Origin: an uncultured Candidatus Saccharibacteria bacterium
GTDB taxonomy: Bacteria; Patescibacteriota; Minisyncoccia; UBA6257
Length of the DNA stretch: 64,000 nt
Assembly: GCA_964479005.1 (NCBI GenBank)
Contig: CAYZJA010000001.1
Coordinates: 80,642 to 144,641 of the forward strand
Direction of reading: 5' to 3'
Shown here: piece by piece, positions 1 to 64,000 of the stretch
Layout of the letters: every line of letters begins with the position of its first letter
Numbering within the stretch: position 1 is the first letter of the stretch
Notes under the pieces: model-generated
The model's input: the letters and a program-made list of their open reading frames with translations, nothing else
Told to the model about the DNA's origin: nothing
The model's database searches: none
Program-made: the position numbers and the translations under genes

Positions 1-1
1 G

Positions 2-844
2 GCTCCAACAGAGAGCCCAGAATTAAAAGAGCCTTCTTTTATAGTTTTATTTTCAGCTACTGAGCTTCAGCAAGGAAATACATTAATTATTATGGCAGAG
101 AATATTCCTGAGGGGGAAAAAATTACGGGAAAATTTAACGGTAAATCATTTGATTTTTTTCCAGTTAAACCAGAAGGAAAATGGAGAGCTCTTTTGGGAA
201 TTGATGCAAAAAAAGCTCCTGGAGAATATTCTTTATCAGTTTTTCTTTCTGATGAATCAGAAATCAAAGAAACAATAACAGTAAAAAAGAGCAACTTTCC
301 TGTAACCAAAATTGTAATAACGCCAGAACTGGAAGAAAAGGGTTTTACTGCATCAAATATAGCAGGAAATATTGCTACTAAAGACGGGGTTATTATTTAT
401 GGGGTTTTAGAAAAATATAGTTCTATGGCATATTTTAACCAGAGTTTTATTTATCCGTTTGAGGAAATAATAAACGTGGGCGCTTTTGGAAACATTAGAA
501 AAGACGGAAAGATTACAATTCAGCATTTGGGAGTGGATTTAGATGCTGTTGAGGGGACATCAGTTTATGCGATTAATAATGGTAGAGTAGTTTTTGTTGA
601 AGAATTAACAGTTTTTGGTAATACAATTATTATAGATCATGGCTTAGGAATTTATTCTTTATATTTACATCTTTCTGAATTTAAAGTTTTGGAAGGAGAA
701 ATACTGGAAAGGGGAGAATTAATTGGACTTTCTGGAAACACTGGTTGGTCAGTAGGGCCTCATTTACATCTTTCCATAAAAGTAAATGGAGCAAGCGTTG
801 ATCCTTTGGAGTTTATTAGAACGGTTGATGAATTTTTGAAATAG
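2..844 (+). CDS. M23/LytM-family metallopeptidase (5' end lies outside window)
   Basis: Frame of ORF 92..844 stays open back to base 2. M23 signatures HLGVDLDA, IIIDHGLGIYSLYLHLS, GNTGWSVGPHLHLSI. Confidence 0.85.
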   Translation, partial: APTESPELKEPSFIVLFSATELQQGNTLIIMAENIPEGEKITGKFNGKSFDFFPVKPEGKWRALLGIDAKKAPGEYSLSVFLSDESEIKETITVKKSNFPVTKIVITPELEEKGFTASNIAGNIATKDGVIIYGVLEKYSSMAYFNQSFIYPFEEIINVGAFGNIRKDGKITIQHLGVDLDAVEGTSVYAINNGRVVFVEELTVFGNTIIIDHGLGIYSLYLHLSEFKVLEGEILERGELIGLSGNTGWSVGPHLHLSIKVNGASVDPLEFIRTVDEFLK

Positions 845-933
845 CGAAACAAAAGGTCGAAAATTAATCGAAAATGAAATCTGTTTGGAGGTTGGGCCTC
901 GCATTATTCTTTTTAAAATGATAATCTTAATAT

Positions 934-1545
934 ATGAGATTAGTTTTAAAAAATAAATACTTCTTACTAAGGCACGGAAAAACTATTCATCAAGCAGAGA
1001 AGGAGGATATTGTTTATTACCATCCTGATGATAATCCTGCTTGTGCTTTATTAGAGAAAGGAATAAAGGAAGCTCAGCTAGCTGGGGAAGCACTAAAAGA
1101 AAAAAACATCGATTTAATATTTTCATCAGATATTTTAAGAACAAAACAGACAGTTAAAATTGTTGCTGAATTAATTAACTATGATCTAGAGAAAGTAGTT
1201 TATGATGTAAGGTTAAGAGATGTTAATTGGGGAATATTTGGAGGAAAGAGTGAAGAAGAAGCTTGGTCATACTATAACAATGATATGATGAACAAGTTTG
1301 AATCAAGTGTTCCTCAAGGAGAGAGCTGGAATCAGTGCAGAGAAAGGATGGTTGAAGTTTTAAAGGAAATTGAAAATAATTTTGCAAATAAGAATATTTT
1401 AATAGTTTCTCATGGAGATCCTTTATGGCTTTTAGAAGGATATATTAAAGGAAAAAGTAATGAAGAATTGGTTTTTGGAAAGAATAGAAAAAAAGATATT
1501 AAAACCGGGGAAATAAGAGAAATTAATAATCAAACCAAAAAGTAA
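934..1545 (+). CDS. histidine phosphatase (phosphoglycerate-mutase-like) family protein
   Basis: N-terminal LLRHGKT (RHG motif), SSDILRTKQT, C-terminal SHGDPL. Confidence 0.8.
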   Translation: MRLVLKNKYFLLRHGKTIHQAEKEDIVYYHPDDNPACALLEKGIKEAQLAGEALKEKNIDLIFSSDILRTKQTVKIVAELINYDLEKVVYDVRLRDVNWGIFGGKSEEEAWSYYNNDMMNKFESSVPQGESWNQCRERMVEVLKEIENNFANKNILIVSHGDPLWLLEGYIKGKSNEELVFGKNRKKDIKTGEIREINNQTKK

Positions 1546-1567
1546 GAATTAATTGGGAAATAAAAAT

Positions 1568-1903
1568 ATGTCGAAAATGACTATAAAAGAAGCTCAAGAA
1601 ATTGTTGATAAATGGATTAACACAACCGGGGTGCGATATTTTTCTGAACTTACAAATTTAGCTCAATTGGTTGAGGAAGTAGGTGAGGTTGCTCGAGTTA
1701 TGTCCAGAACTTATGGTGATCAGAGTTTTAAGAAATCAGAAGAGGGTAAAAAATTAGCCGATGAATTGGCGGATGTACTTTTTGTACTTATATGTCTTGC
1801 CAACCAAACGGGTGTTGATTTGACAGAAGCACTTCAGGGGAATATTGAGAAAAAGACAAAAAGAGACAAAGATCGGCATCGAAATAATCCAAAATTAAAA
1901 TAA
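1568..1903 (+). CDS. MazG-like nucleotide pyrophosphohydrolase
   Basis: EEVGEVARV ... ADELADVLFVLICLANQTGVDL pattern of small MazG/YpjD proteins. ATG at 1568 preferred over TTG at 1553. Confidence 0.75.
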   Translation: MSKMTIKEAQEIVDKWINTTGVRYFSELTNLAQLVEEVGEVARVMSRTYGDQSFKKSEEGKKLADELADVLFVLICLANQTGVDLTEALQGNIEKKTKRDKDRHRNNPKLK

Positions 1904-1935
1904 AAAACGTCAAAAATTAATTGAAAATTAAAATG

Positions 1936-1959
1936 CCCAAGGATAAGCTTATCCTTGGG
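1936..1959. terminator. perfect 24-nt palindrome between convergent genes (terminator for the minus-strand gene)
   Basis: cccaaggataag/cttatccttggg. On the minus strand it is followed by cattttaatttt; there is no U-run on the plus strand. Confidence 0.55.
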
Positions 1960-1977
1960 CGGTGATAGTGGGATTTA

Positions 1978-2214
1978 TTATTTCTTTTCATGATAAACTA
2001 CCATAAAGATTGCAAATATTGCTACGAGCAAATAAATAGTAAAATCCGAGCTCATTATACCAATATTTTTGACCGTTAATCTTTCTATTGAAGAAAACAT
2101 AATGATAATACAACAGACAAGAGATGTTACAATAGAAATTATAAGCAGAATTGTCAAAGACGCTAACACACGAGAGAAAATCTTCTCAATTTTAAAAGGA
2201 AAAAATTCTTTCAT
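1978..2214 (-). CDS. small membrane protein, unknown function
   Basis: 78 aa with two hydrophobic spans. Strong SD (aaggagg) about 8 nt upstream of the ATG on the minus strand. Confidence 0.6.
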   Translation of the reverse strand: MKEFFPFKIEKIFSRVLASLTILLIISIVTSLVCCIIIMFSSIERLTVKNIGIMSSDFTIYLLVAIFAIFMVVYHEKK

Positions 2215-2356
2215 TGATCCCTTCCTCCTTCTTATTTATTAAATCTTTTATCAAAGATTTTAATATACTATTTGTACAAAATAATACCATAAACTATTGG
2301 TTAGAAAACTTAAAAGATTATGAAAGTAGGGACAAGGAGAGCTAGAGAACTGGCTA

Positions 2357-2560
2357 TTAGCCTCCTTGTCGCCCGTGAGTTATTAAAAGAATTTTTTGTT
2401 TTTCGATTTCTATTTCAATCGTATTTAGTCCACCGTGGGTACTATCTGAGTAACCCTTGCCAGATCCGCAAACTGGACACGCTCCATCTTTCCAAAGTTT
2501 ATGATGGGTTTTGTATAAGCAATGGCTGCATCTCCAGATCCTTTTAGGTACATTTTGCAT
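2357..2560 (-). CDS. small zinc-ribbon protein, unknown function
   Basis: CSHC...CPVC pairs. Strong SD (gaaggagtg) 7 nt upstream of the ATG. Preferred over the overlapping plus ORF 2320..2547. Confidence 0.6.
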   Translation of the reverse strand: MQNVPKRIWRCSHCLYKTHHKLWKDGACPVCGSGKGYSDSTHGGLNTIEIEIEKQKILLITHGRQGG

Positions 2561-2781
2561 TTGCTTTCACTCCTTCTTTTTTCTCTTTTTATTAGATTTT
2601 AAGATGTCAATATGCTATTTGTATAAGATGATACCATTAATTATAATAAAGGTCAAGTTCGTAAAAGGTAAAAATTAATGGAATATAAAATAATAGTTAG
2701 ACTTTCTAATGTATTAGATTTTTGAAAAATCTGGTATAATTGAAAAGGTCGTTAACATTAATAAATAATTCTTAATAAATT

Positions 2782-3060
2782 ATGGCAGAAGTTATTAAAA
2801 AAAATGGAATGAAAGAACCATTTGATCCTGAAAAAATTAAAAAATCAATTGCTGGTGCTGCTCAACAGGCTGATGTCCCAGAAGAGAGAAAAGACGAAGT
2901 AGTATATGAAGTGGCAGGAACAGTAATCCCTATGTTTGAAGGTAAAGAGGAAATTGATACAAGTGATATTAAGAAAGCTATTCTTAGTGAGTTGGATAGG
3001 GTTGAACCGGCTGTAGCTAGTGCTTGGAGAAAATATGAGGAAGGTAAAAGGAAAGTTTAA
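2782..3060 (+). CDS. stand-alone ATP-cone domain protein
   Basis: VIKKNGMKEPFDPEKIKKSI start is typical of ATP-cone domains. Extended -10 tggtataat at 2732-2740. Confidence 0.7.
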   Translation: MAEVIKKNGMKEPFDPEKIKKSIAGAAQQADVPEERKDEVVYEVAGTVIPMFEGKEEIDTSDIKKAILSELDRVEPAVASAWRKYEEGKRKV

Positions 3061-3075
3061 TAAAGAAGGATGAAA

Positions 3076-3098
3076 GGCGTCCCAATGGGGCGCTTTTC
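3076..3098 (+). terminator. intrinsic terminator after the ATP-cone gene
   Basis: ggcgtccc/ggggcgc stem, 3-nt loop, then tttt. Confidence 0.6.
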
Positions 3099-3257
3099 AA
3101 TTTAGGTAAAAAAGAAATTAAAGTAATCTTTATTATCTATTACTTTTTCTACTTTTTAATTCCTTTATTAGCTAAGATATTAATTATATTATATACTTAT
3201 ATATAATTTTAATAAACTAATCTTTATAAAAAGCTAAAAATTAAGGGAGAATTTATT

Positions 3258-3464
3258 ATGGAATGTCAAAAAGAAGAAAATTTAAAAAGTTGTCCTTGTA
3301 CTTATCCTGATTGTCCAAGAAAAGGCATTTGTTGTGAGTGTATAAAATATCATTTGGCGCGCAATGAATTGCCAGCTTGTTGTTTTTCAAAGGAAGCAGA
3401 AAAGACTTTTGATCGTTCCTTTGAAATGTTTATTAAAAATCAAAAAGGCAAATTGAAAGAATAG
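3258..3464 (+). CDS. Cys-rich small cytoplasmic protein (DUF6485-like)
   Basis: CPCTYPDCPRKGICCECIKYH...PACCF pattern recalled for DUF6485. SD aagggag upstream. Confidence 0.55.
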   Translation: MECQKEENLKSCPCTYPDCPRKGICCECIKYHLARNELPACCFSKEAEKTFDRSFEMFIKNQKGKLKE

Positions 3465-3533
3465 AGAAGATAATAAGCATTTTATGTTAAAATATATTAA
3501 AAGGTCGGAAATTAATTAAAGAAATTAAATACT

Positions 3534-3698
3534 ATGAAAAAAGAATTTCCTTATCAAATTCATATGGCCCTTGGACTCATTTGGCTTTTTGTTGGGGTAG
3601 TTTTTCATTCAGGAATTGAGTTAGCTATTTGGGTCGCTGGAGGATTAGTGATGGTAACAATTGGTTTTTTAAACAAAAAAGGCAAAGAAAATCATTAG
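3534..3698 (+). CDS. 54-aa small membrane protein (below ORF-track cutoff)
   Basis: Hand translation MKKEFPYQIHMALGLIWLFVGVVFHSGIELAIWVAGGLVMVTIGFLNKKGKENH, two hydrophobic spans, tag stop at 3696-3698. Confidence 0.4.
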   Translation: MKKEFPYQIHMALGLIWLFVGVVFHSGIELAIWVAGGLVMVTIGFLNKKGKENH

Positions 3699-3721
3699 TA
3701 GGTAAAAATAGTAAAAATAAT

Positions 3722-3943
3722 ATGAATAATAAAATCTTAAAAGCCCTAAGAGAAGATTTAATTGGGGAATTAGGGGCTATTAATCAATATCAGGAGCATA
3801 TTGATGAAATTGATGATGAAGAGGCCAAAAAAGTATTAAGTCATATTAGAGATGATGAAAAAGAGCATGTCGCTGAGTTAATTAAGATAATTAGAAAATT
3901 AGATACTACACAGGAAGAAAAGTTCCAGAAAGAAGAGCTCTAA
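3722..3943 (+). CDS. small ferritin-like (EncFtn/rubrerythrin-like) protein
   Basis: ELGAINQYQEHI...HIRDDEKEHVAEL (E..H / ExxH di-iron-type motifs). Internal ATG 3722 avoids overlap with the 3534..3698 ORF. Confidence 0.55.
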   Translation: MNNKILKALREDLIGELGAINQYQEHIDEIDDEEAKKVLSHIRDDEKEHVAELIKIIRKLDTTQEEKFQKEEL

Positions 3944-3948
3944 ATCAT

Positions 3949-4239
3949 ATGGTAGGAAAATCTGAAAAATATTGGTCTAAAGAAGTTACTTTAAAGAGTC
4001 GCGCTTTAGTCTTAGAAGAGGGTGTTTTTACTTGGCAAGATCCAAAACATATTGCTCAATCGCTGAAAAAATCAGCTGAAGAAAGTACTGAGCGAAAGGG
4101 AACACCGCTTCAATCAGCGATGTCAATGCTTAATTTTTATATTAACCGCGCTGGTAAAAACCTTGATTCAAAGCAACGCAAGATTTTGGAACAAGCCAAA
4201 AAAGAATTGAGAATAGTTTTTGGAAAAAATAAAGAATAA
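3949..4239 (+). CDS. DUF3175 family protein
   Basis: ALVLEEGVFTW...IAQSLKKSAEES...SAMSMLNFYINRAGKNL...AKKELRIVFG matches the recalled DUF3175 consensus. Confidence 0.65.
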   Translation: MVGKSEKYWSKEVTLKSRALVLEEGVFTWQDPKHIAQSLKKSAEESTERKGTPLQSAMSMLNFYINRAGKNLDSKQRKILEQAKKELRIVFGKNKE

Positions 4240-4251
4240 TTAATAAAAAAG

Positions 4252-5253
4252 ATGAAGAAAGGAAGTAATATTAATAAAGGCGAGATTGTTATTTATCGTC
4301 CCAAAAGTGGTGAAGTTGAAGTAAAAGTTAAATTGGAGAAAGAAACAATTTGGTTAACGCAAGCGCAAATTGCTTCACTTTTTGGTACAAAAAGACCAGC
4401 AATTACCAAGCACCTTAGTAATATTTTTAAAAGCGGGGAATTAGATAAAAATTCAGTATGTTCCATTTTGGAACATACTGCCGCTGATGGAAAAACGTAT
4501 AAAACCAAGTTTTATAATTTAGACATAATTATTTCTGTTGGCTATAGAGTGAATTCTAAAAGAGCGACACAGTTTAGGGTTTGGGCAACAAGAGTTTTAA
4601 AACAGCATATTCTTCAGGGTTACACCATTAATCAAAGGCGTTTATTAGAAACCAGGTCCAAGTTTAAAGAATTGCAGAATGCCATTGCTTTTTTACGGGA
4701 AAAATCAAGCAAGAAAACACTTAAAGGACAGGAAAAAGAGATATTAGATTTATTAGGTAATTATGCTAAAACACTGACTATTTTAAGGCAGTATGATAAA
4801 GGAAGAGTGCGGAAGTCAAAGGGTATGGAGGCTAAGTTTGTTTTAAGATATGATAATTGCAAGAATATTATCGTTGTATTAAAGAAAAATTTAATAGCAG
4901 AAAAAAAGGCTAGTGGTTTTTTTGGCGTTGAGACTGAAAGTAAATTTGAAGGTATAGCTAAAAATTTATACCAGACATTTGATAGAAAAATATTGTATAA
5001 AACTATTGAGGAAAAAGCAGCGCATTTACTTTACTTTACTATTAAAGATCATCCATTTGTAGATGGTAACAAGCGAATTGCTTCGTTTTTGTTTGTTTAT
5101 TTCTTAGATAAAAATGATTATCTTTATCGTAAGAATGGTGAGAAGAAAATAAATGATAATGCTTTAGTTGCTTTAGCTCTCTTGGTTGCAGTAAGTGATT
5201 CTAAAGAAAAAGATATTTTGATTAAAATAATCATAAATCTTATAAATACTTAA
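4252..5253 (+). CDS. RhuM-like N-terminal domain fused to Fic/DOC domain protein
   Basis: N-terminus IWLTQAQIASLFG...NLDIIISVGYRVNSKRATQFRVWAT (RhuM-like). C-terminus HPFVDGNKRIA (Fic motif HPFxxGNxR). Confidence 0.8.
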   Translation: MKKGSNINKGEIVIYRPKSGEVEVKVKLEKETIWLTQAQIASLFGTKRPAITKHLSNIFKSGELDKNSVCSILEHTAADGKTYKTKFYNLDIIISVGYRVNSKRATQFRVWATRVLKQHILQGYTINQRRLLETRSKFKELQNAIAFLREKSSKKTLKGQEKEILDLLGNYAKTLTILRQYDKGRVRKSKGMEAKFVLRYDNCKNIIVVLKKNLIAEKKASGFFGVETESKFEGIAKNLYQTFDRKILYKTIEEKAAHLLYFTIKDHPFVDGNKRIASFLFVYFLDKNDYLYRKNGEKKINDNALVALALLVAVSDSKEKDILIKIIINLINT

Positions 5254-5285
5254 TTTTTAAATTTAAAAAGATAATTAATAAAAAT

Positions 5286-5999
5286 ATGAAATTAGATAAA
5301 AAAGTAGCTTTAGTAACAGGCGGTTCAAATGGCATTGGAAAAGCTATTGCCCAGAGATTTTTAGATGAAGGAGCAAAGGTTATAATCTTTGATATTGTAA
5401 AACCAGATTATGATGTGAATTTTTATAAAGTTGATATAAGTAAAGAGGAACAAATCAGAAAAGCGTTTGAGAAAATTGAAGAATTAGATATTGTTGTTAA
5501 TAACGCTGGAATTTATTTTCAAGCATCTGTTGAAGAAACATCAGGCGAACAATTAGACAAAATGATGGATGTAAACTTTAAAGGAGCATATTTGATTTCT
5601 AAATACGCGCTTCCTTTGGTTAGAAAAAACAAAGGAAATATTATCAATATTTCTTCTGCCATTGGAATTGCACCTGAGCCAGGATCTCCAGCTTATTGTT
5701 CATCTAAAGCAGCGATAATAATGCTTACTAAATGTATGGCTCAGGAATATGCTGCAGAAGGAATAAGAGTAAATGTGATATTACCAGGACCTATAGATAC
5801 TCCATTATTGAGAAGAGTTCTTTCTTCTGATGAAGCGATTCATAAGTATGCTGAGTTAAATCCCATGAGAAGAATTGGAAAACCTCAAGATGTTGCAAAT
5901 GTGGCAGTCTTTTTGGCTTCAGATGAAGCAGGTTATGTAACTGGTGGAATATATTCAGTGGATGGCGGAGAATCCAGTTCTAGCCGATATTCAAAATAA
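5286..5999 (+). CDS. short-chain dehydrogenase/reductase (SDR)
   Basis: TGGSNGIGKAIA, NNAG, YCSSKAA catalytic motif. Confidence 0.9.
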   Translation: MKLDKKVALVTGGSNGIGKAIAQRFLDEGAKVIIFDIVKPDYDVNFYKVDISKEEQIRKAFEKIEELDIVVNNAGIYFQASVEETSGEQLDKMMDVNFKGAYLISKYALPLVRKNKGNIINISSAIGIAPEPGSPAYCSSKAAIIMLTKCMAQEYAAEGIRVNVILPGPIDTPLLRRVLSSDEAIHKYAELNPMRRIGKPQDVANVAVFLASDEAGYVTGGIYSVDGGESSSSRYSK

Positions 6000-6046
6000 G
6001 AACCTGCTTCGCAGAACCTTGTTTTTCATTTCATTCAAAATAACAA
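5996..6046 (+). repeat. dispersed copy of the AAGAACCTTG repeat family
   Basis: aataagaacctgcttcgcagaaccttgtttttcatttcattcaaaataa begins on the SDR stop codon. Related to copies at 23991, 27404-27527 (reverse orientation) and 30450. Confidence 0.6.
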
Positions 6047-6424
6047 TTGAAAAATATTATGCTTAAATTAACAATTTTTGAAGCATTATTGATTACCCAC
6101 GTTCTAGTAGATTGGATATTTCAATGGAAGTGGGAGGCGATGAATAAATCTAAAAAATGGTTGCCTTTATTTTTTCATTGCGCAGTTTATACAATAGGTT
6201 TTATTCCAGTGTTTTTGATATATAAAATTAATTTAATTTGGTTAATTTTATTGTTTGTTTCTCATGTTGTTTTTGACAGACGGAAATTTGAGGTATGGTT
6301 GTTAGAAAGTTTTAAGGGAATCACCAAAAAAGACACACCCGAATCTCTTTGGAGGATATTGTTGATTGGAACTGACCAAATTTTACATATTGTAATTTTA
6401 ACATTGGTAGTTATATTTAATTAA
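6047..6424 (+). CDS. DUF3307-like integral membrane protein
   Basis: HVLVDWIFQ ... HVVFDR motifs in a multi-TM protein. Start is ambiguous (TTG 6047 or ATG 6059). Confidence 0.5.
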   Translation: MKNIMLKLTIFEALLITHVLVDWIFQWKWEAMNKSKKWLPLFFHCAVYTIGFIPVFLIYKINLIWLILLFVSHVVFDRRKFEVWLLESFKGITKKDTPESLWRILLIGTDQILHIVILTLVVIFN

Positions 6425-6433
6425 CAAAAAAAT

Positions 6434-6562
6434 ATGAAAAATGATTTTATAAAATATTTATTCTTGTTTATTATTGGAATGTTAGGAGTTTTTGTTGGTA
6501 GAAGGATGGCGATTAAAAGAATGATAAAAAAATCTTCGTCAGATAAGGAAGATATGGTATAG
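6434..6562 (+). CDS. possible 42-aa membrane peptide
   Basis: Hand translation MKNDFIKYLFLFIIGMLGVFVGRRMAIKRMIKKSSSDKEDMV. Fills the intergenic gap; no other support. Confidence 0.25.
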   Translation: MKNDFIKYLFLFIIGMLGVFVGRRMAIKRMIKKSSSDKEDMV

Positions 6563-6577
6563 TAATAAAAGAAAGAT

Positions 6578-7363
6578 TTGTATATGTCCCAATATTACAA
6601 TTCACAAAGAACGCATGGATTATATGATTCTGCTTCAAAAGAGCCGTTTAAAATTTCGCGGTCAAAAATTGATTTGTTTTTGCAATGTCCGCGATGTTTT
6701 TATTTGGACAGAAAATTGGGAGTCGCGCGGCCGCCAGGATTTCCATTTGCTTTAAATAGCGCTGTTGATACTTTACTAAAACAGGAATTTGATATTTATC
6801 GCGCTAAAGGCGCAAAACATCCTTTTATGGAAACTTATAAGGTTGATGCTGTTCCTTTTAAACATGAAAAGCTTGAAGAATGGCGTGATGCAAGAACAAG
6901 GGGAATAACTTATCTCCACAAACCAACAGATTTATTAATTACTGGTGGCATTGATGATATTTGGGTAAATTCTAAAGGAGAATTAATTATTGTTGATTAC
7001 AAGGCAACATCAAAGAACGGAGAAGTGAGTTTAGACGCTGATTGGCAGATTAGCTATAAAAGACAAATGGAAATATATCAGTGGTTGTTTAGAAAAAACG
7101 GATTTAAAGTTTCTGATACTGGATATTTTGTTTATTGTAACGGTAAAACAGATGTAAAAGTTTTTGATAATAAATTGGAATTTGATGTCACTTTAATAGC
7201 ATATAAAGGTGATGATTCTTGGATAGAAAAAACTATTTCTGATATTCATAAATGTTTGAATAATGATAAAATTCCAAAAGCAGACGCTGATTGTGATTAT
7301 TGTAACTATGTTGAATCAGTAAAATCTAAAACAATAGAATCTAAAAACGGAACATTGTTTTAG
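6578..7363 (+). CDS. PD-(D/E)XK (Cas4/RecB-like) nuclease family protein
   Basis: CPRCFYL near the N-terminus, GGIDDIW...IIVDYKAT (D...D/ExK core), C-terminal CDYCNY. Confidence 0.65.
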   Translation: MYMSQYYNSQRTHGLYDSASKEPFKISRSKIDLFLQCPRCFYLDRKLGVARPPGFPFALNSAVDTLLKQEFDIYRAKGAKHPFMETYKVDAVPFKHEKLEEWRDARTRGITYLHKPTDLLITGGIDDIWVNSKGELIIVDYKATSKNGEVSLDADWQISYKRQMEIYQWLFRKNGFKVSDTGYFVYCNGKTDVKVFDNKLEFDVTLIAYKGDDSWIEKTISDIHKCLNNDKIPKADADCDYCNYVESVKSKTIESKNGTLF

Positions 7364-7368
7364 AAAAT

Positions 7369-7848
7369 ATGAAAAAACAAAATCTTTTAATTGGTTCAAT
7401 AGTTATTCTGATATTGGTCTTAGTAGGAGTTATTGGGTATTTTATTATTGGACAAGAAAAAACCATGACAGTAAAGATATTTTTTGGAAATATTAAAGAA
7501 GATCCAGAAGTTCTAAATTGCGAGAAAGTTTATTCTGTAGAAAGGCAGGTTCTTAAAAGCAAAGCAATAATTCAAGCATTAGAAGAACTTTTAAAAGGTC
7601 CAACTGTAGAGGAACAAGAAAAAGGATATTTAACTAATATTAATTCTGGCGTGAATATTAATAATTTGATTGTAAAAAATAATGTAGCTAGAGTTGATTT
7701 TGATGAACAATTAGAATTTCAAGTAGGAGGGTCTTGTCGGGTAATGGCTATTCGTTCTCAAATTACTGGAACTCTAGTACAATCTTCTGAAATTAATGAT
7801 GTTATAATTTCTATTAATGGTCGTATTGAAGATATTTTACAACCTTAA
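7369..7848 (+). CDS. GerMN domain-containing lipoprotein/membrane-anchored protein
   Basis: N-terminal TM segment, then ALEELLKGPT..EKGYLT...VARVDF...GGSC...QITGTL pattern. Confidence 0.6.
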   Translation: MKKQNLLIGSIVILILVLVGVIGYFIIGQEKTMTVKIFFGNIKEDPEVLNCEKVYSVERQVLKSKAIIQALEELLKGPTVEEQEKGYLTNINSGVNINNLIVKNNVARVDFDEQLEFQVGGSCRVMAIRSQITGTLVQSSEINDVIISINGRIEDILQP

Positions 7849-7857
7849 ATATATCAA

Positions 7858-8085
7858 ATGCTAATTAAAGTTAAAGTTTTCTCGCATTCAAAGAAGCGAG
7901 GAATAATTAAAAAAACTGAAGATAGTTTTGAAGTAAGAGTAAAAGTAAAGCCATTGCAAGGTCAGGCAAATAAAGAAGCAATTAAAGTTCTGGCAGAATA
8001 TTTTGAAATTCCAGAATCAGATATAAGATTGATTAAAGGATTTAGGCACACAAATAAAGTTTTTACAATATCAGAAATTAAATAA
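7858..8085 (+). CDS. DUF167 (YggU) family protein
   Basis: VKVKPLQGQANKEAIKVLAEYF...IRLIKGFRHTNKVFTI. Confidence 0.75.
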   Translation: MLIKVKVFSHSKKRGIIKKTEDSFEVRVKVKPLQGQANKEAIKVLAEYFEIPESDIRLIKGFRHTNKVFTISEIK

Positions 8086-8089
8086 ATTT

Positions 8090-8215
8090 ATGAAAAAGGA
8101 GATTAAAATTAGAAGAAAAGTGCATACGCCGTTGCGCCGTCCGCCTCGTTTAAGTGGGAAAAGGCATAAATTTGGAATAAAGCCAATTAAGAAAAAAGCA
8201 AAAGGTCGGAAATAA
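8090..8215 (+). CDS. possible 41-aa highly basic peptide
   Basis: Hand translation MKKEIKIRRKVHTPLRRPPRLSGKRHKFGIKPIKKKAKGRK. Locally GC-rich core; not recognisably L34/L36. Confidence 0.3.
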   Translation: MKKEIKIRRKVHTPLRRPPRLSGKRHKFGIKPIKKKAKGRK

Positions 8216-8225
8216 CAATTAAAAT

Positions 8226-9434
8226 ATGGATTTTGTAGATAAAAACAAGCCATTGGCTGATAGAATGAGACCAGACTCTCTGGGTGATTTTTTAGGTCAG
8301 GAAGAACTTGTTGGGGAAGGAAAACTATTAAGGCAGGCAATTGAATCTGATAAAGTCCCTTCAATGATTTTTTGGGGACCTCCAGGAAGTGGTAAAACCA
8401 CCTTGGCTTATATTATTGTCAAACAAACTAAATCTGAATTTAGACGGATGAGCGCTGTTTCCAGCGGAATAAAAGATTTAAGAGAAACTGTAAAACAGGC
8501 AGAAGAAAACAAAAAATTAGGAAAAAGGACAATTTTATTTATTGATGAAATTCATCGTTGGAATAAAGCTCAGCAGGACGCATTGCTTCCTCATATTGAA
8601 CAAGGATTGATAATACTTATTGGGGCTACAACAGAAAATCCCAGTTTTGAAGTTATAGGGGCATTACTTTCCCGTTGTAGGGTTTTTGTTTTAAAACAGC
8701 TCAATAAATCTCAGATTTCAGAGATTATTAAAAGAGCGCTGAAAGATAAGAAAAAAGGATTAGGCAAATTAGGCATAAAAATAGATAATGAAATAATTGA
8801 TACTATTTCAGAGATGAGCAATGGGGATGCTAGAATTGCTCTTAATGTTCTTGAATATGCGTCTTCTATTTCAAATGAAATCACATTAGATCTTGTAAAA
8901 GACGCTTTTCAGAAATCCAATTTGTTTTATGATAAAAATGGTGAAGAACATTATAATATAATTTCAGCATTACACAAATCAATGCGTGGATCTGATGCTA
9001 ATGCCGCTTTGTATTGGTTAGCAAGAATGTTGGAAGCAGGTGAGGACCCTTTGTATGTAGCTAGAAGAATTGTACGGTTTGCTTCAGAAGATATAGGTTT
9101 ATCTAATTCTCAGGCATTACAACAAGCTGTTACTGCTTATCAGGCTTGTCATTTTATAGGAATGCCAGAATGTAATGTTATATTAGCCCAGGCAGTTGTT
9201 TATATGGCTAAATGTAAAAAATCAAATGATTTATACGTTGCTTATAAAAAGGCCGCTGAAGATGTGAGGAAATATGGAAATTTGCCAGTGCCTTTGCATA
9301 TTCGTAATGCCCCGACAAAATTAATGGAGGATTTAAAATATGGTAAAGGATATAAATATAGCCCTGATTATGATTACAAAGAAAATCAAGAATATTTACC
9401 AAAAGAATTAAAAGATAAAAAGTATTTAAAATAA
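8226..9434 (+). CDS. rarA: replication-associated recombination protein A (AAA+ ATPase)
   Basis: PLADRMRP...GPPGSGKTT (Walker A), FIDEIHR, GDARIALN, ARRIVRFASEDIG. Confidence 0.92.
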   Translation: MDFVDKNKPLADRMRPDSLGDFLGQEELVGEGKLLRQAIESDKVPSMIFWGPPGSGKTTLAYIIVKQTKSEFRRMSAVSSGIKDLRETVKQAEENKKLGKRTILFIDEIHRWNKAQQDALLPHIEQGLIILIGATTENPSFEVIGALLSRCRVFVLKQLNKSQISEIIKRALKDKKKGLGKLGIKIDNEIIDTISEMSNGDARIALNVLEYASSISNEITLDLVKDAFQKSNLFYDKNGEEHYNIISALHKSMRGSDANAALYWLARMLEAGEDPLYVARRIVRFASEDIGLSNSQALQQAVTAYQACHFIGMPECNVILAQAVVYMAKCKKSNDLYVAYKKAAEDVRKYGNLPVPLHIRNAPTKLMEDLKYGKGYKYSPDYDYKENQEYLPKELKDKKYLK

Positions 9435-9474
9435 AAATCCTCTCATTCCTTTTTTGTAGAAATAAGAGGATTTT
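9434..9474. terminator. bidirectional hairpin between convergent rarA and the acyltransferase gene
   Basis: aaaatcctct / agaggatttt 10-bp stem with A/T runs on both sides. Confidence 0.55.
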
Positions 9475-10189
9475 AAATTTTGTCTGCCATGTTTAAGAGT
9501 TCTTCAATTATGGCTTCTCTTGTTTCCTTTTTGCTTTCTTTATTATCAAGCATTTTTTCCAAATCCTCAAGAGAAATATGGTCACCAATTTTTACTTTAA
9601 TTCTTACTTTTCGGAGTAAGTAACCAATCCAATCCCCATCTGGTTTTCCATAAGGACCTTCCGCTTCAATTCTGAGAGGGAAAACAGCGATTTTTTGATT
9701 AGTTGTTTTTTCTGTTTGTTCGATAACCAGACTAACTAATCCCCCGACTCTTTTGTCTTTTGGGACTACTGTTCCCTCAGGGAAGATAACTATACTGACA
9801 CCCTGCTTTATAAGACTGATCATTTCTCTAATAGTGTCCCTTTTTGTATTTTTTTGATTGATAAAGATAATATAAGGGCTTAAACAAAGGCATTTGAAAA
9901 GCGTTCTTAAGTTATCTTTAGCAACATATCTTGTTGTGCTATACAGAAAGATATGTCGAAACTGAAGTTTCCAAAAAGCAGCTGCCAGAAAAACCGGATC
10001 CCAACAACCGAAGTGGCGAGCTACAAAAATAGAACCGAGATTATTCCGTTTTTGCCAGAGAGAGATTTTCTTTTGACCATATACCCGCACTCCGAAGAAA
10101 ATTAGAGAAAGTAAAAAGCACAATAATCCGTAGACTTGATAAATCCAAGCATAAACAATTTTCAAAGAGCTTGATTTCATTTCTATCAC
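9473..10189 (-). CDS. lysophospholipid (1-acyl-sn-glycerol-3-phosphate) acyltransferase-like protein
   Basis: HFGCWDP (H(X)4D acyltransferase motif) and FPEGT motif, with an N-terminal TM segment. Confidence 0.75.
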   Translation of the reverse strand: MIEMKSSSLKIVYAWIYQVYGLLCFLLSLIFFGVRVYGQKKISLWQKRNNLGSIFVARHFGCWDPVFLAAAFWKLQFRHIFLYSTTRYVAKDNLRTLFKCLCLSPYIIFINQKNTKRDTIREMISLIKQGVSIVIFPEGTVVPKDKRVGGLVSLVIEQTEKTTNQKIAVFPLRIEAEGPYGKPDGDWIGYLLRKVRIKVKIGDHISLEDLEKMLDNKESKKETREAIIEELLNMADKI

Positions 10190-10344
10190 CTCCTAAAGTG
10201 ATTATTAATTATTTATAAAACTATACAATTAACCAAGATAGATGTCAACTGGCATGCTTTAGGAAAAATATCCTGAGATTCCAGTAATAACCGTTAGCCT
10301 AAAAGAAACTAAAAATTCAATAGAGAGGGGAATCTTAGAACTAC

Positions 10345-10373
10345 TTGACAAGAGCAAGGAACTATGCTAACAT
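10345..10373 (+). promoter_or_regulatory. sigma70-type promoter (TTGACA-17-TAACAT, TGn-extended)
   Basis: ttgaca agagcaaggaactatgc taacat. Confidence 0.5.
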
Positions 10374-10379
10374 AAATGT

Positions 10380-10629
10380 AGTACATTTTGAGAATAAATT
10401 GAGAATACAGAGAGTCCTTGGTTTTATTAAAAGCTCTAAGATAGAGTTTTATGAGATAATAGGGTTATCCAGATAACCTAAAGAAATATCTCAATATTGA
10501 TAAACTAGCTAGAATGTAGCAATTACCGCAACAATTAAATAAGTTGTAATTGAAGAAGCGAGGACTCTTAATTAATCGGCGGTGTCAGGTTAGTCAGGAA
10601 AAAGGAACTAATCTGATACCGCCTTTTTT
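10380..10629 (+). ncRNA. ~250-nt structured RNA of unknown class ending in a strong intrinsic terminator (candidate riboswitch/leader of the antiporter gene, or an sRNA)
   Basis: No ORF in the 487-bp gap. Long-range pair agagtcct/aggactct encloses hairpins tgagata..tatctca (with ggttat/ataacc inside) and caattac..gtaattg. 17-bp terminator stem 10578-10623 followed by tttttt. Confidence 0.45.
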
Positions 10630-10676
10630 CTTTGTCAAAAAATTGATAAGATATAATAGATCTGAAAATATTAAAT

Positions 10677-11645
10677 ATGTTTATAATATATAGCTTAATT
10701 TTTATAACCTCTTGCGTTGCACTTTATTTTTCAGGCAATTGGCTCATTGATGGGTTAAAAAGAATTGGTAGATTTTTACGTTGGAGGGAATTTATCATTG
10801 CTTTTTTCGTTATGGCTTTTGCAGGGTCTTTGCCAAATCTTTTTGTAGGAATCAGTTCAGCTCTTCATAAAGTTCCGCAACTCTCTTTTGGTGATATTGT
10901 TGGAGGTAATTTAATTGATTTAACATTGGCTGTGGCTTTAGCTGTTTTAATTGGTGGCAATGCTATTCCTACCAAGGGCAAGATTTTAGAGAGAAGCGCT
11001 CTTTTTACGACTTTTGTCGCCATTTTACCCCTGCTTTTAATATGGGACGGCGTATTGGCAAGAGGTGATGGATTAATACTACTTTTCGTTTTTGTTTTTT
11101 ATATCTTTTGGCTCGTTTTAAATAAAGAAAGATTCAGAGAATTTTCCGGAGATGAAGAAAAACAAATGCCAAGTATTTTAAAAGAATTCAAGGTTTTTAT
11201 AAAAGATATTGGGTTAATTCTTTTGTCTTTTATTTTGCTTTTATTAGCAGCAGAGGGCATGGTACAAAGCGCTAAATTTTTTGCTGTGGCTTTGAATATT
11301 TCCTTGCCTATTATTGGGATTTTAATTGTAGGATTAGGTAATACTTTGCCGGAAATTCGTTTTGCTGTTGCGTCGGCTAAAGCTGGGAAAACAGAAATGA
11401 TTTTAGGAAATTTAATGGGCGCTGTTATTATGCCTGCTACTTTGGTTTTAGGCACAGTCGCTTTGATTAGTCCGATTGTAATTCCCAGTTTTACGCCTTT
11501 TGCTGTTGCAAGAGTTTTTTTGATAATTTCAGCAGTAACTTTTTATATCTTTACAAGAAGATATAGAAAGATTACAAAGAAAGAGGCGATAATTCTGCTT
11601 TTACTTTATGTTGCTTTTGTCGTAATTGAAATTTTAATAAGATAG
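10677..11645 (+). CDS. Ca2+/Na+ antiporter (CaCA, YrbG-type)
   Basis: About 10 TM segments. Two alpha-repeat motifs: GSLPNL...GDIVGGNLIDLTL and GLGNTLPEI...GNLMGAVI. Confidence 0.85.
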   Translation: MFIIYSLIFITSCVALYFSGNWLIDGLKRIGRFLRWREFIIAFFVMAFAGSLPNLFVGISSALHKVPQLSFGDIVGGNLIDLTLAVALAVLIGGNAIPTKGKILERSALFTTFVAILPLLLIWDGVLARGDGLILLFVFVFYIFWLVLNKERFREFSGDEEKQMPSILKEFKVFIKDIGLILLSFILLLLAAEGMVQSAKFFAVALNISLPIIGILIVGLGNTLPEIRFAVASAKAGKTEMILGNLMGAVIMPATLVLGTVALISPIVIPSFTPFAVARVFLIISAVTFYIFTRRYRKITKKEAIILLLLYVAFVVIEILIR

Positions 11646-11646
11646 C

Positions 11647-11675
11647 TTGACAAAACAAGGAAAAGGATATATAAT
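11647..11675 (+). promoter_or_regulatory. consensus promoter TTGACA-17-TATAAT
   Basis: ttgaca aaacaaggaaaaggata tataat, upstream of the 11777 gene. Confidence 0.6.
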
Positions 11676-11776
11676 CGGGGTAGTTATGGAGAAGATTGAG
11701 TTGCACCTTTACATTTTAAAAGATAAAAAAGATTAAAATATAAGAAAGATTAGAATATAAAAAGGAGGTATTGAAA

Positions 11777-12361
11777 ATGAAAAAGTTATTATTAATACTA
11801 ATGATGATTGTTTTGGTGGCTTTTGCTTTAATGATCCTTGTTTTTCCTGTAGAGAGTATGTATACTGCCCTAGATTCTGAACACGAGATACCTGAAACTA
11901 TTTTGATAAGTAAATTAGGCATAGAGGTATCATACCAATATTGGTATGATACAAAAGAGGGTATAATGAAAGTAGAATTTGTAACCTATATAGATGAGGA
12001 TGATCAAACATCGTGTGCGCAGATTGTTGATGCTGAGGTAGGAGATACCTTCACTGGGATTTCCGGAAGAACCTATGTACTACAAGAACAAACAACGCTT
12101 ACTCAGGCACAAATACAATATCTGACTCATAAGGATATTGTAGTTGTAGGTGAGTGGGTGCCGGTAGATGAAGCTAGTGATAGTGGAGGAAGTGAAGGTA
12201 CTAGTAGTATAGGTATTTCTACTCTGGGGCCATATTATTTTATAGAAGGTGGCGTCACATATAAATATTATATAGGATACATTCCGCCTCCACCTCCTAT
12301 TACTGAAGTTGATGAAGCTGTCGATGGAGGATGGATTGTAACATACTTTCAGCAGAATTAA
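11777..12361 (+). CDS. secreted/membrane-anchored hypothetical protein
   Basis: Signal-like N-terminus KKLLLILMMIVLVAFALMIL. ATG 11777 sits behind a strong SD (aaaggaggt). PPPPP tract near the C-terminus. Confidence 0.6.
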   Translation: MKKLLLILMMIVLVAFALMILVFPVESMYTALDSEHEIPETILISKLGIEVSYQYWYDTKEGIMKVEFVTYIDEDDQTSCAQIVDAEVGDTFTGISGRTYVLQEQTTLTQAQIQYLTHKDIVVVGEWVPVDEASDSGGSEGTSSIGISTLGPYYFIEGGVTYKYYIGYIPPPPPITEVDEAVDGGWIVTYFQQN

Positions 12362-12503
12362 AATGAAGATGAATGAAGATAAAATTGTCAACTTTTCAAT
12401 ATATAAAGAGGCGTTTGGTTTAGAACTGAACGTCTTTTTCATTAACAAGGACTAGCTTTACTAAATTTATGCCTTTGGCATTTGTCCTTATTTGGTGTGG
12501 GGG

Positions 12504-12531
12504 TTGACAAATTATTTTTCTTTGCTATACT
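12504..12531 (+). promoter_or_regulatory. promoter TTGACA-16-TGcTATACT (extended -10)
   Basis: ttgaca aattatttttctttgc tatact. Near-identical context to the 54247 promoter. Confidence 0.6.
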
Positions 12532-12535
12532 AAAG

Positions 12536-12595
12536 ATGCCGTTGTTTTGAGATATGTAGCTTGCTATATATCAATGGGCAGCGGCATTTTTTTTT
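12536..12595 (+). ncRNA. ~60-nt hairpin RNA, family member 1 (unknown function)
   Basis: Outer stem atgccgttg/cagcggcat, inner stem gatatgtag/ctatatatc with loop cttg, then a run of 9 T. Homologous to 54279-54342. Confidence 0.45.
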
Positions 12596-12656
12596 GCGCT
12601 TTTTGATGGTATAATAAAATATAGAAATAATTAAAAAAGATAAAGTATTAATTAAT

Positions 12657-13319
12657 ATGATTAGTTTAAATCAAGTTAAAAAGAATCCGCAGATATTAGA
12701 ATTTATCAAACAGTCAGATGAAGCTTTAGCGGCAGTAGGTTATACAGAGCATAGTTTGTCTCATGCCAAGATTGTTGCTACTCGAGCGAGAACAATTGCT
12801 AAAGAACTTGGTTTTTCAAAACAAAAGCAAGAAATAGCAGCTATTGCCGGTTTTTGTCATGATATGGGGAATTTTTTAAGCAGAAGCCATCATCATTATT
12901 TTGGAGCTTTATTATTCCATCAGACTTTTAATCAGGATTTTACTCCAGAGGAATTAGCAATAATCATGAATGCAATTTCCAATCATGATAAAGACGAAAT
13001 GAATTTTTCCAACATTATTACTGCGATACTTGTTTTAGCTGATAAAACAGATGTGCGCCGTTCAAGGGTGGTTAATAAAAAACCTAAGAAAATAAAAAAG
13101 GATATACATGATAGGGTTAATTTTGCCACAAAAATATCAAGAGTAAGAATTAACAAAAAGAAAAAATTAATTACTTTAATTCTTAAAATTGATACTGGCT
13201 TTGTACCAATAATTGAATACTTTGAAATTTTTACAGATAGAATGGTTTATTGTCGAAAAGCGGCAAAGTTTTTAGGCTATAAATTTGGTTTAATAATTAA
13301 TAACTTTAAATTACTTTAA
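12657..13319 (+). CDS. HD-domain phosphohydrolase
   Basis: HSLSHAKIVA ... GFCHDMGN (H...HD motif). Confidence 0.75.
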   Translation: MISLNQVKKNPQILEFIKQSDEALAAVGYTEHSLSHAKIVATRARTIAKELGFSKQKQEIAAIAGFCHDMGNFLSRSHHHYFGALLFHQTFNQDFTPEELAIIMNAISNHDKDEMNFSNIITAILVLADKTDVRRSRVVNKKPKKIKKDIHDRVNFATKISRVRINKKKKLITLILKIDTGFVPIIEYFEIFTDRMVYCRKAAKFLGYKFGLIINNFKLL

Positions 13320-13331
13320 AATTAAAACAAA

Positions 13332-14009
13332 ATGGCAAATTTATTTATTGTTGCCACGCCGATAGGGAATTTAGAAGATATTTCTTTGCGAGCGCTTCGT
13401 ATCTTGAAAGAAGTTGATATAATATTATGCGAGGATACGAGAGTAACAAGGAAGTTATTATTGCGTTATGATATCAAAACTCCAGTTTTAAGTTATCATC
13501 AACATTCGCAATTAAAAAAAGTAAATCATATAGCAGATTTATTAGAAGAAGGAAAGAACTTAGCATTAGTTTCTGATTCTGGTACTCCTGGGATTTCTGA
13601 TCCGGGAAATAAATTAATAGATTTTCTTGTTAAGAAAAATATTAATTTAACAATTATTCCAATACCTGGCTGTTCAGCTTTAATAACTGCTGCCTCTATT
13701 TCCGGTTTTCCAATGGATAGATTCACTTTTTTAGGATTTCCTCCACATAAGAAAAAAAGAAATAAATTCTTTGAAGAATTATTAAAAATAAAACACCCAG
13801 TTGTTTTCTATGAATCACCTCATAGAATTATTAAAACATTAGAAGAGATTGGTAATAAATCTCAAAAACTTAATCTTAATTTACAAGTAATCGCTTGTCG
13901 GGAATTAACTAAAAAATTTGAGACGATTTACAGAGGAACGATTAATGAAGTGATAAAAAAGGTAAAAGATGATAAAATAAAAGGAGAATTTACAGTAATA
14001 ATAAATTAA
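13332..14009 (+). CDS. rsmI: 16S rRNA (cytidine1402-2'-O)-methyltransferase
   Basis: LFIVATPIGNLEDISLRALRILKEVDIILCEDTR ... SDSGTPGISDPG. Confidence 0.9.
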   Translation: MANLFIVATPIGNLEDISLRALRILKEVDIILCEDTRVTRKLLLRYDIKTPVLSYHQHSQLKKVNHIADLLEEGKNLALVSDSGTPGISDPGNKLIDFLVKKNINLTIIPIPGCSALITAASISGFPMDRFTFLGFPPHKKKRNKFFEELLKIKHPVVFYESPHRIIKTLEEIGNKSQKLNLNLQVIACRELTKKFETIYRGTINEVIKKVKDDKIKGEFTVIIN

Positions 14010-14013
14010 AATC

Positions 14014-14334
14014 ATGTATAATTTGAAGCAATTATATAAACTTAAGCAAAAAGTAAGGACATTAGAGGATGAAAAAAACAGAGTAGAAAGAGATCTGAGA
14101 AAGATAACAGTAGGCTATATTATTGCAGCCTTTGGTTTTGTGGCTGGTTTAGCTTGGAGGGATTTATCCATAGCCTTGGTAGAATATTTATTCCCGATGA
14201 GTAAAGACACTATTTTAGCTAAGTTTATTTACGCAATTTTGGTAAGCGTTGCATTAGCTTTTGCTAGTATCTATGTGCTGAGATTTATAGGTAAAACAAA
14301 GAAGAAAAAAGGCCTTGAAGATATACAACGATAG
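14014..14334 (+). CDS. small membrane protein, unknown function
   Basis: Coiled N-terminus followed by two TM spans; no recognisable motif. Confidence 0.5.
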   Translation: MYNLKQLYKLKQKVRTLEDEKNRVERDLRKITVGYIIAAFGFVAGLAWRDLSIALVEYLFPMSKDTILAKFIYAILVSVALAFASIYVLRFIGKTKKKKGLEDIQR

Positions 14335-14359
14335 ATTATTTAAATAGAATTCTATATTT

Positions 14360-15247
14360 ATGGAAAATTTGGTAATAGGAGATGAGTTAGCTAAAAAATT
14401 AGCCAGGCAACTGAACTTAGATTTCATTTTAATAGAAGACAGGGTTTTTCCTGATGGTGAAGTACAGCCCCGTTTAGAAAAAGAGAAAAAAGCTAATAAA
14501 GCTATTTTAATTTTTCAGAAAAAACAAAACGAAGACATTAATACTTATTTAATTAAGTATTTTTTATTATTAAGAAAGCTAAAAGATCTTGCGCAAGAAA
14601 TAATATGTATCATGCCTTATTTTCCTTATGCTCGCCAAGATTCTATTTTCCAAGAAGGTGAATCTCTTTCCTCTTTGTACATTTCTGAATTAATAGAAAA
14701 AAATGCAGATGTTTTTATTACATGTAATATGCATGAACATAGAAAAAAAATTGGAGATTTATTTAAAATTTCAAGCCACAACGTCTTTCTTTTTCAGGAT
14801 TTGGCAGAAGAATTTGAAGATTTTTCCCCTTCTAATTCAGTGGTTATAGGCCCAGATAAAGAGTCTGAAGCATTTGTTAATGATTTCTGTAAAAGATTTT
14901 CCGCGCAAAAAGTGATTTTTCAGAAAACAAGAGATATTAAGACAGGAAAGATAGATTTTTCTTATGATAAAAATTGTGACTTCACAAATAAAGATGTTAT
15001 TATCGTAGACGATATTGTTTCAACTGGCAGAACTATTTTACAAGCGGCCGAGATAGCGAAAGAACTTAAAGCCAAAACAATTAGCTTTGCCTTTATTCAT
15101 TCCATATTTGGGGACAAAGCAATAGAACAATTGAGTAAAATAAATCCTAAGAAGATTGTATTTACAAATACTTTAGAAAACTCTTGTTTTTCAGTTGATA
15201 TTACCAAGCCGATAGCAAAATATATTTTAGAAAATAAATTAGTTTAA
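14360..15247 (+). CDS. prs: ribose-phosphate pyrophosphokinase-like protein
   Basis: MPYFPYARQD, GPDKES, IIVDDIVSTGRT (PRPP-binding loop). Confidence 0.8.
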   Translation: MENLVIGDELAKKLARQLNLDFILIEDRVFPDGEVQPRLEKEKKANKAILIFQKKQNEDINTYLIKYFLLLRKLKDLAQEIICIMPYFPYARQDSIFQEGESLSSLYISELIEKNADVFITCNMHEHRKKIGDLFKISSHNVFLFQDLAEEFEDFSPSNSVVIGPDKESEAFVNDFCKRFSAQKVIFQKTRDIKTGKIDFSYDKNCDFTNKDVIIVDDIVSTGRTILQAAEIAKELKAKTISFAFIHSIFGDKAIEQLSKINPKKIVFTNTLENSCFSVDITKPIAKYILENKLV

Positions 15248-15252
15248 AAAAG

Positions 15253-16788
15253 ATGAAAAAGAAAAACAATTCTAAAAATTCAAAAACAAACGGTATTTTT
15301 TTTCTCAAAGTTAAATATTTAGATATTAAAACAGGGCATCCTTGGATTGTTATTATTAATGAAAAAGATGGTCGGCGTTTTGGCATTAGGCCAGGCGATG
15401 AATTAGTTGTTAAATGGGAAGAAAAGCAAACAGAAATCGCAGTAGATACTACAGAATCTTTGGTAAAAAAGGGAGAAATTGGAGTTTTTCGAGATATAAC
15501 AAACAGGTACAAAATTAAACAAGGGGAATTTTTGGAATTAAAACTCGCAGGCCATGCGCCTTCTCTTAAAATTATTCACAAAAAGCTAAATAGAAAGAAA
15601 TTGTCTTATAAGGAAATGCATTCCTTGGTTTCAGATATAGCTAAGCATAGAATTAATGATTTAGAATTATCTTTTTTTATTGCTTCTGCTTTTGATGAAA
15701 AAAACTTTTCAAAAGAGGAGATTTATTATTTAACCAAAGCTATTAGTGAAACAGGGGAAATGATGAAATTTGGAAAAGTTGCGGCTGATAAACATTCTAT
15801 CGGAGGAATTCCAGGTAATCGCGTAAGCCCCATAATAGTTGCCATTGTGGCAAGTCATGGAATTACAATCCCAAAGACTTCTTCCAGAGCAATAACTTCC
15901 GCAGCAGGGACGGCAGATACAATGGAAGTGTTGGCGCCAGTGAGTTTTTCTTTAGATAAAATAAAAAAGATTGTTAAAAAAACGAATGCTTGTTTAATTT
16001 GGGGAGGGGCTTTAAAATTAGCTCCTGCTGATGATAGGTTTATTAAAATTACTCGTCGATTAGGATTAGAACCTTATTCTAAAATGGTTGCTAGTATTAT
16101 GTCTAAACAAGTAGCCACTGGAATTAATCATTTGGTTATAGATATGCCGATTGGCCCCACCGCAAAAATTTCAAGTGTAAAAGATATTCAGTTTGTTAAA
16201 AATTTATTCTTGTATTTAGCAAAAAGATTTAATATTAAAATTAAAATTGTTTCTCAAAAAACGATGGGCCCTATAGGAAAAGGTGTTGGTCCTTGTTTGG
16301 AAGCAAGAGATGTATTGAGAGTTTTGCAACAAAAAGAAAACAGGCCAAAAGATTTAGAGAAAAAGGCCATATTATTATCAGGATATTTATTAGAATTAGT
16401 TGGGAAAGCAAAAAAAAGAAATGGGAAAAAATTAGCCGAGGAGAGTTTGCGATCAAAGAATGCTTTTAAAAAAATGCAAGAGATTATAAAAGAACAGGGA
16501 GGGAATTCAAATATTGATTCTGAAGAGCTTCCTTTGGGTAAAGTCACTTATGAATTGAAATCTTCTCAAAATGGTTTAGTTAAGTCTATTCATAATAAAA
16601 ATCTGAACAAGATTTGTGGATTATTAGGTACGCCTTTGACTCAAGAGGCAGGGATTTATTTAAATAAATCTATTGGAGAAAAAGTAAAAAAGAAAGATAC
16701 TCTTTGTATTTTTTATACTGATAGCGAACAAAGGTTAATTTTAGCTAAGCACGCTTTGCAAAAATTGGAATTGTATAACATATCATAA
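15253..16788 (+). CDS. AMP phosphorylase / thymidine-phosphorylase family (archaeal DeoA type)
   Basis: 511 aa. N-terminal extra domain LKVKYLDIKTGHPWIVIINEKD..., then DKHSIGGIPGN, PKTSSRAITSAAGTADTMEVL. Confidence 0.8.
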   Translation: MKKKNNSKNSKTNGIFFLKVKYLDIKTGHPWIVIINEKDGRRFGIRPGDELVVKWEEKQTEIAVDTTESLVKKGEIGVFRDITNRYKIKQGEFLELKLAGHAPSLKIIHKKLNRKKLSYKEMHSLVSDIAKHRINDLELSFFIASAFDEKNFSKEEIYYLTKAISETGEMMKFGKVAADKHSIGGIPGNRVSPIIVAIVASHGITIPKTSSRAITSAAGTADTMEVLAPVSFSLDKIKKIVKKTNACLIWGGALKLAPADDRFIKITRRLGLEPYSKMVASIMSKQVATGINHLVIDMPIGPTAKISSVKDIQFVKNLFLYLAKRFNIKIKIVSQKTMGPIGKGVGPCLEARDVLRVLQQKENRPKDLEKKAILLSGYLLELVGKAKKRNGKKLAEESLRSKNAFKKMQEIIKEQGGNSNIDSEELPLGKVTYELKSSQNGLVKSIHNKNLNKICGLLGTPLTQEAGIYLNKSIGEKVKKKDTLCIFYTDSEQRLILAKHALQKLELYNIS

Positions 16789-16837
16789 GGTAGTATAATA
16801 ATATATAGAAGGTCGATAATTTTAAAAAAATAAAAAT

Positions 16838-17203
16838 ATGATTTGGATACTTTATTTTCTTGTGGCTGTATGGGGAATTTTTGGGATTCTTATGCTTTTT
16901 GCTCCTAGAAAAGCAATAGGTTTAGCCTTAAAGTTTACTCATAGCGGTCCTTATTGGGTATGGGGAATAATAGCTCTAATAATTGCTGTTTTGCTTTGGC
17001 AGTCTGCGAATTCACTAAGCACTCCTTTACCTATTCAGATTTTAGCAGTTTGGGCAGGTATTAAAGGATTATTTACGTTACTTTTGCCAAAAAGCAAAAT
17101 GAATCGCATGTTAAATTATTTCACTAGTATCTCAGATGTTTTTTTAAGAGTATTTGGTGTAGTTTTGTTGGTTTTAACTTACTACATCTTCATGCTGATT
17201 TAG
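16838..17203 (+). CDS. small integral membrane protein, unknown function
   Basis: 121 aa with about 4 hydrophobic spans. Confidence 0.5.
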   Translation: MIWILYFLVAVWGIFGILMLFAPRKAIGLALKFTHSGPYWVWGIIALIIAVLLWQSANSLSTPLPIQILAVWAGIKGLFTLLLPKSKMNRMLNYFTSISDVFLRVFGVVLLVLTYYIFMLI

Positions 17204-17229
17204 GAAATTAATCATTAATAGAAATAAAG

Positions 17230-17265
17230 ATAGCAGGTATGTTTATCATGCCTGCTATTGTTTTT
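17230..17265 (+). terminator. intrinsic terminator
   Basis: atagcaggtatg/catgcctgctat 12-bp stem (one G-U pair), loop tttat, then tgttttt. Confidence 0.65.
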
Positions 17266-17319
17266 AAAAAAGATAAAAGAATGATACAATAAAATAAGTA
17301 TATTTTAATTATTAAATTT

Positions 17320-17940
17320 ATGTTTGCAGAAGTTCCTTTGATTTTTCAGCTTATAATTCTTTTATTTTCTGTTGTTGTTCATGAAGTTTCTCATGGATTG
17401 GCTGCTTTACGTTTGGGCGACGACACAGCAGAAAAAATGGGACGTTTAACATTAAACCCATTAAAACATTTAGATCCGATTGGGTCTGTTCTTGTTCCTT
17501 TGATGCTAGTTTTAATGAAATCAGGATTTATATTTGGTTGGGCTAAACCTGTTCCTTATAATCCATTGAATCTTAAAATGCCGCGTCGTGATTCAGCTAT
17601 ATTGGCTTTTGCCGGACCAATGTCCAATTTTTGCTTGGCTCTTATTTTTGGATTGATTATTAGAATAATAATTATAACTTCTTCGTTTGTATCGCTTTTG
17701 CCGTTTTTGATAGTTATAGTAAAGATTAATTTAATTTTAGGTATATTTAATTTACTACCGATCCCTCCATTAGATGGTTCAAAAATATTATTTTATTTTT
17801 TTCCATCCCGTGAATTAGAAATCTTTCTTCACCGATATGGCATCATTGTTTTGTTTCTTTTTATTATGTTTGCAGGGGCGATTATCTTTCCCATTATTAA
17901 GTTATTATTCTTGATTTTAACTGGAATCCCATTGGGCTGA
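17320..17940 (+). CDS. site-2 protease (M50) family membrane metalloprotease
   Basis: HEVSHGLAA (HExxH) in a TM helix, and NLLPIPPLDGSK. Confidence 0.85.
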   Translation: MFAEVPLIFQLIILLFSVVVHEVSHGLAALRLGDDTAEKMGRLTLNPLKHLDPIGSVLVPLMLVLMKSGFIFGWAKPVPYNPLNLKMPRRDSAILAFAGPMSNFCLALIFGLIIRIIIITSSFVSLLPFLIVIVKINLILGIFNLLPIPPLDGSKILFYFFPSRELEIFLHRYGIIVLFLFIMFAGAIIFPIIKLLFLILTGIPLG

Positions 17941-17969
17941 TTGACATAAAATGCCTTATTTGCTAAACT
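17941..17969 (+). promoter_or_regulatory. promoter TTGACA-17-TGcTAAACT directly before rpsL
   Basis: ttgaca taaaatgccttatttgc taaact. The -10 ends 10 nt before the rpsL ATG. Confidence 0.55.
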
Positions 17970-17979
17970 ATTTTTTGTT

Positions 17980-18393
17980 ATGCCTACTTTACATCAATTA
18001 ATTAAAAAAGGGAGAAAATCAATTGTGAAGAAGAGCAAATCAGTTGCTCTGTCTTTTTCTTTTGATACTATAAAAAATAGGCCAAGCAATCATCCATCTT
18101 CTTTTAAAAAAGGTGTTTGCTTAAAAGTTTTTACAGCAACTCCAAAAAAGCCAAACTCCGCTTTACGAAAAGTAGCTAGAGTGAAATTAAGCAATGGCAT
18201 GGAAGTTACCGCATATATTCCAGGAATAGGGCATAATTTACAGGAGCACTCAATAGTCTTAGTAAGAGGTGGAAGAGTAAAAGATTTGCCAGGAGTTCGT
18301 TATCATGTAGTTCGTGGCAAACATGATATTTCTGGAGTAGATGGAAGAAAACAGCAAAGAAGTAAATATGGAACAAAAAAAGCAAAAGAATAA
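17980..18393 (+). CDS. rpsL: 30S ribosomal protein S12
   Basis: [11 protein letters not shown] ... [20 protein letters not shown] ... [15 protein letters not shown]. Confidence 0.97.
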
Positions 18394-18402
18394 GCATCTA
18401 TT

Positions 18403-18870
18403 ATGAGGAGAAAACATAGACAAGAAAAAGAATATGAACCAGATTTAATTTATAAAAGCGCTTTAGCGACGCGTTTTATTAATTATTTAATGAAAGATGG
18501 AAAAAAGTCAGTGGCGCAGAGAGTTCTTTATAACACAATGGAAAATATTAAAAAACAAACTAAGCAAGATCCATTGAGTATTTTTGATTTAGCTATTAAA
18601 AATGTTTCACCAGAATTAGAAGTTAAAAGCAGAAGAATAGGAGGCGCTAATTATCAAGTTCCTCAAGCGGTTCCTGAATATAGAAAAACCACATTAGCTT
18701 GCCGTTGGATTATTAATATGGCCCGGGCTAAAAAAGGAAAAACAATGGCAGAAAGATTAGCAGAAGAATTAATTCTGGCTTCGAAAAACGAGGGAGCAGC
18801 TATAAAGAAAAAATTAGATATTCATCGTATGGCTGAGGCAAATCGCGCTTTTGCTCGTTTTCGTTTCTAA
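18403..18870 (+). CDS. rpsG: 30S ribosomal protein S7
   Basis: [16 protein letters not shown] ... NRAFARFRF. Confidence 0.97.
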
Positions 18871-18880
18871 ATTTAATATC

Positions 18881-20989
18881 ATGACTAAAATATATCCTAT
18901 AGATAAAATAAGGGACATTGGTTTTATAGCTCACATTGACGCTGGTAAGACTACCACTACTGAGCGCGTTTTATTTTATACTGGAATATCCCATAAAATA
19001 GGAAATATAGATGACGGAGATACTGTGATGGATTGGATGGACCAAGAGAGAGAAAGAGGCATTACCATTACTTCTGCCGCCACTACTTGTTTTTGGATTC
19101 CTTCATATAGAAATCAAGATTCTAATTATGAACATCGAATAAATATTATTGATACTCCAGGGCATATTGATTTTACTGCTGAAGTGCAGCGATCTTTAAG
19201 GGTGCTTGATGGCGCAGTAGTCATTTTTGATGGAGTAGCTGGTGTGGAATCTCAATCTGAAACAGTTTGGCATCAAGCTGATAAATATAATGTTCCGAGG
19301 ATGTGTTTTATTAATAAAATGGATAGAATAGGCGCTGATTTTTATAAAGGACTAAAATCTATTTATGAAAGATTAACTCCAAATGCCCAACCAATTAATA
19401 TACCTATTGGAGCTGAAGATAAATTTGAAGGGATTGCTGATTTAATTACAATGAAAGCTGTGTATTTTGAAGGTGAAAAAGGTGAGAATATAATCACAAA
19501 AGAAATCCCTTCAGATTTACTGGATAAAGCCAAAGAATATAGAAAATTATTGATAGAAAAAGTAGTGGAGCAGGACGAAAAATTATTAGGCGAATATTTA
19601 GAAGGCAAAGAGCCAACAGAGGAAAAGATAAGAGAGATATTGAGAAAGATTACTATTAAAGGGGATATAGTTCCTGTTCTTTGCGGCGCTTCTTTTAAAA
19701 ACAAAGGAGTGCAGCTTCTTATTGACGCGATTGTAGAATATTTGCCTTCTCCTAAAGATGTTCCAGCTGTTGAAGGAATTCATCCTAAAACCGGAGAAAA
19801 AGTCATTTGTCCTCCAGATGATAAAAAACCTTTTGCTGCTTTGGTATTTAAGGTAGCGAATGATCCTTATGTTGGTACATTAAGTTTTTTCCGGGTTTAT
19901 TCTGGAGTGTTTAAAAAAGGCAATTATGTTCTTAATGCCACTAAATCAAGCCAAGAAAGGATTGGAAGATTATTGCAAATGCATTCTAATCGCCGTGAAG
20001 AATTAGATGTGATACGAGCAGGTGACATAGCGGCTACAGTTGGATTAAAAGATACAGGAACAGGTGACACTTTGTGTGATATTAATTCACCTGTCATTTT
20101 AGAAAAGATTTTTTTCCCAGAACCTGTTATTTCAATAAAAGTAGAGCCACAGACAAAATCTGACCAGGAAAAAATGTCTTTGGTATTAAAAAAATTAGCT
20201 GAAGAAGATCCAACTTTTCAAGTAAAAACTGATGAAGAAACTTCAGAAACAATCATATCGGGAATGGGTGAACTTCATTTGGAAATCTTGGTAGATAGAA
20301 TGAAAAGAGAGTTTAATCTTAAAGTGGACACTGGAAAGCCTCAAGTGGCTTATAGAGAAACAATTAAGAAAATTGTTGAAAGTGAAGGTAAGTATATTCG
20401 GCAATCTGGGGGACGCGGCCAATATGGCCATGTTGTATTGAGATTAGAGCCATTAGAAAGAGGAAAGGGGTTTGAATTTGTTGATAGTATTAAAGGTGGA
20501 GATATTCCTAAAGAATTTATTCCTGCAGTACGAAAGGGAATAGAACAAGCTTTGGAAAAAGGTATTTTAGCGGGTTATCCAATGTCTGATGTAAGAGTTG
20601 CGCTTTATGATGGATCTTTCCATGATGTGGATTCTTCAGATTTTGCTTTCAAGATTGCTGGTTCTATGGCTTTTCAAGATGGAGCAAAAAGAGCTAATCC
20701 CGTTCTTTTAGAGCCAATAATGAAATTAGAAGTTGTGGTGCCTGAAAAATTCTTAGGTGATGTTGTGGGTGATTTGAGTTCTAAAAGAGGCCTTGTAGAA
20801 AGCATGCATGATAGAGGGGTCATGAAAGTAATTGACGCTAAAGTTCCTTTAGCTGAAATGTTTGGTTTTGCTACAAAATTACGTTCTATGACTGAAGGCA
20901 GAGGTACGTTTACCATGGAGTTCTTCTGCTATAAAGAAGTTCCTTCTAATATAACCGAGGAGATAATGGGTAAACAGTCTGCGGCTTGA
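18881..20989 (+). CDS. fusA: elongation factor G
   Basis: [38 protein letters not shown] 18881 preferred over the track start, which overlaps rpsG. Confidence 0.97.
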
Positions 20990-21014
20990 CAATGAATTAG
21001 TTATGCCTTAATAT
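20986..21014 (+). promoter_or_regulatory. promoter TTGACA-17-TAATAT overlapping the fusA stop
   Basis: ttgaca atgaattagttatgcct taatat. Followed by the 5'-UTR hairpin tccgcc..ggcgga. Confidence 0.5.
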
Positions 21015-21108
21015 TGTAGATACAAAGGTAATCCGCCATTTACCAGTCAGTGAAGGCGGAGAAAAATAAAAAAAACAATAAAAATAATAAAAATTAAAAT
21101 TAAAAAAC

Positions 21109-22308
21109 ATGGCAGAAAAAGAGAAATTTGTTCGTGGAAAAACACATATGAATGTAGGAACCATTGGTCATATTGATCATGGTAAAACTACCTTAACAGC
21201 AGCTATTTCACATGCGCTTCACCTGAAAGGTTTAGCGAAGAAGGCCCTTAATGTTGCTGAAATTGATAAGGCTCCTGAAGAAAAAGCCCGTGGTATTACC
21301 ATTAACGTTCATCATTCCGAGTATGAAACTGAAAAAAGGCATTATGCTCATATCGATTGTCCAGGACATATTGATTATATTAAAAATATGGTCACTGGAT
21401 CAGCGCAAATGGATGGCGCCATCCTAGTAGTTTCTGCTCCTGATGGCCCTATGCCGCAAACATTTGAGCATATTCTTTTAGCTCGTCAAGTTGGAGTTCC
21501 TGCAATGGTAGTCTTTTTGAATAAAACAGACATGGTTCAGGATAAAGAATTATTGGAATTAGTGGAAACTGAGATAAGGGAACTTTTAACTAAGAATGGT
21601 TATCCTGGAAATGATGTTCCTATAATAAAGGGATCATCTTTAAAAGCATTGGATGCTAAATCTGTTGATGATACTGAAATAAAGCCAATATTTGAATTAA
21701 TAGATGCGCTTGATTCTTATTTCCCTGATCCAGTAAGGGATACAGATAAACCATTTCTTATGCCTATTGAAGATATATTCTCTATAGAAGGACGTGGTAC
21801 TGTAGCTACTGGAAGAGTTGAAAGAGGAAGAATTAATATCAATGATGAAGTAGAAATTATAGGATATCATCCAACAGTAAAAACTGTTGTGACTGGCCTT
21901 GAAATGTTTAATAAATCTCTTGATGAAAGCCAAGCTGGAGATAACGTAGGCGTTCTATTAAGAGGAACTAAGAAAGAAGAAATAAGGAGAGGCCAAGTAT
22001 TAGCTAAGCCAGGTTCTATTACTCCTCATACAGAGTTTGAAGCAGAGGTTTATATCTTAGCCAAAGAAGAAGGCGGAAGGCATACGCCGTTCTTTAGTGG
22101 CTATAAGCCCCAATTCTTTATTCGCACAGCTGATGTTACAGGAGAAGTTACTCTTCCTGAAGGAGTAGAAATGGTTATGCCTGGCGATAATGTAAAGTTT
22201 AAAGTTAAATTAATTGCTCCAGTTGCGTTAGACGATACTTCTCGTTTTGCCATTAGAGAAGGTGGACGAACTGTAGGTGCTGGAGTTGTTACAAAAATTA
22301 TAAAGTAA
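21109..22308 (+). CDS. tuf: elongation factor Tu
   Basis: [31 protein letters not shown]. Confidence 0.98.
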
Positions 22309-22318
22309 AGAATTTATC

Positions 22319-22645
22319 GTGCCTACTTCTAAGACCGAGATTCAACAGAAGATTAGAATTAAAATAAAGGGCTATGATCATCGGATCCTTGACAACTCTT
22401 GTCAGCAAATTATTGAGACTGTAATGAGATATGGCAGCGAAGCTATTGGTCCAATCCCTTTGCCAACCGAAATTCATCGTTATACAGTGAATAGGGCTAC
22501 TTTTGTTAAAAAGGATGCCAGGGAGCAGTTTGAAATCAGGATTCATAAAAGATTGATAGAAATTCCTAATCCTAATCAGAAAATTATTGAAGCCCTTACA
22601 AGTTTAGATTTGCCGGCAGGAGTAGATATAGAAATAAAGATGTAA
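22319..22645 (+). CDS. rpsJ: 30S ribosomal protein S10 (GTG start)
   Basis: [15 protein letters not shown] ... GPIPLPT ... HKRLIEI. Confidence 0.97.
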
Positions 22646-22682
22646 AATCAGCACAGCTAGTCTATAGCGGTAACCTTGAGGA

Positions 22683-22706
22683 AAACTGGGCTAGTGCCCA
22701 GTTTTT
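22683..22706 (+). terminator. terminator-like hairpin between rpsJ and rplC
   Basis: aaactggg/cccagttt 8-bp stem, 6-nt loop, U-run. Confidence 0.4.
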
Positions 22707-22719
22707 CAATGTCAAATTT

Positions 22720-23319
22720 ATGAAATTTATATTAGCTAAAAAATTGAAAATGTCGCAGGTTTTTGATAGCGAAGAAAAAGTTATTCCAGTAACTATTTTA
22801 GAGGCTGGTCCTGTTAAAATTACACAAATAAAAACCGAAGATAAAGATGGTTATGAAGCTATTCAGATTGGCTATGGGCATAAAAAAAATCAAACAAAAG
22901 CTTTGGCCGGGCACTTAAAGGATTTAGGAAAGTTTTCTTGGCTAGCAGAAATTCATGGAAAGGTTTCTGATTACAAAGTTGGTGATGAAATTAAGGTAGA
23001 TATTTTTAAAGAAGGGGATAAAGTAATAGTAATAGGAAAAAGTAAGGGAAAGGGCTTTCAGGGCGTGGTTAAAAGACATGGATTTAGAGGTTCTCCTGCA
23101 AGCCACGGAACAAAAGATAGATTGAGAGCGCCTGGATCAATTGGCGCTACTGGGCTTCATCGTGTAGTAAAGGGCAAAAAAATGGCGGGCAGAATGGGCC
23201 AGGATCAGTTGACATTAAAAAAAATAGAGGTTATAAAAGTTGATTCAGAAAAAGGTCTTCTTTATTTGAAAGGAGCTATTCCCGGCAGAAGAGGTTCATT
23301 AATAAAAGTTATGGGATAA
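22720..23319 (+). CDS. rplC: 50S ribosomal protein L3
   Basis: KGKGFQGVVKRHGF.G.PASHG pattern. Confidence 0.97.
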   Translation: MKFILAKKLKMSQVFDSEEKVIPVTILEAGPVKITQIKTEDKDGYEAIQIGYGHKKNQTKALAGHLKDLGKFSWLAEIHGKVSDYKVGDEIKVDIFKEGDKVIVIGKSKGKGFQGVVKRHGFRGSPASHGTKDRLRAPGSIGATGLHRVVKGKKMAGRMGQDQLTLKKIEVIKVDSEKGLLYLKGAIPGRRGSLIKVMG

Positions 23320-23324
23320 AAGAT

Positions 23325-23957
23325 ATGAAAGCGCCTATTTACAATTTAAAAGGAAAGACATTAAAAAAGATTGAGTTATCTGAGGATATTTTTGGTAAGA
23401 AGATTAATAATAATCTTGTTCACCAGGTTTATACAAGCCTTTTAAGCAATCGACGAAAACCATTAGCTTTTAGTAAAGACAGGTCAGAAGTGAGAGGTGG
23501 AGGAAAAAAGCCATGGAGGCAAAAAGGGACAGGAAGGGCCAGGCATGGCTCTATTCGTTCTCCTTTATGGAAAGGAGGTGGGGTGACATTTGGTCCGAGA
23601 GCAAAAGAAAGAGATTTTAAAAAGAAGATAAATAAAAAGATAAAAAAGGACGCTATTAAAATGGTTCTTTCCCAGAAGTTTAGAGATGGGGAGATTAAAA
23701 TAATTGAGGATATCGATTTAAAGGAACATAAAACCAGCCAAATGGATAAATTTTTTAGAAGCCTTTTAAAAATAGAAAAGAAATTTCCAAAAGTTTTGTT
23801 TTTAATTGACTCAAAAAATGAGGTATTACGAAAGAGTGCGAAAAATCTACCCTATATTAAAATTATGAATGCTGAGAATATTGATTTGATAGAAATATTA
23901 AATAATAAATATTTGGTGATATCAAAAAATATTTTGCCAATGATAGAGATTAAGTAA
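23325..23957 (+). CDS. rplD: 50S ribosomal protein L4
   Basis: EVRGGGKKPWRQKGTGRARHGSIRSPLWKGGGVTFGP. Confidence 0.97.
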   Translation: MKAPIYNLKGKTLKKIELSEDIFGKKINNNLVHQVYTSLLSNRRKPLAFSKDRSEVRGGGKKPWRQKGTGRARHGSIRSPLWKGGGVTFGPRAKERDFKKKINKKIKKDAIKMVLSQKFRDGEIKIIEDIDLKEHKTSQMDKFFRSLLKIEKKFPKVLFLIDSKNEVLRKSAKNLPYIKIMNAENIDLIEILNNKYLVISKNILPMIEIK

Positions 23958-23965
23958 ATAAATTT

Positions 23966-24424
23966 ATGGGTATTTTGAATATTTTTAAAAATAAGAACCT
24001 TTTTCGTTCTACTCAAAAGAACCTTGTTTCTCGTGATGCTCGAAATAAGAAAATCGAAGAAAAAAAGGTTGAGAAAGAGAAAACCAAAAAGCCAGTAGCA
24101 GAAGAAAAGAAAGTTGAAATAAAAGGGAAGATTGTTTTAGAAGGATCCTCTTCGGCATTGTTGATTAATCCTTATTTGAGCGAAAAGTCTACTAGTTTAA
24201 GAGAGCAAGAAAATAAATATATTTTTAAAGTTAGCCCTAGAGCGACAAAAAACGAAATAAAAAAACTTTTAGAAAATATTTACAATGTGGAGGTAACCAA
24301 GATTAATGTAATAAATACCCCTGCTAAGCCTAAAAGATGGAGACAGAAAAAAAGATATTTTAACAGGAGTAAAAAAATGATGGTTACCATAAAGAAAGGC
24401 CAAAAAATAGAATTAGGAATATGA
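23966..24424 (+). CDS. rplW: 50S ribosomal protein L23 with ~55-aa N-terminal Lys-rich extension (start uncertain)
   Basis: The L23 core starts near LLINPYLSEKSTSL...KYIFKV...NKIKKLLENIYNVEV. The upstream part of the ORF contains a repeat-family copy. Confidence 0.85.
   Translation: MGILNIFKNKNLFRSTQKNLVSRDARNKKIEEKKVEKEKTKKPVAEEKKVEIKGKIVLEGSSSALLINPYLSEKSTSLREQENKYIFKVSPRATKNEIKKLLENIYNVEVTKINVINTPAKPKRWRQKKRYFNRSKKMMVTIKKGQKIELGI
23991..24049 (+). repeat. AAGAACCTTG-family repeat copy inside the rplW 5' region
   Basis: ataagaacctttttcgttctactcaaaagaaccttgtttctcgtgatgctcgaaataag. The second half aligns to the unit ataagaaccttgttattcgcctttggctcataataag. Confidence 0.55.
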
Positions 24425-25257
24425 TAAAAAGATATAAACCAACAACACCATCTCGTCGCCACTATACTGTTTCTGATTATTCAGTTTTAACTAGTGAAAA
24501 GCCTTTTAAAAGACTAACTTCTTCTAAAAAAAGAAGCGTTGGGAGATCTAAAGGAAGAATAACGGTTCGGCATAAAGGTGGCGGCAACAAGAAACTGCAT
24601 AGAGAGATTGTTTTTGGCGAGCAAAAAAAAGGAGTTCCGGGAATAATAAAGACCATAGAATATGATCCTTACCGCTCTGCATTTATCTCATTGGTATCTT
24701 ATAAAGACGGCGATTGGCGCTATATTTTATCTCCACATAATTTGAAAGTTGGGGATGAAATTATTTGTGATGAAAAAACGCCTTTTAAGAAAGGAAATAG
24801 ATTGCAATTAAAAAATATTCCAGTCGGAAGCTTGATACATAATATAGAAATTAGAGTAGGCGCTGGAGGAAGACTAGCTAAGTCAGCAGGATCTTCTGCG
24901 CAAGTTATAACCCAAGATGGAAAACATACCCATCTTAAAATGCCTTCATCAGAAATAAGGAAGATATTGGATGTTTGCTATGCGTCAATTGGGCAACTTT
25001 CTAATGTTGAACATGGAATGGTAAGCATTGGAAAAGCAGGAAGGGCGCGTCATATGGGAAGAAGGCCCAAAGTAAGAGGAACGGCAATGAATCCTGTAGA
25101 TCATCCATATGGTGGCGGAGAAGGAAAAACGCAAAGAGGAACAAAAAGGCCAAAAAGCATTTATGGTAAAGTTACTGGTGGCGTAAAAACAAGAAAGAAG
25201 AAAAAATATTCTAATAAGTTTATTATAAAAAAGCGAAAGAAAAAACGTAAAAAATAA
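24421..25257 (+). CDS. rplB: 50S ribosomal protein L2
   Basis: [12 protein letters not shown] ... [17 protein letters not shown]. Confidence 0.97.
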
Positions 25258-25261
25258 TATT

Positions 25262-25591
25262 ATGTCTCGTTCACTAAAAAAAGGCCCATACGTTCATCCA
25301 AAATTGTTAAAGAAACTCTCCAAGATAAAGATAGGAGATAAAACTCCTATTAAAACTTGGTCTAGAGATTCAATAATTACACCAGAAATGGTTGGTTTTG
25401 TTTTCGCCGTGCATAATGGTAAAGATTTTATTGAGGTAGAAACAAGAGAAGAAATGGTTGGGCATCATTTAGGGGAATTTTCTTTAACAAGAAAGTTTTT
25501 TAAACATGGTGGAAAAATGCAAAAAGAATTGGAAGCAAAAGCAAGGGTTTCAGAAAAAACATCAGCGTCTGCGCAAAGTGAAAAAAAATAA
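25262..25591 (+). CDS. rpsS: 30S ribosomal protein S19
   Basis: [10 protein letters not shown] ... [27 protein letters not shown]. Confidence 0.97.
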
Positions 25592-25610
25592 ATATTTAGC
25601 AGAATAAATT

Positions 25611-26123
25611 ATGGAAGTTAAAGCCTCTTTAAAATATTTAAGAATTAGTCCTCGGAAAGTCCGATTACTCACAAATTTAATAAAAGGGCTATCTGTTAAA
25701 AGCGCAGAAGCTAATTTGCTTCATATTTCTAAGAAAAGCAGCAAGCCTTTGTTAAAATTATTAAGATCTGCTATAGCTAATGCTAAACATAATTTTGATT
25801 TAGATAAAGACAATCTTTTTATTAGGGCTATTAGAGTAGATGAAGGGCCGGCTTTTAAGAGGTTCCGTCCTAGAGCGCGTGGAGCAGCTTATCCAATAAG
25901 AAAAAGAACCTCACATATCTTTCTTACCTTAAAGGAAATAAAAGAAAAGGAAACTAAAACAAAAAAAGAAGTTAAAGATGTTAAACATGAGAAGGAGATA
26001 AAAGAGAAAAAAGCTCGAGTAAAAAGTTCCGCTTTTGTAAAAAAACCAGAGTTTAAAAAAGAAGAAAAAATAATAAAGAGATCTGCTCAAAAACAAAGAA
26101 TATTTCGTCGTAAAGCAATTTAA
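25611..26123 (+). CDS. rplV: 50S ribosomal protein L22 with long K/E-rich C-terminal extension
   Basis: ISPRKVRLLTNLIKG ... RVDEGPAFKRFRPRARGAAYPIRKRTSHI, followed by ~55 aa rich in K and E. Confidence 0.95.
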   Translation: MEVKASLKYLRISPRKVRLLTNLIKGLSVKSAEANLLHISKKSSKPLLKLLRSAIANAKHNFDLDKDNLFIRAIRVDEGPAFKRFRPRARGAAYPIRKRTSHIFLTLKEIKEKETKTKKEVKDVKHEKEIKEKKARVKSSAFVKKPEFKKEEKIIKRSAQKQRIFRRKAI

Positions 26124-26131
26124 ATATTGAT

Positions 26132-26779
26132 ATGGGTCAAAAAATTAATCCAAAATCTTTTAGGATAGGTATTAACAAGGGATGGCATTCCCGTTGGTTT
26201 AATTTAAAAGAATCCCCAAAATTATTGGAACAGGATTATAAAATTCGTGAATTTATTTATAAAAAAGCTAAAACATGCAGGATAGAAAGCGTGGATATTG
26301 AAAGAAAAGCCGGTGATATTAAAATTATTATTAAAACTGCTCGTCCCGGATTATTGATTGGCCGTCAGGGTAAAGGCATAGAAGATATTCAAAAAGGATT
26401 AGCAAAGTTATTAAAGATCAAATCGCGTATTGATATTTCAATTGAAGAAGTTAAACATCCGGAAATATCTGGGGAGATTGTAGCTCAAAGCATTGCTGAA
26501 GATATAGAAAAGAGAATGCCATACAGAAGAGTCCTAAAGCAATATATAACCAAAGTAATACAGCGTAAAGAGGTCTTGGGTGTGAAAATTATGCTTTCAG
26601 GCAGGTTAGACGGAACAGAGATTGCACGTAATGAATGGCTAAAAGAAGGAAAATTGCCCTTATCAACTATTAGGGCAGATATTGATTATGGTTTTACTGA
26701 AGCGCGTTGTACTTATGGAACAATAGGAATAAAAGTATGGATTTATAAAGGAGAAAAGTTTTCAGATATTAATAAATAG
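26132..26779 (+). CDS. rpsC: 30S ribosomal protein S3
   Basis: MGQKINPKSFRIGI ... RPGLLIGRQGKGIE (KH domain). Confidence 0.97.
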   Translation: MGQKINPKSFRIGINKGWHSRWFNLKESPKLLEQDYKIREFIYKKAKTCRIESVDIERKAGDIKIIIKTARPGLLIGRQGKGIEDIQKGLAKLLKIKSRIDISIEEVKHPEISGEIVAQSIAEDIEKRMPYRRVLKQYITKVIQRKEVLGVKIMLSGRLDGTEIARNEWLKEGKLPLSTIRADIDYGFTEARCTYGTIGIKVWIYKGEKFSDINK

Positions 26780-26787
26780 TAATTCTT

Positions 26788-27201
26788 ATGTTATTGCCAA
26801 AAAAAGTAAAACATAGAAAAATGCATAAAGGTCGGAAGAGATTTCGCCAAGTAGAAACCAGGGGAATTGAACTTTCTTTTGGTAGTTTTGGATTAAAGGC
26901 CATGGAAGAATCCTGGTTAACATCCCAACAGATTGAATCAGCTTATCGGGCAATAGCCCGTTCCTTGCGAAAAGAAGGAAAAATCTGGATGAGGGTATTT
27001 CCTGATAAACCTATTACTAAAAAAGCGGCAGAAACTAAAATGGGCAAAGGAAAGGGTTCTGTGGATCATTACGTTTTTCCAGTAAGGCCCGGAAGAATTC
27101 TTTTTGAATTAGACGGAATCTCTTATGAAAAAGTGAAAGAAGCTTTTCGTTTGGCTAATTCAAAATTACCAATTAAAACTTTAATTATTAGAAAACAATA
27201 A
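26788..27201 (+). CDS. rplP: 50S ribosomal protein L16
   Basis: MLLPKKVKHRKMHKGR ... PITKKAAETKMGKGKG. Confidence 0.97.
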   Translation: MLLPKKVKHRKMHKGRKRFRQVETRGIELSFGSFGLKAMEESWLTSQQIESAYRAIARSLRKEGKIWMRVFPDKPITKKAAETKMGKGKGSVDHYVFPVRPGRILFELDGISYEKVKEAFRLANSKLPIKTLIIRKQ

Positions 27202-27203
27202 TT

Positions 27204-27404
27204 ATGGTAAAAGCAAAAGAATTACGATTAAAACCCGAAGAGGAATTAAATCAATTACTGTCTGAATCCCAAAAGAAATTACGGGAATTGAGGTTTAATT
27301 TGGCTAGCGGAAAAGTTAAAAACGTACGCACCATTCGTGTTTTGAAAAAGAACATTGCGAGAATTTTAACTATTTTAAATGAAGAAAATGAAAATCAACT
27401 CTAA
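27204..27404 (+). CDS. rpmC: 50S ribosomal protein L29
   Basis: KAKELRLKPEEELNQLL...LRELRFNLASGKVKN. Confidence 0.95.
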   Translation: MVKAKELRLKPEEELNQLLSESQKKLRELRFNLASGKVKNVRTIRVLKKNIARILTILNEENENQL

Positions 27405-27527
27405 TTATGAGCCAAAGGCGAATAACAAGGTTCTTATTATGAGCAAAGCAAATAACAAGGTTCTTATTATGAGCCAAAGGCGAATAACAAGGTTCTTATT
27501 ATGAGCAAAGCAAATAACAAGGTTCTT
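27404..27527 (+). repeat. tandem array A-B-A-B (32+30+32+30 nt) between rpmC and rpsQ
   Basis: A = attatgagccaaaggcgaataacaaggttctt (27404, 27466). B = attatgagcaaagcaaataacaaggttctt (27436, 27498). The two A copies are identical, as are the two B copies. Confidence 0.95.
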
Positions 27528-27529
27528 AT

Positions 27530-27838
27530 ATGGAAAAACAAATTAAAAAACAAAAAAGGATATTAAAAGGAGAAGTTATATCAGACAAGATGGATAAAAC
27601 TGTTGTAGTTAAGGTTTCCAGATTGAAAGTGCATCCGAAATATAAGAAGCGCTATAAAATTACCAAGCGTTTTAAAGCCCATGATGAGAAGAATGAGTGT
27701 CGTGTAGGCGATAAAGTAATGATTGAAGAAACAAGGCCTCTATCTAAAGGGAAAAGATGGAAAGTGAAACATAAAGAACAAATAACAAATAATAAGAAAG
27801 AAGATGATTCAACCGCAGACAATATTAAAAGTAATTGA
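27530..27838 (+). CDS. rpsQ: 30S ribosomal protein S17
   Basis: [19 protein letters not shown] ... [23 protein letters not shown]. The C-terminal tail overlaps rplN. Confidence 0.95.
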
Positions 27839-28172
27839 TAATAGTGGCGCGAAAGTAATCCGTTGTTTTCGAGTATTAGGCGGAACGAAAAGAAGATATG
27901 CTGAGATTGGCGATATTGTTGTTGCTTCTGTTCAAATAGCTGAGCCTCGTAGAGAAGTGAAGAAAAAAGCGGTAGTAAAAGCCATAATCGTGCGTCAGAA
28001 AAAGGCTTTTAGGAGAAAAGACGGAAGCTATATTCGTTTTAATGAAAACGCTGCGGTTCTTGTTAATGATAAAAAAGAACCTTTGGGTAATCGTATTTTT
28101 GGTCCTGTGCCGCGCGAAATAAAAGAAAGAGGGTATAGTAAAATAGCGGGTTTAGCCCCAGAATTAGTATAA
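27804..28172 (+). CDS. rplN: 50S ribosomal protein L14
   Basis: [17 protein letters not shown] ... [10 protein letters not shown]. Confidence 0.97.
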
Positions 28173-28181
28173 TTTATATTT

Positions 28182-28490
28182 ATGAATATTAAAAAAGGCG
28201 ATACAGTTTTAATGAAAAAAGGCAAAGATAAAGGAAAGACAGGTAAAGTGATAAAGGTTTTGCCAAAAGATGGCAAGGTGGTTGTTGAAGCTTTAAATTT
28301 AATAAAAAAGATTCAAAAAGCCAAAAAGGCAGGTGAAAAAGGGCAAATGATTTCAGTTCCGAGACCTGTTTATAGAGCTAATGTTATGCTAATTTGTCCT
28401 AATTGTAAGCGACCTACAAGAATTAGTTATACTAAAGATGATGGCGCTAAATACAGAGTTTGTAAAAAATGCGGTTCAAAGATTTCCTAA
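28182..28490 (+). CDS. rplX: 50S ribosomal protein L24 with C-terminal CxxC...CxxC
   Basis: IKKGDTVLMKKGKDKGKTGKV (KOW domain). C-terminus CPNCKRPTRISYTKDDGAKYRVCKKCG. Confidence 0.95.
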   Translation: MNIKKGDTVLMKKGKDKGKTGKVIKVLPKDGKVVVEALNLIKKIQKAKKAGEKGQMISVPRPVYRANVMLICPNCKRPTRISYTKDDGAKYRVCKKCGSKIS

Positions 28491-28496
28491 GTATTA

Positions 28497-29069
28497 ATGA
28501 CGTTTATGAAATTTTCTTACAAAGAACAATTTAAAAAAATAGTAATTCCAGAAATGAAAAAAGAATATCATATTGATAATGATTTGAGAGTACCAAGAAT
28601 TATAAAGGTGGTGGTTAATATAGGCATAGGTCGATTAACTACTGGTTCTAAGAATAACAAAGAATTAATTAAAAGGGTTTCAGATGCTTTGGCAATAATT
28701 ACCGGCCAAAAACCATCTGTAAGGGCGGCAAAAAAATCTATTGCAAGCTTTAAAACAAGAGAAGGAATGCCGATTGGTTTGAAAGTTACTTTAAGAGGCA
28801 AGAGGATGGAGGATTTTATTTATAAATTTGTTAGTTTGACCATTCCAAGGATTAGAGATTTTTGGGGAATCCCTTTAAAGAATATTGACGAGACTGGAAA
28901 TTTAAATTATGGTATTAAAGAATGTAATGTTTTTCCGGAGACAGAAAGCATACAAAATATTCCTTCATTTGGCTTGGAAATTACCTTTGTTACAAGCACA
29001 AAAAATAGAGAGCAGTCAATGAAATTATATAAACTATTAGGTTTTCCTTTATGGCAAAAAAATCAGTAA
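28497..29069 (+). CDS. rplE: 50S ribosomal protein L5
   Basis: [13 protein letters not shown] ... ITGQKP ... [22 protein letters not shown]. Confidence 0.97.
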
Positions 29070-29236
29070 TAGCAAGATCTAAAAAGAAACCCAAGTTCTC
29101 TTCACGAATAGTGCGGCGTTGTTGGCGTTGCGGAAGAAAAAAAGGCTATATTAGAGATTTTGGCCTTTGCCGTATATGTTTTAGGGAGTTAGCTTCAGAA
29201 GGAAAAATACCTGGAATAAAAAAAGCAAGCTGGTAA
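29051..29236 (+). CDS. rpsZ: 30S ribosomal protein S14, zinc-binding type Z
   Basis: 61 aa, [23 protein letters not shown]. Confidence 0.95.
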
Positions 29237-29290
29237 AAGGTAAATAACAAATAACAATAAACAATAGAACAATTTAGTAATTTATATCTT

Positions 29291-29683
29291 ATGACCGATC
29301 CTATAGCAGACATGTTAACAAGAATACGTAATGCTCAAGCAGTTAAAAAAGAAACCGTTGTTTTCCCTTATTCAAAAATAAAATGGGAGATTTTAAATGT
29401 TTTATCAAAAAGTGATTATATCAAGGGGTTAGATAAAACAAACAAAAAAAATAAAAAGTTTATTGAAATAATTCTAAAATATGATGAAGAGAAAACTCCA
29501 AAGATTTCTGAATTAAAGAGAGTTTCTAAGCCATCAAGACGCGTATATGTTCACGCAAAAGATATTTGGTTTTTTAAAAAAGGTTTAGGCATAAAAGTTT
29601 TGTCAACTCCAAAAGGAGTTCTTTCTGATAAAGAATCAAAGAAATTAAATGTCGGCGGGGAGATTTTATTAGAAATATGGTAA
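29291..29683 (+). CDS. rpsH: 30S ribosomal protein S8
   Basis: TDPIADMLTRIRNA ... VLSTPKGVLSDKE. Confidence 0.97.
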   Translation: MTDPIADMLTRIRNAQAVKKETVVFPYSKIKWEILNVLSKSDYIKGLDKTNKKNKKFIEIILKYDEEKTPKISELKRVSKPSRRVYVHAKDIWFFKKGLGIKVLSTPKGVLSDKESKKLNVGGEILLEIW

Positions 29684-29693
29684 TTTATATATT

Positions 29694-30236
29694 ATGTCTC
29701 GTATAGGTAAAAAAGAAATTAATATTCCAGATTCAGTTGAAGTAGTATTGGAAGAAAACAAATTAAAAGCCAAGGGTCCTAAGGGTGAGGATTTTTTAAT
29801 TATCAAAAATGGTTTTAAAATTAATATTAAAGATAATGCCTTATTAGTTATTCCTTTAGAGCAAAAAAAAGATACTTCTGCCCAATGGGGGACTTTAAGA
29901 GCATTAATTAATAATCTTATAATAGGGGTAGATAAAGGATTTGAAAAACAATTGGAGATTAATGGAGTAGGTTATCGCGCTGATATGGATGGAGCTAATT
30001 TGAATCTTAAATTAGGATATAGTCATCCAATTATACTTTCTGTTCCCGAAGGACTGGATGTAAAAGTGGAAAAAAATATAATCACTATTAATGGTATTTC
30101 AAAAGAAAAAGTTGGACAATTTGCCGCGCTAATAAAGTTTCAAAGGCCTGTGGAACCTTATAAAGGAAAAGGTGTTCGTTATGTTGGGGAAAAAGTTTTA
30201 CGAAAAGCGGGTAAGAAGGTGGTAACCACTGCTTAA
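29694..30236 (+). CDS. rplF: 50S ribosomal protein L6
   Basis: MSRIGKKEINIP ... GVGYRA ... LGYSHPI ... PYKGKGVRY. Confidence 0.97.
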   Translation: MSRIGKKEINIPDSVEVVLEENKLKAKGPKGEDFLIIKNGFKINIKDNALLVIPLEQKKDTSAQWGTLRALINNLIIGVDKGFEKQLEINGVGYRADMDGANLNLKLGYSHPIILSVPEGLDVKVEKNIITINGISKEKVGQFAALIKFQRPVEPYKGKGVRYVGEKVLRKAGKKVVTTA

Positions 30237-30253
30237 ATTAATTAAAAGAGTAA

Positions 30254-30658
30254 ATGAATAAAAATAGCAAAAGAGAGCAAAGAGAAAAAAGGCATAGAAG
30301 AGTAAGGGCAAAGATCCATGGAACAAAAGATAGGCCCCGTCTTTGTATTTTTAAATCCAATAAGCATATTTACGCTCAAATTATTAATGATGATAAGGGA
30401 TTTACACTCGTTTTTGCTTCAGATTTAGAAATCAAAGATTCAAAAAAAGATAAGAACCTTGCTTCGCAAGAACCTTGTTATTCGCCTTTGGCTCATAATA
30501 AAAAAATTAATTTAGCTCAAAAAGTTGGGGAATTAATAGCTAAGAGGGCAAAAGATAAAAAAATAACGAAAATTCTTTTTGACAGAGGTGGATTTAAATA
30601 TCACGGTCAAGTGAAAACTTTAGCTGATGAAGCCAGAAAACACGGATTACAGTTTTAA
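30254..30658 (+). CDS. rplR: 50S ribosomal protein L18 carrying an internal ~15-aa insertion
   Basis: [32 protein letters not shown] ... [26 protein letters not shown]. The insertion [15 protein letters not shown] is encoded by a repeat copy. Confidence 0.95.
30450..30499 (+). repeat. AAGAACCTTG-family repeat copy in frame inside rplR
   Basis: 30469-30499 aagaaccttgttattcgcctttggctcataa is the exact reverse complement of ttatgagccaaaggcgaataacaaggttctt in tandem unit A (27406-27436). It is preceded by a half-unit with hairpin cttgc-ttc-gcaag. Confidence 0.9.
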
Positions 30659-30671
30659 TTTTTAAACCATT

Positions 30672-31226
30672 ATGGCTTTTAATAGAAGATCGAAGGTAAA
30701 TAAAAGTGAATTTGAAGAGAGTCTTTTAGATATTGCGCGTGTAACTCGAGTAGTAGCAGGAGGAAAACGTTTAAGTTTTCGAGCTACGTTGGTAATTGGC
30801 AATAAATCCAAGCATCAAGTTGGTGTCGGGATAAGTAAAGGAAAAGATGTGGCTCAGGCGATTCAAAAAGCAAATAATAATGCAAAAAAGAATCTCATTA
30901 TTGTTCCAATTATTAATGAAACAATTCCACATGAAGTAAAAGCGAAATATAAAGCCTCAAGAGTAATCATAAAGCCAGCCAAAAAAGGAAGAGGAATAAG
31001 AGCTGGCGGAGCAGTGCGAACTGTATTAAAATTAGCTAATGTCCCAAATGCTAATGCTAAAATTTTAAGTTCCAGCACTAATGCTATTAATAATGCCAGA
31101 GTAACTATTCTTGCTCTTTCTAAATTAAAGAGTTTTGTCAGTAAAGAAAAATCTAATGAAGAAAAATCCATTGATAAAAAACAACAAACAAAGAATTATG
31201 CAAATTCATCAGATAAGATCAAATAA
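30672..31226 (+). CDS. rpsE: 30S ribosomal protein S5
   Basis: IARVTRVVAGGKRLSFRA.VVIGN ... GVGISKGKDV ... AGGAVR. C-terminal K/E/S-rich tail. Confidence 0.96.
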   Translation: MAFNRRSKVNKSEFEESLLDIARVTRVVAGGKRLSFRATLVIGNKSKHQVGVGISKGKDVAQAIQKANNNAKKNLIIVPIINETIPHEVKAKYKASRVIIKPAKKGRGIRAGGAVRTVLKLANVPNANAKILSSSTNAINNARVTILALSKLKSFVSKEKSNEEKSIDKKQQTKNYANSSDKIK

Positions 31227-31641
31227 TAAATCATCAAAAAAAAGGAAAGTCGGCAGAGGCGGTAAGAGAGGGACTTATTCTGGGCGAGGAATTAAAGGTC
31301 AGAAATCCCGGGCTGGATCAAAGATAAAACCTCAAATAAGAGAGATGATATTAAGGTTTCCTAAAAGACGCGGGGTGTCTTTTAATCCTTTAAAAAAGAA
31401 ATCTTTAGCCATAAAATTGAATGATATAGTAAAAGCTTTTCCTGAAGGTGGCGTTATTAACCTTAATAAATTAAAGAAAGCAGGCTTGATAAAAAAAATA
31501 AAAGGTGAAATTCGTCCAATTAAAATTTTAGGTGCAATACCTTTATCCAAAAAATATATTATTAAAAATTGTTTAGTTTCTGAAAAAGTAAAGGAGGTAA
31601 TTATAAAAGCCGGAGGAAAAATAGATTTTAAAATTAAATAA
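31198..31641 (+). CDS. rplO: 50S ribosomal protein L15
   Basis: KKRKVGRGGKRGTYSGRGIKGQKSRAG. ATG 31198 preferred; it overlaps the rpsE tail. No rpmD lies between rpsE and rplO. Confidence 0.93.
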   Translation: MQIHQIRSNNKSSKKRKVGRGGKRGTYSGRGIKGQKSRAGSKIKPQIREMILRFPKRRGVSFNPLKKKSLAIKLNDIVKAFPEGGVINLNKLKKAGLIKKIKGEIRPIKILGAIPLSKKYIIKNCLVSEKVKEVIIKAGGKIDFKIK

Positions 31642-31648
31642 ATTTAAT

Positions 31649-32920
31649 ATGTTCAAAAATCTTTTAGCTCTATTACGAACGCCTGATTTAAGAAAAAAAG
31701 TAATTATAATTTTACTGCTCTTGGTGATTTTTCGGATAATGGCTACCATTCCATTGCCTAATGTTGACAGAGAGCAATTACAGGTTTTCCTCAGCGCTAA
31801 TCAGATATTCGGGCTTTTTAACGTTTTTACAGGAGGCGCTTTTAAAAATATTTCAATTGCTTTACTCGGTGTCGGGCCTTTTATTACAGCTTCTATTATA
31901 ATGCAGCTTCTTACCATGGTTTTTCCTGCCTTAAAAGAGATGCTTAGCCAAGGTACTGATAAAGAAAGAGCAAAATTTATGCAATATTCCCGTTTATTGA
32001 CGATTCCTTTAGCTGCTTTGCAGGGATTTGGTTTTTTAAATTTATTAAGCAGGCAGGGTGTTATTGTTTTTGCTAATCCTATTGATTTGATAAGAAGTGT
32101 TATTATAGTTACTACGGCTTCAATATTTTTGATGTGGATTGGTGAATTGATAACAGAACAAAAATTGGGAAATGGAATTTCTTTAATAATTTTTACAGGT
32201 ATTGTTATAGGTTTTCCACGTGAAATTATGCAAACAATAATAAGCACAGACCCAACAAGGCTTCCTAATATGATAGCGTTTTTTGCTATTGCGCTTTTGA
32301 TGATTGTAGGAGTGGTATTTATTTCAAGGGGAGAAAGAAGGATTCCTGTGAGTTATGCAAAGCAAGTGCGTGGAACAAAAATTTATGGGGGGGCTTCTAC
32401 ATATTTACCATTGAAAATCAATCAAGCTGGCGTAATTCCTATTATTTTTGCTCTTTCTATTTTAATGTTTCCTCAAATGATTAGTCAGTTTTTAGCAAAT
32501 TCACAAAGTCCGTTTATGCTTAAAATGGCTCTCTTTTTGCAAGGATTTAATCAACAATCATTAATTTATCTTGCTTGTTATTTTGGTTTGGTTGTTCTAT
32601 TTACGTTTTTTTATACAACCATTACTTTTAATCCTGAAACTATTGCTGAAAACTTACAAAAAAGAGGCGGTTTTGTTCCTGGTTATCGGCCTGGCAAAAT
32701 AACTTCACAATACCTTGTCAACACCAGCCATAAGGTTACTTTTTTTGGAGCTATATTCTTGGGCATGATCGCTATTCTTCCAATAATTATGCAGCAGACT
32801 ACCGGTGTTACCACTTTTGCTATTGGAGGTACTTCAATCTTAATTATGGTAAGTGTAGCTATAGAAGTCATGGATACAATAGAAGCTCAATTAATAATGC
32901 GTGAATATGAAATCTCATAA
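31649..32920 (+). CDS. secY: preprotein translocase subunit SecY
   Basis: 10-TM protein, LGVGPFITASIIMQLL, GGTSILIMVSVAIEVMDTIEAQL. Confidence 0.97.
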   Translation: MFKNLLALLRTPDLRKKVIIILLLLVIFRIMATIPLPNVDREQLQVFLSANQIFGLFNVFTGGAFKNISIALLGVGPFITASIIMQLLTMVFPALKEMLSQGTDKERAKFMQYSRLLTIPLAALQGFGFLNLLSRQGVIVFANPIDLIRSVIIVTTASIFLMWIGELITEQKLGNGISLIIFTGIVIGFPREIMQTIISTDPTRLPNMIAFFAIALLMIVGVVFISRGERRIPVSYAKQVRGTKIYGGASTYLPLKINQAGVIPIIFALSILMFPQMISQFLANSQSPFMLKMALFLQGFNQQSLIYLACYFGLVVLFTFFYTTITFNPETIAENLQKRGGFVPGYRPGKITSQYLVNTSHKVTFFGAIFLGMIAILPIIMQQTTGVTTFAIGGTSILIMVSVAIEVMDTIEAQLIMREYEIS

Positions 32921-33551
32921 TATCATTTTTTTAGGACGCTCTGGTTCGGGAAAAGGCACACAGGCAGAATTATTAATGAAAAAATTCGCCTTAGTGAATA
33001 TAGATACAGGTGATATTTTAAGAAAGTTGGCAAGAAGAAAAGATAAATTTGGAAAAACGATTTTAGAAATCATGGACCAGGGGAAATTAGTTCCAATTTG
33101 GTTAGTACTTTATTGTTGGGTGGATAAACTTCTTAAAATTTCTTCCAAAAAAGGAATAATGATGGAAGGAAATCCTCGTCAGCTGGAAGAGGCAAAGATT
33201 TTAGAGGAAGTCTTTTCCTGGCTTGGGCGTGAAAATTTTAAAGTAGTTTATTTACGAACATCAGCAAAAGAAGTGATGCAGAGATTATTAATGAGGCGAA
33301 TTTGTTCTAAATGCGGCAGAGAATTTTCTTTGAATTTCACTCCAAATTTAAAAGAATGTTCTCATTGTAAAGGAAAATTGATTCGGCGATCTGATGATTA
33401 TCCAAAAGCTATCAAAAATAGAATGTTATTTTTTCAAAAAAAGATTTTACCTGTAATTAATTATTTTCGAAAGAAAAAAATTGTAATTGAGGTTAATGGA
33501 GAGGGTTCTATTGAAGAAATCCATAAAGGGATTCTTAAAAAATTATTGTGA
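32907..33551 (+). CDS. adk: adenylate kinase (zinc-lid type)
   Basis: IIFLGRSGSGKGTQA (P-loop). Lid CSKCGR...CSHCKGKLIRRSDD. Start is ATG 32907 or GTG 32901. Confidence 0.92.
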   Translation: MKSHNIIFLGRSGSGKGTQAELLMKKFALVNIDTGDILRKLARRKDKFGKTILEIMDQGKLVPIWLVLYCWVDKLLKISSKKGIMMEGNPRQLEEAKILEEVFSWLGRENFKVVYLRTSAKEVMQRLLMRRICSKCGREFSLNFTPNLKECSHCKGKLIRRSDDYPKAIKNRMLFFQKKILPVINYFRKKKIVIEVNGEGSIEEIHKGILKKLL

Positions 33552-34309
33552 TATATTTTAAAACTTCTCAAGATATCAGTATTCTACGTGAAGGCGGAAA
33601 AAAATTGGCATTAGTTTTAAAAAAAGTAACGCAGGCTGTTCAGCCAGGAATATCTACTGCTGATTTGGATAAATTGGCTTTTAATCTTATTTGTGAATAC
33701 GGGGGTAAACCCTCGTTTTTAAATTATCAACCAAGTTTTGCTAATAAGCCATTTCCATCAAGTTTATGTACTTCAATAAATGAAACTGTGGTTCATGGCC
33801 TTCCTTCAGAGAAAAAGATCTTAAAGCAAGGTGATGTGATTTCATTAGATTTAGGAATGGAGTATAAAGGATTATTTACTGATATGGCAGCAACAGTAGG
33901 CGTAGGAGAAATAAAGCCAATATATGAAAAATTGATAAAAATAACGAATGAGTCTTTATTACAAGCAATAAAAACGTCAAAGGTAGATAATACTTTGGGT
34001 GATATAGGTTATGCTATTCAAAAATGTGTAGAAAAAGAGGGATTTGTTGTTGTAAAAGGTTTAGTGGGGCATGGAGTTGGTTATTCTCCGCATGAAGATC
34101 CTGTTGTTTTTAATTATGGAACCCCGCATCAGGGGTTAAAATTGGAAGAGGGTATGGTTATAGCAATAGAGCCAATGGTGACTTTTGATGATGGAACTGT
34201 AAAAGAAGAAAAAGATGGCAGTTTTGTGACTCTCAATGGAAGAGTATCGGGTCATTTTGAACATACAGTGGCTATTACAAAAAAGGGACCAATAGTAATT
34301 ACGGAGTAA
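33548..34309 (+). CDS. map: type I methionine aminopeptidase (GTG start)
   Basis: VVHGLPS, DVISLDLG, GHGVG, IEPM, HFEHTV metal-ligand motifs. Confidence 0.95.
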   Translation: MIYFKTSQDISILREGGKKLALVLKKVTQAVQPGISTADLDKLAFNLICEYGGKPSFLNYQPSFANKPFPSSLCTSINETVVHGLPSEKKILKQGDVISLDLGMEYKGLFTDMAATVGVGEIKPIYEKLIKITNESLLQAIKTSKVDNTLGDIGYAIQKCVEKEGFVVVKGLVGHGVGYSPHEDPVVFNYGTPHQGLKLEEGMVIAIEPMVTFDDGTVKEEKDGSFVTLNGRVSGHFEHTVAITKKGPIVITE

Positions 34310-34330
34310 CAAAGGCGAGGAGATATATAA

Positions 34331-34518
34331 GCAAGTATTTCTCTTTCACTCCTACATTCCAGCAGAGACAAACAATACTCACTCACTCGGGAACACCTTC
34401 CGAAATTCCGCTTCGCCACGTTAAACGTGGCTTCGCTCCAGTTTCGGCTTTCCTTTTCGTTCGTTTCATTTGTTTGTATCTCTGCTTCCATTAATGTCGT
34501 TCAGGAGCAAATACTTGC
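34331..34518. ncRNA. ~190-nt GC-enriched imperfect rod-like hairpin (candidate 6S-like RNA or MITE; strand unresolved)
   Basis: Arms pair as gcaagtattt/aaatacttgc, ctctt/aggag, acatt/aatgt, agcagaga/tctctgct, caaacaa/ttgtttg, gaac/gttc, ccgaaa/tttcgg, with apical gccacgt/acgtggc. Large internal loops (15 vs 6 nt and 9 vs 10 nt). Confidence 0.35.
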
Positions 34519-34611
34519 TTTAATATTTTTTCAACAGCCTCTTCTTGCATTAAACTTTTATACATTCACACTTTGTTAATTGTTATTTGTTTTTTGTTTA
34601 TATCCTGGAGG

Positions 34612-34671
34612 TTGACCTTCGAGCAATAATGTGGTAGCATATAAATGTCCAAAAATGGACATTGTTTTTTT
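34612..34671 (+). promoter_or_regulatory. promoter (TTGACC-17-TGgTAGCAT) immediately followed by a hairpin + T7 terminator
   Basis: ttgacc ttcgagcaataatgtgg tagcat, then aatgtcc-aaaaat-ggacatt gttttttt starting 4 nt after the -10. Confidence 0.45.
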
Positions 34672-34732
34672 GACAAAAGAATAAAAATATAGAAAATAAA
34701 AATATAGAAATTATAGAAAAGGAGATTAAGAA

Positions 34733-34813
34733 ATGAAAAAAAAGAAAGGAAAAAAGGAAAAAAGAATCAAAGAATCAAAGAATCAAAGAATCAAAGAAAA
34801 TGATACCGTCTGA
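34733..34813 (+). CDS. possible 26-aa Lys-rich peptide containing an 8-nt tandem repeat
   Basis: SD aaaaggag 8 nt upstream. MKKKKGKKEKRIKESKNQRIKENDTV. Confidence 0.3.
   Translation: MKKKKGKKEKRIKESKNQRIKENDTV
34761..34798 (+). repeat. 8-nt simple repeat (aaagaatc) x ~4.75
   Basis: aaagaatc aaagaatc aaagaatc aaagaatc aaagaa. Confidence 0.95.
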
Positions 34814-34919
34814 TGAGGAGATTGGAAAAATGCTGGATATGTCTGAGTTTGTACAAGTAATGTATATCGATTGGGGAAATCCACTGGGCACAAAGCCCAT
34901 CAAATCAAAGTCAAAATAA
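34800..34919 (+). CDS. possible 39-aa peptide, +1 frame relative to the 34733 ORF
   Basis: MIPSDEEIGKMLDMSEFVQVMYIDWGNPLGTKPIKSKSK. It has no SD of its own and overlaps the end of the upstream ORF. Confidence 0.3.
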   Translation: MIPSDEEIGKMLDMSEFVQVMYIDWGNPLGTKPIKSKSK

Positions 34920-34964
34920 AAGCCAGAGGAGATAAAAAAATATAGAAAAAGGAGGTGAAATGTA

Positions 34965-35225
34965 ATGTTAAAAGTTGTAATAAAGGTTTTGTCTTTATTT
35001 GTTTTTATAGTTTTATGTTCATTATTTGCTGATAAAGCTTTATCTCAAATGATAAGTCTTTATGATAAATTTGGAACGAGATATATCATTGCAATTAATG
35101 GATTTGAATTTCTGAGTTTTATCTTTTGGACGGGGTTTATAGTCATGACTTTAATTATATTAAAGATAATTATATTGGTTGCTACAGAAAAGAAAGAAGA
35201 AAAGCAAGAAGAAGTAGAAGAATAA
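34965..35225 (+). CDS. small two-TM membrane protein with acidic tail
   Basis: Strong SD aaaggaggtg. Two hydrophobic spans and a KKEEKQEEVEE tail. Terminator follows. Confidence 0.6.
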   Translation: MLKVVIKVLSLFVFIVLCSLFADKALSQMISLYDKFGTRYIIAINGFEFLSFIFWTGFIVMTLIILKIIILVATEKKEEKQEEVEE

Positions 35226-35232
35226 AAAATGA

Positions 35233-35270
35233 CCCTCGCATCTATGGAGAGATAGGTGTGAGGGTTTTTT
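35233..35270 (+). terminator. intrinsic terminator
   Basis: ccctcgca/tgtgaggg stem followed by tttttt. Confidence 0.65.
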
Positions 35271-35310
35271 ATTTTCTTAAATTTTTGGTATACTACAGTA
35301 TATATAGAAG

Positions 35311-35769
35311 ATGAATGAACTTTGGACTATTATTATTGCTGGTTCTCCGATAGTTGAATTGCGAGGGGCGATTCCTGTGGCTATGGGAATTTTTAATTTT
35401 GCTTGGCCTAAAGCGTTAATTTTAAGTTTAATTGGGAATATTTTACCAATTATTCCTATAATTTGGTTTTTAGACAAATTATCTGATTATTTGAGTAAAC
35501 AATTTGATATTTTTAATCGTTTTTTTAATTGGCTTTTTGAAAGAACTAGGAAAAAGACAGAAAACAGCTTTAATAAATGGGGAAAATGGGCCTTAGTGGC
35601 ATTTGTTGCGATTCCTTTGCCTTTTACAGGGGTTTGGACTGGTTCAATAGCGGCATTTTTGTTTGGTGTTAAGTACAGAAACGCTTTTTGGCTTATTAGT
35701 TTGGGAGCGCTTTTTGCCGGGATATTAGTTACGATTTTAACTCTTTTAGGCACAAATATATTTTCATGA
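35311..35769 (+). CDS. small multidrug-export-like membrane protein (PF06695-like)
   Basis: SPIVELRGAIPVA motif near the N-terminus; about 4 TM segments. Confidence 0.6.
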   Translation: MNELWTIIIAGSPIVELRGAIPVAMGIFNFAWPKALILSLIGNILPIIPIIWFLDKLSDYLSKQFDIFNRFFNWLFERTRKKTENSFNKWGKWALVAFVAIPLPFTGVWTGSIAAFLFGVKYRNAFWLISLGALFAGILVTILTLLGTNIFS

Positions 35770-36542
35770 ATAAATTTATTGTTTTTAATTTTAAAATGGC
35801 CCCAGCATCTCTTGTAGAAGCAAAAGAAATTTTTCAAATTTTTAAAAAGTTTGCGCAAAAAACTAAGCCGAACAAAATAATTATAGCGCCGCCTTCTATC
35901 TATTTAGCAGAAGCGTCAGATGTTTTTCAAAAAGAATGCATCTTAGGGGCTCAAGATGTTTTTTGGTTTAATCGTAATTCTGCTACGGGAGAGATTTCAC
36001 CTAAGATGTTAAAATCATTGGGTGTAGAATATATTATTGTTGGGCATTCTGAAAGACGAGAATATTTTAATGAAACTAACGAAATAATTAATTCTAAAAT
36101 AAAAGCCTGTCTAAGTAATGATTTAACTCCGATTCTCTGTATTGGAGAAAAAGAGAGAAAAAAAGGGGATTGTTCTTTATCTTTCCGGATAAAAAAGATT
36201 CTTTTTGAACAATTAAATTATGCTCTAAGAGGCATTATTCTCGAGAAATCCACAGATTTAGTCATTACTTATGAGCCAGTTTGGGCTATTAGCGCTAATC
36301 AACCAAAAGAATTGGAAGATCCAGAAGAAATTGAAAAAACAATTAGTCTTATTCGTTTTTGGCTTGCCAGACGATTTTCAGAAAATATAGCAAAAAATAT
36401 ACATATTCTTTATGGCGGTTCAGTAGACTCACAGAATATTTCTTCTTTTTTGTCTTTGAAAGAAATTAACGGAGTTTTAGTTGGTCGAATGAGTACAAAT
36501 AAAATAGGCCTTAAAAAACTTTTTAAAAAAATAATAAAATAA
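35766..36542 (+). CDS. tpiA: triosephosphate isomerase
   Basis: NFKM, VGHSERR, YEPVWAI, LYGGSV. Confidence 0.93.
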   Translation: MNKFIVFNFKMAPASLVEAKEIFQIFKKFAQKTKPNKIIIAPPSIYLAEASDVFQKECILGAQDVFWFNRNSATGEISPKMLKSLGVEYIIVGHSERREYFNETNEIINSKIKACLSNDLTPILCIGEKERKKGDCSLSFRIKKILFEQLNYALRGIILEKSTDLVITYEPVWAISANQPKELEDPEEIEKTISLIRFWLARRFSENIAKNIHILYGGSVDSQNISSFLSLKEINGVLVGRMSTNKIGLKKLFKKIIK

Positions 36543-36550
36543 ATAAAATT

Positions 36551-37120
36551 ATGGATAAGAAGTATATTATAATTATAGCTATCTTAATTATTGTTAGTGG
36601 AATTTTTGCTTCGCTTATGATTTATGAAAAATTGACAGGAGTAAACAAAATTGAACCATTAGGGATAGCATCGGAAAATATTATAGTGGCAGGAGATGAA
36701 GAAGAAATAGTTCAGGTTATTACGCCAGCGACTGTAGATCAGGAGATAGAATTAGCAGCTAATTGTGATGCTTTTCCTGATATGTTAACATCTTGTACAA
36801 AATATAAATGTCAATTTATTCATCCATTTACTGGCGAGGATATGAAGAGAGAAATTTTGGGAATAATTGATGGAAAATGTAATTATATTGAGCAGATGCC
36901 TAATAGTGGGCAAATGGAATGTAAATATACAGAAAGTTTTAGAAAAGTTGTCGCTCAATATTATAGGGATATTGAATATGCAGAATCTATTGGATTTGAA
37001 ATAGATATAGATTTAGGAAGTGAAGAGCAAGTAACAAAATATACTATAGACGGCAAAGAGGTAGCAAATCCTCTGCAAGAAGCGACAGACACTGGAATTT
37101 GTATTATCTCAGGCTATTAA
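36551..37120 (+). CDS. membrane-anchored Cys-containing hypothetical protein
   Basis: N-terminal TM segment followed by an acidic extracellular-looking domain with 6 Cys. Confidence 0.5.
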   Translation: MDKKYIIIIAILIIVSGIFASLMIYEKLTGVNKIEPLGIASENIIVAGDEEEIVQVITPATVDQEIELAANCDAFPDMLTSCTKYKCQFIHPFTGEDMKREILGIIDGKCNYIEQMPNSGQMECKYTESFRKVVAQYYRDIEYAESIGFEIDIDLGSEEQVTKYTIDGKEVANPLQEATDTGICIISGY

Positions 37121-37222
37121 AGGATAAATTTTGACCAGATATATTTTGAGAGCAAGTGATATTAATAAAATCCATAGAAGTTAAAAATAATAAAACAAAA
37201 ATATAATAAAATAAATAAAATT

Positions 37223-38005
37223 ATGAATGAAAAAAAACAAAAACAGTTAATTGATACTTTAATAGTCTTCTTGGTAATTTTAGGTTTAGGTGTTTTGAGC
37301 TGGGGTTATTATAATTATCATCAAGCGCAAAGTATTATCAATGAAGGCGAGCATACGATTTCTTTTACTGCCGAGGGAAAAGTTTTGGCTAAACCTGATA
37401 TTGCGAAAATTACTTTTTATGTAATAAATCAAGGAGAAAAAGCTGAAACAGTGCAGAAAGAGAATAATGAAAGGATGCAAGAAGCTGTTACTTTTGTTAA
37501 AAATCAAGGAGTTGAAGATGACGATATTAGAACAGTTAGGTATAATTTAAACCCTGAATATGATTATACCTGGTGTAAAAAACCTGGTGAAAAACCTTAT
37601 CCCTCTTGTCCTCCAAAAATTATTGGTTATAAATTAGATCAGGGTGTAGAAGTTAAAATTAGAGATTTTGATAAAATTGATACAATTGTAGGAGGATTGT
37701 CTGAAAAAGGAGTGAATCAGATTTCCAATGTGAGTTTTGTTATTGATGATACTGAAAACTACAAAAATGAGGCTCGTATTTTGGCATTGGACAAGGTAGA
37801 AAAAAGAGCTAAATTATTAGCGCAAAAAAGCTCAATTAAATTAGGAAAGATTATTGATATTTCAGAAGGACAGGGCATTTACCCTGTTTATAGGGCTGCA
37901 ACAATGGAAGCAGTGCCTGGTTCTTCCGATGAAATAACAGCTCCAATTGAACCTGGCACAGAGGAAATTACTGTAACATTGACTGTTACCTACAAACTAC
38001 GTTAA
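37223..38005 (+). CDS. SIMPL/DUF541 domain protein
   Basis: N-terminal TM segment, ISFTAEGKVLAKPDIAKI..., and a C-terminus typical of DUF541 periplasmic proteins. Confidence 0.65.
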   Translation: MNEKKQKQLIDTLIVFLVILGLGVLSWGYYNYHQAQSIINEGEHTISFTAEGKVLAKPDIAKITFYVINQGEKAETVQKENNERMQEAVTFVKNQGVEDDDIRTVRYNLNPEYDYTWCKKPGEKPYPSCPPKIIGYKLDQGVEVKIRDFDKIDTIVGGLSEKGVNQISNVSFVIDDTENYKNEARILALDKVEKRAKLLAQKSSIKLGKIIDISEGQGIYPVYRAATMEAVPGSSDEITAPIEPGTEEITVTLTVTYKLR

Positions 38006-38022
38006 GGGCATTGAAGATATTT

Positions 38023-39195
38023 ATGAAGTCCATTAGATCTGCAAATATTTTGGGTCAGCTTGTTTTAATGAGAGTGGATTTTAATATTCCTGTTAAAAAT
38101 GGCAAGGTTTTAGATGATTTTCGTATTCAGCGCGTTTTACCGACCATTCAATTCTTAAGAGATAAAAAAGCGAAAAAGATTATCTTAATTTCTCATTTAG
38201 GTCAGCCAGATGCTAAAGACAGAGATAAACCAGAATTTAGTTTAGCTCCAATCGCGAGTCATTTAGAAAAATTAATTGGGGAAAGTGTATATTTTACAGC
38301 AATGTTAATTGGAAAAGGTCTAAAACAAGAAATTGAAAATCTACCAGATGGTTCCATAATTCTTTTAGAGAACATTCGCTTTTATAAAGAAGAGAATCAG
38401 AATAATAAAAATTTTGCTAAACAATTAGCAAAAATAGCTGATATTTTTATTAATGAAGCTTTTTCAGTTTGTCATCGCAAGATAGCTTCTTTATGCGCAA
38501 TAACAGAGTTCCTGCCTTCTTATGCAGGAATTTTGCTTGGAGAAGAGTTGGTTAATTTAAATAAACTTATTCAAAAACCGCAACATCCTTTAGTTGTAAT
38601 TTTGGGCGGAGTTAAAATAAAAGACAAAATATCTGTTATAGAGAAATTTAAGAATAAAGCTGATTTCATTTTATTAGGCGGAGTTATGGCTAATACGTTT
38701 TTAAAGGCAAATGATTTTTCTATTGGTAAGTCACTTCATGATGAAGAATCTTTTACACAAGTGAAAGATTTAAACATTGGAAAAACAGAGTTGATTTTAC
38801 CTGGTGACTTTGTGGTTTTAGATAAAAATAATCAAAAACAAATAAGAGAATTGGGGAAAATAGCTGAAAATGATAAAATTCTTGATATTGGGCCAATAGC
38901 TTGTGATACTTTTTCTAAAATTATTTCTAAAGCAAAAACAGTATTTTTTAATGGTCCTATGGGGAAATTTGAAGATAAAAGATTTTCTGATGGAACCAAT
39001 AAGATTATTAATGCAGTTATTGAAAATAAATTAGCTTTTTCAGCAATAGGCGGAGGAGAAACTATTGCCTGTTTTAGATTTTTTAATTCCAAATTCCAAA
39101 TTCCAAATTCTATATTCTTATCAACGGGCGGTGGGGCAATGCTTAAATATCTTGCTGGCGAATCTTTACCCGGCTTAGTAGCACTAAATAAATAA
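38023..39195 (+). CDS. pgk: phosphoglycerate kinase
   Basis: VLMRVDFNIP, LISHLGQP, LENIRF, GGGETIA. ATG 38023 preferred over TTG 38011. Confidence 0.95.
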   Translation: MKSIRSANILGQLVLMRVDFNIPVKNGKVLDDFRIQRVLPTIQFLRDKKAKKIILISHLGQPDAKDRDKPEFSLAPIASHLEKLIGESVYFTAMLIGKGLKQEIENLPDGSIILLENIRFYKEENQNNKNFAKQLAKIADIFINEAFSVCHRKIASLCAITEFLPSYAGILLGEELVNLNKLIQKPQHPLVVILGGVKIKDKISVIEKFKNKADFILLGGVMANTFLKANDFSIGKSLHDEESFTQVKDLNIGKTELILPGDFVVLDKNNQKQIRELGKIAENDKILDIGPIACDTFSKIISKAKTVFFNGPMGKFEDKRFSDGTNKIINAVIENKLAFSAIGGGETIACFRFFNSKFQIPNSIFLSTGGGAMLKYLAGESLPGLVALNK

Positions 39196-39203
39196 CAATA
39201 AAA

Positions 39204-40043
39204 ATGTCTGATATTATAGTTTTTTATCATAAAAATTGTCAAGATGGACTTGCTTCTGCTTGGGTGGCTTGGAAAAAATTTAAAAATAAAGCAGAATACA
39301 TAGCATTAAATTATCAAGATCCTTTTGATTATAATGTTAAAGGAAAAAAGATTTATTTTCTGGATGTAATTCCGAATAGAAAGATTTTAGAAAAACTGAA
39401 AAAAAGTGGTTGTGAAATTGTTATTATAGATCATCATTTAAGCGCTAAAAAGAACTTAGATTTAGCATCTCCTGGTTCGTTTATTATTAGGCTTGATATG
39501 AGGCGTTCGGCAGCGGTTTTAACTTGGAAATACTTCTTTCCAAGGAAGAAAATTCCGAAGATATTGCTTTATGTAGAAGATATGGATTTATGGAACAATA
39601 AAAAGCGATTTAGCCGTGAAATTGTAGCATCTATAAGTTTATCAGACTTTGATTCTAAAAAGTGGGATAAATTAGTTGATGATATTGAGGATAATAAAAA
39701 AAGAAAAAAATACATATTAAGAGGAAAAGAGATTGTTAAACATGAAGATGAAATGATAAAAGAGATTGTGCAAAAGGCAAAAAAGATTAAAATGGGGAAA
39801 ATAAAAACCTTAGTCGTTAATTCTTCAGTCTTAATTTCTCAGATAGGGGGTGTTTTAATAAAACAATTGCCTCCAATGGCAATAATATGGTTTGAGGCAG
39901 GAGATTTTAAAAGAATATCTTTGCGCTCTAATGGGGAGGTCGATGTTTCAAAAATAGCAGAAAAATATGGCGGCGGAGGGCATAAACGTGCAGCAGGTTT
40001 TGCTATTAAATCAAAAGATCCTTTTCCGTGGGAAAAGAATTAA
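39204..40043 (+). CDS. DHH/DHHA1 family phosphoesterase
   Basis: CQDGLASAW, IIDHH, C-terminal GGGGHKRAAGF (DHHA1). Confidence 0.8.
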   Translation: MSDIIVFYHKNCQDGLASAWVAWKKFKNKAEYIALNYQDPFDYNVKGKKIYFLDVIPNRKILEKLKKSGCEIVIIDHHLSAKKNLDLASPGSFIIRLDMRRSAAVLTWKYFFPRKKIPKILLYVEDMDLWNNKKRFSREIVASISLSDFDSKKWDKLVDDIEDNKKRKKYILRGKEIVKHEDEMIKEIVQKAKKIKMGKIKTLVVNSSVLISQIGGVLIKQLPPMAIIWFEAGDFKRISLRSNGEVDVSKIAEKYGGGGHKRAAGFAIKSKDPFPWEKN

Positions 40044-40047
40044 TTTT

Positions 40048-40485
40048 ATGAAAGAAAAAATAGATAATAAATTGGAAGTTTATACTGATGGAGGAGCAAG
40101 AAATAATCCCGGACCAGCAGGAATCGGGGTTGTTATTGGTGATAAAGAATACGCTGAATATATAGGCAAAGCGACTAATAATATAGCTGAGTATAAGGCG
40201 GTTATTTTTGCTTTAAAAAAAACCAAACATTTATTAGGAAAATCAAAGCTTAAAAACACCGAGGTAATTGTTAATATTGATTCGTTATTAGTAGTAAACC
40301 AACTAAATGGGGAATATAAGATTTTAGAAAAAGAACTTCAACTGCTTTTTATGGAAATATGGAATTTAAAATTTAATTTCCCCTATTTAAGATTCAATTA
40401 TATACCAAGAGAAGAAAACAAAAAGGCTGATCATTTAGTTAATCAGGCTATTGATACACGCAGCCAAAACACATTAAATTTGTAA
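40048..40485 (+). CDS. rnhA: ribonuclease HI
   Basis: VYTDGGARNNPGPAGIGVVI ... TNNIAEYKAVIFAL ... NKKADHLVN. ATG 40048 avoids overlap with the DHH gene. Confidence 0.9.
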   Translation: MKEKIDNKLEVYTDGGARNNPGPAGIGVVIGDKEYAEYIGKATNNIAEYKAVIFALKKTKHLLGKSKLKNTEVIVNIDSLLVVNQLNGEYKILEKELQLLFMEIWNLKFNFPYLRFNYIPREENKKADHLVNQAIDTRSQNTLNL

Positions 40486-40517
40486 AAAAAATCGTCCCGT
40501 TTAGCGAGACGATTTTT
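40484..40517. terminator. bidirectional terminator shared by rnhA (+) and rnpB (-)
   Basis: aaatcgtc/gacgattt stem flanked by A8 on one side and T5 on the other. Confidence 0.65.
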
Positions 40518-40524
40518 ATCTATT

Positions 40525-40945
40525 GACGATTGAACCTATAAGCCGAATTCTGTATCCTGTTAAACAGGACGATAGTCATTTATCTAGCCCTGAAATTACT
40601 CTCAGGGTCAAGCGGCCACTTTCTGACAAATGTCAGAACACGAGCCTTGCACCCAGTAAGGATTTAGCCGTTTCATTCTTGAAATTGCTTTCAAGACTCA
40701 CCCTAATTAAAAAATAATTAGGGTGTTTTGAACTTTTCAGTTCAAAACGTCTCTGTTCGCACCTCTATTCCAGTTGTAAATCCGTCATTAGCGTTACCGC
40801 TAAGAGGCAAAAACTGGAGCGATAGCTGTTAGCTATTACCTTTTACCAACTTTGTTTTAGGCAAAATTGGTGGTGTTCGGACTTTCCTCCCCGCCTAAGT
40901 TTTGCGAACAAAATTTTGGCGGGGTAACTACCCAGTTCAATCGAG
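40525..40945 (-). ncRNA. rnpB: RNase P RNA, bacterial type A
   Basis: The minus strand reads ggcggggaggaaagtccgaacacc (P4 5' strand), ggtgcgaacagagacg, ggctaaatcc..gggtgcaaggc, and acagaattcggcttatagg (P4 3' strand). P1 is cgattgaac/gttcaatcg. Confidence 0.93.
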
Positions 40946-40949
40946 AATT

Positions 40950-40978
40950 ATTATACACCTTTTTTTTGATTAATTCAA
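40950..40978 (-). promoter_or_regulatory. rnpB promoter TTGAAT-17-TATAAT
   Basis: Minus strand reads ttgaat taatcaaaaaaaaggtg tataat, about 5-7 nt before P1. Confidence 0.7.
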
Positions 40979-41011
40979 GGATTTATAGTAAGATAAAAAA
41001 AACAAGGAATA

Positions 41012-42703
41012 ATGATGAAAAATAAAAAAGTTCTGTTTATTTTTATATTAAGCTTATCACTTGTAGGTTTAATTTTTTTTGCCGGGCAGAAAATAGTTAA
41101 ATATAACAATACCAGTAAACAAATTATCAGTTTTTTAAGAGAAAATAATCTAGAAAAAGCAGTTAATTTAATTAACAATAAACCAGTTCTTAATGAAAAC
41201 TTTTCTTTTTTGCCTGTAATTGGGCAGGGGATTGAATTAAGACGATGCTTAGAAAGGATTGATAATAATTTAAAAGAAATAAATAGCGGATTTTTACTTG
41301 CTTCAATGTTCCAACAAGATAAAGATTCATTGTTTTTTCTGCAAGGAATCTATAAAGATTTAGATTATTTGAATAGATACAATATAGATTATATAAACAA
41401 CCAAAAACACTATTTAGAAAATTGGCTTTTGTTTTTTGGAGATAATAAGCCAAAGAATTATCTTGTTTTATTTCAGGAAACAGCGATACCAAGGCCTACA
41501 GGTGGTTTCATTGGGGCTTATGTGATTTTATCTTTTAATGAAGGAAAGATAGAATTTTCAGGAAATAATATTTTTGCTTTGGAGGAAACTTTTTTAGAGA
41601 AGATTATTCCGCCTGACCCCTTGCAATCTATTAGTGATAAATGGTTTTTTCATGACAGCAATTGGTTTTTTGATTATCCTTCCAGCGGACAAAAAATATT
41701 AAATTTTTATTCAAATACAGGAAATAAGCCCTTATTGGACGGAGTGATAGTTGTTAATTCTTCTGTCTTAAACAATCTTTTAGAAGTTATTGGACCAATA
41801 AGAGTTGATAATTACGATTCAATTATTGATCAAAGTAATTTTTATTCTTTTTTTAAAGACCAAATTCAAGAAGGAGCTAAACCTGCTCCTATGCGCGAAC
41901 AATCGGAGTTTTTTTCAGTATTTTTTCAAGCTTTGCAAACAAAATTGAGAAAGGTTTCTCCTCAAGTGCTTTCCCAGATTCCAGATATTTTAACAAATAA
42001 TTTTACAAAAAAGGAGATTCAACTTTATGTTATTGATGACAAATTGGAATATTTTTTCGATTCTTTAAATTGGACGGGGAAAATAGAAGAAAGCAAAGAT
42101 GATTACCTGGGAGTTTCTTTTAATCTTCTTAATCAGAATTTTTCTGAGGATATAAGAGGCAAAACAATAGAGTTAAAAACCGAGTTTGTTTCTAATGGGC
42201 AAATAATAAATACTTTAATAATCGATGTTCCTTCCCATTATTCTATGGATAGAACTCAGGAAACTTATCTAAAAATTTATCTTCCTAAAGGAATAATAAT
42301 TGAAAAGGCAGAAAACGGTTATTTAAAAAATAATAAAGATATTTCCTCGTATTATAAAAAATTAGGATACAAAGAGGACGATGATTTGTTTTTAATAGAG
42401 AAAACGAAAATAAGAAATGATAGTCTCGGAATTGAAATTTATGAGGAAGGAGGAAAAACAGTGGTTGGTACTTGGACAAAATTATCAATAAAACCTTTTA
42501 GGCTGGTTTATAAATTGCCTTTTGATTGGACTGATTTTTCGTCATGGGAATTAAAAATCCAAAAACAAAGTGGGCAGAATGTAAAATTTTCTTATCAATT
42601 TGCTATGCCTGATAATGTGAAAATTATTCCCACCCTTTTCCCTTTTAATAAATTTGTTTCATTGGAAAAAGATATGGTTCTTGAATTTGAAAGAGAATAT
42701 TAA
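41012..42703 (+). CDS. DUF4012 domain-containing membrane-anchored protein
   Basis: N-terminal TM segment. NYLVLFQETAIPRPTGGFIGAYVIL matches the recalled DUF4012 core (YL.LFQN.AE.R.TGGF.GSY). Confidence 0.75.
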   Translation: MMKNKKVLFIFILSLSLVGLIFFAGQKIVKYNNTSKQIISFLRENNLEKAVNLINNKPVLNENFSFLPVIGQGIELRRCLERIDNNLKEINSGFLLASMFQQDKDSLFFLQGIYKDLDYLNRYNIDYINNQKHYLENWLLFFGDNKPKNYLVLFQETAIPRPTGGFIGAYVILSFNEGKIEFSGNNIFALEETFLEKIIPPDPLQSISDKWFFHDSNWFFDYPSSGQKILNFYSNTGNKPLLDGVIVVNSSVLNNLLEVIGPIRVDNYDSIIDQSNFYSFFKDQIQEGAKPAPMREQSEFFSVFFQALQTKLRKVSPQVLSQIPDILTNNFTKKEIQLYVIDDKLEYFFDSLNWTGKIEESKDDYLGVSFNLLNQNFSEDIRGKTIELKTEFVSNGQIINTLIIDVPSHYSMDRTQETYLKIYLPKGIIIEKAENGYLKNNKDISSYYKKLGYKEDDDLFLIEKTKIRNDSLGIEIYEEGGKTVVGTWTKLSIKPFRLVYKLPFDWTDFSSWELKIQKQSGQNVKFSYQFAMPDNVKIIPTLFPFNKFVSLEKDMVLEFEREY

Positions 42704-42714
42704 TTAAATTTACA

Positions 42715-44310
42715 ATGGCTAGTTTTAGAAAAATATTAAACCATAAATCTGAAACAATTTTTGGTGCTGCAATGCTAATGAGCAGTTTGACATTGTTTGG
42801 CGCTTTTTTGGGTATTTTGAGAAACGCACTTTTGGCTAGCCGCTTTGGAGCTTCTGGAAATTTAGATATCTATTATGCTTCTTTCCGTTTGCCTGATATG
42901 ATCTATAATATTTTTATTATGGGCGCTATTTCTGCTGCTTTCATTCCTGTTTTTAGCCAGTACTGGGCAAAAGATGAAAAAAAAGCATGGCAATTTTCTA
43001 ATGCCATCCTTTTAATTATTGGTTCTTTTGTTGGGACATTAGCTCTATTAGTCGCGATATTTACAAAGCCTCTTTTATCCCGCCTTTTAGTGGGCTTTAG
43101 TCCTGATCAATTAGCAATAGCTGTTACCTTGACAAGAATTATGATGATTCAGCCTATCTTAATGGGAATTTCTTCTGTTGCTGCGAGTATTTTAAAAATA
43201 TTTAAATTATTTTTAGCCAGCGCCTTGGCGCCCTTAGTTTATAATTTAGGAATAATAATCGGCATTCTTTTTTTAGTTCCATCAATGGGCTTAAAAGGAT
43301 TAGCATGGGGAGTGGTTTTAGGGGCTTTATTGCATGTTTTAGTCCAAATTCCAGTCCTTTTTGGAACAGGTTATAAATTTACTTTTAATTTCTCTATTTT
43401 TAGGGAGTTAGATAATGGTCTAAAAAAAGTGGTTTTAATGATGGTTCCTCGTTCCTTAGGGATTATTGCTTATCAGGTTTTTCTTTTGGGTATTACTGCC
43501 ATAGCCAGTATGTTAAGAGAGGGAAGTATTGCTGTATTTAATTTTGCTAACGATATTCAGAATTTGCCTCAAACAGTTTTTGCATTGTCTTTTGCTGTTG
43601 CCGCTTTTCCAAGTTTATCAAAGTTAAACGTTGAAAAAAGATATAAAGATTTTGTTAAAACTTCTTTTGATACTCTTCTACAAATTTTCTTTTTCCTTAT
43701 CCCTATAGCTGTTTGGTTTTTCATTTTCCGCGAACCTATTATTCGATTTTTATTGGGGTATGGAAAATTTGATTGGACTTCTACGGTGAAAACGATACAA
43801 GTTTTTTCGGTTCTTTCTTTTGGAATGATTTTTCAAGGTGTTAACGCTTTTCTCTTGAGAGTATTTTTTGCAAAAGGAGATGCTTTAAAGCCATTTATTG
43901 CCAGTGTGATTTCTTATTCAACAGGATTCTTTTTGTGCTATAAATTAGGAATATCTTTTGGAGTAGTTGGTCTAGCCATTGCAGTAGCAATTACCTATCT
44001 TTTTTATTTTCTTATTCTTTTTCTTTTATTAAAAGCATATGTTCCTATTTCTTTATTGAAAAAGTTTTATTATTCTTTAGGGAAAATAACCATTGTTTCT
44101 CTATCAAGCGGAATAGTGGCTTATTTATTCTTTGCTTTTCTTAAGGGAATCTTTTCTATAGATAAAGTAATCAATTTGGCATTGTGCGCTTGCGTCGCTT
44201 TTATAATTTCTTTTGCCGTGTTTGTAGTTCTTTGTAATTGGTTTAAGATTAAAGAAATAGATGAATTAAAAAGAGTTGTTCTTCAAAAAATATATGGAGC
44301 AAAAGAATAA
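42715..44310 (+). CDS. murJ: lipid II flippase MurJ
   Basis: About 14 TM segments. LGILRNALLASRFGASGNLDIYYASFRLPD N-terminal signature. Confidence 0.9.
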   Translation: MASFRKILNHKSETIFGAAMLMSSLTLFGAFLGILRNALLASRFGASGNLDIYYASFRLPDMIYNIFIMGAISAAFIPVFSQYWAKDEKKAWQFSNAILLIIGSFVGTLALLVAIFTKPLLSRLLVGFSPDQLAIAVTLTRIMMIQPILMGISSVAASILKIFKLFLASALAPLVYNLGIIIGILFLVPSMGLKGLAWGVVLGALLHVLVQIPVLFGTGYKFTFNFSIFRELDNGLKKVVLMMVPRSLGIIAYQVFLLGITAIASMLREGSIAVFNFANDIQNLPQTVFALSFAVAAFPSLSKLNVEKRYKDFVKTSFDTLLQIFFFLIPIAVWFFIFREPIIRFLLGYGKFDWTSTVKTIQVFSVLSFGMIFQGVNAFLLRVFFAKGDALKPFIASVISYSTGFFLCYKLGISFGVVGLAIAVAITYLFYFLILFLLLKAYVPISLLKKFYYSLGKITIVSLSSGIVAYLFFAFLKGIFSIDKVINLALCACVAFIISFAVFVVLCNWFKIKEIDELKRVVLQKIYGAKE

Positions 44311-46081
44311 GAATATTAGAAATTTTGTTATAATTGCGCATATAGATCATGGTAAGTCTACTTTGGCTGATAGATTTTTGGAAATAACAAATACTATTTC
44401 CCAGAATAAACTAACACCACAATACTTGGATGGGATGGCTTTAGAAAAAGAACACGGGATTACTATTAAAATGCATCCTGTTCAGATGAATTATAATGGT
44501 TTTATTTTAAATCTTATCGATACTCCCGGTCATGTAGATTTTACTTATGAAGTTTCCCGCGCTTTAGCTGCTGTAGAAGGGGCTATATTATTAGTTGATG
44601 GTATTCAAGGGATTCAAGCGCAGACACTTTCTAATCTCCAATTAGCTAAGGAGCAAAAATTGAAAATTATTGGCGCTATTAATAAGATTGATTTAGATAT
44701 TCATGATTTAGAAAACAGGAAAAAAGAACTAGCAGATTTATTAAATATAACAAGTGATGATATTATTCTTGTTTCTGCTAAGACAGGTGAAAATGTGGAT
44801 TTATTATTGAAAAAAATCATTTCTGAGATTCCTGAACCAGTTATTAATGAAAAATTACCTTTTCGCGCTTTAATTTTTGATTCCCATTATGATTATTATA
44901 AAGGAGTAATAGCTTATGTTCGCGTTGTAGAAGGTGAAATTAAAAAAAGGGAAAAGATTATTTTTGCTGCAAGTAAAACAAAAGGTGATATTGTAGATTT
45001 GGGTTATTTTGCTCCAGAATTAAGACCAAAGGAAAGCTTGAAATCTGGAGAAATAGGATGGATAGCCACTGGTTTAAAAAATCCAGGATTAGTGAGAGTG
45101 GGTGATACAATAACCAAAAAACTGCCAATAGAGATTTTGCCAGGATATAAAGAACCAAAACCAATGGTATTTGCCGGTTTCTATTTGGCTAAAGGTGGTC
45201 AGGATTTTGAGAATTTTCGTTATTCTTTATCCCAATTAAAATTAAATGATTCTGCTATCTATTTTATTCCCGAAAATTCGGAAGTATTGGGAAGAGGTTA
45301 TCGTTTAGGATTTTTAGGAATGTTGCACTTAAAAATTACACAAGAGCGGCTTAAAGATGAATATGGGTTAGATTTGATTATTACTCATCCCACTGTACCG
45401 TACAAAGTTTTGTTAAAAGGCGATAAGGCGCCAAAGATTATTACTAATCCAAGTAAATGGCCACTTTCAGATGAAATTCTTTATTGTGAAGAACCTTGGG
45501 CAAAAATGGAAATTATCACACCTTTAGAATATTTATCAGTAATTTTGAAACTTATTAACGACTCTCGTGGTCAGGATATAAATACGCTTAGTCTTTCAGA
45601 TAGGCTGATAATTACTTGCCAGATTCCTTTAGAAGAGGTCATCAAAGATTTTTATGATAATTTAAAATCTATCTCTTCGGGATATGCTTCTTTAAATTAT
45701 GAAATATCTGGATATAAAAAGACTCAATTAGAAAAATTGGAAGTAATTTTAGCGGGAAAAACATTCCAAAGTTTGTCTAGAATAATTTTTGAAAAAAAGG
45801 CAGAAAAGGAAGCTAGGAGTTTGGCCTTAAAACTTAAAAAGATTCTATTACGCCAGAATTATCCAGTTTCTATTCAGGTAAGAGCGTTTGGGAGAATTGT
45901 TGCCAGGGAAACTTTATCAGCGTTAAAAAAGGATGTGACGGCAGGCCTTTATGGAGGCGATAGAACAAGAAAGATAAAAGTTTTGAAAAGACAACAAAAA
46001 GGAAAAAAAAGATTGTTGGATAAAGCTAATCTTCAGGTTCCCCCAGAAGTTTTTCTTAAGATTTTTTCTAAATCCGATTAA
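44294..46081 (+). CDS. lepA: translation elongation factor 4 (LepA)
   Basis: IRNFVIIAHIDHGKSTLADR, DTPGHVDF, NKID, C-terminal LepA domain. ATG 44294. Confidence 0.95.
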   Translation: MEQKNKNIRNFVIIAHIDHGKSTLADRFLEITNTISQNKLTPQYLDGMALEKEHGITIKMHPVQMNYNGFILNLIDTPGHVDFTYEVSRALAAVEGAILLVDGIQGIQAQTLSNLQLAKEQKLKIIGAINKIDLDIHDLENRKKELADLLNITSDDIILVSAKTGENVDLLLKKIISEIPEPVINEKLPFRALIFDSHYDYYKGVIAYVRVVEGEIKKREKIIFAASKTKGDIVDLGYFAPELRPKESLKSGEIGWIATGLKNPGLVRVGDTITKKLPIEILPGYKEPKPMVFAGFYLAKGGQDFENFRYSLSQLKLNDSAIYFIPENSEVLGRGYRLGFLGMLHLKITQERLKDEYGLDLIITHPTVPYKVLLKGDKAPKIITNPSKWPLSDEILYCEEPWAKMEIITPLEYLSVILKLINDSRGQDINTLSLSDRLIITCQIPLEEVIKDFYDNLKSISSGYASLNYEISGYKKTQLEKLEVILAGKTFQSLSRIIFEKKAEKEARSLALKLKKILLRQNYPVSIQVRAFGRIVARETLSALKKDVTAGLYGGDRTRKIKVLKRQQKGKKRLLDKANLQVPPEVFLKIFSKSD

Positions 46082-46090
46082 AATTAAAAT

Positions 46091-46483
46091 ATGAAAAAAT
46101 TATTATTGATTATAATTAGTTTAGCTCTTATTCTTCTCTTTTCATCAAGGATTAGGGAGGATTTGCAGACATATCGATTATTAACTGATGAAGTAAAAAG
46201 CCTAGAGCAAACAAAAGGCAATATTGAAAAAGAGAGGGAAAAGACTGAGCAACTTTTGGAAAAGGAAAAGCAAGAAGAGACACTTGAGCAGGCAGCGCGT
46301 TTAATGTTAGGACTTAAAAAAAGCGGGGAAGAAGTTATAATGATTTTACCTCCTAAAAATTCTTCTGATTCCGAACTTCAAATTAGTACTTCTTCTGATG
46401 TTTTACCTGAAAAATCTTTTAATTCCTTTTTTTCCAAAATTTCTCAAATTTGGTATAATTTAATAAGAAAATTAAAAAAATAG
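46091..46483 (+). CDS. septum formation initiator (FtsB/DivIC)-like protein
   Basis: N-terminal TM segment, coiled coil, then EQAARLMLGLKKSGEEVI resembling the family's are.LGl.kpgE.v motif. Confidence 0.55.
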   Translation: MKKLLLIIISLALILLFSSRIREDLQTYRLLTDEVKSLEQTKGNIEKEREKTEQLLEKEKQEETLEQAARLMLGLKKSGEEVIMILPPKNSSDSELQISTSSDVLPEKSFNSFFSKISQIWYNLIRKLKK

Positions 46484-46526
46484 ACGTTGCGGGCATCGTA
46501 TAGTGGCAGTACGTAACCTTCCCAAG

Positions 46527-46546
46527 CCCCCACACCAAACGAGTAT
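46527..46546 (+). repeat. left arm of the 20-bp inverted repeat inside the split tRNA
   Basis: cccccacaccaaacgagtat. Its partner is at 46638-46658. Confidence 0.9.
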
Positions 46547-46550
46547 CATT

Positions 46551-46621
46551 GCGAGATTAGTATAGTGGTAGTACATCACCTTCCCAAGGTGAAGGTGCCG
46601 GTCCGATTCCGGTATCTCGCT
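46551..46621 (+). tRNA. tRNA-Gly(CCC), nested within the insert
   Basis: gcgagat ta gtat agtggta gtac a tcacc ttcccaa ggtga aggt gccgg tccgatt ccggt atctcgc t. Complete cloverleaf, but the T-loop has C at position 55. Confidence 0.75.
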
Positions 46622-46637
46622 CCGTTTAAAATTTAAA

Positions 46638-46658
46638 ATACTCGTTGTGGTGTGGGGG
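46638..46658 (+). repeat. right arm of the inverted repeat
   Basis: atactcgttgtggtgtggggg is the reverse complement of the left arm with one extra g. Confidence 0.9.
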
Positions 46659-46778
46659 CAAGGTTAAAGTGTGGGTTCGATTCCCATTGTCCGCTCAAAT
46701 TATTTTTTCGTTACTATCCAAAAAGATTGACGAAGTTTCAAGTGCAATATGGTTTTGTATAATCTTTTTACATTGCTC

Positions 46779-46807
46779 TTGACAAATAGTTTTACATCGC
46801 ATATACT
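46779..46807 (+). promoter_or_regulatory. promoter TTGACA-17-TATACT for the island genes
   Basis: ttgaca aatagttttacatcgca tatact. Confidence 0.55.
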
Positions 46808-46848
46808 GGAGTTAGGTCGTAATAATTAACTATTTCATCACCAAAGCT

Positions 46849-47136
46849 ATGGCTACAAAAAAATTTAGTCCAACAAGAACAATAACGCAAAAAAACCTCG
46901 AAAATGTACCTGGCGACAAGCCAGGTGTCTATCGCATCAAAAACGCGTCAAATGATATTCTTTACATAGGTAAAGCAAAAGGAGGTAGATTAGATGACAG
47001 AATCGCTGAACATAAAGGACAATTCCAAGGTGGAACGAAATTCCAGTATAGATTAACTCACAGCAAAGATGCCGCCGAGCGATTAGAGCGTAAAGAAATT
47101 CGTGAATGGAAACCGCCTAGAAATAAAGATAAATAA
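46849..47136 (+). CDS. stand-alone GIY-YIG nuclease-domain protein
   Basis: PGVYRIKN..NDILYIGKA ... RIAEH ... ERKEIREWKPPRN (GIY / YIG / R / E order). Confidence 0.6.
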   Translation: MATKKFSPTRTITQKNLENVPGDKPGVYRIKNASNDILYIGKAKGGRLDDRIAEHKGQFQGGTKFQYRLTHSKDAAERLERKEIREWKPPRNKDK

Positions 47137-47139
47137 TTT

Positions 47140-47625
47140 ATGCCCTCTTCGTTAAAAACATACGCGAGCATAGAAGACATCAATAGAATTTATATGAGGG
47201 CTAATGCGCATAGTCTTACCGAAAGAATTAATAAGGATAGTGGTCTTGAACAAGATGTTTTATACATAGAAGCCTTTTTATTGCAAGCAACGTTATTGGA
47301 AGGCGTTCTTGTTAATCTTGGTCTAAGATTATTAGAAAGCAAAAAAGAATTAACTGGGCTTAAAGGTAAAAGATACGTTAAATATGGTTATGATAATGCG
47401 ATCAATGATTTATATTTAATGAATGCGATAAAAACAAAAGAGTTTAATTTATTAGAGAAATATAAATCAAAAAGAAATAAGTATATTCATAATCTATTGT
47501 CAAAAAATACGGAGTGTATAGAAAATGAGGTTTTGGATATTCATAATCAGTATAAAGATTTTGTTTGGAAAATGATAAAAAAATTGGGGAGATTAGAGAA
47601 AAAAAGATTAAGTAAAAAAAAATAA
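47140..47625 (+). CDS. hypothetical protein with HEPN-like Rx4H motif
   Basis: Predicted all-helical. KSKRNKYIHNL (R-x4-H) in the C-terminal third. Confidence 0.4.
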   Translation: MPSSLKTYASIEDINRIYMRANAHSLTERINKDSGLEQDVLYIEAFLLQATLLEGVLVNLGLRLLESKKELTGLKGKRYVKYGYDNAINDLYLMNAIKTKEFNLLEKYKSKRNKYIHNLLSKNTECIENEVLDIHNQYKDFVWKMIKKLGRLEKKRLSKKK

Positions 47626-47629
47626 AACT

Positions 47630-48406
47630 GTGCTTACAAAATTTATTCAAAAATTGCGAAAAAAGAATAATATGACGCAGGAATTTTTGGCGTCCGAGTT
47701 GAATATCTCTCGTCCTACTTATGTTCAAATAGAACAAGGCGAACGGGATTTAACTATCACCGAAGCGGAAAAACTAGCTTCTATTTTTGGAATTTCTTTT
47801 GAAGATTTTAGACATGGAAAAGATTCTTCAATTACCGCAAAAATTGAAAAGAATAAAATCAAACCAAAAATAGGAAAACAAGAGATAAGAATTAACGTCC
47901 CGCAAAAAAATCTTAAAAAATTTAAGGAAGTTTTACTTTATGTTTTGTCAAAAGTCGGCGGTAAATCAAATGTCGGCGAAGCGGTATTATATAAACTGCT
48001 TTATTTTATTGATTTTGATTTTTACGAAAAATTTGAGGAACAATTGATTGGCGCGACATATATTAAAAATCATTATGGGCCAACTCCTGTTGAGTTTAAA
48101 GCTATTATTGGCAATATGATTCAAAACGATGAAGTCGTAAAAGTTGAGGGAAAATATTTTAATTATCCACAAAGAAAATATCTGCCAGTTAGACGGCCAG
48201 ATCTTAATGTTTTATCTGGACGAGAGATAGAACATATTGATGATGTTTTGGCGCGTCTTGCTGATAAAAATGCTAAAGAAATGGAAAATTACTCCCATGA
48301 AGATATTCCGTGGAAAACGGCGGAAAATGGCAAACCACTTTCCTACGAAAGTGTTTTTTATCGTGACGAACGTTATTCTGTAAGAAATTATGAAGACGAA
48401 CTTTAA
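47630..48406 (+). CDS. XRE-family HTH fused to Panacea (DUF4065, SocA-like) antitoxin domain
   Basis: LRKKNNMTQEFLASELNISRPTYVQIEQGERDLTITEAEKLASIFG (HTH_XRE). LLYVLSKVGG...VLYKLLYFIDFDFYEKFEEQLIGATYIKNHYGPTP (DUF4065). Confidence 0.75.
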   Translation: MLTKFIQKLRKKNNMTQEFLASELNISRPTYVQIEQGERDLTITEAEKLASIFGISFEDFRHGKDSSITAKIEKNKIKPKIGKQEIRINVPQKNLKKFKEVLLYVLSKVGGKSNVGEAVLYKLLYFIDFDFYEKFEEQLIGATYIKNHYGPTPVEFKAIIGNMIQNDEVVKVEGKYFNYPQRKYLPVRRPDLNVLSGREIEHIDDVLARLADKNAKEMENYSHEDIPWKTAENGKPLSYESVFYRDERYSVRNYEDEL

Positions 48407-48725
48407 TGAACTATCTGAATTTTCTAAGGAATTTAAGCGGTTTTCAAAAAAATATAAATCGTTATATGATGACTTAGAAGAGTTTAAGCGCATCGTTGAT
48501 GTTGTACCATTAGGAAATAGCAAGCATTTTAATATTATTACACAAAACGAGCAATGCACCGTTATTAAGGCTCGTTTCTTTTGTCGTTATTTAAAACACT
48601 CTTCTTTAAGGATTATCTACGCTTTTTACAGCCAAAATTGTAAAATTGAGTTTATTGAGATATATTTTAAAGGCGAAAAAAATAATGAGGATCGCGAGAG
48701 AATCAAAGATTACTTGAAAGATTAA
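48390..48725 (+). CDS. RelE/ParE-superfamily (HigB/Gp49-like) toxin candidate
   Basis: FSKEFKRFSKKYK ... SLRIIYAFYSQNCKIEFIEIYFKGEKNNED pattern. Overlaps the antitoxin gene by 17 nt. Confidence 0.5.
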   Translation: MKTNFNELSEFSKEFKRFSKKYKSLYDDLEEFKRIVDVVPLGNSKHFNIITQNEQCTVIKARFFCRYLKHSSLRIIYAFYSQNCKIEFIEIYFKGEKNNEDRERIKDYLKD

Positions 48726-48758
48726 AAATAGATTTTGTTATTCTCTCACAGAAAATTT

Positions 48759-49202
48759 ATGGATAAAAGAATAATCAGGGAAAAATTGGATTTAATCAGA
48801 GGAGAAGTTATCTCATCCGCCACAAGAGTTGAGTTCGTTCTCGGCTATCGCTTAAGAAGGTATTTTTTTCCTAAAAGTAATAATAAAGCAACAATTCTTT
48901 TTTGGAATGTTATGAATACTCCTTACCTTACTTTTGATAATAAAATTAGTATTTATGAATCAATACCTTATTTTAAAAAATTGAAAGGTTATCCTACTAT
49001 TAAAAAATCTTTGAGATTTGTTCAGAGGTTGAGAAATACAATGGCTCATTGGGATTTAGATGAAAAGAAAAGCGATCTTAAAAATATTTTTATGTTCACA
49101 TTAGTTGGGAAATATAGAAAAATAACAATTAACGATAACTTGATTGAAAATTATAGAAAACAGATTACTTTTCTTCTAAAAAAATTTGGTTATAGTAGAT
49201 GA
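48759..49202 (+). CDS. HEPN-domain (Abi-like) protein candidate
   Basis: FVQRLRNTMAHWD, the RNxxAH form of the HEPN Rx4-6H motif. Confidence 0.45.
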   Translation: MDKRIIREKLDLIRGEVISSATRVEFVLGYRLRRYFFPKSNNKATILFWNVMNTPYLTFDNKISIYESIPYFKKLKGYPTIKKSLRFVQRLRNTMAHWDLDEKKSDLKNIFMFTLVGKYRKITINDNLIENYRKQITFLLKKFGYSR

Positions 49203-49276
49203 AGCTTGACGAGGGATTATCTATTTAGATGAAATCTTTTTTGTTTTCTCACTCTTATCTTAAAAAGATAATATAC

Positions 49277-50359
49277 TCAAATTATTCTTCCGCCGCCTAA
49301 GCATTTATCCTTTTGATAAAATACAGCAAATTGACCTGGGCAGGGAGCAAAGACGCCTTTTTTAAAGATAATCTTTAATTTTCTTTTTTCTGGAATTAAA
49401 CAAGCTTGCGATAGTTTTTGTTGATAGCGGGTTTTAACTTGCGCATGAATAGATTTTATCATTCTTTTTCCTGAAATCAAATGATATGGAAAAACAAACA
49501 GCTCTTTTTTATAAAGAGTTTTCTTATTTTTAGTAACAAAAAGTGTGTTTTTATTCTTATCCCAGCCTGCTACAAAATATGGACCCCCAGATAATTTTAT
49601 ACCTTTTCGTTGGCCTAAAGTAAAAAAATGTAGCCCTTGATGTTTAGTCAGTATATTTCCTTTTAAATCTAAAACTGGTCCTTGTTTTTCACCAACCTTT
49701 TCTTTAAGAAAGGGACAAACTGATTGGCCAGCAACAAAGCAGAAATCTTGGCTTTGTTTTTTCTTAATAAAAAATTTGAAACCTTGCTTTTTAGCAATTT
49801 TATATATGTCTTTTTTTATATAATTTGCTAATGGAAAAATAATATGAGCAAGATATTTTTGTGGTAATAAGCATAAATTATATGATTGGTCTTTATTTTT
49901 ATCTCGCGCTTTTAAAAGCTCATATTTTTTGGTTCTATTGTTTAATCTGAGTCGCGCATAGTGGCCAGTGGCGATATATTGAATCTTGTGTTTTCTTGCC
50001 CATTGCAATAACTGTTTAAATTTAAAATTAGGGTTACAAATAACGCAGGGGTTTGGAGTTCTTAGATTTTTCCATTCGGAAATAAAATAATCAACAACTT
50101 CTTTTTGAAAATCTTTTCTGGCATCTATAATATAGTAGGGGACATCTAGTTTTTTGCAAATGTTCTTGGCGATTTTCAAAGACTCCTTAGTGCAAAAAGG
50201 GTTTTCTTTAAAAGGATTTAATTTGTTTTGCCAGATAGGTAGTTTTAAAGAAACGCCAATTGGGTTCCACCCTTGCTTTTTTAATAATATTAAAGCCATG
50301 GAAGAATCTATTCCACCTGACATTCCAACAACAATTTTTTTACCCTTACCTAATTCCAT
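49277..50359 (-). CDS. mnmA: tRNA 2-thiouridine(34) synthase
   Basis: VVGMSGGIDSS (PP-loop), NPCVICN, ATGHYAR. Confidence 0.93.
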   Translation of the reverse strand: MELGKGKKIVVGMSGGIDSSMALILLKKQGWNPIGVSLKLPIWQNKLNPFKENPFCTKESLKIAKNICKKLDVPYYIIDARKDFQKEVVDYFISEWKNLRTPNPCVICNPNFKFKQLLQWARKHKIQYIATGHYARLRLNNRTKKYELLKARDKNKDQSYNLCLLPQKYLAHIIFPLANYIKKDIYKIAKKQGFKFFIKKKQSQDFCFVAGQSVCPFLKEKVGEKQGPVLDLKGNILTKHQGLHFFTLGQRKGIKLSGGPYFVAGWDKNKNTLFVTKNKKTLYKKELFVFPYHLISGKRMIKSIHAQVKTRYQQKLSQACLIPEKRKLKIIFKKGVFAPCPGQFAVFYQKDKCLGGGRII

Positions 50360-50829
50360 TCCTTATACTTTTCTTCAATTATCTTTTTTTCTTTTTCTAC
50401 TCTTTTATGATGTTTTTCCAATTCTTCTGATATTTCAATTTTGTTTTTTAAAAAATAATTATAAATCGCCTCTTTTAGGGAATCGGCAGCTAAAATCGAA
50501 CAATGGAGCTTAAAAGGTGGCAAAGGTTTACCCAATTTGTTTATTAAGTCTTCTTTTGCTATCTTTAATACTTTTTCAATTTTCTTGCCCTTTACTAAGG
50601 TAGTAAGTAAACTGGTATTGGCGATAGCAACAACGCAACCTAAGGTTTCGAATTTTATATCTTTGATAATCTTTCCGCCTTTTTTATTTTCTCCGATTTT
50701 CAAATAAATATTCATTATATCACCACAAAGAAAATTACCAGCACTACCTGCGCCGTCGGGATTTTTAATTTTACCCACATTCCTCGGTTTTTTAAAATGT
50801 TTAATTATTTCTTTTGAATAAATTGCCAT
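50350..50829 (-). CDS. iscU: Fe-S cluster assembly scaffold (IscU/NifU N-terminal type)
   Basis: HFKKPRNVGKI, CGDIMNIYLKI, FETLGCVVAIANTS. Confidence 0.88.
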   Translation of the reverse strand: MAIYSKEIIKHFKKPRNVGKIKNPDGAGSAGNFLCGDIMNIYLKIGENKKGGKIIKDIKFETLGCVVAIANTSLLTTLVKGKKIEKVLKIAKEDLINKLGKPLPPFKLHCSILAADSLKEAIYNYFLKNKIEISEELEKHHKRVEKEKKIIEEKYKEWN

Positions 50830-50833
50830 GAAT

Positions 50834-52000
50834 TTATTTTTTAAATGGAGATATTTTTCTTAATTTTTTTATGGCTTTTGACAGTATTTTAAGCAGATAA
50901 TTAATATCTTGTTCTGTAGTCCATCTTCCTATTGTTAATCTCAAAGAACTATGTGCTTGTTCTGGTCGTAATCCGCATGCCAAAAGAATATGGCTAGGTT
51001 CTAATTTTTCAGAAGAACAGGCAGAACCAGTAGAAGCGGCAATTCCATAGGAGTTTAAATTCATTACAATAGATTCACCTTCAACATAAGAAAACCAAAA
51101 ATTAGCATTATTAGGCAATCGTTTTTTGCCATGGCCATTAAGATGAGAATCTGGTATTTTCTTCAAAACTTCATTAATTAGCTTATCTCTTAACTTGATT
51201 TGTCTTTTTGATTCTTTTTTCATTTCTTTTTCACAGATTTCTATTGCTTTTCCAAACCCTACAATTGCCGGAACATTAACAGTTGATGCTCTTAATCCAA
51301 ATTCATGGCCTCCGCCGTGAATTAATGGTTCTATTTTTGTTCCTTTTTTAACATATAACAAAGCCGCGCCTTTTGGCCCATAGATTTTATGTGAAGAAGC
51401 AGTTAATAAATTAACTTTCATTTTCTGTACATCAAGAGGCATTTTTCCAAAACTTTGGACTGCGTCAGTATGAAAATATACTTTTTTCTTTTCACAGATT
51501 TTTCCTATTTTTTCAATTGGTTCAATAGTTCCTATCTCATTGCTCCCATGAATAATTGATACTAATATTGTATCTTTTCTTATGGCTTTTTCTATTTCTT
51601 TTGGATCGATCATGCCATATTTATTGACTTTTATTTTTGTAAGCTCAAAACCTTGTTTTTCTAACCATTCAGCGCTGTTTAAAACGCAGCTATGTTCAAT
51701 AGAGGAAATAATAATGTGTTTGCCCTTGTTTTGGTTAGCAAAAGCTATTCCCTTAATAGCAAGATTATTACTTTCTGTTGCTGAGCTTGTAAAGATTATT
51801 TCATTTTTATTTTTCGCATTAAGGACTTTTGACATTATTGAGCGGCTTTTTTCCAGAGCTTTTTTTGCTTCTTCACCAAAACTATGCAAAGAAACAGAAT
51901 TCCCAAATTTTTCTGTAAAATAAGGAAGCATCGCCTTTAATACGCGAGAATCAACAGGAGTAGTAGCAGCATAATCCAAATATGTTTTTGTAATTTTCAT
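50834..52000 (-). CDS. iscS: cysteine desulfurase (NifS/IscS)
   Basis: YLDYAATTP, SSHKIYGPKG (PLP-binding Lys), SACSS active-site Cys. Confidence 0.93.
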   Translation of the reverse strand: MKITKTYLDYAATTPVDSRVLKAMLPYFTEKFGNSVSLHSFGEEAKKALEKSRSIMSKVLNAKNKNEIIFTSSATESNNLAIKGIAFANQNKGKHIIISSIEHSCVLNSAEWLEKQGFELTKIKVNKYGMIDPKEIEKAIRKDTILVSIIHGSNEIGTIEPIEKIGKICEKKKVYFHTDAVQSFGKMPLDVQKMKVNLLTASSHKIYGPKGAALLYVKKGTKIEPLIHGGGHEFGLRASTVNVPAIVGFGKAIEICEKEMKKESKRQIKLRDKLINEVLKKIPDSHLNGHGKKRLPNNANFWFSYVEGESIVMNLNSYGIAASTGSACSSEKLEPSHILLACGLRPEQAHSSLRLTIGRWTTEQDINYLLKILSKAIKKLRKISPFKK

Positions 52001-52072
52001 AATTCAATCAATTTTAGCACAAAGAAAATGAGTTTACAATTCTTATAATTTCTGTTAATTTATATAAAGAAC

Positions 52073-52144
52073 GCCGGGGTAACTCAGTGGTAGAGTAGCT
52101 GTTTCGTAAACAGCAAGTCGCGAGTTCGAATCTCGCCTCCGGCT
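52073..52144 (+). tRNA. tRNA-Thr(CGU)
   Basis: gccgggg ta actc agtggta gagt a gctgt ttcgtaa acagc aagtc gcgag ttcgaat ctcgc ctccggc t. Confidence 0.9.
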
Positions 52145-52160
52145 CAGTAATTTTTATTCC

Positions 52161-52188
52161 TTGACTTGATTTTACTTTGCTCTATAAT
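52161..52188 (+). promoter_or_regulatory. promoter TTGACT-16-TATAAT
   Basis: ttgact tgattttactttgctc tataat. Confidence 0.55.
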
Positions 52189-52229
52189 TATGCATTAGGG
52201 TAATGGCAGGAAAAAAGGAGGTGTTTGTT

Positions 52230-52571
52230 ATGAGAATTAAAAGAACAATCTCTGGACCAAAAAGAAACACCCCCTCTACTTATGGACAGGAACTTTCTAT
52301 GGCCAAAAACGTTGTGGAAAGTACATTAAGTAGTAAAAATAAGCAACTGATAGAATATATTTTATCAGTTGCTAAATTGAAAATTAGAGGCGATAATTTT
52401 TTCGCTACTAAGATAAAAAAACTTTCAGATAGGGTAATGATAAACGGGGGTGTTTTAATGAAAAAAACCAGGAGAATCAATCTTTACATTTACAACATGG
52501 ATTTAAGGTCAACGCAAGAATTGATTGATAAAGCCCGAAGTATTTTAGAGGTAAATAAAAATGCAGCTTAA
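52230..52571 (+). CDS. hypothetical protein
   Basis: ATG 52230 lies 8 nt after a strong SD (aaggaggtg). No recognisable motif. Confidence 0.5.
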   Translation: MRIKRTISGPKRNTPSTYGQELSMAKNVVESTLSSKNKQLIEYILSVAKLKIRGDNFFATKIKKLSDRVMINGGVLMKKTRRINLYIYNMDLRSTQELIDKARSILEVNKNAA

Positions 52572-52626
52572 TAAATTAACAAACAAAGTAAAACAATACA
52601 TCCTGCCATTGCCTTACCCTACTTAC

Positions 52627-52654
52627 TTGACAAAAAAATTAGATTCTATATACT
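52627..52654 (+). promoter_or_regulatory. promoter TTGACA-16-TATACT for rplJL
   Basis: ttgaca aaaaaattagattcta tatact. Confidence 0.6.
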
Positions 52655-52659
52655 TAAGT

Positions 52660-52769
52660 AAAGTTTCCCAAGACATCAGGCAGCGATTAAGCATAAGGCC
52701 TGGTAAGGAATAAATTTAATGTTTTTATATTCTATCTGTGGGAAACCACAGATTTTTAATTATTTTTTT
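52660..52769 (+). promoter_or_regulatory. candidate L10 (rplJ) autoregulatory leader with terminator hairpin
   Basis: Hairpin caggc-agcgattaagcataa-gcctg, then ctgtgg-gaaa-ccacag + attttt at 52736-52757 just before the rplJ ATG. Position matches known L10 leaders. Confidence 0.5.
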
Positions 52770-53288
52770 ATGATTTCTAAAGAAAAAAAGGAACAAATTA
52801 TTAAAGAATTATCAGAACAGATAAAAAAAGCCAAGGCAATTTATTTTGCCAAATTTTTAGGACTAAAAGTTTCTGAAATGAATGAATTACGCCAAGAATT
52901 GAAAAAAGATAATGCTAAAGCGAGAGTAGTAAAAAAGAACCTGGCTAAAATTGTTTTTTCTCAGAAAGGTTATAAAGACGAGATTTCTAATGATGAAGCA
53001 AATTCTTTTATGGTTAATTTTGCTTTTGATGATCCGATTAGCACAGCTAAAGTACTTTGGAATTTTTCCAAAAAGAATGATAAATTTCAAATTTTGGGAG
53101 GAGTAACAGACGGAGTGTTCTTAGACGCAGAAAAAGTAATAAGATTAGCAAAGATACCATCAAAAGATATACTTTTAGGTCGATTAGTTGGTTCAATAGC
53201 TTCTCCAATACAACGATTATTATATGTCTTAAATGGAAATATTCAGAAATTAGTTGTGGTATTGGAAGGCATAAAAGCAACAAAATAA
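52770..53288 (+). CDS. rplJ: 50S ribosomal protein L10
   Basis: MISKEKKEQIIKELSEQIKKAKAIYFAKFLGLKVSEMNELR. Internal ATG 52770 lies after the leader terminator. Confidence 0.93.
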   Translation: MISKEKKEQIIKELSEQIKKAKAIYFAKFLGLKVSEMNELRQELKKDNAKARVVKKNLAKIVFSQKGYKDEISNDEANSFMVNFAFDDPISTAKVLWNFSKKNDKFQILGGVTDGVFLDAEKVIRLAKIPSKDILLGRLVGSIASPIQRLLYVLNGNIQKLVVVLEGIKATK

Positions 53289-53318
53289 TTCATTTAATAA
53301 TTTAGTAATATAATTATC

Positions 53319-53753
53319 ATGGCAGAAAAAAAAGAAGAAAAAAAAGAGGAAAAGAAAGAAAAAAAAGTTTCTGAAAAATTACAGGAAATAATGAAAAAAG
53401 TTGAGGAATTGACCGTTATAGAATTGGCAGATTTAGTTAAGGCATTAGAAGATAAATTCGGTGTTTCTGCTGCTCCTCAAGCAGTAGCCTCAGCTGGCGC
53501 AGCTGGCGTTGGCGAAGGTGAAGAGAGAGCTGAAGAAAAAAAAGAAACAGTTTCTGTAATTCTTAAAGATGCTGGTCAGGCAAAAGTGCAAATAATCAAG
53601 GAAATAAAGGAAATTATGGGTTTGGGGCTGAAAGAAGCAAAAGATTTAGTAGATGCTGCTCCAAAAGCGTTAAAAGAGAATATTTCTGTGTCTGAAGCAG
53701 AAGAAATTAAGAAAAAATTAGAAGAAGCTGGCGCTACAGTAGAGATAAAATAA
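53319..53753 (+). CDS. rplL: 50S ribosomal protein L7/L12
   Basis: [18 protein letters not shown] ... [20 protein letters not shown] ... EAGATVEIK. Confidence 0.96.
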
Positions 53754-53777
53754 TACGAAAGTGTAAAAGCGAAAAGT

Positions 53778-53851
53778 GCGCGTGTAGCTCAGTTGGTTAG
53801 AGCGTACGATTCACATTCGTAAGGTCTCTGGTTCGAATCCAGACACGCGCA
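53778..53851 (+). tRNA. tRNA-Val(CAC)
   Basis: gcgcgtg ta gctc agttggtta gagc g tacga ttcacat tcgta aggtc tctgg ttcgaat ccaga cacgcgc a. Confidence 0.9.
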
Positions 53852-53868
53852 CTGGTAATTTCAAGTTC

Positions 53869-53896
53869 TTGACTAATAGTTAAAGGTTGTTATACT
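53869..53896 (+). promoter_or_regulatory. promoter TTGACT-16-TATACT
   Basis: ttgact aatagttaaaggttgt tatact. Confidence 0.55.
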
Positions 53897-53969
53897 TTAA
53901 ATGTAGAAGAAAATTAAATAAAAAAGGTCGATAAAACTTTAAAATAATTATAATTGGAATTTTAAAAAT

Positions 53970-54170
53970 ATGAATAAAACCTGGTTAATCATAGCACTTG
54001 CAGTATTAGTAGTGGTTATTATTATGATCGTTCGTAGTGCAGGAGCGCCAACTGATGTTCCTGAAACAACAACTACTACTGAGGCAGTTGTAGATGAAGT
54101 TTTGCCTTTAGAAGGTGAAACAGTCGAAGATGAAGTTTCAGAAGATGAAGCAGTGGTTCCTGTTGAATAG
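53970..54170 (+). CDS. small membrane-anchored acidic protein
   Basis: N-terminal TM segment WLIIALAVLVVVIIMIV followed by a T/E/V-rich tail. Confidence 0.5.
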   Translation: MNKTWLIIALAVLVVVIIMIVRSAGAPTDVPETTTTTEAVVDEVLPLEGETVEDEVSEDEAVVPVE

Positions 54171-54182
54171 ACGATTTTTAAA

Positions 54183-54217
54183 AAGACCTGTTATATTTGA
54201 TATAGCAGGTCTTTTTC
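54183..54217 (+). terminator. strong intrinsic terminator
   Basis: aagacctgttatat/atatagcaggtctt ~15-bp stem followed by ttttt. Confidence 0.7.
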
Positions 54218-54246
54218 TTTATACATAAAGTTATCCACAATGGGAC

Positions 54247-54274
54247 TTGACAAGATTTAAATGTTTGCTATACT
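54247..54274 (+). promoter_or_regulatory. promoter TTGACA-16-TGcTATACT
   Basis: gggacttgaca agatttaaatgtttgc tatact. Paralogous to the promoter at 12504. Confidence 0.6.
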
Positions 54275-54278
54275 ACGG

Positions 54279-54342
54279 ATGCTGTCGTTTGGAAGTATTT
54301 GTTAGCTTGCTAATGGATATGGAAGAGTGGCAGCATTTTTTT
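54279..54342 (+). ncRNA. ~60-nt hairpin RNA, family member 2
   Basis: Outer stem atgctgtc/ggcagcat, apical ttag-cttg-ctaa, then T7. Shares the gatgcYgt...tagcttgcta...ggcagcRgcattttttt framework with 12536-12595. Confidence 0.45.
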
Positions 54343-54392
54343 ATACTTACATAATAACAAAAGATACGAAGAATTGTCCTTCATATTTTTGA

Positions 54393-54449
54393 TTGACTTT
54401 ATTAATAAGACGTGATATAGTAAAAATGCTCTTAATTGAGCATTTTTTT
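54393..54449 (+). promoter_or_regulatory. promoter (TTGACT-17-TATAGT) immediately followed by a hairpin + T7
   Basis: ttgact ttattaataagacgtga tatagt, then aatgctc-ttaatt-gagcatt ttttt. Confidence 0.45.
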
Positions 54450-54571
54450 GTACTTTGACATTTAAAATATATAGCCGTAACAGGGAAAATTCTTTGTTAT
54501 TGGAGATAAAAGATAGATTATTAAATGATTTGATTAGTAAAAAATAAATTTAAATAAAGGAGGAAAGAAAG

Positions 54572-55285
54572 ATGAAAAGGAAGTTAGTTATAGTTTTTGT
54601 TTTGTTTATTTTAGTGCTGAGTTTTACTCCAATTTTGAAACACTGGTCTTCAGAATGGGAATTGAATGCCCCAGTGTTATTGGATAGCGTTCAATTATCG
54701 AATGATTGCCGTATATTGTTGGGATCGTATTATTCAAGCGGGGTGATTTATCAGGATAATTCTTTTGAATTTATTACTCATTCATCTGATGTGTTTTCTG
54801 ATGTAAATGGTTTTAGGCCCTATCCTTGGGGAGGAGAAGTGTTTTCAGGAGAAATATCTTTTTTATGTTCCCTTGATAATTATACAGGATTCAGATCATT
54901 TATGATCCAGGGGAAACAGAAAGATGATCATGGCGCCATTGCTGTTCCTGGTTTACTGTCAAAACCAAATGTAGAATCAGGAGAATTATATTATCTATCG
55001 TTTTGGGTGAAATATGATATTCAAGAAGGAGGATTTAGGCTTACACAACAATTCTTTCGTAAGCAAGACAGCGAATATCCTCATTATGCTTGCTATGGTT
55101 CTTTGATTAAAGGTAATAGTAATAAACGCTGGGAGTATGTAGGTTTAATTGTTCAGGCACCAATTGATGCTTGGAAAGGAGATCCAGTATTAGAATTGAA
55201 AGGCAAGGGATTTGTTTTAGTTGATGATGTTTATTTCGGAAAGATAGAAATAATAAAGGAGGTGAATAAAGGTGAGATTCTTTAG
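54572..55285 (+). CDS. membrane-anchored hypothetical protein (possible carbohydrate-binding beta-sandwich)
   Basis: Strong SD aaaggagga and an N-terminal TM segment. First gene of the GT2 operon. The domain call is a weak guess. Confidence 0.5.
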   Translation: MKRKLVIVFVLFILVLSFTPILKHWSSEWELNAPVLLDSVQLSNDCRILLGSYYSSGVIYQDNSFEFITHSSDVFSDVNGFRPYPWGGEVFSGEISFLCSLDNYTGFRSFMIQGKQKDDHGAIAVPGLLSKPNVESGELYYLSFWVKYDIQEGGFRLTQQFFRKQDSEYPHYACYGSLIKGNSNKRWEYVGLIVQAPIDAWKGDPVLELKGKGFVLVDDVYFGKIEIIKEVNKGEIL

Positions 55286-56555
55286 AAAATTAGGTATTTT
55301 TTCTTTTGAGGATTTTGTCTATGCCGGTTCTACTTTTGTGCTCGCGATGTATGTCATTTGTATTCTTGTAATTACTCTTTTCCAAATAACAGGGCAATCA
55401 GTAATTTTTAGCAGCCGTTTTTCACTCTGTTCTTTGGACATTCAATTTCCTTTTTTCTTAATTATTTGCATCATCCTGATGTATTTGAGTATGTTTATCT
55501 GGATTTTTATGGGATTTGCAGGTATATTTTATAGAAAAAAGGTAGATTTGAAGCAAGAAGATGATTCTACTCTAATATCAGTTCTTATCCCTGCGCATAA
55601 TGAAGAAGATGTTATAGAAGGTATTTTGGGAGATTTAGTAGCGCAAGAATATAAGAACTTAGAGATTATCGTATTAGCTCATAATTGTACTGATTCCACA
55701 ATATCCAGAGCGCAATCAGTAGATGATTCAAGGATTCAAATATTGGATATAAGAACTCGTAAGTCAGGAAAAGCATTAGCCCTTAACAGAGGATTAGAAG
55801 AAGTAAAAGGAGAAATTATTGCTCTATTTGATACTGACAACAGGATAAAAGATAAAAAATTCTTTAATCGAGCAATAGTATATTTCAGAGACGAAACCAT
55901 TGATGCTATCCAAACCGAACTTGCTACAAGTAACAGATCTGCTTCTTTGTTGACTTTTCTTCAGGAAGTAGAATATGATACTTTCTCTTCAATATCCTGG
56001 CGTGGTAGGGATGTTCTAGGTCTTCCTTGTTTTTTAGCAGGAACAGGTATTTTTATCCGAACAAAAACCTTAAGAGAGATGGGTGGATGGAAAAATTCCT
56101 TGGTGGAAGATTTTGAACTTTTTACTAGATTGACTTTGGAAAAGAAGAAGATAGTTTTTGCTGATAATCTTGTTGTTTATGATGAAAAACCGCCATCTTG
56201 GAGTGGAATAATGAAACAAAGATCACGTTGGATAAAAGGTCATTTGAAGGTTACTTGGGATAATCTAGATAAGTTTGGAAATTGGTTGGACTATATTTAT
56301 CGCTTGACTCCTTTAGCTGTTTTTGCATGGTGGGCATCAAATTTCCTATACTGGTTTTACTATCTAACTGGCCAAATTTCTATTTTTAATGTAACAGGAT
56401 GGATTTGGTTAAGTTGGACTTTTGCCTTCTTTGCTCTTCCTACTTATAATAGTATAAAAAAACGCAGTTGGAAAGGGGTTTTATTTTTGCCTGTTTATTG
56501 GTTCTTTGTTTTTCACTTGCTGTGGGCAAGTTTATACAGTTTAGGAGTGAAATGA
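55272..56555 (+). CDS. family-2 glycosyltransferase, processive synthase type (GTG start)
   Basis: VLIPAHNEEDVI, LFDTDN, VEDFELFTRL, QRSRWIKG (QxxRW), with TM segments at both ends. Confidence 0.85.
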   Translation: MRFFRKLGIFSFEDFVYAGSTFVLAMYVICILVITLFQITGQSVIFSSRFSLCSLDIQFPFFLIICIILMYLSMFIWIFMGFAGIFYRKKVDLKQEDDSTLISVLIPAHNEEDVIEGILGDLVAQEYKNLEIIVLAHNCTDSTISRAQSVDDSRIQILDIRTRKSGKALALNRGLEEVKGEIIALFDTDNRIKDKKFFNRAIVYFRDETIDAIQTELATSNRSASLLTFLQEVEYDTFSSISWRGRDVLGLPCFLAGTGIFIRTKTLREMGGWKNSLVEDFELFTRLTLEKKKIVFADNLVVYDEKPPSWSGIMKQRSRWIKGHLKVTWDNLDKFGNWLDYIYRLTPLAVFAWWASNFLYWFYYLTGQISIFNVTGWIWLSWTFAFFALPTYNSIKKRSWKGVLFLPVYWFFVFHLLWASLYSLGVK

Positions 56556-57712
56556 AACTTAGTAGGGAAATTGTAATAACGATTATAATTTTAATCTTTT
56601 TATTGGTATCTTTATCCGAATTTGGAGCAACTTTTTATTCTTCTATATCTCAAAAGCAGAAAAGTAGTAATTATATTTACGATGAGAAAATTATAGTTAT
56701 AGATGAGAAAGTTATAGAAGATGAAAGACAGGAGATAGAGAATATTCAAATCAGTTTTAGAGGAATAGATTTCTATCCTGATCCTTATCCTTATTCTACT
56801 TCAGAAGCTTTTGATGCCTTAGAACAGCTCCTTAATTTTCAGGGAATGAATTATGTCCAATTACGTTTTTTCCTAACTCAAGATTCTCTTACTTCCAACA
56901 AAGTGGTTTATGATGAAAAACAAGATATTACTCTAGAAAGCATGATTGTTATGATTCATCAAGCAGGAAAGAGAGTATCATTACTGCCTGATATTATCAT
57001 TAAAACAGGGGATTATGTAGCTAGTCTTAGTCCTGAAGATATTGAACAATGGTTTGCTTCTTATTATGATGCTTTAATGCACTATGCTATTTTGGCGCAG
57101 ACATATGATGTAGAATTATACTGTATCGGTAATGAGCTTCATTCTTTATGGATAGAGGATCAAAAATGGAGATACATTATTGATAAACTGAGAGAGCAAT
57201 ACAAAGGTTTAGTCACTACTAAACTTAACTGTTGGTGGCAGGAAAAAACATTCCAAAAAGTATTAACTTATGGTTGGCTGGAAAAACTTGATTATATTGC
57301 CATTGCTCCATATTTTGATCTAACGTGGGAAAATGATCTTTCTTTAGAAGAAATAAAGAGCAGCTGGCAGAATAGTCGTCATGGACTTAATATAGTAGCA
57401 GAATTGGAAGAAATCGCTAAAAAATATAAAAAAAAGATGATTTTTTCAGAGATTGGTTATAGAAGCATTGATGGAACTACTATTGAACCTTGGAATAGTG
57501 ATTCTATAGTACCTCGTTCAGGAGGAAGTGGTAAGATTGATTTAGAAGAACAATCCTTAGCTACTCAAGCTTTATTTGATGTTTTCAAAGATAAAGATTG
57601 GTGGGGAGGAGTATTCTGGTTCTATTGGCCGACTGTTAAACCAAATGAACAAGATAAAACATGGGCTATATGGAATAAACCAGTACAGCTGGTTATTCAA
57701 AATAATTTTTGA
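56552..57712 (+). CDS. membrane-anchored clan GH-A (GH5-like) glycoside hydrolase
   Basis: ATG 56552 overlaps the GT2 stop (atga) behind SD aggagtg. IGNELHS (acid/base NE) and FSEIGYRS (nucleophile E). Confidence 0.65.
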   Translation: MKLSREIVITIIILIFLLVSLSEFGATFYSSISQKQKSSNYIYDEKIIVIDEKVIEDERQEIENIQISFRGIDFYPDPYPYSTSEAFDALEQLLNFQGMNYVQLRFFLTQDSLTSNKVVYDEKQDITLESMIVMIHQAGKRVSLLPDIIIKTGDYVASLSPEDIEQWFASYYDALMHYAILAQTYDVELYCIGNELHSLWIEDQKWRYIIDKLREQYKGLVTTKLNCWWQEKTFQKVLTYGWLEKLDYIAIAPYFDLTWENDLSLEEIKSSWQNSRHGLNIVAELEEIAKKYKKKMIFSEIGYRSIDGTTIEPWNSDSIVPRSGGSGKIDLEEQSLATQALFDVFKDKDWWGGVFWFYWPTVKPNEQDKTWAIWNKPVQLVIQNNF

Positions 57713-57715
57713 AAC

Positions 57716-57750
57716 AAAGGGGAAGATTAATCTTCCCCTTTTATTTTTTA
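57716..57750 (+). terminator. intrinsic terminator of the GT2 operon
   Basis: ggggaaga-ttaa-tcttcccc followed by ttttatttttt. Confidence 0.7.
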
Positions 57751-57845
57751 TAAATATAAAATATTTTTATCATTTAATTTATAAAGCCAATGAAAGAGTT
57801 GGCAAATCATTATTAATATCATATTTTACTTAATTAAGAGTGGAC

Positions 57846-57874
57846 TTGACAAGAAAAAAAAAGTTTGCTATTGT
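57846..57874 (+). promoter_or_regulatory. promoter TTGACA-17-TGcTATTGT
   Basis: ggacttgaca agaaaaaaaaagtttgc tattgt. Same ggacttgacaag / gtttgcta context as the 54247 promoter. Confidence 0.5.
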
Positions 57875-57879
57875 GTTTT

Positions 57880-58036
57880 CACGGTGGGGCTTTTATTTTA
57901 GCCCCGCAGTGGGGCTTATGAATAATATTCAAAAAAGGGGATTTCATAATTTAAACAAAATTTCTTTTCGATTTCTTGCGTTTAGTAAAATTGAAAAAGA
58001 AGTTTTTTGAGGTTGGCGTTTTTGCGCCAACTTTTT
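57880..58036 (+). promoter_or_regulatory. structured leader with alternative hairpins and a terminator upstream of the 58095 gene
   Basis: ggggct(57886)-agcccc(57900)-ggggct(57911) can form two mutually exclusive hairpins. Terminator gttggcg/cgccaac + ttttt at 58012-58036. Confidence 0.4.
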
Positions 58037-58094
58037 AATATTAAAATTAATAAAAAAAATAAATAAAAAAATAAAAATTAATAAAATAAAAAAA

Positions 58095-59357
58095 ATGAAA
58101 AAAATAATAACAATTTTAAGTACTTCCCTTTTGATGTTTGCTTTTGTAACTTCAGTTTCCGCAGCAGCTCCGAATTGGAATGTCAGTGGAACATGGATGG
58201 CAGAGCATGAGTTCGGGGGGAATACTTACTCTCATGTAAACAACATTGTTCAAGCACTAGACGGTTCCCTGACGGGGACCGGAGGATGGGATGGTACGCA
58301 AAACGGCATCCCCGTTGGTACTCCTAATACATGGGAGATAACCAACGGTTCGGTTTCTGGTAACAACATTCAATTTAACTACCAATACAATACCGTCGAG
58401 TTATGCGCCAAGGATGGAGGTATTGATGCAGTAATTAATGCTGACGGTTCTATGACTGGAACATGGCATGATGATTGTGGTACTGGACGAACTGGCGCAT
58501 GGACAGTCCCAGCAGGTTCCGCAGTCTATTTAAGAACTGCAGAAATTACTTCTCCAACATCAGGAGAAGAAGTTTCGGGAATGGTTTCATTTGATGCAAT
58601 ACTAACTGACAAAGATGGTGATGATAGTGTTCAATGGGCAGTTCGTCAGGGTACTTGCACTGCAGGAATAGGAACAGTGTTTGGTAATGTAGATGGTAAA
58701 TCAGATATCTACACTTGGGATCATGTCAATTTCCATGCATCAGCCGATACTTCTTCCTGGGCTCCTGGAAATTACTGTTTTGTCTTTAATCCCACAGAGA
58801 GTGCTGGAGATATAGCTATTAGAGAGACACGAGAGTTTATCCTAAAAGACACTGTAGCACCATTGGTAACGATAGAAAGTCCTAGTGAGGGTGATGTTGT
58901 TTCTGGTACAGTTGAAATTTATGGAACTGTTGTAGAATACTATATGCTAAGTCACTACAATATCTCGGTTTATCCAGGTGATGCCGACTTTAATGATTTC
59001 AGCAAAAGAATAGCTCAAGCAACTATTTATCGCACTACGGGTTTTAGTAATGAATTAATTTTCGCATGGGATTCAACTGGATTTGAAGATGGCGAGTATC
59101 TAATTAGATTAGCTGCTAGAGACGCTGCTGGTAATCGTAGTTATGATGGCGATGCATATCTAGGTGGTGATGATTCACAGCATGTGATTAGAGTAACTGT
59201 GAATAATATACCAGACCTAATTGGTCCACCGATTAATAAAGATCAATGTAAAAAAGATGGTTGGAAGATATTTGATAATCCAAGTTTTAAGAATCAGGGA
59301 GATTGTGTAAGTTATGTCCAGAGTAATGAAAATGCAAAAGGAAATAAAAATAAATAA
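58095..59357 (+). CDS. secreted protein with Ig-like repeats and C-terminal CK.DGW...FKNQGDCVSYV motif
   Basis: Signal peptide KKIITILSTSLLMFAFVTSVSAA. Repeated SGxVSGxV segments. C-terminal Cys motif. Confidence 0.7.
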   Translation: MKKIITILSTSLLMFAFVTSVSAAAPNWNVSGTWMAEHEFGGNTYSHVNNIVQALDGSLTGTGGWDGTQNGIPVGTPNTWEITNGSVSGNNIQFNYQYNTVELCAKDGGIDAVINADGSMTGTWHDDCGTGRTGAWTVPAGSAVYLRTAEITSPTSGEEVSGMVSFDAILTDKDGDDSVQWAVRQGTCTAGIGTVFGNVDGKSDIYTWDHVNFHASADTSSWAPGNYCFVFNPTESAGDIAIRETREFILKDTVAPLVTIESPSEGDVVSGTVEIYGTVVEYYMLSHYNISVYPGDADFNDFSKRIAQATIYRTTGFSNELIFAWDSTGFEDGEYLIRLAARDAAGNRSYDGDAYLGGDDSQHVIRVTVNNIPDLIGPPINKDQCKKDGWKIFDNPSFKNQGDCVSYVQSNENAKGNKNK

Positions 59358-59382
59358 AAAATAAATAAAAAAAATAAAAAAT

Positions 59383-61131
59383 ATGAATAAACAATTATTC
59401 TCTAAAACGATTTCACTTTTCTTAGTTTTTTCTTTGGTGTTCGTAGGTGTTTCAATATTTTCACCAAATAATATTGAAGCTAAAGGACAGAAACCAAATA
59501 ACAAAATATCAATTTGTCATAGAACTAGTTCTGCTACTAATCCTTGGAATGTAATTAATGTTAGTGTTAATGCTCAAGATGCTCACTTAGCTCATGGAGA
59601 TTTTCTTTATGAAGGTAGTTATCCAGTGAATTCTAAAGAAGCAGAGGAATGGTGTGGCATGACTAGATATACTTGTAATGAAAGTACTTGGCAATGTGTA
59701 ATTGATAACCAAGGTCAATATTCAAGTTATGATGATTGTTCAACTGTTTGTCAGGAACCAATGGCAACTGTAACAATTTGTAAATATGACGAAGAAAGGA
59801 ATCCTTTAAGTGGATGGAAAATGATTTTGAAAGGGGATTTGCAAGACCAAGTAACTGTTTTTCCTGATGGGTCAGCATATTTGTCAGGAGATTTACCATT
59901 AGAAGATTATTTATTAATGGCTTCTGGTCAATATGTTTATAGGCCTGGAACTTTAGGGGCTGAATATTCTGATGCTGGCTATACTAAGAGGAATTGTCCA
60001 GGAGATGCTACTTATTTATGTAGTGGTCCCTATACCCCATGGTTTAATGTTTTTGATATTATAGGTATTCATAAAGGATGGTTGGGGATTATGGTTAATG
60101 ACGCCGCAACTAATTGGGGTTCTTACTTTAACTCTGCTCATACTTATGCTCTGGGATATCCTAATTATAGTGGTTCATTATCTTTTACAATTAAAGATGA
60201 TGTGTATAGTGATAATTCAGGACAATTAAATGTTGATATTTATAAAGGATATACTGGGGAGACAGATGAAAATGGTTGTATAACCTTTAATGATGTTCCT
60301 TTGGAAACTTATTCTCTTGAGGAAATTCTTAAAGATGGATGGCAAAATGTTAGTGGTTTAGGACAGATTGTTATTGATGAATCTCAAGAAACTTTTGATG
60401 TGATTAATAGTGAAATTAAAAGCGAAAAAGAACTAGCATGCATAAATTCAGGTGGCACAGTTGGAACAGGTATATGCTGCAAAAGTGTAGAAGGTTTTCC
60501 AAATGATTGTGCTACAGGAGCCTGCGGTTGTTCTGCAGGAGATAGCCATGAAGTTCAGGTTTGTAATTGTCCAGCAGGCAAATGTTTTGATGGAAATTCC
60601 TGCGTAACAAAATGTGAAGAAGGAATTAATCTTCTTAAAAACGGTAGTTTCGAATATCCGGAAGTAACTAATACAAGCAAATGGCAGTTATTTCCATCAG
60701 GGACAGCTCTACTTGAATGGGTAGTTGGATGGGTTAGCGCTGCTCCATCAGACCCTCCAACAATTGAAATACAGAAAGGCGTAGTAGTTTCTCCTAGTAA
60801 TGGACTTCAAAGCATTGAATTAGATTCAGAAGCTCCAACCTATATTTCTCAAGCAGTTAATACAGAATCTGGCTATGGATATAAATTAAGCTTTGATTTT
60901 GCAGCCAGGCCTAATACTTCAGAAGAAGATAATAAATTAGAGGTTTGGGCTGATAGTATTCTTAAAGATAGTATTAGCAGCAATACATCTTGGCAAACAA
61001 AAACATATAATTTTAATGCTACTTCTAACCTTACGGAAATCAAATTCGTGGATATAGGAATTCCTAATACCGATTCAATGGGTACATTATTAGATAATGT
61101 TAAATTAGAATGTGTTCCGCCGGTTCTGTAA
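59383..61131 (+). CDS. secreted modular protein (ICHRT...HGD motif, prealbumin/Cna-B-like module, Cys-rich linker, DUF642-like lectin module)
   Basis: Signal peptide. KISICHRTSSATNPWNVINVSVNAQDAHLAHGD. VTICKYDEERNPLSGWKMILKG. NGSFEYPEV...SIELDS...YKLSFDF...LLDNVKLECV. Confidence 0.7.
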   Translation: MNKQLFSKTISLFLVFSLVFVGVSIFSPNNIEAKGQKPNNKISICHRTSSATNPWNVINVSVNAQDAHLAHGDFLYEGSYPVNSKEAEEWCGMTRYTCNESTWQCVIDNQGQYSSYDDCSTVCQEPMATVTICKYDEERNPLSGWKMILKGDLQDQVTVFPDGSAYLSGDLPLEDYLLMASGQYVYRPGTLGAEYSDAGYTKRNCPGDATYLCSGPYTPWFNVFDIIGIHKGWLGIMVNDAATNWGSYFNSAHTYALGYPNYSGSLSFTIKDDVYSDNSGQLNVDIYKGYTGETDENGCITFNDVPLETYSLEEILKDGWQNVSGLGQIVIDESQETFDVINSEIKSEKELACINSGGTVGTGICCKSVEGFPNDCATGACGCSAGDSHEVQVCNCPAGKCFDGNSCVTKCEEGINLLKNGSFEYPEVTNTSKWQLFPSGTALLEWVVGWVSAAPSDPPTIEIQKGVVVSPSNGLQSIELDSEAPTYISQAVNTESGYGYKLSFDFAARPNTSEEDNKLEVWADSILKDSISSNTSWQTKTYNFNATSNLTEIKFVDIGIPNTDSMGTLLDNVKLECVPPVL

Positions 61132-61237
61132 GTTATAAATAATATCCGGCAATTACAAAAGAAAAAGTTGATAGGATTTAATGGCGAATTAACCGTTCAT
61201 TTTAAATAAAAGATTAAAAAGTTAAATATATAAAAAA

Positions 61238-64000
61238 ATGAAAAAACAATTTTTCTCTAAAACATTTTCAATTTTCTTGGCACTTTCTTTTGTACTTTCT
61301 AATAGCGCAATGTTAGTGCCATTACAAGCTGAAGCTTGTGAGGAAGAAATATGCGAAGACGTTATTGTGGTAAGTAATATAGAAGATAAGGTTTTTGATA
61401 TTGCAGAAACTCTTCCCGGTGAAGCAGCTGTTCTTGCTTGGGATGATCATCCGGCATGGACAGCGTATATTGAAGGCGCAAATTGGATTTGGAAGACAGA
61501 ATATGTAGAAAATCCTGATCAAGACGAAACATATATATTTAAAAAAGATTTTGATATTGTTGGCATTCCAGATTCTGCAACATTAAAAGTTGCAACTGAT
61601 AATTCGTATAGTGTTTGGGTTAACAATGTTTTGATTGGAGAAGTTATAACTGAAGATAATCACAGTTCAACAACCCAAGATCAATATAATAATATCGTTG
61701 ACTTTCATACCGGTTCAAATGAAATTAAATTTGAAGTTAAAAACTGGGCAGGAAATGCGTCACCGAAATTAAATCCTGCAGGTCTTTTGTATAGACTTGA
61801 GATTGTAAGATCTTCTTGTGAACCTCAATGTATACCTCAATCTTCTATAGAAACAGACTGTACTAATGGTTTAGATGATGACTGCGATGGTTTTATTGAT
61901 AGTGAAGATTCTGATTGTCAGATGTTAATAATGGCTTCTAAAGTAATTTGTGATAATGAATCAGATTTACCTAATTGGGGGACAGGATCTGGAGTTGACT
62001 ATCCTTCATATAACATTGATCAAAACACAGCTTCGGATTATGTAGCTGAACATTCTGGTTGTTATTTAGCTTCTAATTGGTTTTTTCAATGGGGACAACA
62101 AGGTTCTGATGATTTTGGAAAAGACTTTTATGGAGAAGCTGGCAATGGCTACACTACTTTTGGGCCAACAAATGAAAATGGAGTAGCTAGTACAACAGTG
62201 GATTCTGTTACCGGTAGTTATTTGGAATTAAGGGAAGTTCTGCAGCAAGGTTATATTCCTTTTACGTATGACCAATCACATAAATCTAATGATAATAATA
62301 TTTCTGCAGAATTTTATTGCCACAATGATATTCTCAATTATGATAACTGGGATTATATAAAAAATCCTCAATTAGGAATTACTCATTATTGCGTTGGATT
62401 TAATGCATTAATCGAACAAGAAGAACCAGAACCTGTTTGTGGAAATGAAATTATAGAAACTGGTGAACAATGTGATCCACCTTCAACCACTGCTCCTAAT
62501 TCTACTGATGAATATTTCTGTGACCAAAATTGTAATTTAGTTCCTATCTATCATTCTCTGGATGGTTGTCCAAAAAATCAAATCCTAGAATTTATTCAGT
62601 CTTATCAAATTCATTCAACTAGTACGACAGAAGTTATTATTCCTGTGAGTGGTAGCGATACATATAAGTTTGAAGTTAAAGGAACTTTTTATCCTACTCA
62701 AAATGGAAAAAATGAGAATTTCCTATCAGATGCCGCCTATACGACTGAAGATGGCTGGGTTTCAACTTCTACAAAATACGGAATTAAAGGCATACCACCT
62801 GATTATGCTGCCCATGCTTTATTAGGTGATTTAGGATTAGGGGCTGGAGTAATTAATTGGGGAGATTATGATTCTTCTCATGAATATGATTTCTCTTACA
62901 CAATTCCTTCAGGCGCTACTTCTACTCAATTTGTGATAGGTGATAGATGGGATAATTGGTTTATACCAGATGATATTAGTTGGAATAATCAAGGCGGAAT
63001 GAAAGATAATCTTGGAAATTTGACTTTAGATGTTTATGAGTGTAAGCCAATCCAAGCTAGATGTGATCCTAAGTTAGAATTAGTTATGAATGGCGATTTT
63101 GAGAGTCCTGAAGTGACTGATCTAGTAAAAAAATGGGGTATTTTTCCATCAGGGACAACCGATTTAGAATGGTTAATTAATTGGAGAGAAATTTGGCCTT
63201 CAGCACCAAAAATAGCAAATCTTGAAATTCAGAAAAGTTATTATACTCCAGTAATAGCTCCTGTAGTTCCTGGAGATCCAGATCAATATGCTGAGTTAGA
63301 TACTGATTGGCATGGTCCAGGTGGACCTTCTGGTGAACCAGCCTCAGTAGCTATTTCTCAAGATATTCCAACAATTATAGGGGAAACTTATAGATTAAGT
63401 TTTGATTTTTCACCACGACCATATACTGATTTAGAACAGAATCATTTAAAGGGTTTTGTTGATAGCGCTGAATTATTTGATATTTCTGCTGATGGTTCTG
63501 GTTTAACAGATACTTTATGGAATCAATATTCTGATAATTTTGTTGCTACAAGTTCAATAACAAACATTAAATTTACTGATTATGGTACACCAGACTCTTT
63601 AGGCACTTTCTTAGATAATGTTAGCGTAAGATGTGTTCCTCAGGACGAACCTACTATGTATCATTGTAATGAGGAATGGCAATGTATAGCAGATCCTGAA
63701 GGTGAATATAATACTGATAATTGTGACAATCAATGTATTAAACCTGGAACATCCACAGTTACTATTTGTAAATATAATGAACAAGAAGAACCTTTAAGAG
63801 GTTGGAAGATGATACTTAAAGGTGATAGGTATGATACAGTGCCTGTTTTTCCAGATGGGCAAAATTATTCTTCAAATCCTTTGCTATTAGGTGATTACTT
63901 AATTCAGGCTTCTGGTCAATATTTATATAGACCAGGAACACCTGGCGCTGAGTATTCTGATGCTGGCTATACTAAGAGGAATTGTCCAGGAGATGCTGAT
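61238..64000 (+). CDS. large secreted modular protein, 3' end outside window (not in ORF track because no stop is reached)
   Basis: Hand translation from ATG 61238 stays open for 921 codons to the window edge. Signal peptide, CTNGLDDDCDGFIDSEDSDC motif, DUF642-like module (NGDFESPEV...AELDTDW...YRLSFDF...LDNVSVRCV), then the ICKYNEQEEPLRGWKMILKG module. Confidence 0.75.
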   Translation, partial: MKKQFFSKTFSIFLALSFVLSNSAMLVPLQAEACEEEICEDVIVVSNIEDKVFDIAETLPGEAAVLAWDDHPAWTAYIEGANWIWKTEYVENPDQDETYIFKKDFDIVGIPDSATLKVATDNSYSVWVNNVLIGEVITEDNHSSTTQDQYNNIVDFHTGSNEIKFEVKNWAGNASPKLNPAGLLYRLEIVRSSCEPQCIPQSSIETDCTNGLDDDCDGFIDSEDSDCQMLIMASKVICDNESDLPNWGTGSGVDYPSYNIDQNTASDYVAEHSGCYLASNWFFQWGQQGSDDFGKDFYGEAGNGYTTFGPTNENGVASTTVDSVTGSYLELREVLQQGYIPFTYDQSHKSNDNNISAEFYCHNDILNYDNWDYIKNPQLGITHYCVGFNALIEQEEPEPVCGNEIIETGEQCDPPSTTAPNSTDEYFCDQNCNLVPIYHSLDGCPKNQILEFIQSYQIHSTSTTEVIIPVSGSDTYKFEVKGTFYPTQNGKNENFLSDAAYTTEDGWVSTSTKYGIKGIPPDYAAHALLGDLGLGAGVINWGDYDSSHEYDFSYTIPSGATSTQFVIGDRWDNWFIPDDISWNNQGGMKDNLGNLTLDVYECKPIQARCDPKLELVMNGDFESPEVTDLVKKWGIFPSGTTDLEWLINWREIWPSAPKIANLEIQKSYYTPVIAPVVPGDPDQYAELDTDWHGPGGPSGEPASVAISQDIPTIIGETYRLSFDFSPRPYTDLEQNHLKGFVDSAELFDISADGSGLTDTLWNQYSDNFVATSSITNIKFTDYGTPDSLGTFLDNVSVRCVPQDEPTMYHCNEEWQCIADPEGEYNTDNCDNQCIKPGTSTVTICKYNEQEEPLRGWKMILKGDRYDTVPVFPDGQNYSSNPLLLGDYLIQASGQYLYRPGTPGAEYSDAGYTKRNCPGDAD

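Follow-up and report, generated by a model that had tools for sequence, protein, structure and literature searches.

The window, a 64,000-nucleotide stretch of one contig from an uncultured Candidatus Saccharibacteria bacterium, contains a 487-bp gap (10190-10676) with a minus-strand acyltransferase gene on one side and a gene for a CaCA-family Na+/Ca2+ exchanger on the other. A first-pass annotation had proposed that this gap encodes a riboswitch or a small RNA (sRNA), and the question is therefore whether the RNA belongs to the antiporter gene as its leader or constitutes a gene of its own.

Layout and predicted fold of the window copy

The promoter, the nested helices, the terminator with its T6 and the distance of 47 nt between the end of the T6 and the antiporter ATG (10677), on which that proposal had been built, are all present. 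The features of the locus are as follows.

9473-10189, minus strand: acyltransferase gene (PlsC-like; PF01553)
10345..10373, plus strand: RNA promoter, with the -35 box TTGACA at 10345-10350, a 17-nt spacer and TAACAT at 10368-10373
10380..10409, plus strand: purine-rich 5' leader, its start placed near 10380 from the position of the -10 box
10410-10420, 10421 and 10422-25, plus strand: P1 5' strand, bulged G and P1b UUUU, which fold with 10554-10569 as partner
10430..10450, plus strand: P2 hairpin, 9 bp, AAAGCUCUA-AGA-UAGAGUUUU
10452..10493, plus strand: P3, with a conserved inner helix GGGUUAU/AUAACCU (10462-68 / 10473-79)
10520..10552, plus strand: P4 (tentative), CAAUUAC 10520-26 / GUAAUUG 10546-52, around the loop motif AAUUAAAUAAG (consensus AAAAUUGAAUAAG)
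10554-57, 10558 and 10559-69, plus strand: P1b 3' strand AGAA, bulged G and P1 3' strand CGAGGACUCUU
10570..10577, plus strand: A/U-rich linker AAUUAAUC from P1 to the terminator, conserved in 5/6 sequences in the alignment
10578..10629, plus strand: intrinsic terminator, a 46-nt hairpin (10578-10623, about 17 bp, -28 kcal/mol) followed by U6 (10624-10629)
10637..10657, plus strand: promoter-like motif AAAAAATTGATAAGATATAAT, TG-a-TAAGAT overlapping TATAAT, outside the RNA and ahead of the downstream gene
10677..11645, plus strand: CaCA-family Na+/Ca2+ exchanger gene, 322 aa (PF01699, E = 8e-45), neighbour of the RNA

The RNA promoter scored 10/12 in a promoter scan, plus a TG at 10365-66 that makes its -10 box an extended one (TG-c-TAACAT, 10365-73). 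The predicted transcript is about 250 nt long (258 nt as folded) and measures 200-260 nt in the homologues described below, in the alignments of which the leader is 10-20 nt shorter than that of the window. The window leader contains an 11-nt tandem duplication (ttgagaataaa / ttgagaataca, 10389-10410) that makes it longer and was seen in this genome only.

The minimum-free-energy fold computed with RNAfold recovered the helices of the first-pass annotation, among them the long-range pair agagtcct (10411-10418) / aggactct (10561-10568) and the ggttat-ccag-ataacc hairpin (10463-78) inside the tgagata/tatctca helix. The latter, the outer helix of P3 (UGAGAUA/UAUCUCA, 10452-58 / 10487-93), occurs in the window only, with a partial counterpart in L003, and the inner helix of P3 is followed by the conserved motif AAAGAAAUAU (10480-89), which reads (A)AAGARAUAU across homologues. 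The 258-nt transcript had a folding z-score of -6.54 relative to 200 dinucleotide shuffles; the z-score was -5.32 for the 168-nt core without the terminator and -3.99 for the opposite strand.

Consistently with the earlier view that the gap holds no credible ORF, the only two ORFs overlapping the region start with TTG and encode 43 and 47 aa, and both frames are broken in homologues by indels that are not multiples of three. The ATGs inside the transcript meet a stop 1-2 codons later, and neither the ORF list nor the homologue alignment revealed a conserved ORF in the RNA region. The failure to match the RNA to a known class was likewise borne out: in a scan against Rfam (4227 families) the RNA had no match at the gathering threshold in the whole window, nor at E ≤ 10 in the region and the five homologous loci, with the Mn2+, Mg2+, Na+, Li+ and NiCo riboswitches, 6S, SRP, tmRNA and RNase P among the families whose covariance models gave no match to it at E ≤ 10. 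Elsewhere in the window (40523-40943, minus strand), a bacterial RNase P RNA of class A scored only 110 bits, the gathering threshold being 100, and extends over 421 nt where the model has 367 positions, suggesting that this RNase P RNA is divergent and carries insertions.

Homologues and covariation of the helices

We collected homologues by three routes. An antiporter-anchored scan of GTDB species genomes yielded 80 loci, in three of which (L003, L002 and L005) the RNA was identified by sequence search and reading; L204 was added through contigs carrying homologues of the upstream MgsA/RarA protein; and a metagenome scan with a promoter-plus-P1 pattern brought up 21 loci, 4 of them real, with L224 as the sole new variant. 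The family thus comprises six distinct sequences, the window and five further variants, from one narrow Parcubacteria/Paceibacteria clade in which the MgsA proteins of RNA-carrying genomes are 91-94% identical. The nearest loci come from MAGs labelled Saccharibacteria, Nealsonbacteria, Pacebacteria or Patescibacteria. The homologue variants are:

L003, with L201-203
L002, with L229
L005, with L225
L204, with L205 and L230
L224

Searches with nhmmer, using a single sequence as well as profiles, found no member outside the six variants, either among the 80 antiporter loci or in the other loci fetched, and the covariance model R1 gave no additional true matches, its best extra match (L031, 27 bits) being rejected as it sits within a 725-aa ORF. 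Four different patterns produced only chance matches in IMG/VR, and blastn against phage and plasmid records returned nothing similar. The RNA is present in a single copy in the window (filters off) and in one copy per locus, with no extra copies found. With its default filters, cmsearch missed the true 142.6-bit match (10402-10578) when the whole 64-kb window was searched, and the same match was reported for a 3-kb sub-region or with the filters off; because a true match was dropped in this way, default-filter negatives on large A/T-rich inputs are to be read as weak evidence.

All six sequences share one order of elements: promoter, leader, P1 of 11 bp, bulged G, P1b of 4 bp, P2 of 9 bp and P3, which is a G-rich hairpin in every homologue. 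On the 3' side of P3, all six continue with the (A)AAGARAUAU motif, a variable segment, the linker UAAUUAAU and a hairpin plus U-tract terminator, which lies in the same place throughout and whose stem sequences are unrelated. The promoter (CTTGACAA and TGCTA) is invariant in the five homologues of the alignment and is present in the sixth, L224, too.

The helices were assessed on this set of six distinct sequences from a single clade. In P1/P1b, all 15/15 pairs are formed in 6/6 sequences, 6 of the pairs showing compensatory double changes, in an unfitted MAFFT/CM alignment. P2 has compensatory changes in 8/9 pairs across the six sequences, and the four inner pairs of P3 are 100% paired, 3 of them with compensatory changes; both helices were extracted by hand since MAFFT mis-registers them, so that these counts are biased toward structure, a bias of which the P1 result is free. 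Taken together, 99.4% of the 168 cells of P1, P2 and P3 are paired, with compensatory changes in 17/28 pairs. No column shuffle out of 500 (0/500) attained any of the observed P1-P3 measures, and when the partners were slid by 1-3 columns as a control, only 37-67% of the cells paired and 0-4 pairs were compensatory. The helices also include 12 G·U cells, which would make A·C mismatches on the opposite strand, and the selected structure is therefore that of an RNA on the plus strand.

By inspection, P4 is a helix of differing sequence, 6-7 bp long, around the same AAAAUUGAAUAAG loop motif in 5/6 sequences, and is absent in L003. Pairing of CCAAGAG (J3/4) with the 5' strand of P1 was inspected as well and rejected, as it showed no covariation. 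In L003 (~3740-3958) and L005 (~2869-3135), 10 nt of the leader, AAGAAAAAAG, form an exact complement of the terminator U-tail and could pair the transcript ends; as a family feature this pairing was dropped, the other four sequences being no better than shuffled controls.

Identity among homologues is only 55-64% in the RNA core, compared with 82-91% at the DNA level for the flanking genes, and this difference argues that pairing is actively maintained. Primary sequence thus drifts at a roughly neutral rate while pairing is kept, and the conserved positions are nucleotides of junctions and loops, namely CUUGGUUUUAU, (A)AAGARAUAU, AAAAUUGAAUAAG and UAAUUAAU.

The variable gap and the readings of the RNA

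The gap between mgsA and the antiporter gene (8226-10677 in the window) is an indel hot spot, with six arrangements among very close relatives:

Nothing: L004, L216
RNA only: L003
Acyltransferase and RNA: the window
RNA and a GHMP-kinase (ispE-like) gene: L002, L204, L224
Acyltransferase, RNA and kinase: L005
Kinase only: L001, L206-L215, L220

The gene that follows the RNA is the GHMP kinase in 4/6 lineages (L002, L005, L204, L224) and the antiporter in 2, and the RNA is always oriented toward the operon with the antiporter, directly or after ispE. The same gene order without the RNA was found in L001, L004, L206-L217, L219 and L220; in L217 and L219 (MgsA 86% identical) the kinase gene begins 25 nt after mgsA, and in a sister clade (L245-L248, MgsA about 81% identical) the antiporter gene begins 7-28 nt after mgsA, in both cases without the RNA. 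L001 retains an orphaned -35 box, joined by a microhomology deletion to the ribosome-binding site of the kinase gene, from which we conclude that the RNA was lost there. The RNA is accordingly a lineage-specific, repeatedly lost insertion in a hot spot behind mgsA/rarA, and by gene order it is not tied to the antiporter gene.

Some further features of these gaps deserve mention. In the window, a hairpin of 17 bp, flanked on either side by A/T runs (9434-9474), lies between the convergent mgsA (plus strand) and acyltransferase (minus strand) genes and looks like a bidirectional terminator. In L218 (5210-5936, MgsA 85% identical), the gap holds a 139-aa ORF without a Pfam match, with spacers of 137 and 172 nt, and was not matched by the sRNA model.

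Between the terminator and the next start codon, the motif AAAAyTGATArrATATAAT is nearly invariant in all six sequences, and in the window a site of the promoter scan (10643-10672) overlaps this putative promoter motif. In L001 and L002 the same motif immediately precedes the antiporter, with no RNA before that gene. We also observed it ahead of both the ispE-like gene and the antiporter (L001/L002 ~3955-3985; L002 ~3125-3145), and its recurrence suggests a duplicated or lineage-typical extended -10 promoter with no clear -35 box. Past the antiporter, 2 nt after its stop codon, a perfect 12/12 sigma-70 consensus (TTGACA-17-TATAAT, 11647-11675, plus strand) lies about 95 nt upstream of an ORF without a Pfam match (11771-12361), and the 125-nt gap could correspond to a long 5' UTR or to another small transcript.

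In our judgement the region is probably a standalone gene for a structured sRNA, transcribed independently, restricted to its lineage, fast-evolving and dispensable. It displays the features of an sRNA gene: a promoter and a terminator of its own that are conserved in position, non-coding sequence and a covarying secondary structure. As modelled, a sigma-70-type extended -10 promoter would give rise to a transcript of about 250 nt, with predicted ends at ~10380 and ~10629, in whose core the 15-bp P1/P1b would close P2, P3, the variable segment and the probable P4; an A/U-rich linker would follow, and a strong intrinsic terminator would end the transcript. We infer that such an RNA would act in trans and not on the downstream gene. 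Because conservation sits in the junctions and loops while helix sequences drift, the folded shape would be what a partner recognises, the partner being a protein or, possibly, a small ligand or (by way of the P4 loop) another RNA, and a simple linear antisense seed is less likely. Scanned for duplexes with 131 translation-initiation regions of the window, the conserved motifs gave only weak A/U-rich duplexes as candidate targets. Since the RNA was lost in close relatives it is dispensable, and its function would be accessory and non-essential.

A more specific proposal, in which the RNA would represent an undescribed class of folded regulatory or sensor RNAs of ultra-small CPR bacteria, acting in trans through a four-way-junction pocket that binds a protein or small ligand, and in which its fast turnover and patchiness would stem from accessory duties in conflicts between symbiont and host or with phages and not from housekeeping, seems to us unlikely.

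That the RNA is cargo of the variable mgsA-antiporter gap and serves in conflicts with phages, hosts or other strains, or that it was horizontally acquired, we regard as decidedly improbable. Such an origin would explain fast evolution, seen in a core of 55-64% identity between flanks of 82-91%, and the patchy presence in six gap configurations among genomes with MgsA proteins of 91-94% identity. However, phage and plasmid records contained nothing similar and IMG/VR no true match, no defence gene is adjacent, and when filled and empty loci were read no repeats or target-site duplication were noticed around what is a single copy in the window; the orphaned -35 box of L001 moreover points to deletion and not to excision. 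A mobile element or MITE was rejected on similar grounds, namely the single copy and the imprecise empty site of L001, where the -35 box was kept and a microhomology deletion is seen.

The riboswitch reading, in which the core would be an ion or metabolite aptamer and the terminator would attenuate the antiporter or the ispE-antiporter operon, is in our estimate very unlikely. It draws on the order of promoter, structured domain, terminator and same-strand gene in all six loci, on the antiporter always lying downstream (directly or after ispE) and on the aptamer-like pattern of conserved junction nucleotides with covarying helices. The association with the antiporter gene does not hold, however. 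The fold is not kept upstream of orthologous antiporters, the very observation that the first-pass annotation had named as counting against its candidate, and the adjacent gene is the GHMP kinase in 4/6 lineages; upstream gaps are only 7-36 nt in L001, L206-L217, L219 and L245-L248, the ORF-free DNA upstream is shorter than 80 nt in at least 60 of the 72 antiporter homologues for which sufficient upstream sequence was available, and the four non-family loci with a gap of more than 150 nt gave no match to the RNA model with the filters off.

Nor do the six sequences contain a conserved antiterminator or expression platform, as judged by duplexes against shuffled controls: in 5/6, the 5' arm of the terminator formed no better duplex with upstream sequence than shuffles did, and the best duplexes fell at inconsistent positions. 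The alternative pairing of ataacct with aggttag, which had been suggested as an alternative involving the 5' arm of the terminator, exists as 6 bp in the window and is not conserved. Terminator stems are unrelated in sequence among homologues, an 8-nt linker separates P1 from the terminator so that the two do not overlap, the nearly invariant promoter-like motif intervenes between terminator and start codon and occurs also where the RNA is absent, and no Rfam riboswitch matched. Of the original proposal, then, the structured RNA and its sRNA option stood, with promoter and terminator conserved and helices covarying, and the riboswitch layout found no support. The case is a caution that calling a riboswitch from layout alone can mislead, since here the order looks like a textbook example and RNA and transporter are only neighbours.

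Finally, it is extremely improbable that there is no functional RNA and that the region holds DNA-level palindromes (a protein-binding or recombination site, or a decayed element) or a mere mgsA terminator: the region does lie directly behind mgsA, itself without a terminator of its own, in L002, L003, L204 and L224, and the P1 strand AAGAGCUCUU is itself palindromic in three sequences, but three separate helices covary, the 12 G·U cells fit pairing of a plus-strand RNA only, the promoter is strong, conserved and the RNA's own, and in the window and L005 mgsA and the RNA are kept apart by the acyltransferase gene and by the bidirectional terminator (9434-9474).

Relation to known RNAs and significance

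Independently transcribed, intrinsically terminated structured sRNAs, either protein-binding or of unknown function, are known from bacteria, among them 6S RNA, the Y/YrlA RNAs and the raiA-motif RNA. The standalone sRNA gene that we favour resembles these in having its own promoter, its own Rho-independent terminator, a length of 150-250 nt, a closing helix and no ORF, as well as covarying helices and conserved junction and loop nucleotides. It differs from 6S RNA, which is a rod with a central bubble, in its multi-branch junction, and from the Y/YrlA RNAs in that no Ro/Rsr gene adjoins it; unlike all of these, it matches no Rfam model, is dispensable and is represented by six variants in one Paceibacteria clade.

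Cation-responsive riboswitches upstream of transporters, such as the Mn2+ yybP-ykoY, Mg2+ M-box, Na+ DUF1646 motif and Li+ nhaA-I riboswitches, are represented in Rfam. Like them, the present RNA combines a multi-helix domain with a terminator on the same strand upstream of a cation transporter (in the window and L003); in contrast to them, it gives no match at E ≤ 10, its link to the transporter is not conserved, it has no antiterminator and a promoter-like motif intervenes. It also recalls sRNAs that are derived from 3' UTRs or share a terminator with a gene, in that the RNA of four lineages lies 25-30 nt past the mgsA stop codon and gives mgsA its first terminator. The conserved -35 box and extended -10 promoter of its own set it apart from that type, as do, in the window and L005, the opposite-strand gene and bidirectional terminator that stand between mgsA and the RNA.

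CPR/Patescibacteria genomes are sub-megabase and have little space for non-essential sequence, and to our knowledge few non-coding RNAs past the universal ones have been described for these bacteria; full-text searches of the literature found no described CPR RNA like the present one. The practical importance of the family is limited by its confinement to one clade and its dispensability. Because its helices are kept by compensatory change while the sequence drifts almost neutrally, it is a credible new RNA family for CPR/Patescibacteria, of a known general kind (an orphan structured sRNA), which would add a covariation-supported RNA of narrow distribution from a poorly explored phylum.

Follow-up and report, generated by a model that had tools for sequence, protein, structure and literature searches.

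A lineage-restricted family of self-terminating promoter-hairpin units in Paceibacteria that probably encodes sibling small RNAs

Two sites in the 64,000-nucleotide stretch of DNA analysed here (the window) belong to a family of conserved, multi-copy, orientation-independent units in which a consensus promoter runs into a covarying hairpin followed by a U-tract. Each unit (cassette) takes up ~90-110 bp and consists of TTGACA, 16 nt, TG-n-TATAMT, a hairpin with an invariant G(CUUG)C tetraloop, and 6-9 U. An earlier note on this DNA had proposed, from the two window members, a family of ~60-nt hairpin RNAs behind near-identical promoters. We found 65 copies in ~20 genomes, conserved and covarying; because further members and conservation in related genomes were both found, the family claim stands. 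The length of ~60 nt is correct for the two window members (m1 and m2), but most members are shorter (median ~46 nt). In the full-text literature that we searched, no account of an element of this kind in CPR bacteria was found, and the family is previously undescribed.

We read the units, with a probability of roughly 0.6, as autonomous, self-terminating mini-genes: sibling small-RNA genes whose family is specific to one lineage, a clade of Paceibacteria (CPR/Patescibacteria). Three functions had been considered at the outset, namely an sRNA, a decoy and a promoter-proximal attenuator; from the sequences we infer that a small RNA or decoy is the best reading among them.

The ultra-small CPR/Patescibacteria account for a large share of bacterial diversity and have tiny genomes with few recognisable regulators. 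To our knowledge, almost nothing has been reported about their non-coding RNAs. A conserved multi-copy unit that is predicted to be strongly transcribed offers a concrete entry to CPR gene regulation, and this one is easily modelled, easily sought in metatranscriptomes and small enough for in vitro tests.

Results

Two family members in the window

The window has a G+C content of 32 %, and its genes lie nearly all on one strand. The two members are made up as follows.

12504-12531, + strand: m1 promoter, class A; 11 of 12 consensus matches, TG present (promoter scan)
12504-12509, + strand: m1 -35 TTGACA, with ggggg directly 5'
12521-12525, + strand: TTTGC at the end of the m1 spacer; the extended -10 TG is 12523-12524
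12526-12531, + strand: m1 -10 TATACT, followed by aaaga before the hairpin
12533-12590, + strand: m1 hairpin RNA; 15-bp outer stem, 3x3 internal loop, 9-bp inner stem
12559-12564, + strand: m1 apex G(CUUG)C, with CUUG at 12560-12563
12587-12595, + strand: m1 nine-T tract, intrinsic-terminator U-tail; its first bases pair with the 5' AAGA
54247-54274, + strand: m2 promoter, class B; 11 of 12 consensus matches, TG present (promoter scan)
54247-54252, + strand: m2 -35 TTGACA, with gggac directly 5'; 16-nt spacer ending in TTTGC
54269-54274, + strand: m2 -10 TATACT
54278-54337, + strand: m2 hairpin RNA; 13-bp outer stem, internal loop, 11-bp inner stem
54305-54310, + strand: m2 apex G(CUUG)C, with CUUG at 54306-54309
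54336-54342, + strand: m2 seven-T tract, terminator U-tail

All features that the note had listed for the two sites were present at 12504-12595 and 54247-54342. The members share one layout, a TTGACA-16 nt-TATACT promoter with extended -10, a hairpin capped by G(CUUG)C, and 7-9 T, and the paired changes that had been pointed out between their outer stems are genuine (C-G versus U-A, among others). Both promoters are predicted from sequence to be of the sigma-70 type with extended -10. As in intrinsic terminators, the basal stems, GCAGCGGCA in m1 and GGCAGCA in m2, are followed by 9 and 7 T, respectively. The -10 and the hairpin are five bases apart, and the minimum free energy fold, identical to the centroid, is one hairpin. 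Since the predicted transcript begins at the hairpin foot, the RNA would be nothing but its own intrinsic terminator (40-65 nt).

The m1 hairpin folded at -28.5 kcal/mol (z = -5.7) and the m2 hairpin at -23.1 kcal/mol (z = -4.9), and in neither case was any of 200 shuffles as good. The reverse strands reached -14.2 (m1) and -5.9 kcal/mol (m2), which was 14-17 kcal/mol poorer than the sense strands. A covariance model, seeded with five sequences (the window members and the first relatives at the locus of the HD-domain gene downstream of m1), recovered m1 (12533-12593, 85.3 bits, E = 7e-23) and m2 (54277-54342, 67.3 bits, E = 3e-17) from the 64-kb window, with no match beyond these two. The motif TAGCTTGCTA alone was not rarer than chance (2 matches versus 4.9 expected, one mismatch allowed); the significance lies in the whole architecture, not in TAGCTTGCTA alone. 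With Rfam 15 at the gathering threshold, the whole window yielded RNase P and three tRNAs only, and no match at m1 or m2.

Four further features lie close to the two members.

12405-12440, + strand: terminator-like hairpin and TTTTT of a 196-aa ORF 5' of m1; -15.6 kcal/mol
12607-12615, + strand: TGGTATAAT, likely extended -10 promoter of the HD-domain gene (start codon 12657)
54180-54217, + strand: terminator-like hairpin and T-run of a 66-aa ORF 5' of m2; -19.4 kcal/mol
54393-54449, + strand: miniature third unit of the same layout; fold -12.7 kcal/mol

To judge from its context, the hairpin at 12405-12440 may shield m1 from upstream transcription. On the other side of m1, the motif TGGTATAAT recurs at the equivalent place in three relatives (L014, L051 and L073); having this likely promoter of its own, the HD gene is presumably independent of m1. 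The miniature unit stands between m2 and the gene of a 237-aa protein. It consists of TTGACT-17 nt-TATAGT with TG (54393-54421), five A, UGCUC-UUAAUU-GAGCA and seven U, and both its promoter and its terminator appear in the lists of predicted signals. For the gene downstream of m2, the promoter at 54393-54421 looks like its own, as TGGTATAAT does for the HD gene. The covariance model gave no match at 54393-54449. The miniature unit is either a decayed family member or the 5' end of the mRNA of the 237-aa gene.

Family census and phylogenetic range

The closest named homologs of the window HD protein belong to Candidatus Paceibacterota / Parcubacteria. Relatives with an HD protein 76-91 % identical to that of the window carried the element in the corresponding intergenic region. 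In L014 and L016 the inner stems were shorter than in the window members, and in L012 the copy lay beside the HD gene on the opposite strand. Metagenome contigs that encode proteins identical to those of the window, one of them 551,616 bp long, represent the same strain, and their 100 % identical elements are uninformative.

A scan that covered each bacterial species with one genome used a pattern of RNA features alone (5' arm, GCTTGC, 3' arm, T-run) and gave 63 loci, ~45 of which were of the Paceibacteria type. TTGACA-N11-TTTGCTATAMT was located 5' of the hairpin in nearly all of these ~45, and in all of those with enough upstream sequence to judge. The pattern imposed no promoter requirement; the distance between promoter and hairpin was nonetheless fixed. 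In the other loci (Proteobacteria etc.) the promoter was absent, and these appear to be matches by chance or within coding sequence.

Searching 367 kb of related loci with the covariance model revealed 65 sense-strand copies, corresponding to 61 unique modules of promoter and hairpin. These came from ~20 Paceibacteria-type genomes with at least 3-10 copies per genome, which are lower bounds. The -35 and the TTTGCTATA-T core (TTTGCTATAMT) were invariant in the 61 modules, the T-run was 6-9 nt long, and the predicted RNA measured 39-81 nt (median 46). Within the related loci, 61 of the 63 promoters of the family type were followed at once by a hairpin of the family.

HD proteins 88-93 % identical to that of the window were also encoded in several bins labelled Saccharibacteria and in one labelled Methanosarcinales; such labels are probably erroneous or due to contamination. 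No cassette was present within 20 kb of the HD gene in relatives whose HD protein was 65-69 % identical, which indicates that the family is restricted to a narrow Paceibacteria clade. A pattern scan of viral contigs gave no family copy. The promoter-only pattern used on metagenomes was too generic and served as a control; among the matches listed, one of 123 belonged to the family.

Promoter classes and a two-hairpin variant

Class A, which includes m1, comprises 39 modules with the conserved spacer AATTATTTTTC. The remaining 22 of the 61 modules, m2 included, form class B and carry AGTTATCC(A/C)CAA 6-9 nt upstream of the -35. In m2 this hallmark is found as follows.

54231-54239, + strand: TTATCCACA, perfect 9-mer match to the DnaA-box consensus, class B hallmark; 7 nt upstream of the m2 -35

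TTATCCACA is the DnaA-box consensus. Only two perfect copies of it exist in the window. In the 367 kb of related loci, 22 of the 30 TTATCC[AC]CA sites were located 6-9 nt upstream of a cassette -35. Class-B copies, including m2, may be tied to DnaA via this box.

A variant present in three genomes has an additional 5' hairpin (GGUGUUAUUU-n-UAAGCC-GCAA-GGC-n-AAAUAACACC) between the promoter and the terminal hairpin, which are the same as in the other cassettes. The RNA of this two-hairpin variant would be ~85 nt long, and up to about 4-5 copies occur per genome. Permissive Rfam scans of m1 and of the variant produced chance-level matches only (E >= 0.15, far under the gathering scores).

RNA structure and covariation

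The structure is selected at the RNA level. In the alignment of 65 sequences (49 distinct rows), which was fitted to the covariance model and thereby favours the structure, 97.2 % of the stem cells form standard pairs. Double-sided changes were found at 12 of the 24 pairs (76 cells), none of 500 shuffles reached any of the observed measures, and sliding the partners by 1-3 columns made pairing drop to 40-69 %. U-G and G-U pairs were common at many positions (e.g. 40 of 49 at one pair). Since these become mismatches on the other strand, the fold is specific to the transcribed strand; the antisense model scored 25-36 bits versus up to 85 bits in sense. In the m2 ortholog of L020, the differences preserve wobble pairing.

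Thirteen copies, whose stems had changed, were missed by the scan pattern. They have clean compensated stems, such as GCUACUGUC/GGCAGUAGC, GCUGUCAUUU/AAAUGACAGC and GCUGUUGAUU/AGUCAACAGC, and all of them keep GCUUGC; the scan pattern and the model in part presuppose loop invariance, and the unbiased sample for it is ~13 copies. The conserved parts are the basal stem (UGCYGUYG / CRRCRGCA) and the tetraloop, and the apical length is free (+0 to ~22 nt). The sequence of the basal stem is more strictly conserved than the promoter spacer. Common descent of duplicated cassettes and selection for a strong terminator could explain part of this stem conservation. The alignment contains no conserved unpaired bases outside the CUUG loop, and hence no single-stranded seed for pairing with an mRNA.

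Neighbouring genes

Cassettes are dispersed, always intergenic, and independent of the orientation and the promoters of neighbouring genes. The downstream gene was co-oriented in 47 of 58 copies (81 %, versus a background of 84 % for adjacent gene pairs), and a convergent gene lay 3' of 11 of 58 copies (19 %, versus 16 %). Some tail-to-tail positions were kept across species, next to the genes of ArgRS (L028, L072 and L077) and of an ATP-cone protein (L020 and L064). Cassettes occurred in tandem in L046 and L017, and those of L012 and L033 pointed away from the HD gene. According to promoter prediction, the downstream genes mostly have their own TTGACA/TATAAT or TGnTATAAT promoter, and a second promoter is located 15-150 nt downstream of most cassettes.

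The neighbours are functionally unrelated. They include an HD phosphohydrolase operon with PRPP synthase and nucleoside phosphorylase, L7/L12 with tRNA-Val, Hsp20, small membrane or secreted proteins, PilB, an M16-like peptidase, Fic, GGDEF and PPDK. Syntenic cassette loci were found at the HD operon in 10 genomes and at the 237-aa gene in 3. Downstream of rplL, the genes of Hsp20, a 132-aa protein and the 237-aa protein follow one another in varying orders with a cassette between each, and distinct paralog types are retained at orthologous sites across species. The upstream stop codon was <30 nt from the -35 in ~14 of 45 copies. This leaves no space for a separate terminator, and the cassette hairpin must therefore also terminate the upstream gene in these cases.

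Discussion

We propose that each cassette is a small-RNA gene in its own right. The units would be transcribed strongly and constitutively, as their consensus promoters suggest. Their product, a hairpin with a 5'-triphosphate, full pairing and an oligo-U tail, would be very stable and would accumulate. It would act in trans on a protein that recognises the CUUG loop and the conserved basal stem, either binding or titrating it. Binding or titration of a protein is likelier than pairing with an mRNA because the RNA has no single-stranded seed. Class-B copies would in addition respond to DnaA through TTATCCACA upstream of the -35, and the hairpin would double as a terminator for the upstream gene and, in some cases, for a convergent one. 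If the link to the DnaA box is true, a minimal cell would possess a small-RNA family, or a set of insulators, coupled to its replication cycle.

A more general proposal, tentative and on balance unlikely, is that Paceibacteria, perhaps low-G+C CPR generally, reserve their strongest promoters, of full consensus, for 40-80-nt transcripts that are hardly more than terminator hairpins, as a distinct regulatory device. Some of these mini-genes would be wired to the replication initiator DnaA by a consensus box at about -45. The device might act in two ways: a nuclease-resistant, blunt 5'-triphosphate hairpin could flood the cell and titrate a protein that binds RNA 3' ends or double-stranded RNA, or the cassettes could serve as polymerase-loading or insulating stations beside the promoters of stress and salvage genes.

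A separate observation concerns low-G+C metagenome contigs with the same promoter type. Among the matches listed, 22 of 75 had an unrelated hairpin and T-tract that ended within 95 nt; the corresponding figure for random positions is 2.5 %, a difference that favours the broader habit.

It is also possible, at rather long odds, that the cassette works in cis and that the RNA is a by-product. As an insulator, its terminator and a promoter permanently occupied by polymerase would block upstream or convergent read-through. As a hand-off device, a polymerase that terminates after 40-60 nt would keep sigma, slide to the adjacent promoter and boost or buffer the neighbour; post-termination sliding and re-initiation are known from work on the E. 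coli polymerase. The second promoters 15-150 nt beyond most cassettes would suit such a device, and at the HD gene the T-tract of the cassette stands exactly at the -35 / UP-element position. Moreover, the cassette is often the sole possible terminator of the upstream gene and adjoins convergent genes, the copy adjacent to the HD gene is found in both orientations (L012 and L033), and the free length of the apical hairpin would be expected if termination alone mattered. A pure terminator, however, needs neither the invariant G(CUUG)C nor a strictly conserved basal stem, and the tandem cassettes (L046 and L017) as well as the multi-copy two-hairpin variant point to the RNA as the payload. Even with the RNA as a mere by-product, the cassettes would represent an unusual solution to gene insulation in very compact genomes.

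The promoter-proximal attenuator, the third of the functions considered at the outset, is disfavoured by our results. Such an antitermination switch, which we regard as improbable, would rely on a trans-acting factor that permits read-through, either by binding the nascent 5' arm or by loading at the promoter, for which lambda Q at PR'-tR' is a precedent. The co-orientation of 47 of 58 copies with the next gene could be taken to support it, but the value of 81 % equals the background of 84 %. The conserved synteny at the HD operon (10 genomes) and at the 237-aa gene (3 genomes) would agree with a switch as well, identical hairpins within a genome would suit one shared regulator, and the promoter offers a conserved box, TTATCCACA, and a conserved spacer. 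Yet eleven copies point at the 3' end of a gene transcribed towards them, some at positions conserved across species, the copies of L012 and L033 are oriented away from the HD gene, downstream genes have promoters of their own, copies stand in tandem, and an extra promoter and hairpin intervene between m2 and its gene. With the predicted start at the first stem bases, there is no room for a cis-acting antiterminator fold or a sensor. We found neither the alternative fold nor the upstream sensing domain of a leader or riboswitch, and a promoterless co-oriented gene does not always follow 3'.

We give little credence to a mobile or repeated DNA element of the REP or MITE kind, or to a recombination site, in which the hairpin would act as DNA and the promoter would be incidental. 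Dispersed intergenic copies would be expected of such an element. Synteny with relatives breaks exactly at the m1 -35 (12504) and inside the m2 hairpin (~54290), gene order varies 3' of rplL with cassettes between the genes, and assembly contigs end at a cassette. On the other hand, the spacers drift but the -35, -10 and T-tract do not vary, which argues for selection on transcription signals and against a mobile element, and abundant G-U pairs tie the fold to the transcribed strand. Copies number 3-10 per genome (lower bounds) and none was found in viral contigs; no target duplications or terminal inverted repeats beyond the hairpin were seen next to copies, and no transposase or integrase is adjacent to them. 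Distinct paralog types are moreover held at orthologous sites across species. The synteny comparison with relatives provided no pair of filled and empty sites for inspection of target duplications.

A chance resemblance between ordinary promoters and ordinary terminators, without any family, might be suspected in AT-rich genomes, which are rich in promoter- and hairpin-like strings and in which TAGCTTGCTA alone is not over-represented, but it is refuted by E values of 1e-17 to 1e-23 for the sole matches in 64 kb and by 65 covarying copies.

Comparison with known systems

Several known identities were rejected. A type I toxin-antitoxin system (Sib/Ibs-like) does not fit: by eye, we found only strings of 4-13 codons that are unconserved, non-hydrophobic and without a Shine-Dalgarno sequence. 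Coding potential was dismissed too, as the 5' AUG/GUG strings of 4-14 codons are unconserved and the start site is probably inside the codon. Integron attC sites contain RYYYAAC ... GTTRRRY in this order, have extrahelical bases and lie near an integron integrase. In the family this order is reversed, with GTT in the 5' arm and AAC in the 3' arm, and the flanking genes include no integrase. SRP RNA, 6S RNA, Y RNA and tRNA-like RNA were discarded because of absent motif resemblance, the misfit of multiple copies and the lack of an Rfam match. Finally, an Hsp20 RNA thermometer was rejected, Hsp20 being just one among many unrelated neighbours.

With intrinsic (bidirectional) terminators the family shares a G+C-rich basal stem, a stable tetraloop, a U-tract and, paired with the latter, an A-rich 5' flank, and, like these and REP palindromes, it is intergenic and sometimes common to convergent genes. 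Unlike ordinary terminators, it has a dedicated consensus promoter 5 nt upstream, and its members are related in sequence and share a loop that does not vary. REP elements occur in far higher numbers and go with one particular family of tyrosine transposases (RAYTs).

Sibling small-RNA families are known from Listeria (LhrC1-5), streptococci (csRNAs) and Vibrio (Qrr1-5), with RNAs of 90-150 nt that expose single-stranded seeds. As in these, the cassettes are paralogous copies, some in tandem, each with its own promoter and intrinsic terminator. Similarly to the csRNAs and Qrr RNAs, where CiaR or LuxO is the regulator, class B has a box (TTATCCACA) just upstream of the promoter. In contrast to all three, the family RNA would be fully paired from its first nucleotide with only the 4-nt loop exposed, and a conserved seed was not found.

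Type I 3'UTR small RNAs such as DapZ and MicL have their own promoter and a seed between promoter and terminator. About 30 % of the cassettes resemble them in that the promoter lies just upstream of a terminator shared with the preceding gene, but only 5 nt separate the -10 from the family hairpin, and there is no seed.

In lambda ('6S RNA') and Stx phages (StxS), the strong constitutive promoter PR' followed by the terminator tR' gives rise to an abundant short RNA that can itself be regulatory (PMC7547250). The cassettes likewise combine a strong promoter, here a predicted one, with an intrinsic terminator that follows almost at once. Unlike the lambdoid unit, a single copy before the late operon that is governed by Q and yields ~200 nt, they occur in 3-10 chromosomal copies with products of 40-65 nt, 19 % of the copies have no gene to read into, and no phage association was found in viral contigs.

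As its transcript is essentially only a terminator hairpin, the family is unlike all of the systems compared. In their logic, its nearest analogues would be the sibling small-RNA families, the short transcript of lambdoid PR'-tR' and the 3'UTR small RNAs that have their own promoter.

Cassette edges as apparent rearrangement sites

Comparison with related genomes revealed that homology stops exactly at the edges of the cassettes, which consist of a consensus promoter and a self-terminating hairpin with T-tract (window 11647 versus 12504; L036:2272-2282; window ~54290). The unit carrying the 196-aa gene 5' of member 1, the cassette at 12504-12595, is present in the window (11647-12503) and absent from the related locus L036, and the junction falls at the shared string TTGACAAA. 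Small genes 3' of rplL, encoding Hsp20, a 132-aa protein and a 237-aa protein, differ in order from species to species, with a cassette between each. Taken together, the breaks in homology at cassette edges and the shuffled gene order 3' of rplL make the cassettes and promoters look like rearrangement hot spots.

Two features lie just upstream of member 1:

12469-12481, + strand: mini-hairpin ATGCC-TTT-GGCAT, then T-rich sequence, 23 nt 5' of the promoter
12491-12503: motif TGGTGTGGGGG / CCCCCACACCA, immediately 5' of the -35

The mini-hairpin has the basal-stem sequence of the cassette family with nothing between the two arms, and may therefore be the relic of a collapsed cassette copy. The TGGTGTGGGGG / CCCCCACACCA motif also occurs upstream of the L027 cassette (four occurrences in both orientations, L027:1-145); it may belong to another family of repeats or be bound by a protein.

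Hairpin variants and unrelated promoter-hairpin units

One variant of the family has two hairpins: between the usual promoter and the usual terminal hairpin lies an additional 5' hairpin, whose tetraloop is GCAA, and the RNA is then ~85 nt long. This variant was found at L026:3579-3691, L027, L029, L033, L057, L058 (twice) and L067, with up to four copies per genome, and had no match in Rfam.

Promoter-hairpin units were also detected outside the family. Among the metagenome contigs listed by the promoter-pattern scan (L080-L199), 75 low-G+C contigs carried the same promoter type (TTGACA-N11-TTTGCTATAMT), and in 22 of these an unrelated hairpin with T-tract ended at most 95 nt from the -10 (e.g. 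L129, L181, L111, L163, L086, L125, L148), compared with 2.5% at random positions. This excess suggests that tiny promoter-hairpin RNAs may be a wider habit than the cassette family. Several of these contigs have a leader in common, of the type AGTTTTACAGAAC.

Genome labels and an apparent nested tRNA gene

The HD-domain protein encoded 3' of member 1 is 88-93% identical to its counterparts in bins labelled 'Candidatus Saccharibacteria' and in one labelled 'Methanosarcinales archaeon' (L020-L022, L028, L035-L037, L054, L058, L059, L069, L072-L078). Its nearest named homologs are labelled Paceibacterota. The Saccharibacteria and Methanosarcinales bins are probably mislabelled or contaminated.

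Elsewhere in the window, one tRNA gene looks to be nested within another:

46486-46700, + strand: apparent tRNA gene, split near the anticodon loop by an insert edged by inverted repeats CCCCCACACCAAACGAG and CTCGTTGTGGTGTGGGGG
46551-46623: annotated tRNA-Gly(CCC), within the insert

Candidate leader motifs of protein-coding genes

Two motifs recur upstream of genes:

852, 3500, 8201 and 53923, + strand (also L020, L035, L058, L059, L062, L202): AAAGGTCGRAAAT, ~20-60 nt 5' of start codons without a canonical AGGAGG
54454-54466 (also L022, L034, L053, L061, L062, L064, L067, L078): (G)WACYTTGAAAAWTTAAA, in 5'UTRs downstream of cassettes

AAAGGTCGRAAAT may serve as a leader motif or as an alternative site for ribosome binding. 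(G)WACYTTGAAAAWTTAAA is found a short distance 3' of gene promoters and 5' of AGGAGG, and resembles the boxA elements in the leaders of rRNA operons of Gram-positive bacteria. If it is indeed boxA-like, protein-coding genes here may be under Nus-factor antitermination.

Follow-up and report, generated by a model that had tools for sequence, protein, structure and literature searches.

Transposition in the IS200/IS605 family works from subterminal hairpins, without terminal inverted repeats; it uses a short AT-rich target and one active strand, and leaves seamless empty sites. In filamentous cyanobacteria, Elhai and colleagues (2008) reportedly described very small dispersed repeats, hairpin-like and tens of nucleotides long. 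Within the IS200/IS605 family, IS608, ISDra2 and miniature derivatives are treated in PMC6006769. REP sequences, including BIMEs and REPINs, are mobilised by RAYT (TnpA_REP) transposases (PMC3116915, PMC8266576, PMC3733652), and one end of the REP palindrome is marked by a conserved tetranucleotide, GTAG or CGTC (PMC3733652). The GCGNAGC mini-hairpin motif has a much higher stability in DNA than in RNA (PMC13037366).

Here we describe an array of short repeats between two ribosomal-protein genes, rpmC and rpsQ, that we read, at a probability of roughly 0.7, as four tandem copies of one module (X) of a dispersed, apparently mobile, miniature, non-coding two-hairpin element. The element resembles REPs, MITEs and Rickettsia palindromic elements (RPEs), and would act as single-stranded DNA (ssDNA).

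The array occupies positions 27406-27529 of the window (the whole 64-kb stretch of DNA that was analysed), between the stop codon of rpmC (L29, 66 aa; 27204..27404, forward strand; Pfam Ribosomal_L29 on the same contig) and the ATG of rpsQ (S17, 102 aa; 27530..27838, forward strand). It consists of four head-to-tail units of 32, 30, 32 and 30 nt. Tandem Repeats Finder places it at 27400-27529 with a period of 62, 2.1 copies, 98% matches and a score of 253, and also reports a period of 30; a repeat search of the window returned two 62-nt copies, 100% and 98% identical. Both programs thus bear out the sequence-only reading, which had described a perfect A-B-A-B repeat built of 62-nt super-units of 32+30 nt. 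Its statement that both pairs of copies are identical holds for the 32-nt A units (27404-27435 versus 27466-27497, 0 mismatches) and, save for their last base, where the array meets the rpsQ ATG, for the 30-nt B units. The recent duplication that it proposed fits the perfect identity of the copies.

We set the natural unit boundaries from the empty site in relatives (CTCTAAT/ATGG in L003 and L004), which shifts the phase by 2 nt from the coordinates used before. All four units lie on the forward strand: unit 1 at 27406..27437 (module X variant A, TATGAGCCAAAGGCGAATAACAAGGTTCTTAT, 32 nt), unit 2 at 27438..27467 (module X variant B, TATGAGCAAAGCAAATAACAAGGTTCTTAT, 30 nt), unit 3 at 27468..27499 (exactly unit 1, 0 mismatches) and unit 4 at 27500..27529 (unit 2 repeated, abutting the rpsQ ATG at 27530). 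Unit 1 forms hairpin 1, with a lower stem CTTATTAT/ATAACAAG and an apex GCC-AAA-GGC. A covariance model, R1, matches the start of the array (27396-27469, 52.3 bits) and its end (27490-27531, 44.8 bits). Directly before the insertion, the rpmC TAA stop (27402-27404) and the T at 27405 make up the target TAAT. A spacer of 125 nt (27405-27529), of which 124 nt are insertion, now stands in place of the TAAtATG coupling junction; a scan of the array for promoters and terminators found nothing.

Relatives carry both empty and filled versions of this site. In the closest two, L003 and L004 (93-97% identical in DNA to the window), the genes meet at ctcTAAtATG with no element, as expected of an insertion into a normally tight junction, and rpsQ begins at the same start codon. 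The more distant L011 has a single X followed by a second module, Y, at the rpmC-rpsQ junction, and the more distant L133 a single X_A+Y; the Y-less junction AACAAGGTTCTTAT is found in the source strain only. Insertion into this operon had been called unusual, yet in relatives the rplD-rplW and rplP-rpmC junctions and the interior of the 3' end of rpmC harbour members of the family as well. At the rpmC insertion, in L003, ~16 nt of host sequence are duplicated at the flanks.

Further copies are dispersed in the window, where R1 gives five significant matches at four sites, with more in relatives. Inside rplR lies a complete element in reverse orientation, X variant A with a Y of TGC-GAA-GCA (30450..30497, reverse strand; R1 64 bits at 30448-30507). 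This 48-nt insert is in frame and adds 16 aa in a loop of variable length: L18 has 134 aa here versus 118 aa in nearly all of the 120 homologues listed. It holds an exact 32-nt reverse complement of unit A (30468-30499), extending to 37 nt at 97%. A diverged complete element, again reversed, sits in the 5' coding extension of rplW (23991..24044, reverse strand; 61.3 bits at 23989-24054). That insert, ~54 nt and in frame, accompanies an L23 of 152 aa here versus 134 aa in L003; the rplW 5' region holds a reverse-complement copy of B (35 nt, 77%). The rplR and rplW inserts are both defined relative to L003 and L004. Shuffled sequence yielded such reverse-complement matches in 0/100 shuffles, and the copies that the sequence-only reading had pointed out in rplR and the rplW 5' region are upheld. 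The remaining site, where a degenerate X and a Y of GC-GAA-GC make up a complete element (5994..6049, reverse strand; 65.9 bits), is the 3' end of a gene for a short-chain dehydrogenase; the TAA stop of this gene falls within the element end ATAAGAACC. A possible degenerate member, CAAGTTCT-TGACTAATAGTTA-AAGGTTGTTAT, lies 3 nt after tRNA-Val (53855..53895, forward strand) with a sub-threshold R1 score (14.8 bits, E = 0.26).

The 9-kb ribosomal-protein operon holds three of the four sites; among Clostridia, copies lie within tRNA-Arg genes. With respect to replication, one site is forward and three are reverse, on a window whose forward strand has positive GC skew, so no strand bias emerges.

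On sequence grounds, the array unit is module X of a ~50-60-nt element with two hairpins. The full element reads TAYGAGC-loop-GCGARTAACAA, followed by GGTTCT-(variable hairpin Y)-A and then GGTTCTTAT, with AACAAGGTTCT and AGGTTCTTAT as invariant flanks and GGTTCT direct repeats on either side of Y. Its hairpins are subterminal and it has no terminal inverted repeats, the ends TAYGAGC... and ...GGTTCTTAT not being inverted copies of each other. In the three clean pairs of filled and empty sites, which are too few to define a target motif, the element stands immediately 3' of (T/A)AT and itself ends in TTAT; the same three pairs can equally be read as a 2-nt AT duplication.

Both hairpins are supported by covariation, with 87.7% of cells paired versus 33-45% when partners are slid. 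Cells with double changes number 112 versus 3-24 in the slid controls, and 0/500 shuffles reach the observed value. The loops are strand-specific. GCGN(N)AGC occurs on the forward strand in 32 X and 37 Y modules and on the reverse strand in 1 and 0, respectively; CGNAG occurs 76 times forward versus 0 in reverse.

The element belongs to a family that spans many genomes. A fixed-pattern scan of reference genomes found at least 120 loci where we estimate ~8 by chance, with matches from gut Clostridia, many Patescibacteria and other groups. The X hairpin, which lies outside the search pattern, is conserved in 73/135 matches, and Y is palindromic in 104/135. Copies are mostly intergenic or at gene ends and are commonly arranged in tandem arrays, and their orientation to flanking genes is random (24 same/same versus 23 anti/anti). 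Some disrupt tRNA and protein-coding genes; those in Clostridial tRNA-Arg genes come with duplications of ~44 nt. ORF clustering revealed no transposase or other recurrent ORF family within 2.5 kb of 120 loci.

Searches against known sequence classes returned no established name for the element. Rfam 15 gave no match on it at gathering score across 16 loci and the whole window, and Rfam scans of three regions at permissive E-values gave noise only, with no ribosomal-protein leader. BLAST of a consensus dimer against plasmids and phages found no match, and an IMG/VR scan found one genuine copy, its remaining matches being coincidental phage coding sequence. A literature search with the literal element sequence returned unrelated primers only, and keyword searches on repeats of CPR or Saccharibacteria returned no description of the element. 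Informal inspection of the consensus led us to reject a hammerhead core (no CUGA box), group II intron domain 5 (interior unpaired), integron attC R boxes, a tRNA T-arm and a DNA-uptake sequence. The element shares GTAACAAGGT with a universal segment of 16S rRNA near position 1500, where it is likewise followed by a GAA-loop hairpin. This resemblance is probably chance: by a rough estimate of ours, the probability that a 10-mer would match a 1.5-kb rRNA somewhere by chance is ~0.15.

How might such an element have given rise to the array? We propose that a single X+Y element first occupied the junction, as in L133 and L011, and that Y was then lost by slippage between its GGTTCT direct repeats. 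A second X variant would have been gained after the loss of Y, and the resulting 62-nt X_A-X_B pair would have been duplicated recently, by slipped-strand mispairing or unequal recombination. The element itself appears to work as ssDNA, because both hairpins covary, their loops carry DNA mini-hairpin motifs (GCGNAGC/GCGNNAGC, CGNAG) on one strand only, and orientation to genes is random. If so, its movement is probably the work of a trans-acting enzyme with a recognition of ssDNA hairpins like that of the REP/RAYT or IS200/IS605 systems. This mechanism would also explain the seamless empty sites, and tandem arrays would follow because the TTAT end of each element recreates the target. We suggest that the element has no dedicated cellular function. 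Its local consequences would be a structured 125-nt spacer, decoy ATGs, and 32-37 nt of complementarity between the spacer and the rplR coding region of the same transcript.

Several observations sit uneasily with this proposal. The absence of a transposase or recurrent protein within 2.5 kb of the 120 loci counts against it, and the one forward and three reverse sites of the window misfit a strict IS608-like preference for the lagging-strand template. Simple cut-and-paste does not predict the duplications of ~16 nt (L003 rpmC) and ~44 nt (Clostridial tRNA-Arg), and near-identical sequence across phyla is unusual for REP-like repeats.

A bolder version of this reading, which we hold only tentatively and think rather unlikely, is that the array sprang locally from a class of ultra-small mobile elements, 50-60 nt long and acting as ssDNA, that has yet to be described. 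Such a class would be defined by the core TAYGAGC..GCGARTAACAAGGTTCT-hairpin-AGGTTCTTAT and would insert and excise seamlessly at (T)TAT by an unrecognised mechanism or enzyme. Its members might also favour heavily transcribed DNA, given the three window sites in the ribosomal-protein operon and the Clostridial copies in tRNA-Arg genes. The core is nearly identical in gut Clostridia, many lineages of Patescibacteria and other phyla.

Could the array be a product of assembly, expanded or even created by the assembler? Repeats are handled badly by short-read assemblers, Logan contigs end within the array, and the four units can be read in just one assembly, the window and L001/L145 being the same contig. 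Nevertheless, the junction of unit B with rpsQ occurs in three independent Logan run assemblies, each starting exactly with unit 4 and continuing into rpsQ. That these assemblies break exactly at the repeat, and that contigs break at both repeat copies, is what a real repeat would be expected to produce. The independent sample L002 has the rplR insert as well, as does the end of L146, the 5994-6049 copy recurs in the independent assembly L143, and relatives carry the element at the same junction. We therefore judge an artefact, a possibility raised when the array was first noticed, to be improbable: the array itself is real, and its exact copy number alone is left to one assembly.

Less probable still is that the array is a cis-acting translational device, a relay of mini-ORFs or a structured leader that couples or tunes S17 synthesis to L29. 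The mini-ORFs themselves read as the sequence-only reading described them (11 aa from 27407, 21 aa from 27439 and 21 aa at 27501-27566), ATGA stop/start overlaps connect L29 through the units, and, as RNA, the array folds somewhat better than its shuffles do (z = -2.96). However, the last ORF enters rpsQ by 36 nt out of frame, so ribosomes handed along such a relay would overshoot the S17 start. In the closest relatives S17 is expressed from a tight junction with no device of this kind, and in relatives that do have the element at this junction the ORF content differs and the mini-ORFs are not conserved. The element also occurs inverted, at all three other window sites, and inside coding regions, and we regard the chain of mini-ORFs as incidental. 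The genome does not use Shine-Dalgarno sequences, and no Rfam leader matches. We likewise rejected the AAGG before the rpsQ ATG as a meaningful Shine-Dalgarno sequence, because the genes of the window have none.

About as doubtful, if slightly more so, is a DNA motif of benefit to the host, such as an ssDNA priming or SSB-exclusion signal, a DNA-uptake sequence or a recombination site. In favour of such a motif, different phyla share a conserved core, its GCGNAGC mini-hairpins resemble those at ssDNA priming sites (PMC13037366), and natural competence is reported for some Patescibacteria (PMC10187176). Yet presence and absence are polymorphic between strains 93-97% identical, the element disrupts tRNA and protein-coding genes, and its density is low, at only four sites in 64 kb. 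Polymorphism, gene disruption and low density fit a selfish insertion better than a required signal.

We give very little credence to a functional long-range RNA duplex, in which the two A units would pair with the rplR insert ~3 kb downstream as an RNase III site or an S17-L18 switch. The two partners are complementary without a mismatch across 32 nt and to 97% across 37 nt, but this complementarity exists because the same element was inserted in opposite orientations; both partners are missing from the closest relatives, and we see no sign of selection for pairing.

That replication slippage duplicated native intergenic sequence in tandem, as a purely local VNTR and without a mobile element, is scarcely tenable. 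A perfect head-to-tail pair of 62-nt units suggests it and the last duplication step still needs slippage, but the closest relatives, with their TAAtATG junction, have no intergenic sequence to duplicate. As a sole explanation it is already refuted by the empty site, the exact 32-nt copy in rplR and the dispersed R1 matches, which place copies at the three other sites of the window and in many genomes. What was noticed as a local tandem repeat derives from a dispersed two-hairpin family present in many phyla.

If the array derives from a mobile two-hairpin element, as we favour, then a ~0.55-Mb genome of the candidate phyla radiation tolerates selfish repeats within its most essential genes: L18 and L23 here, and L29/S17 in relatives. 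Such ribosomal-protein inserts vary between strains that are 93-97% identical. Phylogenomics and annotation based on ribosomal proteins are affected through extra peptide segments, false N-terminal extensions and spurious small ORFs, and the copies break short-read assemblies. Should conservation across phyla reflect a shared mobilising activity, the element would offer a defined substrate for finding a new system of transposition or recombination that acts on ssDNA hairpins. In genetically intractable organisms it might also be used as a natural marker, and possibly as a tool.

Among described systems, the element shares with the reported cyanobacterial small repeats a nested or tandem arrangement and a presence both inside conserved genes and between them, while differing in sequence, host range and architecture. 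It departs from MITEs in having no terminal inverted repeats and no parent IS that we found; as for a target-site duplication, the three clean pairs fit either a 2-nt AT duplication or none, with insertion 3' of (T/A)AT. With IS200/IS605 it shares hairpins without terminal inverted repeats, seamless empty sites and, it seems, one active strand; insertion beside a short AT-rich motif with no clear target duplication may be a further likeness, to judge by the (T/A)AT left flank of the three clean sites. Unlike that family, the element has no Y1 transposase candidate next to its loci, is far smaller than known derivatives and lacks an evident bias for the lagging-strand template, and some of its insertions carry long host duplications.

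With the REP/REPIN-RAYT system the element shares short imperfect palindromes that are repeated many times, lie for the most part in intergenic DNA or at gene ends, are often clustered or in tandem and lack coding capacity; REPs, too, are believed to be processed as hairpins of single-stranded DNA by a trans-acting HUH enzyme. The differences lie in sequence, architecture and distribution. The element alignment (A5) has conserved flanks GGTTCT and TTAT and no GTAG or CGTC tag, the element comprises two modules of which Y is hypervariable, and no RAYT gene, which REPs usually flank, was found near any of the 120 loci. REPs are extragenic, whereas two of the four window sites are in frame in rplR and rplW and a third supplies its gene's stop codon; REPs are also specific to a species or genus, whereas this element is nearly the same across phyla.

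RPEs behave similarly, as hairpin repeats inserted in frame into protein-coding genes of a small, reduced genome, where the added peptide segments are tolerated (PMC10969869). They are restricted to Rickettsia and measure ~100-150 bp (PMC10969869), whereas the present element is 50-60 nt, modular, prone to tandem arrangement and found in Patescibacteria and Clostridia; the two have no sequence similarity, and the resemblance is one of behaviour only. On one strand, both hairpins have loops and closing pairs that fit the DNA mini-hairpin motif GCGNAGC/GCGNNAGC (PMC13037366). That motif is a structural one, known from oligonucleotides and phage origins rather than as a repeat family, and here it lies inside a larger conserved element.

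The window comes from a Patescibacteria (CPR) bacterium, is AT-rich (G+C about 32%) and carries on its + strand a fused S10-spc ribosomal-protein operon, in which a tandem array separates the rpmC stop codon (TAA, 27402–27404, +) from the rpsQ start (27530, +). Tandem Repeats Finder reports a period of 62, 2.1 copies, 98% matches and a score of 253, and a repeat search resolves the array into two 62-nt copies, each comprising a 32-nt unit (A) and a 30-nt unit (B); no matches of this type arose in shuffles of the window. A sequence-only reading had described a perfect A-B-A-B repeat here, and it is present. Both 32-mers are identical, while the B copies, also said to be identical, agree in all bases but the last. 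The mini-ORFs ascribed to the array exist as described, as do reverse-complement copies of the unit in rplR and rplW.

Comparison with relatives, obtained via L18 homologues, identifies the array as an insertion. In the two closest (L003 and L004, with flanking genes 96–97% and 93–94% identical to the window), the rpmC-rpsQ junction reads ...aatcaactcTAAtATG... with a stop-to-start spacing of 1 base. The window therefore has 124 extra bases, 27406–27529, between CTCTAAT and ATGG, bearing out the proposal that the array was inserted into a tight junction. Both relatives also lack 48 nt of rplR (30450–30497), which contain the exact reverse complement of unit A, and ~54 nt close to the rplW start. 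L18 accordingly has 134 aa in the window, versus 118 aa in nearly all of the best 120 homologues (the nearest named one is labelled Candidatus Pacebacteria), and the 16 extra residues map to a segment of variable length among solved uL18 structures. At 5994–6049 lies a fourth copy, from which a short-chain dehydrogenase gene takes its stop codon. The most over-represented 10-mer of the window is AGAACCTTGT/ACAAGGTTCT, with 8 copies versus 0.18 expected. The second, GGTTCAATAG/CTATTGAACC (5 copies versus 0.12 expected; 7392, 35964, 53189 and two more sites), lies within a 27-nt repeat, TTAATTGGTTCAATAGTTATTCTGATA.

The array is unlikely to be an assembly artefact. Logan assemblies from three separate runs begin exactly at the last B unit and continue into rpsQ, and one of them terminates within the rplR insert, which is how de Bruijn assembly is expected to behave at a genuine repeat. 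The rplR insert recurs in a different JGI sample (L002), and L143, assembled separately from another JGI sample, has the copy at 5996. Four units can be counted in one assembly only, which leaves the exact copy number provisional.

Two more distant relatives have this junction filled. In L011 (84–93% identical) and L133 (84–89% identical) it holds one complete element, TTATGAGCAAAGCGAATAACAAGGTTCT-GCGAATGAAACAAGC-AGGTTCTTAT-ATG and TTATGAGCCAAAGGCGAATAACAAGGTTCT-TGTAAAACA-AGGTTCTTAT-ATG respectively, the former in frame with S17. Because the junction is filled in the window and in distant relatives and empty in the closest ones, the element has either inserted here repeatedly, at a hot spot, or been lost with precision. 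Related sequences occur elsewhere in the operon: at the rplD-rplW junction (L004), at the rplP-rpmC junction (L011, and L004 as two tandem units) and within the 3' end of rpmC (L003). The L003 rpmC element (7175–7250) is flanked by a 16-nt host near-duplicate (TATTTTAAATGAAAAA / TATTTTAAACGAAAAA) and alters the L29 C-terminus (71 versus 66 aa). Separately, the rplN-rplX junction of L011 (2694–2922) is a 230-nt hairpin-rich spacer versus 10 nt in the window, and L011 also has a longer S17 (119 aa) and L5 (205 aa). Two L18 homologues, P0016 (131 aa) and P0018 (144 aa), have different in-frame inserts, which lie a few codons upstream of the one in the window. Their DNA (L011 5178–5216; L009 1172–1249) forms long perfect palindromes, TTAACCCTGTTGAAT...ATTCAACAGGGTTAA and ACCCCCACACC...GGTGTGGGGGT, so a second hairpin family also invades the L18 gene.

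Across all copies compared, the complete element comprises a module X (TAYGAGC-loop-GCGARTAACAA), GGTTCT, a variable palindrome Y and A-GGTTCTTAT. The array consists of X modules only, in two variants (X_A and X_B), and among all sequence fetched the Y-less junction AACAAGGTTCTTAT occurs in the source strain only. Since GGTTCT direct repeats bracket Y, the simplest path to the array would be loss of Y by slippage deletion followed by duplication of a 62-nt X_A-X_B pair.

The element is far more widespread than this operon. A scan for AACAAGGTTCT-N(3–33)-AGGTTCTTAT in one genome per species (GTDB) returned at least 120 loci, against a chance expectation of about 8 if base frequencies are equal. 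Two features outside the search pattern recur: in 104 of 135 matches the stretch between the repeats is a palindrome, and in 73 of 135 a canonical X hairpin stands ahead of the pattern. Among the listed loci only L016 and L037, which lack a hairpin, look like chance. Hosts among the listed matches include many gut and rumen Clostridia (Acutalibacteraceae, Ruminococcaceae, Oscillospiraceae, Fimenecus) and many Patescibacteria (Saccharibacteria, Shapiro-, Nealson-, Blackburn- and Berkelbacteria, Parcubacteria), as well as Desantisbacteria, an Oceanispirochaeta, several Gammaproteobacteria-labelled MAGs and one Pacearchaeota bin. The core is nearly identical across phyla, and the X hairpin can be identical between Clostridia and CPR (ATTATGAGCAAAGCGAATAACAAGGTTCT in L014 and L011). 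Tandem arrays are frequent (L021, L069, L083, L090, L120, L122, L134, L137, L140). The element is absent from the plasmid and phage collections searched and nearly absent from IMG/VR. The consensus (e.g., L069 232–290, - strand) reads GAAGCGAGTAACAAGGT followed by a GAA-loop hairpin, and shares a 10-nt identity, GTAACAAGGT, with the universal 16S rRNA 3' region (GAAGTCGTAACAAGGT plus helix 45 with its GGAA loop), a resemblance that is probably chance.

Both hairpins are supported by covariation. In an alignment of 54 elements, standard pairs fill 87.7% of cells versus 33–45% with the partner slid, and both sides change in 112 cells versus 3–24 in the slid controls, values reached by 0 of 500 shuffles; hairpin 1 alternates, for example, among TTAT/ATAA, TTAC/GTAA, TTTC/GAAA and TTGT/ACAA. 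A covariance model built from this alignment, which includes no window sequence, recovered all four window sites at 44.8–65.9 bits and no other significant match in the whole window. The loops are strongly strand-asymmetric: GCGN(N)AGC occurs forward in 32 X and 37 Y modules and in reverse in 1 and 0, and CGNAG in 76 Y modules forward versus 0 in reverse. The mini-hairpin motif GCGNAGC/GCGNNAGC, which occurs at single-strand priming sites, has extraordinary stability in DNA and far lower stability in RNA (PMC13037366). Copies are mostly intergenic or at gene ends, and they are oriented at random with respect to neighbouring genes (24 same/same, 23 anti/anti). Covariation, loop asymmetry and random orientation together favour a hairpin under selection on a single DNA strand over either an RNA element or a symmetric duplex site.

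Three clean filled/empty pairs define the insertion point in element orientation: the rpmC-rpsQ junction (between CTCTAAT and ATGG), rplR (TTTTTAT and CTTTT) and a Clostridial tRNA-Arg(CCT) gene (GGTTTATTAT and ATCC). In each, TAYGAGC...GGTTCTTAT sits 3' of (T/A)AT, although a 2-nt duplication of AT would account for the pairs equally well. Tandem arrays would result from insertion after TTAT, since this is also how the element ends. Two cases do not fit simple insertion, the ~16-nt host duplication in L003 and a ~44-nt duplication of a tRNA 5' part in Clostridia. In gut Clostridia the element lies in or beside tRNA-Arg(CCT) genes, between GGATAT and AATAAACC in the D-arm region. L069 (160–940) has an intact tRNA-Arg(CCT) plus tandem copies split by a 50-nt element, and L021 (630–880) an intact one plus a ~44-nt duplicate of its 5' part bearing two elements. 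No HUH enzyme for the element was found, the sequence within 2.5 kb of the 120 listed loci encodes no recurrent protein family, and no replication-strand bias is obvious.

At the S17 locus, the array converts a 1-nt coupling junction into a 125-nt spacer. Its ATGs share the AU-rich context of the true rpsQ start. None of 35 window gene starts examined has a Shine-Dalgarno sequence, their upstream regions being merely A/T-rich, so the AAGG before rpsQ means little. The suggested coupling of the mini-ORFs to S17 fares poorly: the last link in the series of ATGA overlaps is a 21-codon ORF running out of frame into rpsQ, which, if translated, would not bring ribosomes to the S17 start. The array folds moderately better than shuffles as RNA (z = -2.96) and no better as DNA under nearest-neighbour parameters, which miss mini-hairpin stability (PMC13037366). 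No promoter or terminator was predicted in the array. Within one transcript, a 32–37-bp duplex could form between the two A units and the rplR insert, a complementarity that insertion in opposite orientations produces automatically. Three of four window sites fall within the 9.3-kb rpsJ-rplO stretch (post hoc binomial p about 0.01). With the Clostridial tRNA gene insertions, this small sample hints that the element prefers heavily transcribed DNA.

The window holds other repeats. A 58-nt direct repeat (12498–12555 / 54241–54298, 72% identical) has a good promoter-like TTGACA-17 nt-TATACT and then a conserved leader. Short perfect tandem repeats, AATAAAAATATAGAA x2.1 and AAAGAATC x4.8, occupy the intergenic region after map (34680–34800). 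A 243-nt direct repeat (59767–60009 / 63755–63997, 76% identity) and further matches (60679/63131, 61072/63593) indicate two paralogous genes about 2.5–4 kb apart. The class A RNase P RNA match (40523–40943, -) is 421 nt long against a model of 367 positions, and its score of 110 bits barely exceeds the gathering score of 100; this RNA may carry insertions.

Rfam has no family for the element, and literature searches found no description of it. In behaviour its closest counterparts are REP/BIME/REPIN repeats, the Rickettsia palindromic elements (PMC10969869) with regard to the in-frame inserts, miniature IS200/IS605 derivatives and the very small dispersed repeats of cyanobacteria. Its subterminal hairpins without terminal inverted repeats, the lack of a clear duplication and the seamless empty sites are reminiscent of the single-strand HUH systems IS200/IS605 and REP/RAYT. 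It departs from the definition of REPs in having no GTAG/CGTC tag and in not being extragenic, and from that of MITEs in having no terminal inverted repeats. We class the array as a local derivative within the miniature non-autonomous hairpin repeats.

Follow-up and report, generated by a model that had tools for sequence, protein, structure and literature searches.

The uL18 gene rplR studied here contains, in frame, one copy of a 48-nt repeat that recurs in related Patescibacteria. The reading that we favor, with a probability of roughly 0.8, is that this unit is a non-autonomous, selfish repeat resembling the Rickettsia palindromic elements (RPEs), and that a copy of it inserted into rplR and is read through as a loop. 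We propose that a short, non-coding, multi-copy repeat acts as selfish, non-autonomous mobile DNA in a Pacebacteria-like clade of Patescibacteria, that one unit would have inserted beside an ATAA at codons 66-67 of rplR in the lineage of this genome, and that the inserted unit would be translated as a 16-residue addition to the uL18 loop that links strand 3 to the long helix. Units of this kind might persist in genes through their 3n length and their lack of stops. Mobility, as opposed to some other copying process, is what we infer from the occupancy, distribution and anatomy of the unit.

The rplR insert and the array upstream of rpsQ

The window, by which we mean the whole stretch of DNA that was analyzed (64,000 nt, 32.3% GC), carries the S10-spc ribosomal protein operon on its plus strand. 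The gene and its insert are located as follows.

30254..30658, plus strand: rplR (ribosomal protein uL18), 134 aa, an intact open reading frame that bears the insert; from the ORF list, PF00861 and the PDB uL18 matches.
30450..30497, plus strand: 48-nt repeat element lying in frame in rplR; from the gap against empty-site relatives and from matches to the family profile.

All the features used to identify uL18 were found, including the PF00861 domain, matches to PDB uL18 chains (best E 1e-34) and a location in the spc operon flanked by rplF and rpsE. The insert consists of an 18-nt half-unit (30450-30467), which carries the hairpin CTTGC-TTC-GCAAG, followed by a 30-nt full unit (30468-30497), and its GC content is 41.7%, compared with 30.5% in the rest of rplR. 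Alignment of the DNA with four relatives (L004, L005, L006 and L009) gives one clean 48-nt gap, on both sides of which the flanks match base for base: the filled site in the window reads AAAAAAAG[ATAAGAACCTTGCTTCGCAAGAACCTTGTTATTCGCCTTTGGCTCATA]ATAAAAAAATT, with the insert in brackets, and the empty site in the relatives reads AAAAAAAG joined directly to ATAAAAAGATT. Because ATAA stands on both sides, the borders of the insert can slide by up to 4 nt. The first-pass annotation, which had been made from the sequence alone, counted about 15 extra residues; since the insertion is exactly 48 nt long, the segment amounts to 16 (residues 67-82 of uL18).

That annotation had also placed the insertion in a variable loop of L18 with the reading frame preserved, and had suggested comparison with L18 from related genomes. 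Both points hold; the 134-aa ORF is intact, and distant L18 proteins vary at the same columns. About 100 of the 120 best L18 homologues, with all of the closest ones included, are 118 aa long, and the L18 of the closest relative shows 97% protein identity outside the extra segment. The annotation had further reasoned that a segment shared across the clade without similarity to the repeat would speak against an insertion; we found instead that among the 120 best homologues only the query's own database entry carries it. Taken together, these alignments support the view that the segment is a lineage-specific insertion of a repeat-family element, in frame, in the variable loop of L18. The source names attached to close relatives of both L18 and L23 are 'Candidatus Pacebacteria'.

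The same repeat family forms a tandem array upstream in the operon.

27204..27404, plus strand: rpmC (L29), the upstream neighbor of the array.
27400..27529, minus strand: tandem array of four full units (A of 32 nt, B of 30 nt, A, B) in the rpmC-rpsQ spacer; from TRF and nhmmer.
27530..27838, plus strand: rpsQ (S17), whose start codon comes right after the last repeat unit (…CAAGGTTCTTAT followed directly by ATG).

TRF describes the array by a period of 62, 2.1 copies and 98% matches, and the family consensus reads on its minus strand. The 31-mer TTATGAGCCAAAGGCGAATAACAAGGTTCTT is present at 27405-27435 and at 27467-27497 on the plus strand, and its reverse complement lies at 30468-30498 inside rplR, with 0.00 matches expected by chance from dinucleotide-preserving shuffles. 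In the repeat search the match between array and rplR grows to 32 nt at 100% identity (27404-27435 and 30468-30499) and to 37 nt at 97%. The exact reverse-complement relation to array unit A that had been noted at the outset is thus confirmed, as is the half-unit with the cttgc-ttc-gcaag hairpin that precedes the 31-mer, while the coordinates given for the 31-mer at that stage were one base too high.

These identities raise a different explanation, namely that part of the inverted array at 27400-27529, which lies 3 kb upstream, was copied locally into rplR by replication template-switching or by gene conversion via ATAA microhomology. The rplR copy and array unit A are identical over 31-32 nt, inverted and only 3 kb apart, ATAA flanks the insert on both sides, and both in-window copies have the T variant of the GCCTTTGGC loop, which is C in many other genomes. 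However, the 18-nt half-unit of rplR, ATAAGAACCTTGCTTCGC, is absent from the array, whereas the complete 18+30 unit recurs in many contigs, at unrelated sites and in arrays with a 48-nt period, and the copies in L020, L030 and L040 each match that of rplR at 47 of 48 positions. Because the two-part unit recurs in other genomes and its half-unit is missing locally, the rplR insert is better regarded as one canonical unit, derived from a 48-nt master copy rather than from the A/B array, and we consider local copying unlikely. The first-pass annotation was right that the insert belongs to the repeat family, but given the missing half-unit and the near-identical 48-nt units elsewhere, the insert is more than a simple piece of the local array.

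Occupancy of the spacer also bears on mobility. The rpmC-rpsQ junction is filled in the window, in L011 and in L021, where it holds a single 48-nt unit, and it is empty in L004 and L005. By rpsQ DNA identity, L004 is the closest relative at this locus (95.4%), and L021 is more distant (84.6%). This pattern is patchy and does not track phylogeny. To explain it, the unit must either have inserted repeatedly at a preferred site or have been lost precisely, and both courses point to mobility. The 30-nt unit at this junction is identical between the window and L021 despite the 84.6% identity of rpsQ; on this comparison of sequences, the element is conserved better than the host genes around it.

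Copies in other genomes and a possible role for the host

The canonical unit of the family is 48 nt long and reads AAGAACCTTG-yTTCrC-AAGAACCTTGTTATTCGCCTTyGGCTCATAAT. When public metagenome contigs were scanned with a pattern of the unit, 48 loci came up; about 38 have clear family members, and the remaining loci look like chance matches, in which the flanking features are missing. The two-part unit, that is, the 18-nt half-unit plus the 30-nt unit, was found in 29 copies with 21 distinct sequences in the window and the fetched contigs, a count that spans about 25 contigs, from metagenomes and genomes, of related Patescibacteria. In a GTDB representative genome (L001), the unit sits between lepB and an LCP-family gene. 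Copies are found in either orientation, singly or in arrays, and both between and within genes. Head-to-tail arrays with an exact period of 48 nt occur in five contigs (L016, L024, L036, L049 and L057), and at one orthologous array site, flanked by DksA-like and ComM-like genes as judged by eye, the number of full-length copies is 3 in L016, 7 in L036 and 2 in L049.

Intergenic units in reverse orientation often abut start codons, with …CAAGGTTCTTAT immediately before ATG. This is the case at rpsQ (window, L011 and L021), at lepB (L001/L032 and L062) and at pgk (L051), and in L019/L035 a copy lies 18 nt upstream of rplE. Such placement suggests that the repeat might be a signal selected by the host, such as a translation-initiation or regulatory cassette, with the genic copies as by-products. 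This explanation would account for the reverse units directly before the ATG of rpsQ in three genomes and of lepB and pgk, for an AAGG that lies seven nt upstream of the start in the manner of a Shine-Dalgarno motif, and for the very strong sequence conservation between genomes. However, copies exist in both orientations, within coding regions and in long head-to-tail arrays, the arrays at one orthologous site (L016, L036 and L049) differ in their number of copies, orthologous sites are empty in close relatives, and promoter and terminator scans did not rise above chance. We therefore regard it as quite improbable as an explanation of the family. It could nevertheless be that reverse-oriented intergenic copies have a regulatory or Shine-Dalgarno-providing role, a role that would leave the genic copies and the arrays unexplained. 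A terminator role for the half-unit was also considered and rejected, as one terminator-like match on the antisense strand was within chance (2 found, 1.8 expected).

Genic copies and probable translation of the insert

All genic copies found elsewhere are in frame, with the qualification that coding copies were recognized by an ORF spanning the copy, so that copies that broke a gene would escape the count. An amidohydrolase in L028 has an in-frame copy of 16 residues, read in the same frame as in L18. GrpE has two tandem in-frame copies at its N-terminus, and SmpB, an HrcA-like protein (identified by eye) and a 664-aa protein are further in-frame hosts. In HolA and in an MBL-fold hydrolase the copies are read in a reverse frame, and that of the hydrolase appears as a 16-residue gap in the alignment with PDB 1vjn. 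A 704-aa membrane protein reads its copy in the hydrophobic forward frame. Pfam confirms the identity of four of the genic hosts. The 48-nt unit is free of stops in four of its six frames and has stops in the other two, and because it is 16 codons long and stop-free in four of six frames, rplR stays open. Soluble proteins use the two hydrophilic frames only, and the hydrophobic frame is seen only in the membrane protein. Such frame use fits translation, as far as sequence alone can speak to it.

A second ribosomal protein gene in the window is a host as well.

23966..24424, plus strand: rplW (uL23), 152 aa, second in-frame insertion host.
23989..24042, plus strand: unit of a related sub-family (…AAGAACCTTGTTTCTCGTGATGCTCGAAAT), 54 nt long and inserted in frame within the N-terminal extension of rplW; from nhmmer and the gap against relatives.

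This divergent copy was matched by the family profile at about 23991-24048 (nhmmer, E 7e-4). Compared with the relatives L063 and L064, for which a protein alignment was also made, rplW shows a clean gap of exactly 54 nt, the borders of which are blurred by an A-run. The insertion encodes about NKNLFRSTQKNLVSRDAR, and the Pfam L23 domain of uL23 begins only at residue 66. The ribosomal protein operon of the window thus holds two in-frame genic insertions and one intergenic array.

The position of the uL18 insert is one at which the protein appears to accept additions. In the AlphaFold model of uL18 (mean pLDDT 82), the insert is located between the strand 50-56 and the helix 78-101, and only residues 63-75 fall below 50. 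More distant Patescibacteria have L18 proteins with 10-40 extra residues at the same alignment columns, unrelated in sequence. Moreover, the rplR genes of two close relatives, L011 and L013, carry different inserts in the same loop, 39 and 78 nt long, at a GTTAA about 20 nt upstream, and these are strongly palindromic (z -6.9 and -8.6). Evidently this loop of L18 is permissive, having taken up three insertions or more. The rplR insert is most likely translated, and it would form a hydrophilic, disordered 16-residue extension of an already variable loop, with the ribosome tolerating it.

It might be argued that the insert is removed before the protein is made or mature, as an RNA intervening sequence, by protein excision, or by translational bypass, of which T4 gene 60 and the mitochondrial byp elements are examples. 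The direct ATAA repeats at its borders, the hairpin at its 5' end and the His-Asn at the end of its peptide are all compatible with such removal. However, Rfam was silent both for the whole window at the gathering threshold and for 27300-30700 at E<=1, and the insert is a multiple of 3 with an open frame and no stop after a take-off codon. Every genic copy also lies in an open frame with a hydropathy appropriate to the host protein, the outcome expected if selection acts on a translated peptide, and this argues against removal. In addition, the insert is followed by Lys rather than by Cys, Ser or Thr, and to our knowledge 16 aa cannot form an intein fold. The first-pass annotation had left the choice between a tolerated and a removed insertion undecided; toleration with translation is the alternative that the sequence favors, and removal by an intein, intron or bypass is very improbable for an insert with no RNA family match, no stop codon and 16 aa.

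The rplR allele with the insert is present on five contigs, including the source contig of 551,616 bp (JGI sample 3300028837) and one of 1.2 kb (3300005782), and the separately assembled contig L003 carries a filled allele identical to that of the window. Since contigs from two JGI samples have the identical allele, the insert is not an assembly artefact. The least probable explanation of all, that the segment is an ancestral loop lost by the relatives or an assembly or chimera artefact, may draw on the variation in L18 loop length across Patescibacteria and on the capacity of repeats to mislead assemblers, but it is countered by the DNA-level identity of the segment to an intergenic repeat, by the 118-aa length of about 100 of the 120 best homologues and all of the closest ones, by the unrelated sequences of the longer loops in distant relatives, and by an allele found on five contigs with two JGI samples represented.

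When the 30-aa L18 segment was compared with a library of 1.84 billion representatives (exhaustive HMMER), the sole match was to P0205, a repeat protein of 4930 aa that contains NQEPCYDPLAWNS motifs, which we rejected as a chance similarity inflated by 11 repeats.

Anatomy, possible movement and analogues of the unit

The 48-nt unit carries two small subterminal hairpins on one strand, with stems of 3-5 bp. As DNA, the rplR unit has a folding energy of -5.2 kcal/mol (z -0.9), which was equaled or bettered by 35 of 200 shuffles; the z values of -0.9 and -0.7 rule out the idea that the element is a strong palindrome. Hairpin 1 is paired in 94.7% of cells and shows compensatory changes together with G-U pairs, on one strand only: G-C became A-U three times and C-G became U-A three times, with G-U intermediates. 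Its covariation score, which concerns two base pairs in only 19 related sequences, was reached by 0 of 500 shuffles. No covariation was found for hairpin 2 in the same set of family sequences. The unit has no terminal inverted repeats, as its 5' end (ATAAGAACC) agrees with the reverse complement of its 3' end (TTATGAGCC) at only about 6 of 9 positions. The redundancy at its junctions varies from 2 to 6 nt (AT, ATA, ATAA and AATAAG), being ATAA (4 nt) at rplR, AT (2 nt) at the rpmC-rpsQ junction and 2-6 nt elsewhere, with two clean pairs of filled and empty sites for the canonical unit, and the conserved motif of its left flank is AT only. Because this redundancy varies, there is no fixed target-site duplication to prove transposition.

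No transposase, recombinase, HUH enzyme or PF01797-type protein was found by Pfam in the approximately 48 non-ribosomal ORFs of the window, which makes up about 12% of the 551-kb contig and to which this screen was confined. The ORFs beside the arrays of L016, L036 and L049 resemble ordinary ClpP-, DksA- and ComM-like genes, as read by eye. Given the subterminal hairpins on one strand, the lack of terminal inverted repeats, the redundancy of 2-6 nt and the arrays of exactly 48 nt, single-strand copying (of the HUH/IS200-IS605 type or REP-like) or copying guided by microhomology would fit the unit better than the movement of a classical cut-and-paste MITE.

Three more specific ideas were tried and set aside. 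Duplication of a TA target, as in the IS630/mariner type, does not reproduce the observed empty site of rplR unless one extra codon is assumed. Insertion 3' of ATAA fits rplR but not the rpmC-rpsQ site. For a phage vector, a scan of viral contigs gave one match (L065), which has neither the half-unit nor the flanking features and was taken to be a chance match.

Among known systems, the RPEs are the closest analogue. According to the review PMC10969869, they are palindromic, about 100-150 bp long, able to fold into a long hairpin and found in the alphaproteobacterial genus Rickettsia (Ogata et al. 2000). The two families are alike in being short, non-autonomous, multi-copy repeats of a reduced genome, with copies that lie between genes as well as, in frame, inside unrelated housekeeping genes, where they add a peptide segment at sites tolerated by the protein fold. 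The Patescibacteria unit differs in its length of 48 nt, in folding on itself without significance (z -0.9), in its head-to-tail 48-nt arrays, and in reaching two ribosomal protein genes, and the likeness drawn here is one of features. Because the host genes are Patescibacteria-like, common descent with the RPEs is unlikely.

Bacterial MITEs found inside genes, such as ERIC, BOX, Correia, QMITE1 and the Anabaena MITEs (PMC10969869), are likewise small, dispersed and without coding capacity of their own, and sometimes form in-frame fusions with host ORFs. However, MITEs are defined by terminal inverted repeats and by a target-site duplication of fixed length that comes from a parent IS, whereas the ends of the 48-nt unit match at only about 6 of 9 positions, 2-6 nt are redundant at its junctions, and the window ORFs showed no parent IS. 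The REP and REPIN elements, which are moved by RAYT transposases, and the palindrome-associated elements derived from IS200/IS605 are also relevant to the comparison: they are very short units with small hairpins recognized on one strand, they lack terminal inverted repeats and target duplication, and they insert beside a short specific motif. REPs are extragenic and typically occur in inverted pairs. The 48-nt unit may share these traits, the pairing of its hairpin 1, including G-U pairs, being kept on one strand only, but it differs from REPs and REPINs in its genic copies, its head-to-tail arrays and its hairpins of 3-5 bp, and from both groups in that no Y1/HUH gene was found in the window and in that the left-flank motif is only AT.

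Organelle genomes offer a third parallel. In yeast mitochondria, the var1 gene contains GC clusters that are read through in frame. Coding palindromes have been described in the mitochondria of Nematomorpha (PMC6649704). Like the 48-nt unit, these are short elements richer in G+C that lie in AT-rich, gene-dense genomes and are read through in frame, sometimes in a ribosomal protein gene, but they are organellar and strongly palindromic, which fits the rplR inserts of L011 and L013 and not the 48-nt unit.

In-frame selfish repeats in housekeeping genes have so far been seen mainly as a peculiarity of Rickettsia. They are thus a known kind, and what is new here is that the repeat is much shorter and non-palindromic, belongs to a different phylum and lies within ribosomal proteins. 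In full-text searches of a limited literature collection, in the review PMC10969869 and in a paper on CPR ribosomes, no account of repeats of this sort in CPR bacteria came up. We speculate, and consider it possible rather than probable, that the unit represents a class of ultra-short mobile DNA that has not been described before and is confined to Patescibacteria. At roughly one third of the RPE length, it would be shorter than any other bacterial mobile repeat known to us, and in such a class the 16-codon length and the four stop-free frames would be adaptations to gene-dense, reduced genomes. Copying of such a unit might proceed via a single-strand hairpin intermediate, with the help of an enzyme that has yet to be connected with it, and loop insertions in essential proteins (uL18, uL23, SmpB and GrpE) might arise from it again and again. 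Were the copying mechanism new, the unit would rank with the shortest mobile elements known.

If the main reading is true, the colonization of genes by in-frame repeats may be a general outcome in small, AT-rich, gene-dense genomes, and it would explain concretely where some of the lineage-specific extensions described for CPR ribosomal proteins come from. The insertions in uL18 and uL23 mark sites that are naturally permissive. Segments derived from repeats also form non-homologous columns in alignments, and call for caution on the part of annotators and in phylogenomic pipelines based on ribosomal proteins.

One further copy lies in the window, at the end of a gene.

5993..6045, plus strand: decayed element copy (ATAAGAACCTGCTTCGCAGAACCTTGTTTTTCATTTCATTCAAAATAA), located at the 3' end of a gene for a short-chain dehydrogenase; nhmmer, E 1.4e-5.

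The TAA stop codon of this gene, the product of which has an SDR match in Pfam, lies at 5997-5999 within the ATAA of the element, and it is thus the decayed copy that supplies the stop.

Repeat-derived sequence within coding regions

The 48-nt repeat unit, one copy of which lies in frame in rplR (uL18), has relatives in other genes of the window, and the rplR genes of close relatives carry inserts of their own:

Window 23989-24042: 54-nt unit from a related sub-family of the repeat, inserted in frame into the N-terminal extension of uL23 (rplW, 23966-24424)
Window 5993-6045: short-chain dehydrogenase gene with a decayed repeat copy at its 3' end
L011:6178-6221 and L013:1171-1252: rplR of close relatives, with in-frame palindromic inserts at GTTAA in the L18 loop that also holds the insert of the window

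The rplW insertion is missing in two relatives, L063 and L064. The stop codon of the dehydrogenase gene falls within the ATAA of the decayed copy, and thus the C-terminus of the protein may have been reshaped by the insertion. The rplR inserts of L011 and L013 (39 nt and 78 nt, respectively) are G+C-rich and strongly palindromic (fold z -6.9 and -8.6) and differ from each other; they are independent insertions by other element families, and no additional copies of them were found in the fetched loci.

Arrays in the window and in other genomes

Tandem copies of the repeat, as well as a further related element (…AACAACGTTCTTGAGCGATAGCGAAAGGTTGTTAT…), were found at the following sites:

Window 27404-27530: array between rpmC and rpsQ
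L016:4401-4547, L036:3576-3882 and L049:2602-2699: the 48-nt unit in arrays at orthologous positions in three different genomes, between DksA-like and ComM-like genes (neighbours judged by eye)
L004:2195-2250 and L005:1941-2062: the further related element, in relatives of the window

Since every unit of the window array holds AAGG followed, after 8 nt, by ATG, the array can be read, on its sequence, as a chain of mini-ORFs finishing at the rpsQ start. In relatives the distance between rpmC and rpsQ is 1-2 nt, so that the array separates in the window a junction that looks translationally coupled in those genomes. The orthologous arrays contain three (L016), seven (L036) and two (L049) full-length units; the L036 array is spanned by an open frame of 103 aa, and gene callers could mistake the longer of these arrays for spurious ORFs. 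The further element lies within the 3' end of rpmC in L004, with a flanking duplication of ~13 nt (TTTTAAAYGAAAAA), and occurs as tandem copies between rplP and rpmC in L005; its k-mers are also present in at least 10 other fetched loci. P0205, the protein matched in an exhaustive peptide search with an L18 segment, is a 4930-aa repeat protein with eleven NQEPCYDPLAWNS motifs; we rejected it as a relative of the repeat-encoded peptide, the likeness of NQEPCYDPLAWNS to an element-encoded 11-residue stretch being due to chance.

Other features of the window

Further loci of the window are listed here:

30672-31641: rpsE directly 5' of rplO, overlapping as listed ORFs
40523-40943 (-): bacterial class A RNase P RNA, whose score of 110.1 bits barely exceeds the Rfam gathering threshold of 100
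46849-47133: GIY-YIG nuclease-like small ORF, just 3' of tRNA-Gly
47630-48403: HTH plus SocA/Panacea antitoxin-like gene, just 3' of tRNA-Gly
12498-12555 and 54241-54298: 58-nt pair, 72% identical
58095-64000: paralogous secreted or surface proteins with Big_7, SpaA and DUF642 domains

The absence of rpmD (L30) between rpsE and rplO agrees with the frequently reported uL30 loss of CPR bacteria (PMC9297842). The region 46849-48403 could be a small islet of mobile or defence genes, and no connection between it and the 48-nt repeat was seen. Members of the 58-nt pair, upstream of one HD-domain gene and one ORF without a Pfam match, share TTGACA, 17 nt, TATACT and then a conserved downstream segment (…GATGCyGTyGTTT…TAGCTTGCTA), a common motif resembling a promoter plus leader. 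The 5' leader and signal regions of the secreted or surface paralogs are near-identical (59377-59438 versus 61232-61293, 82%), and more blocks are repeated between 59767-60009 and 63755-63997.
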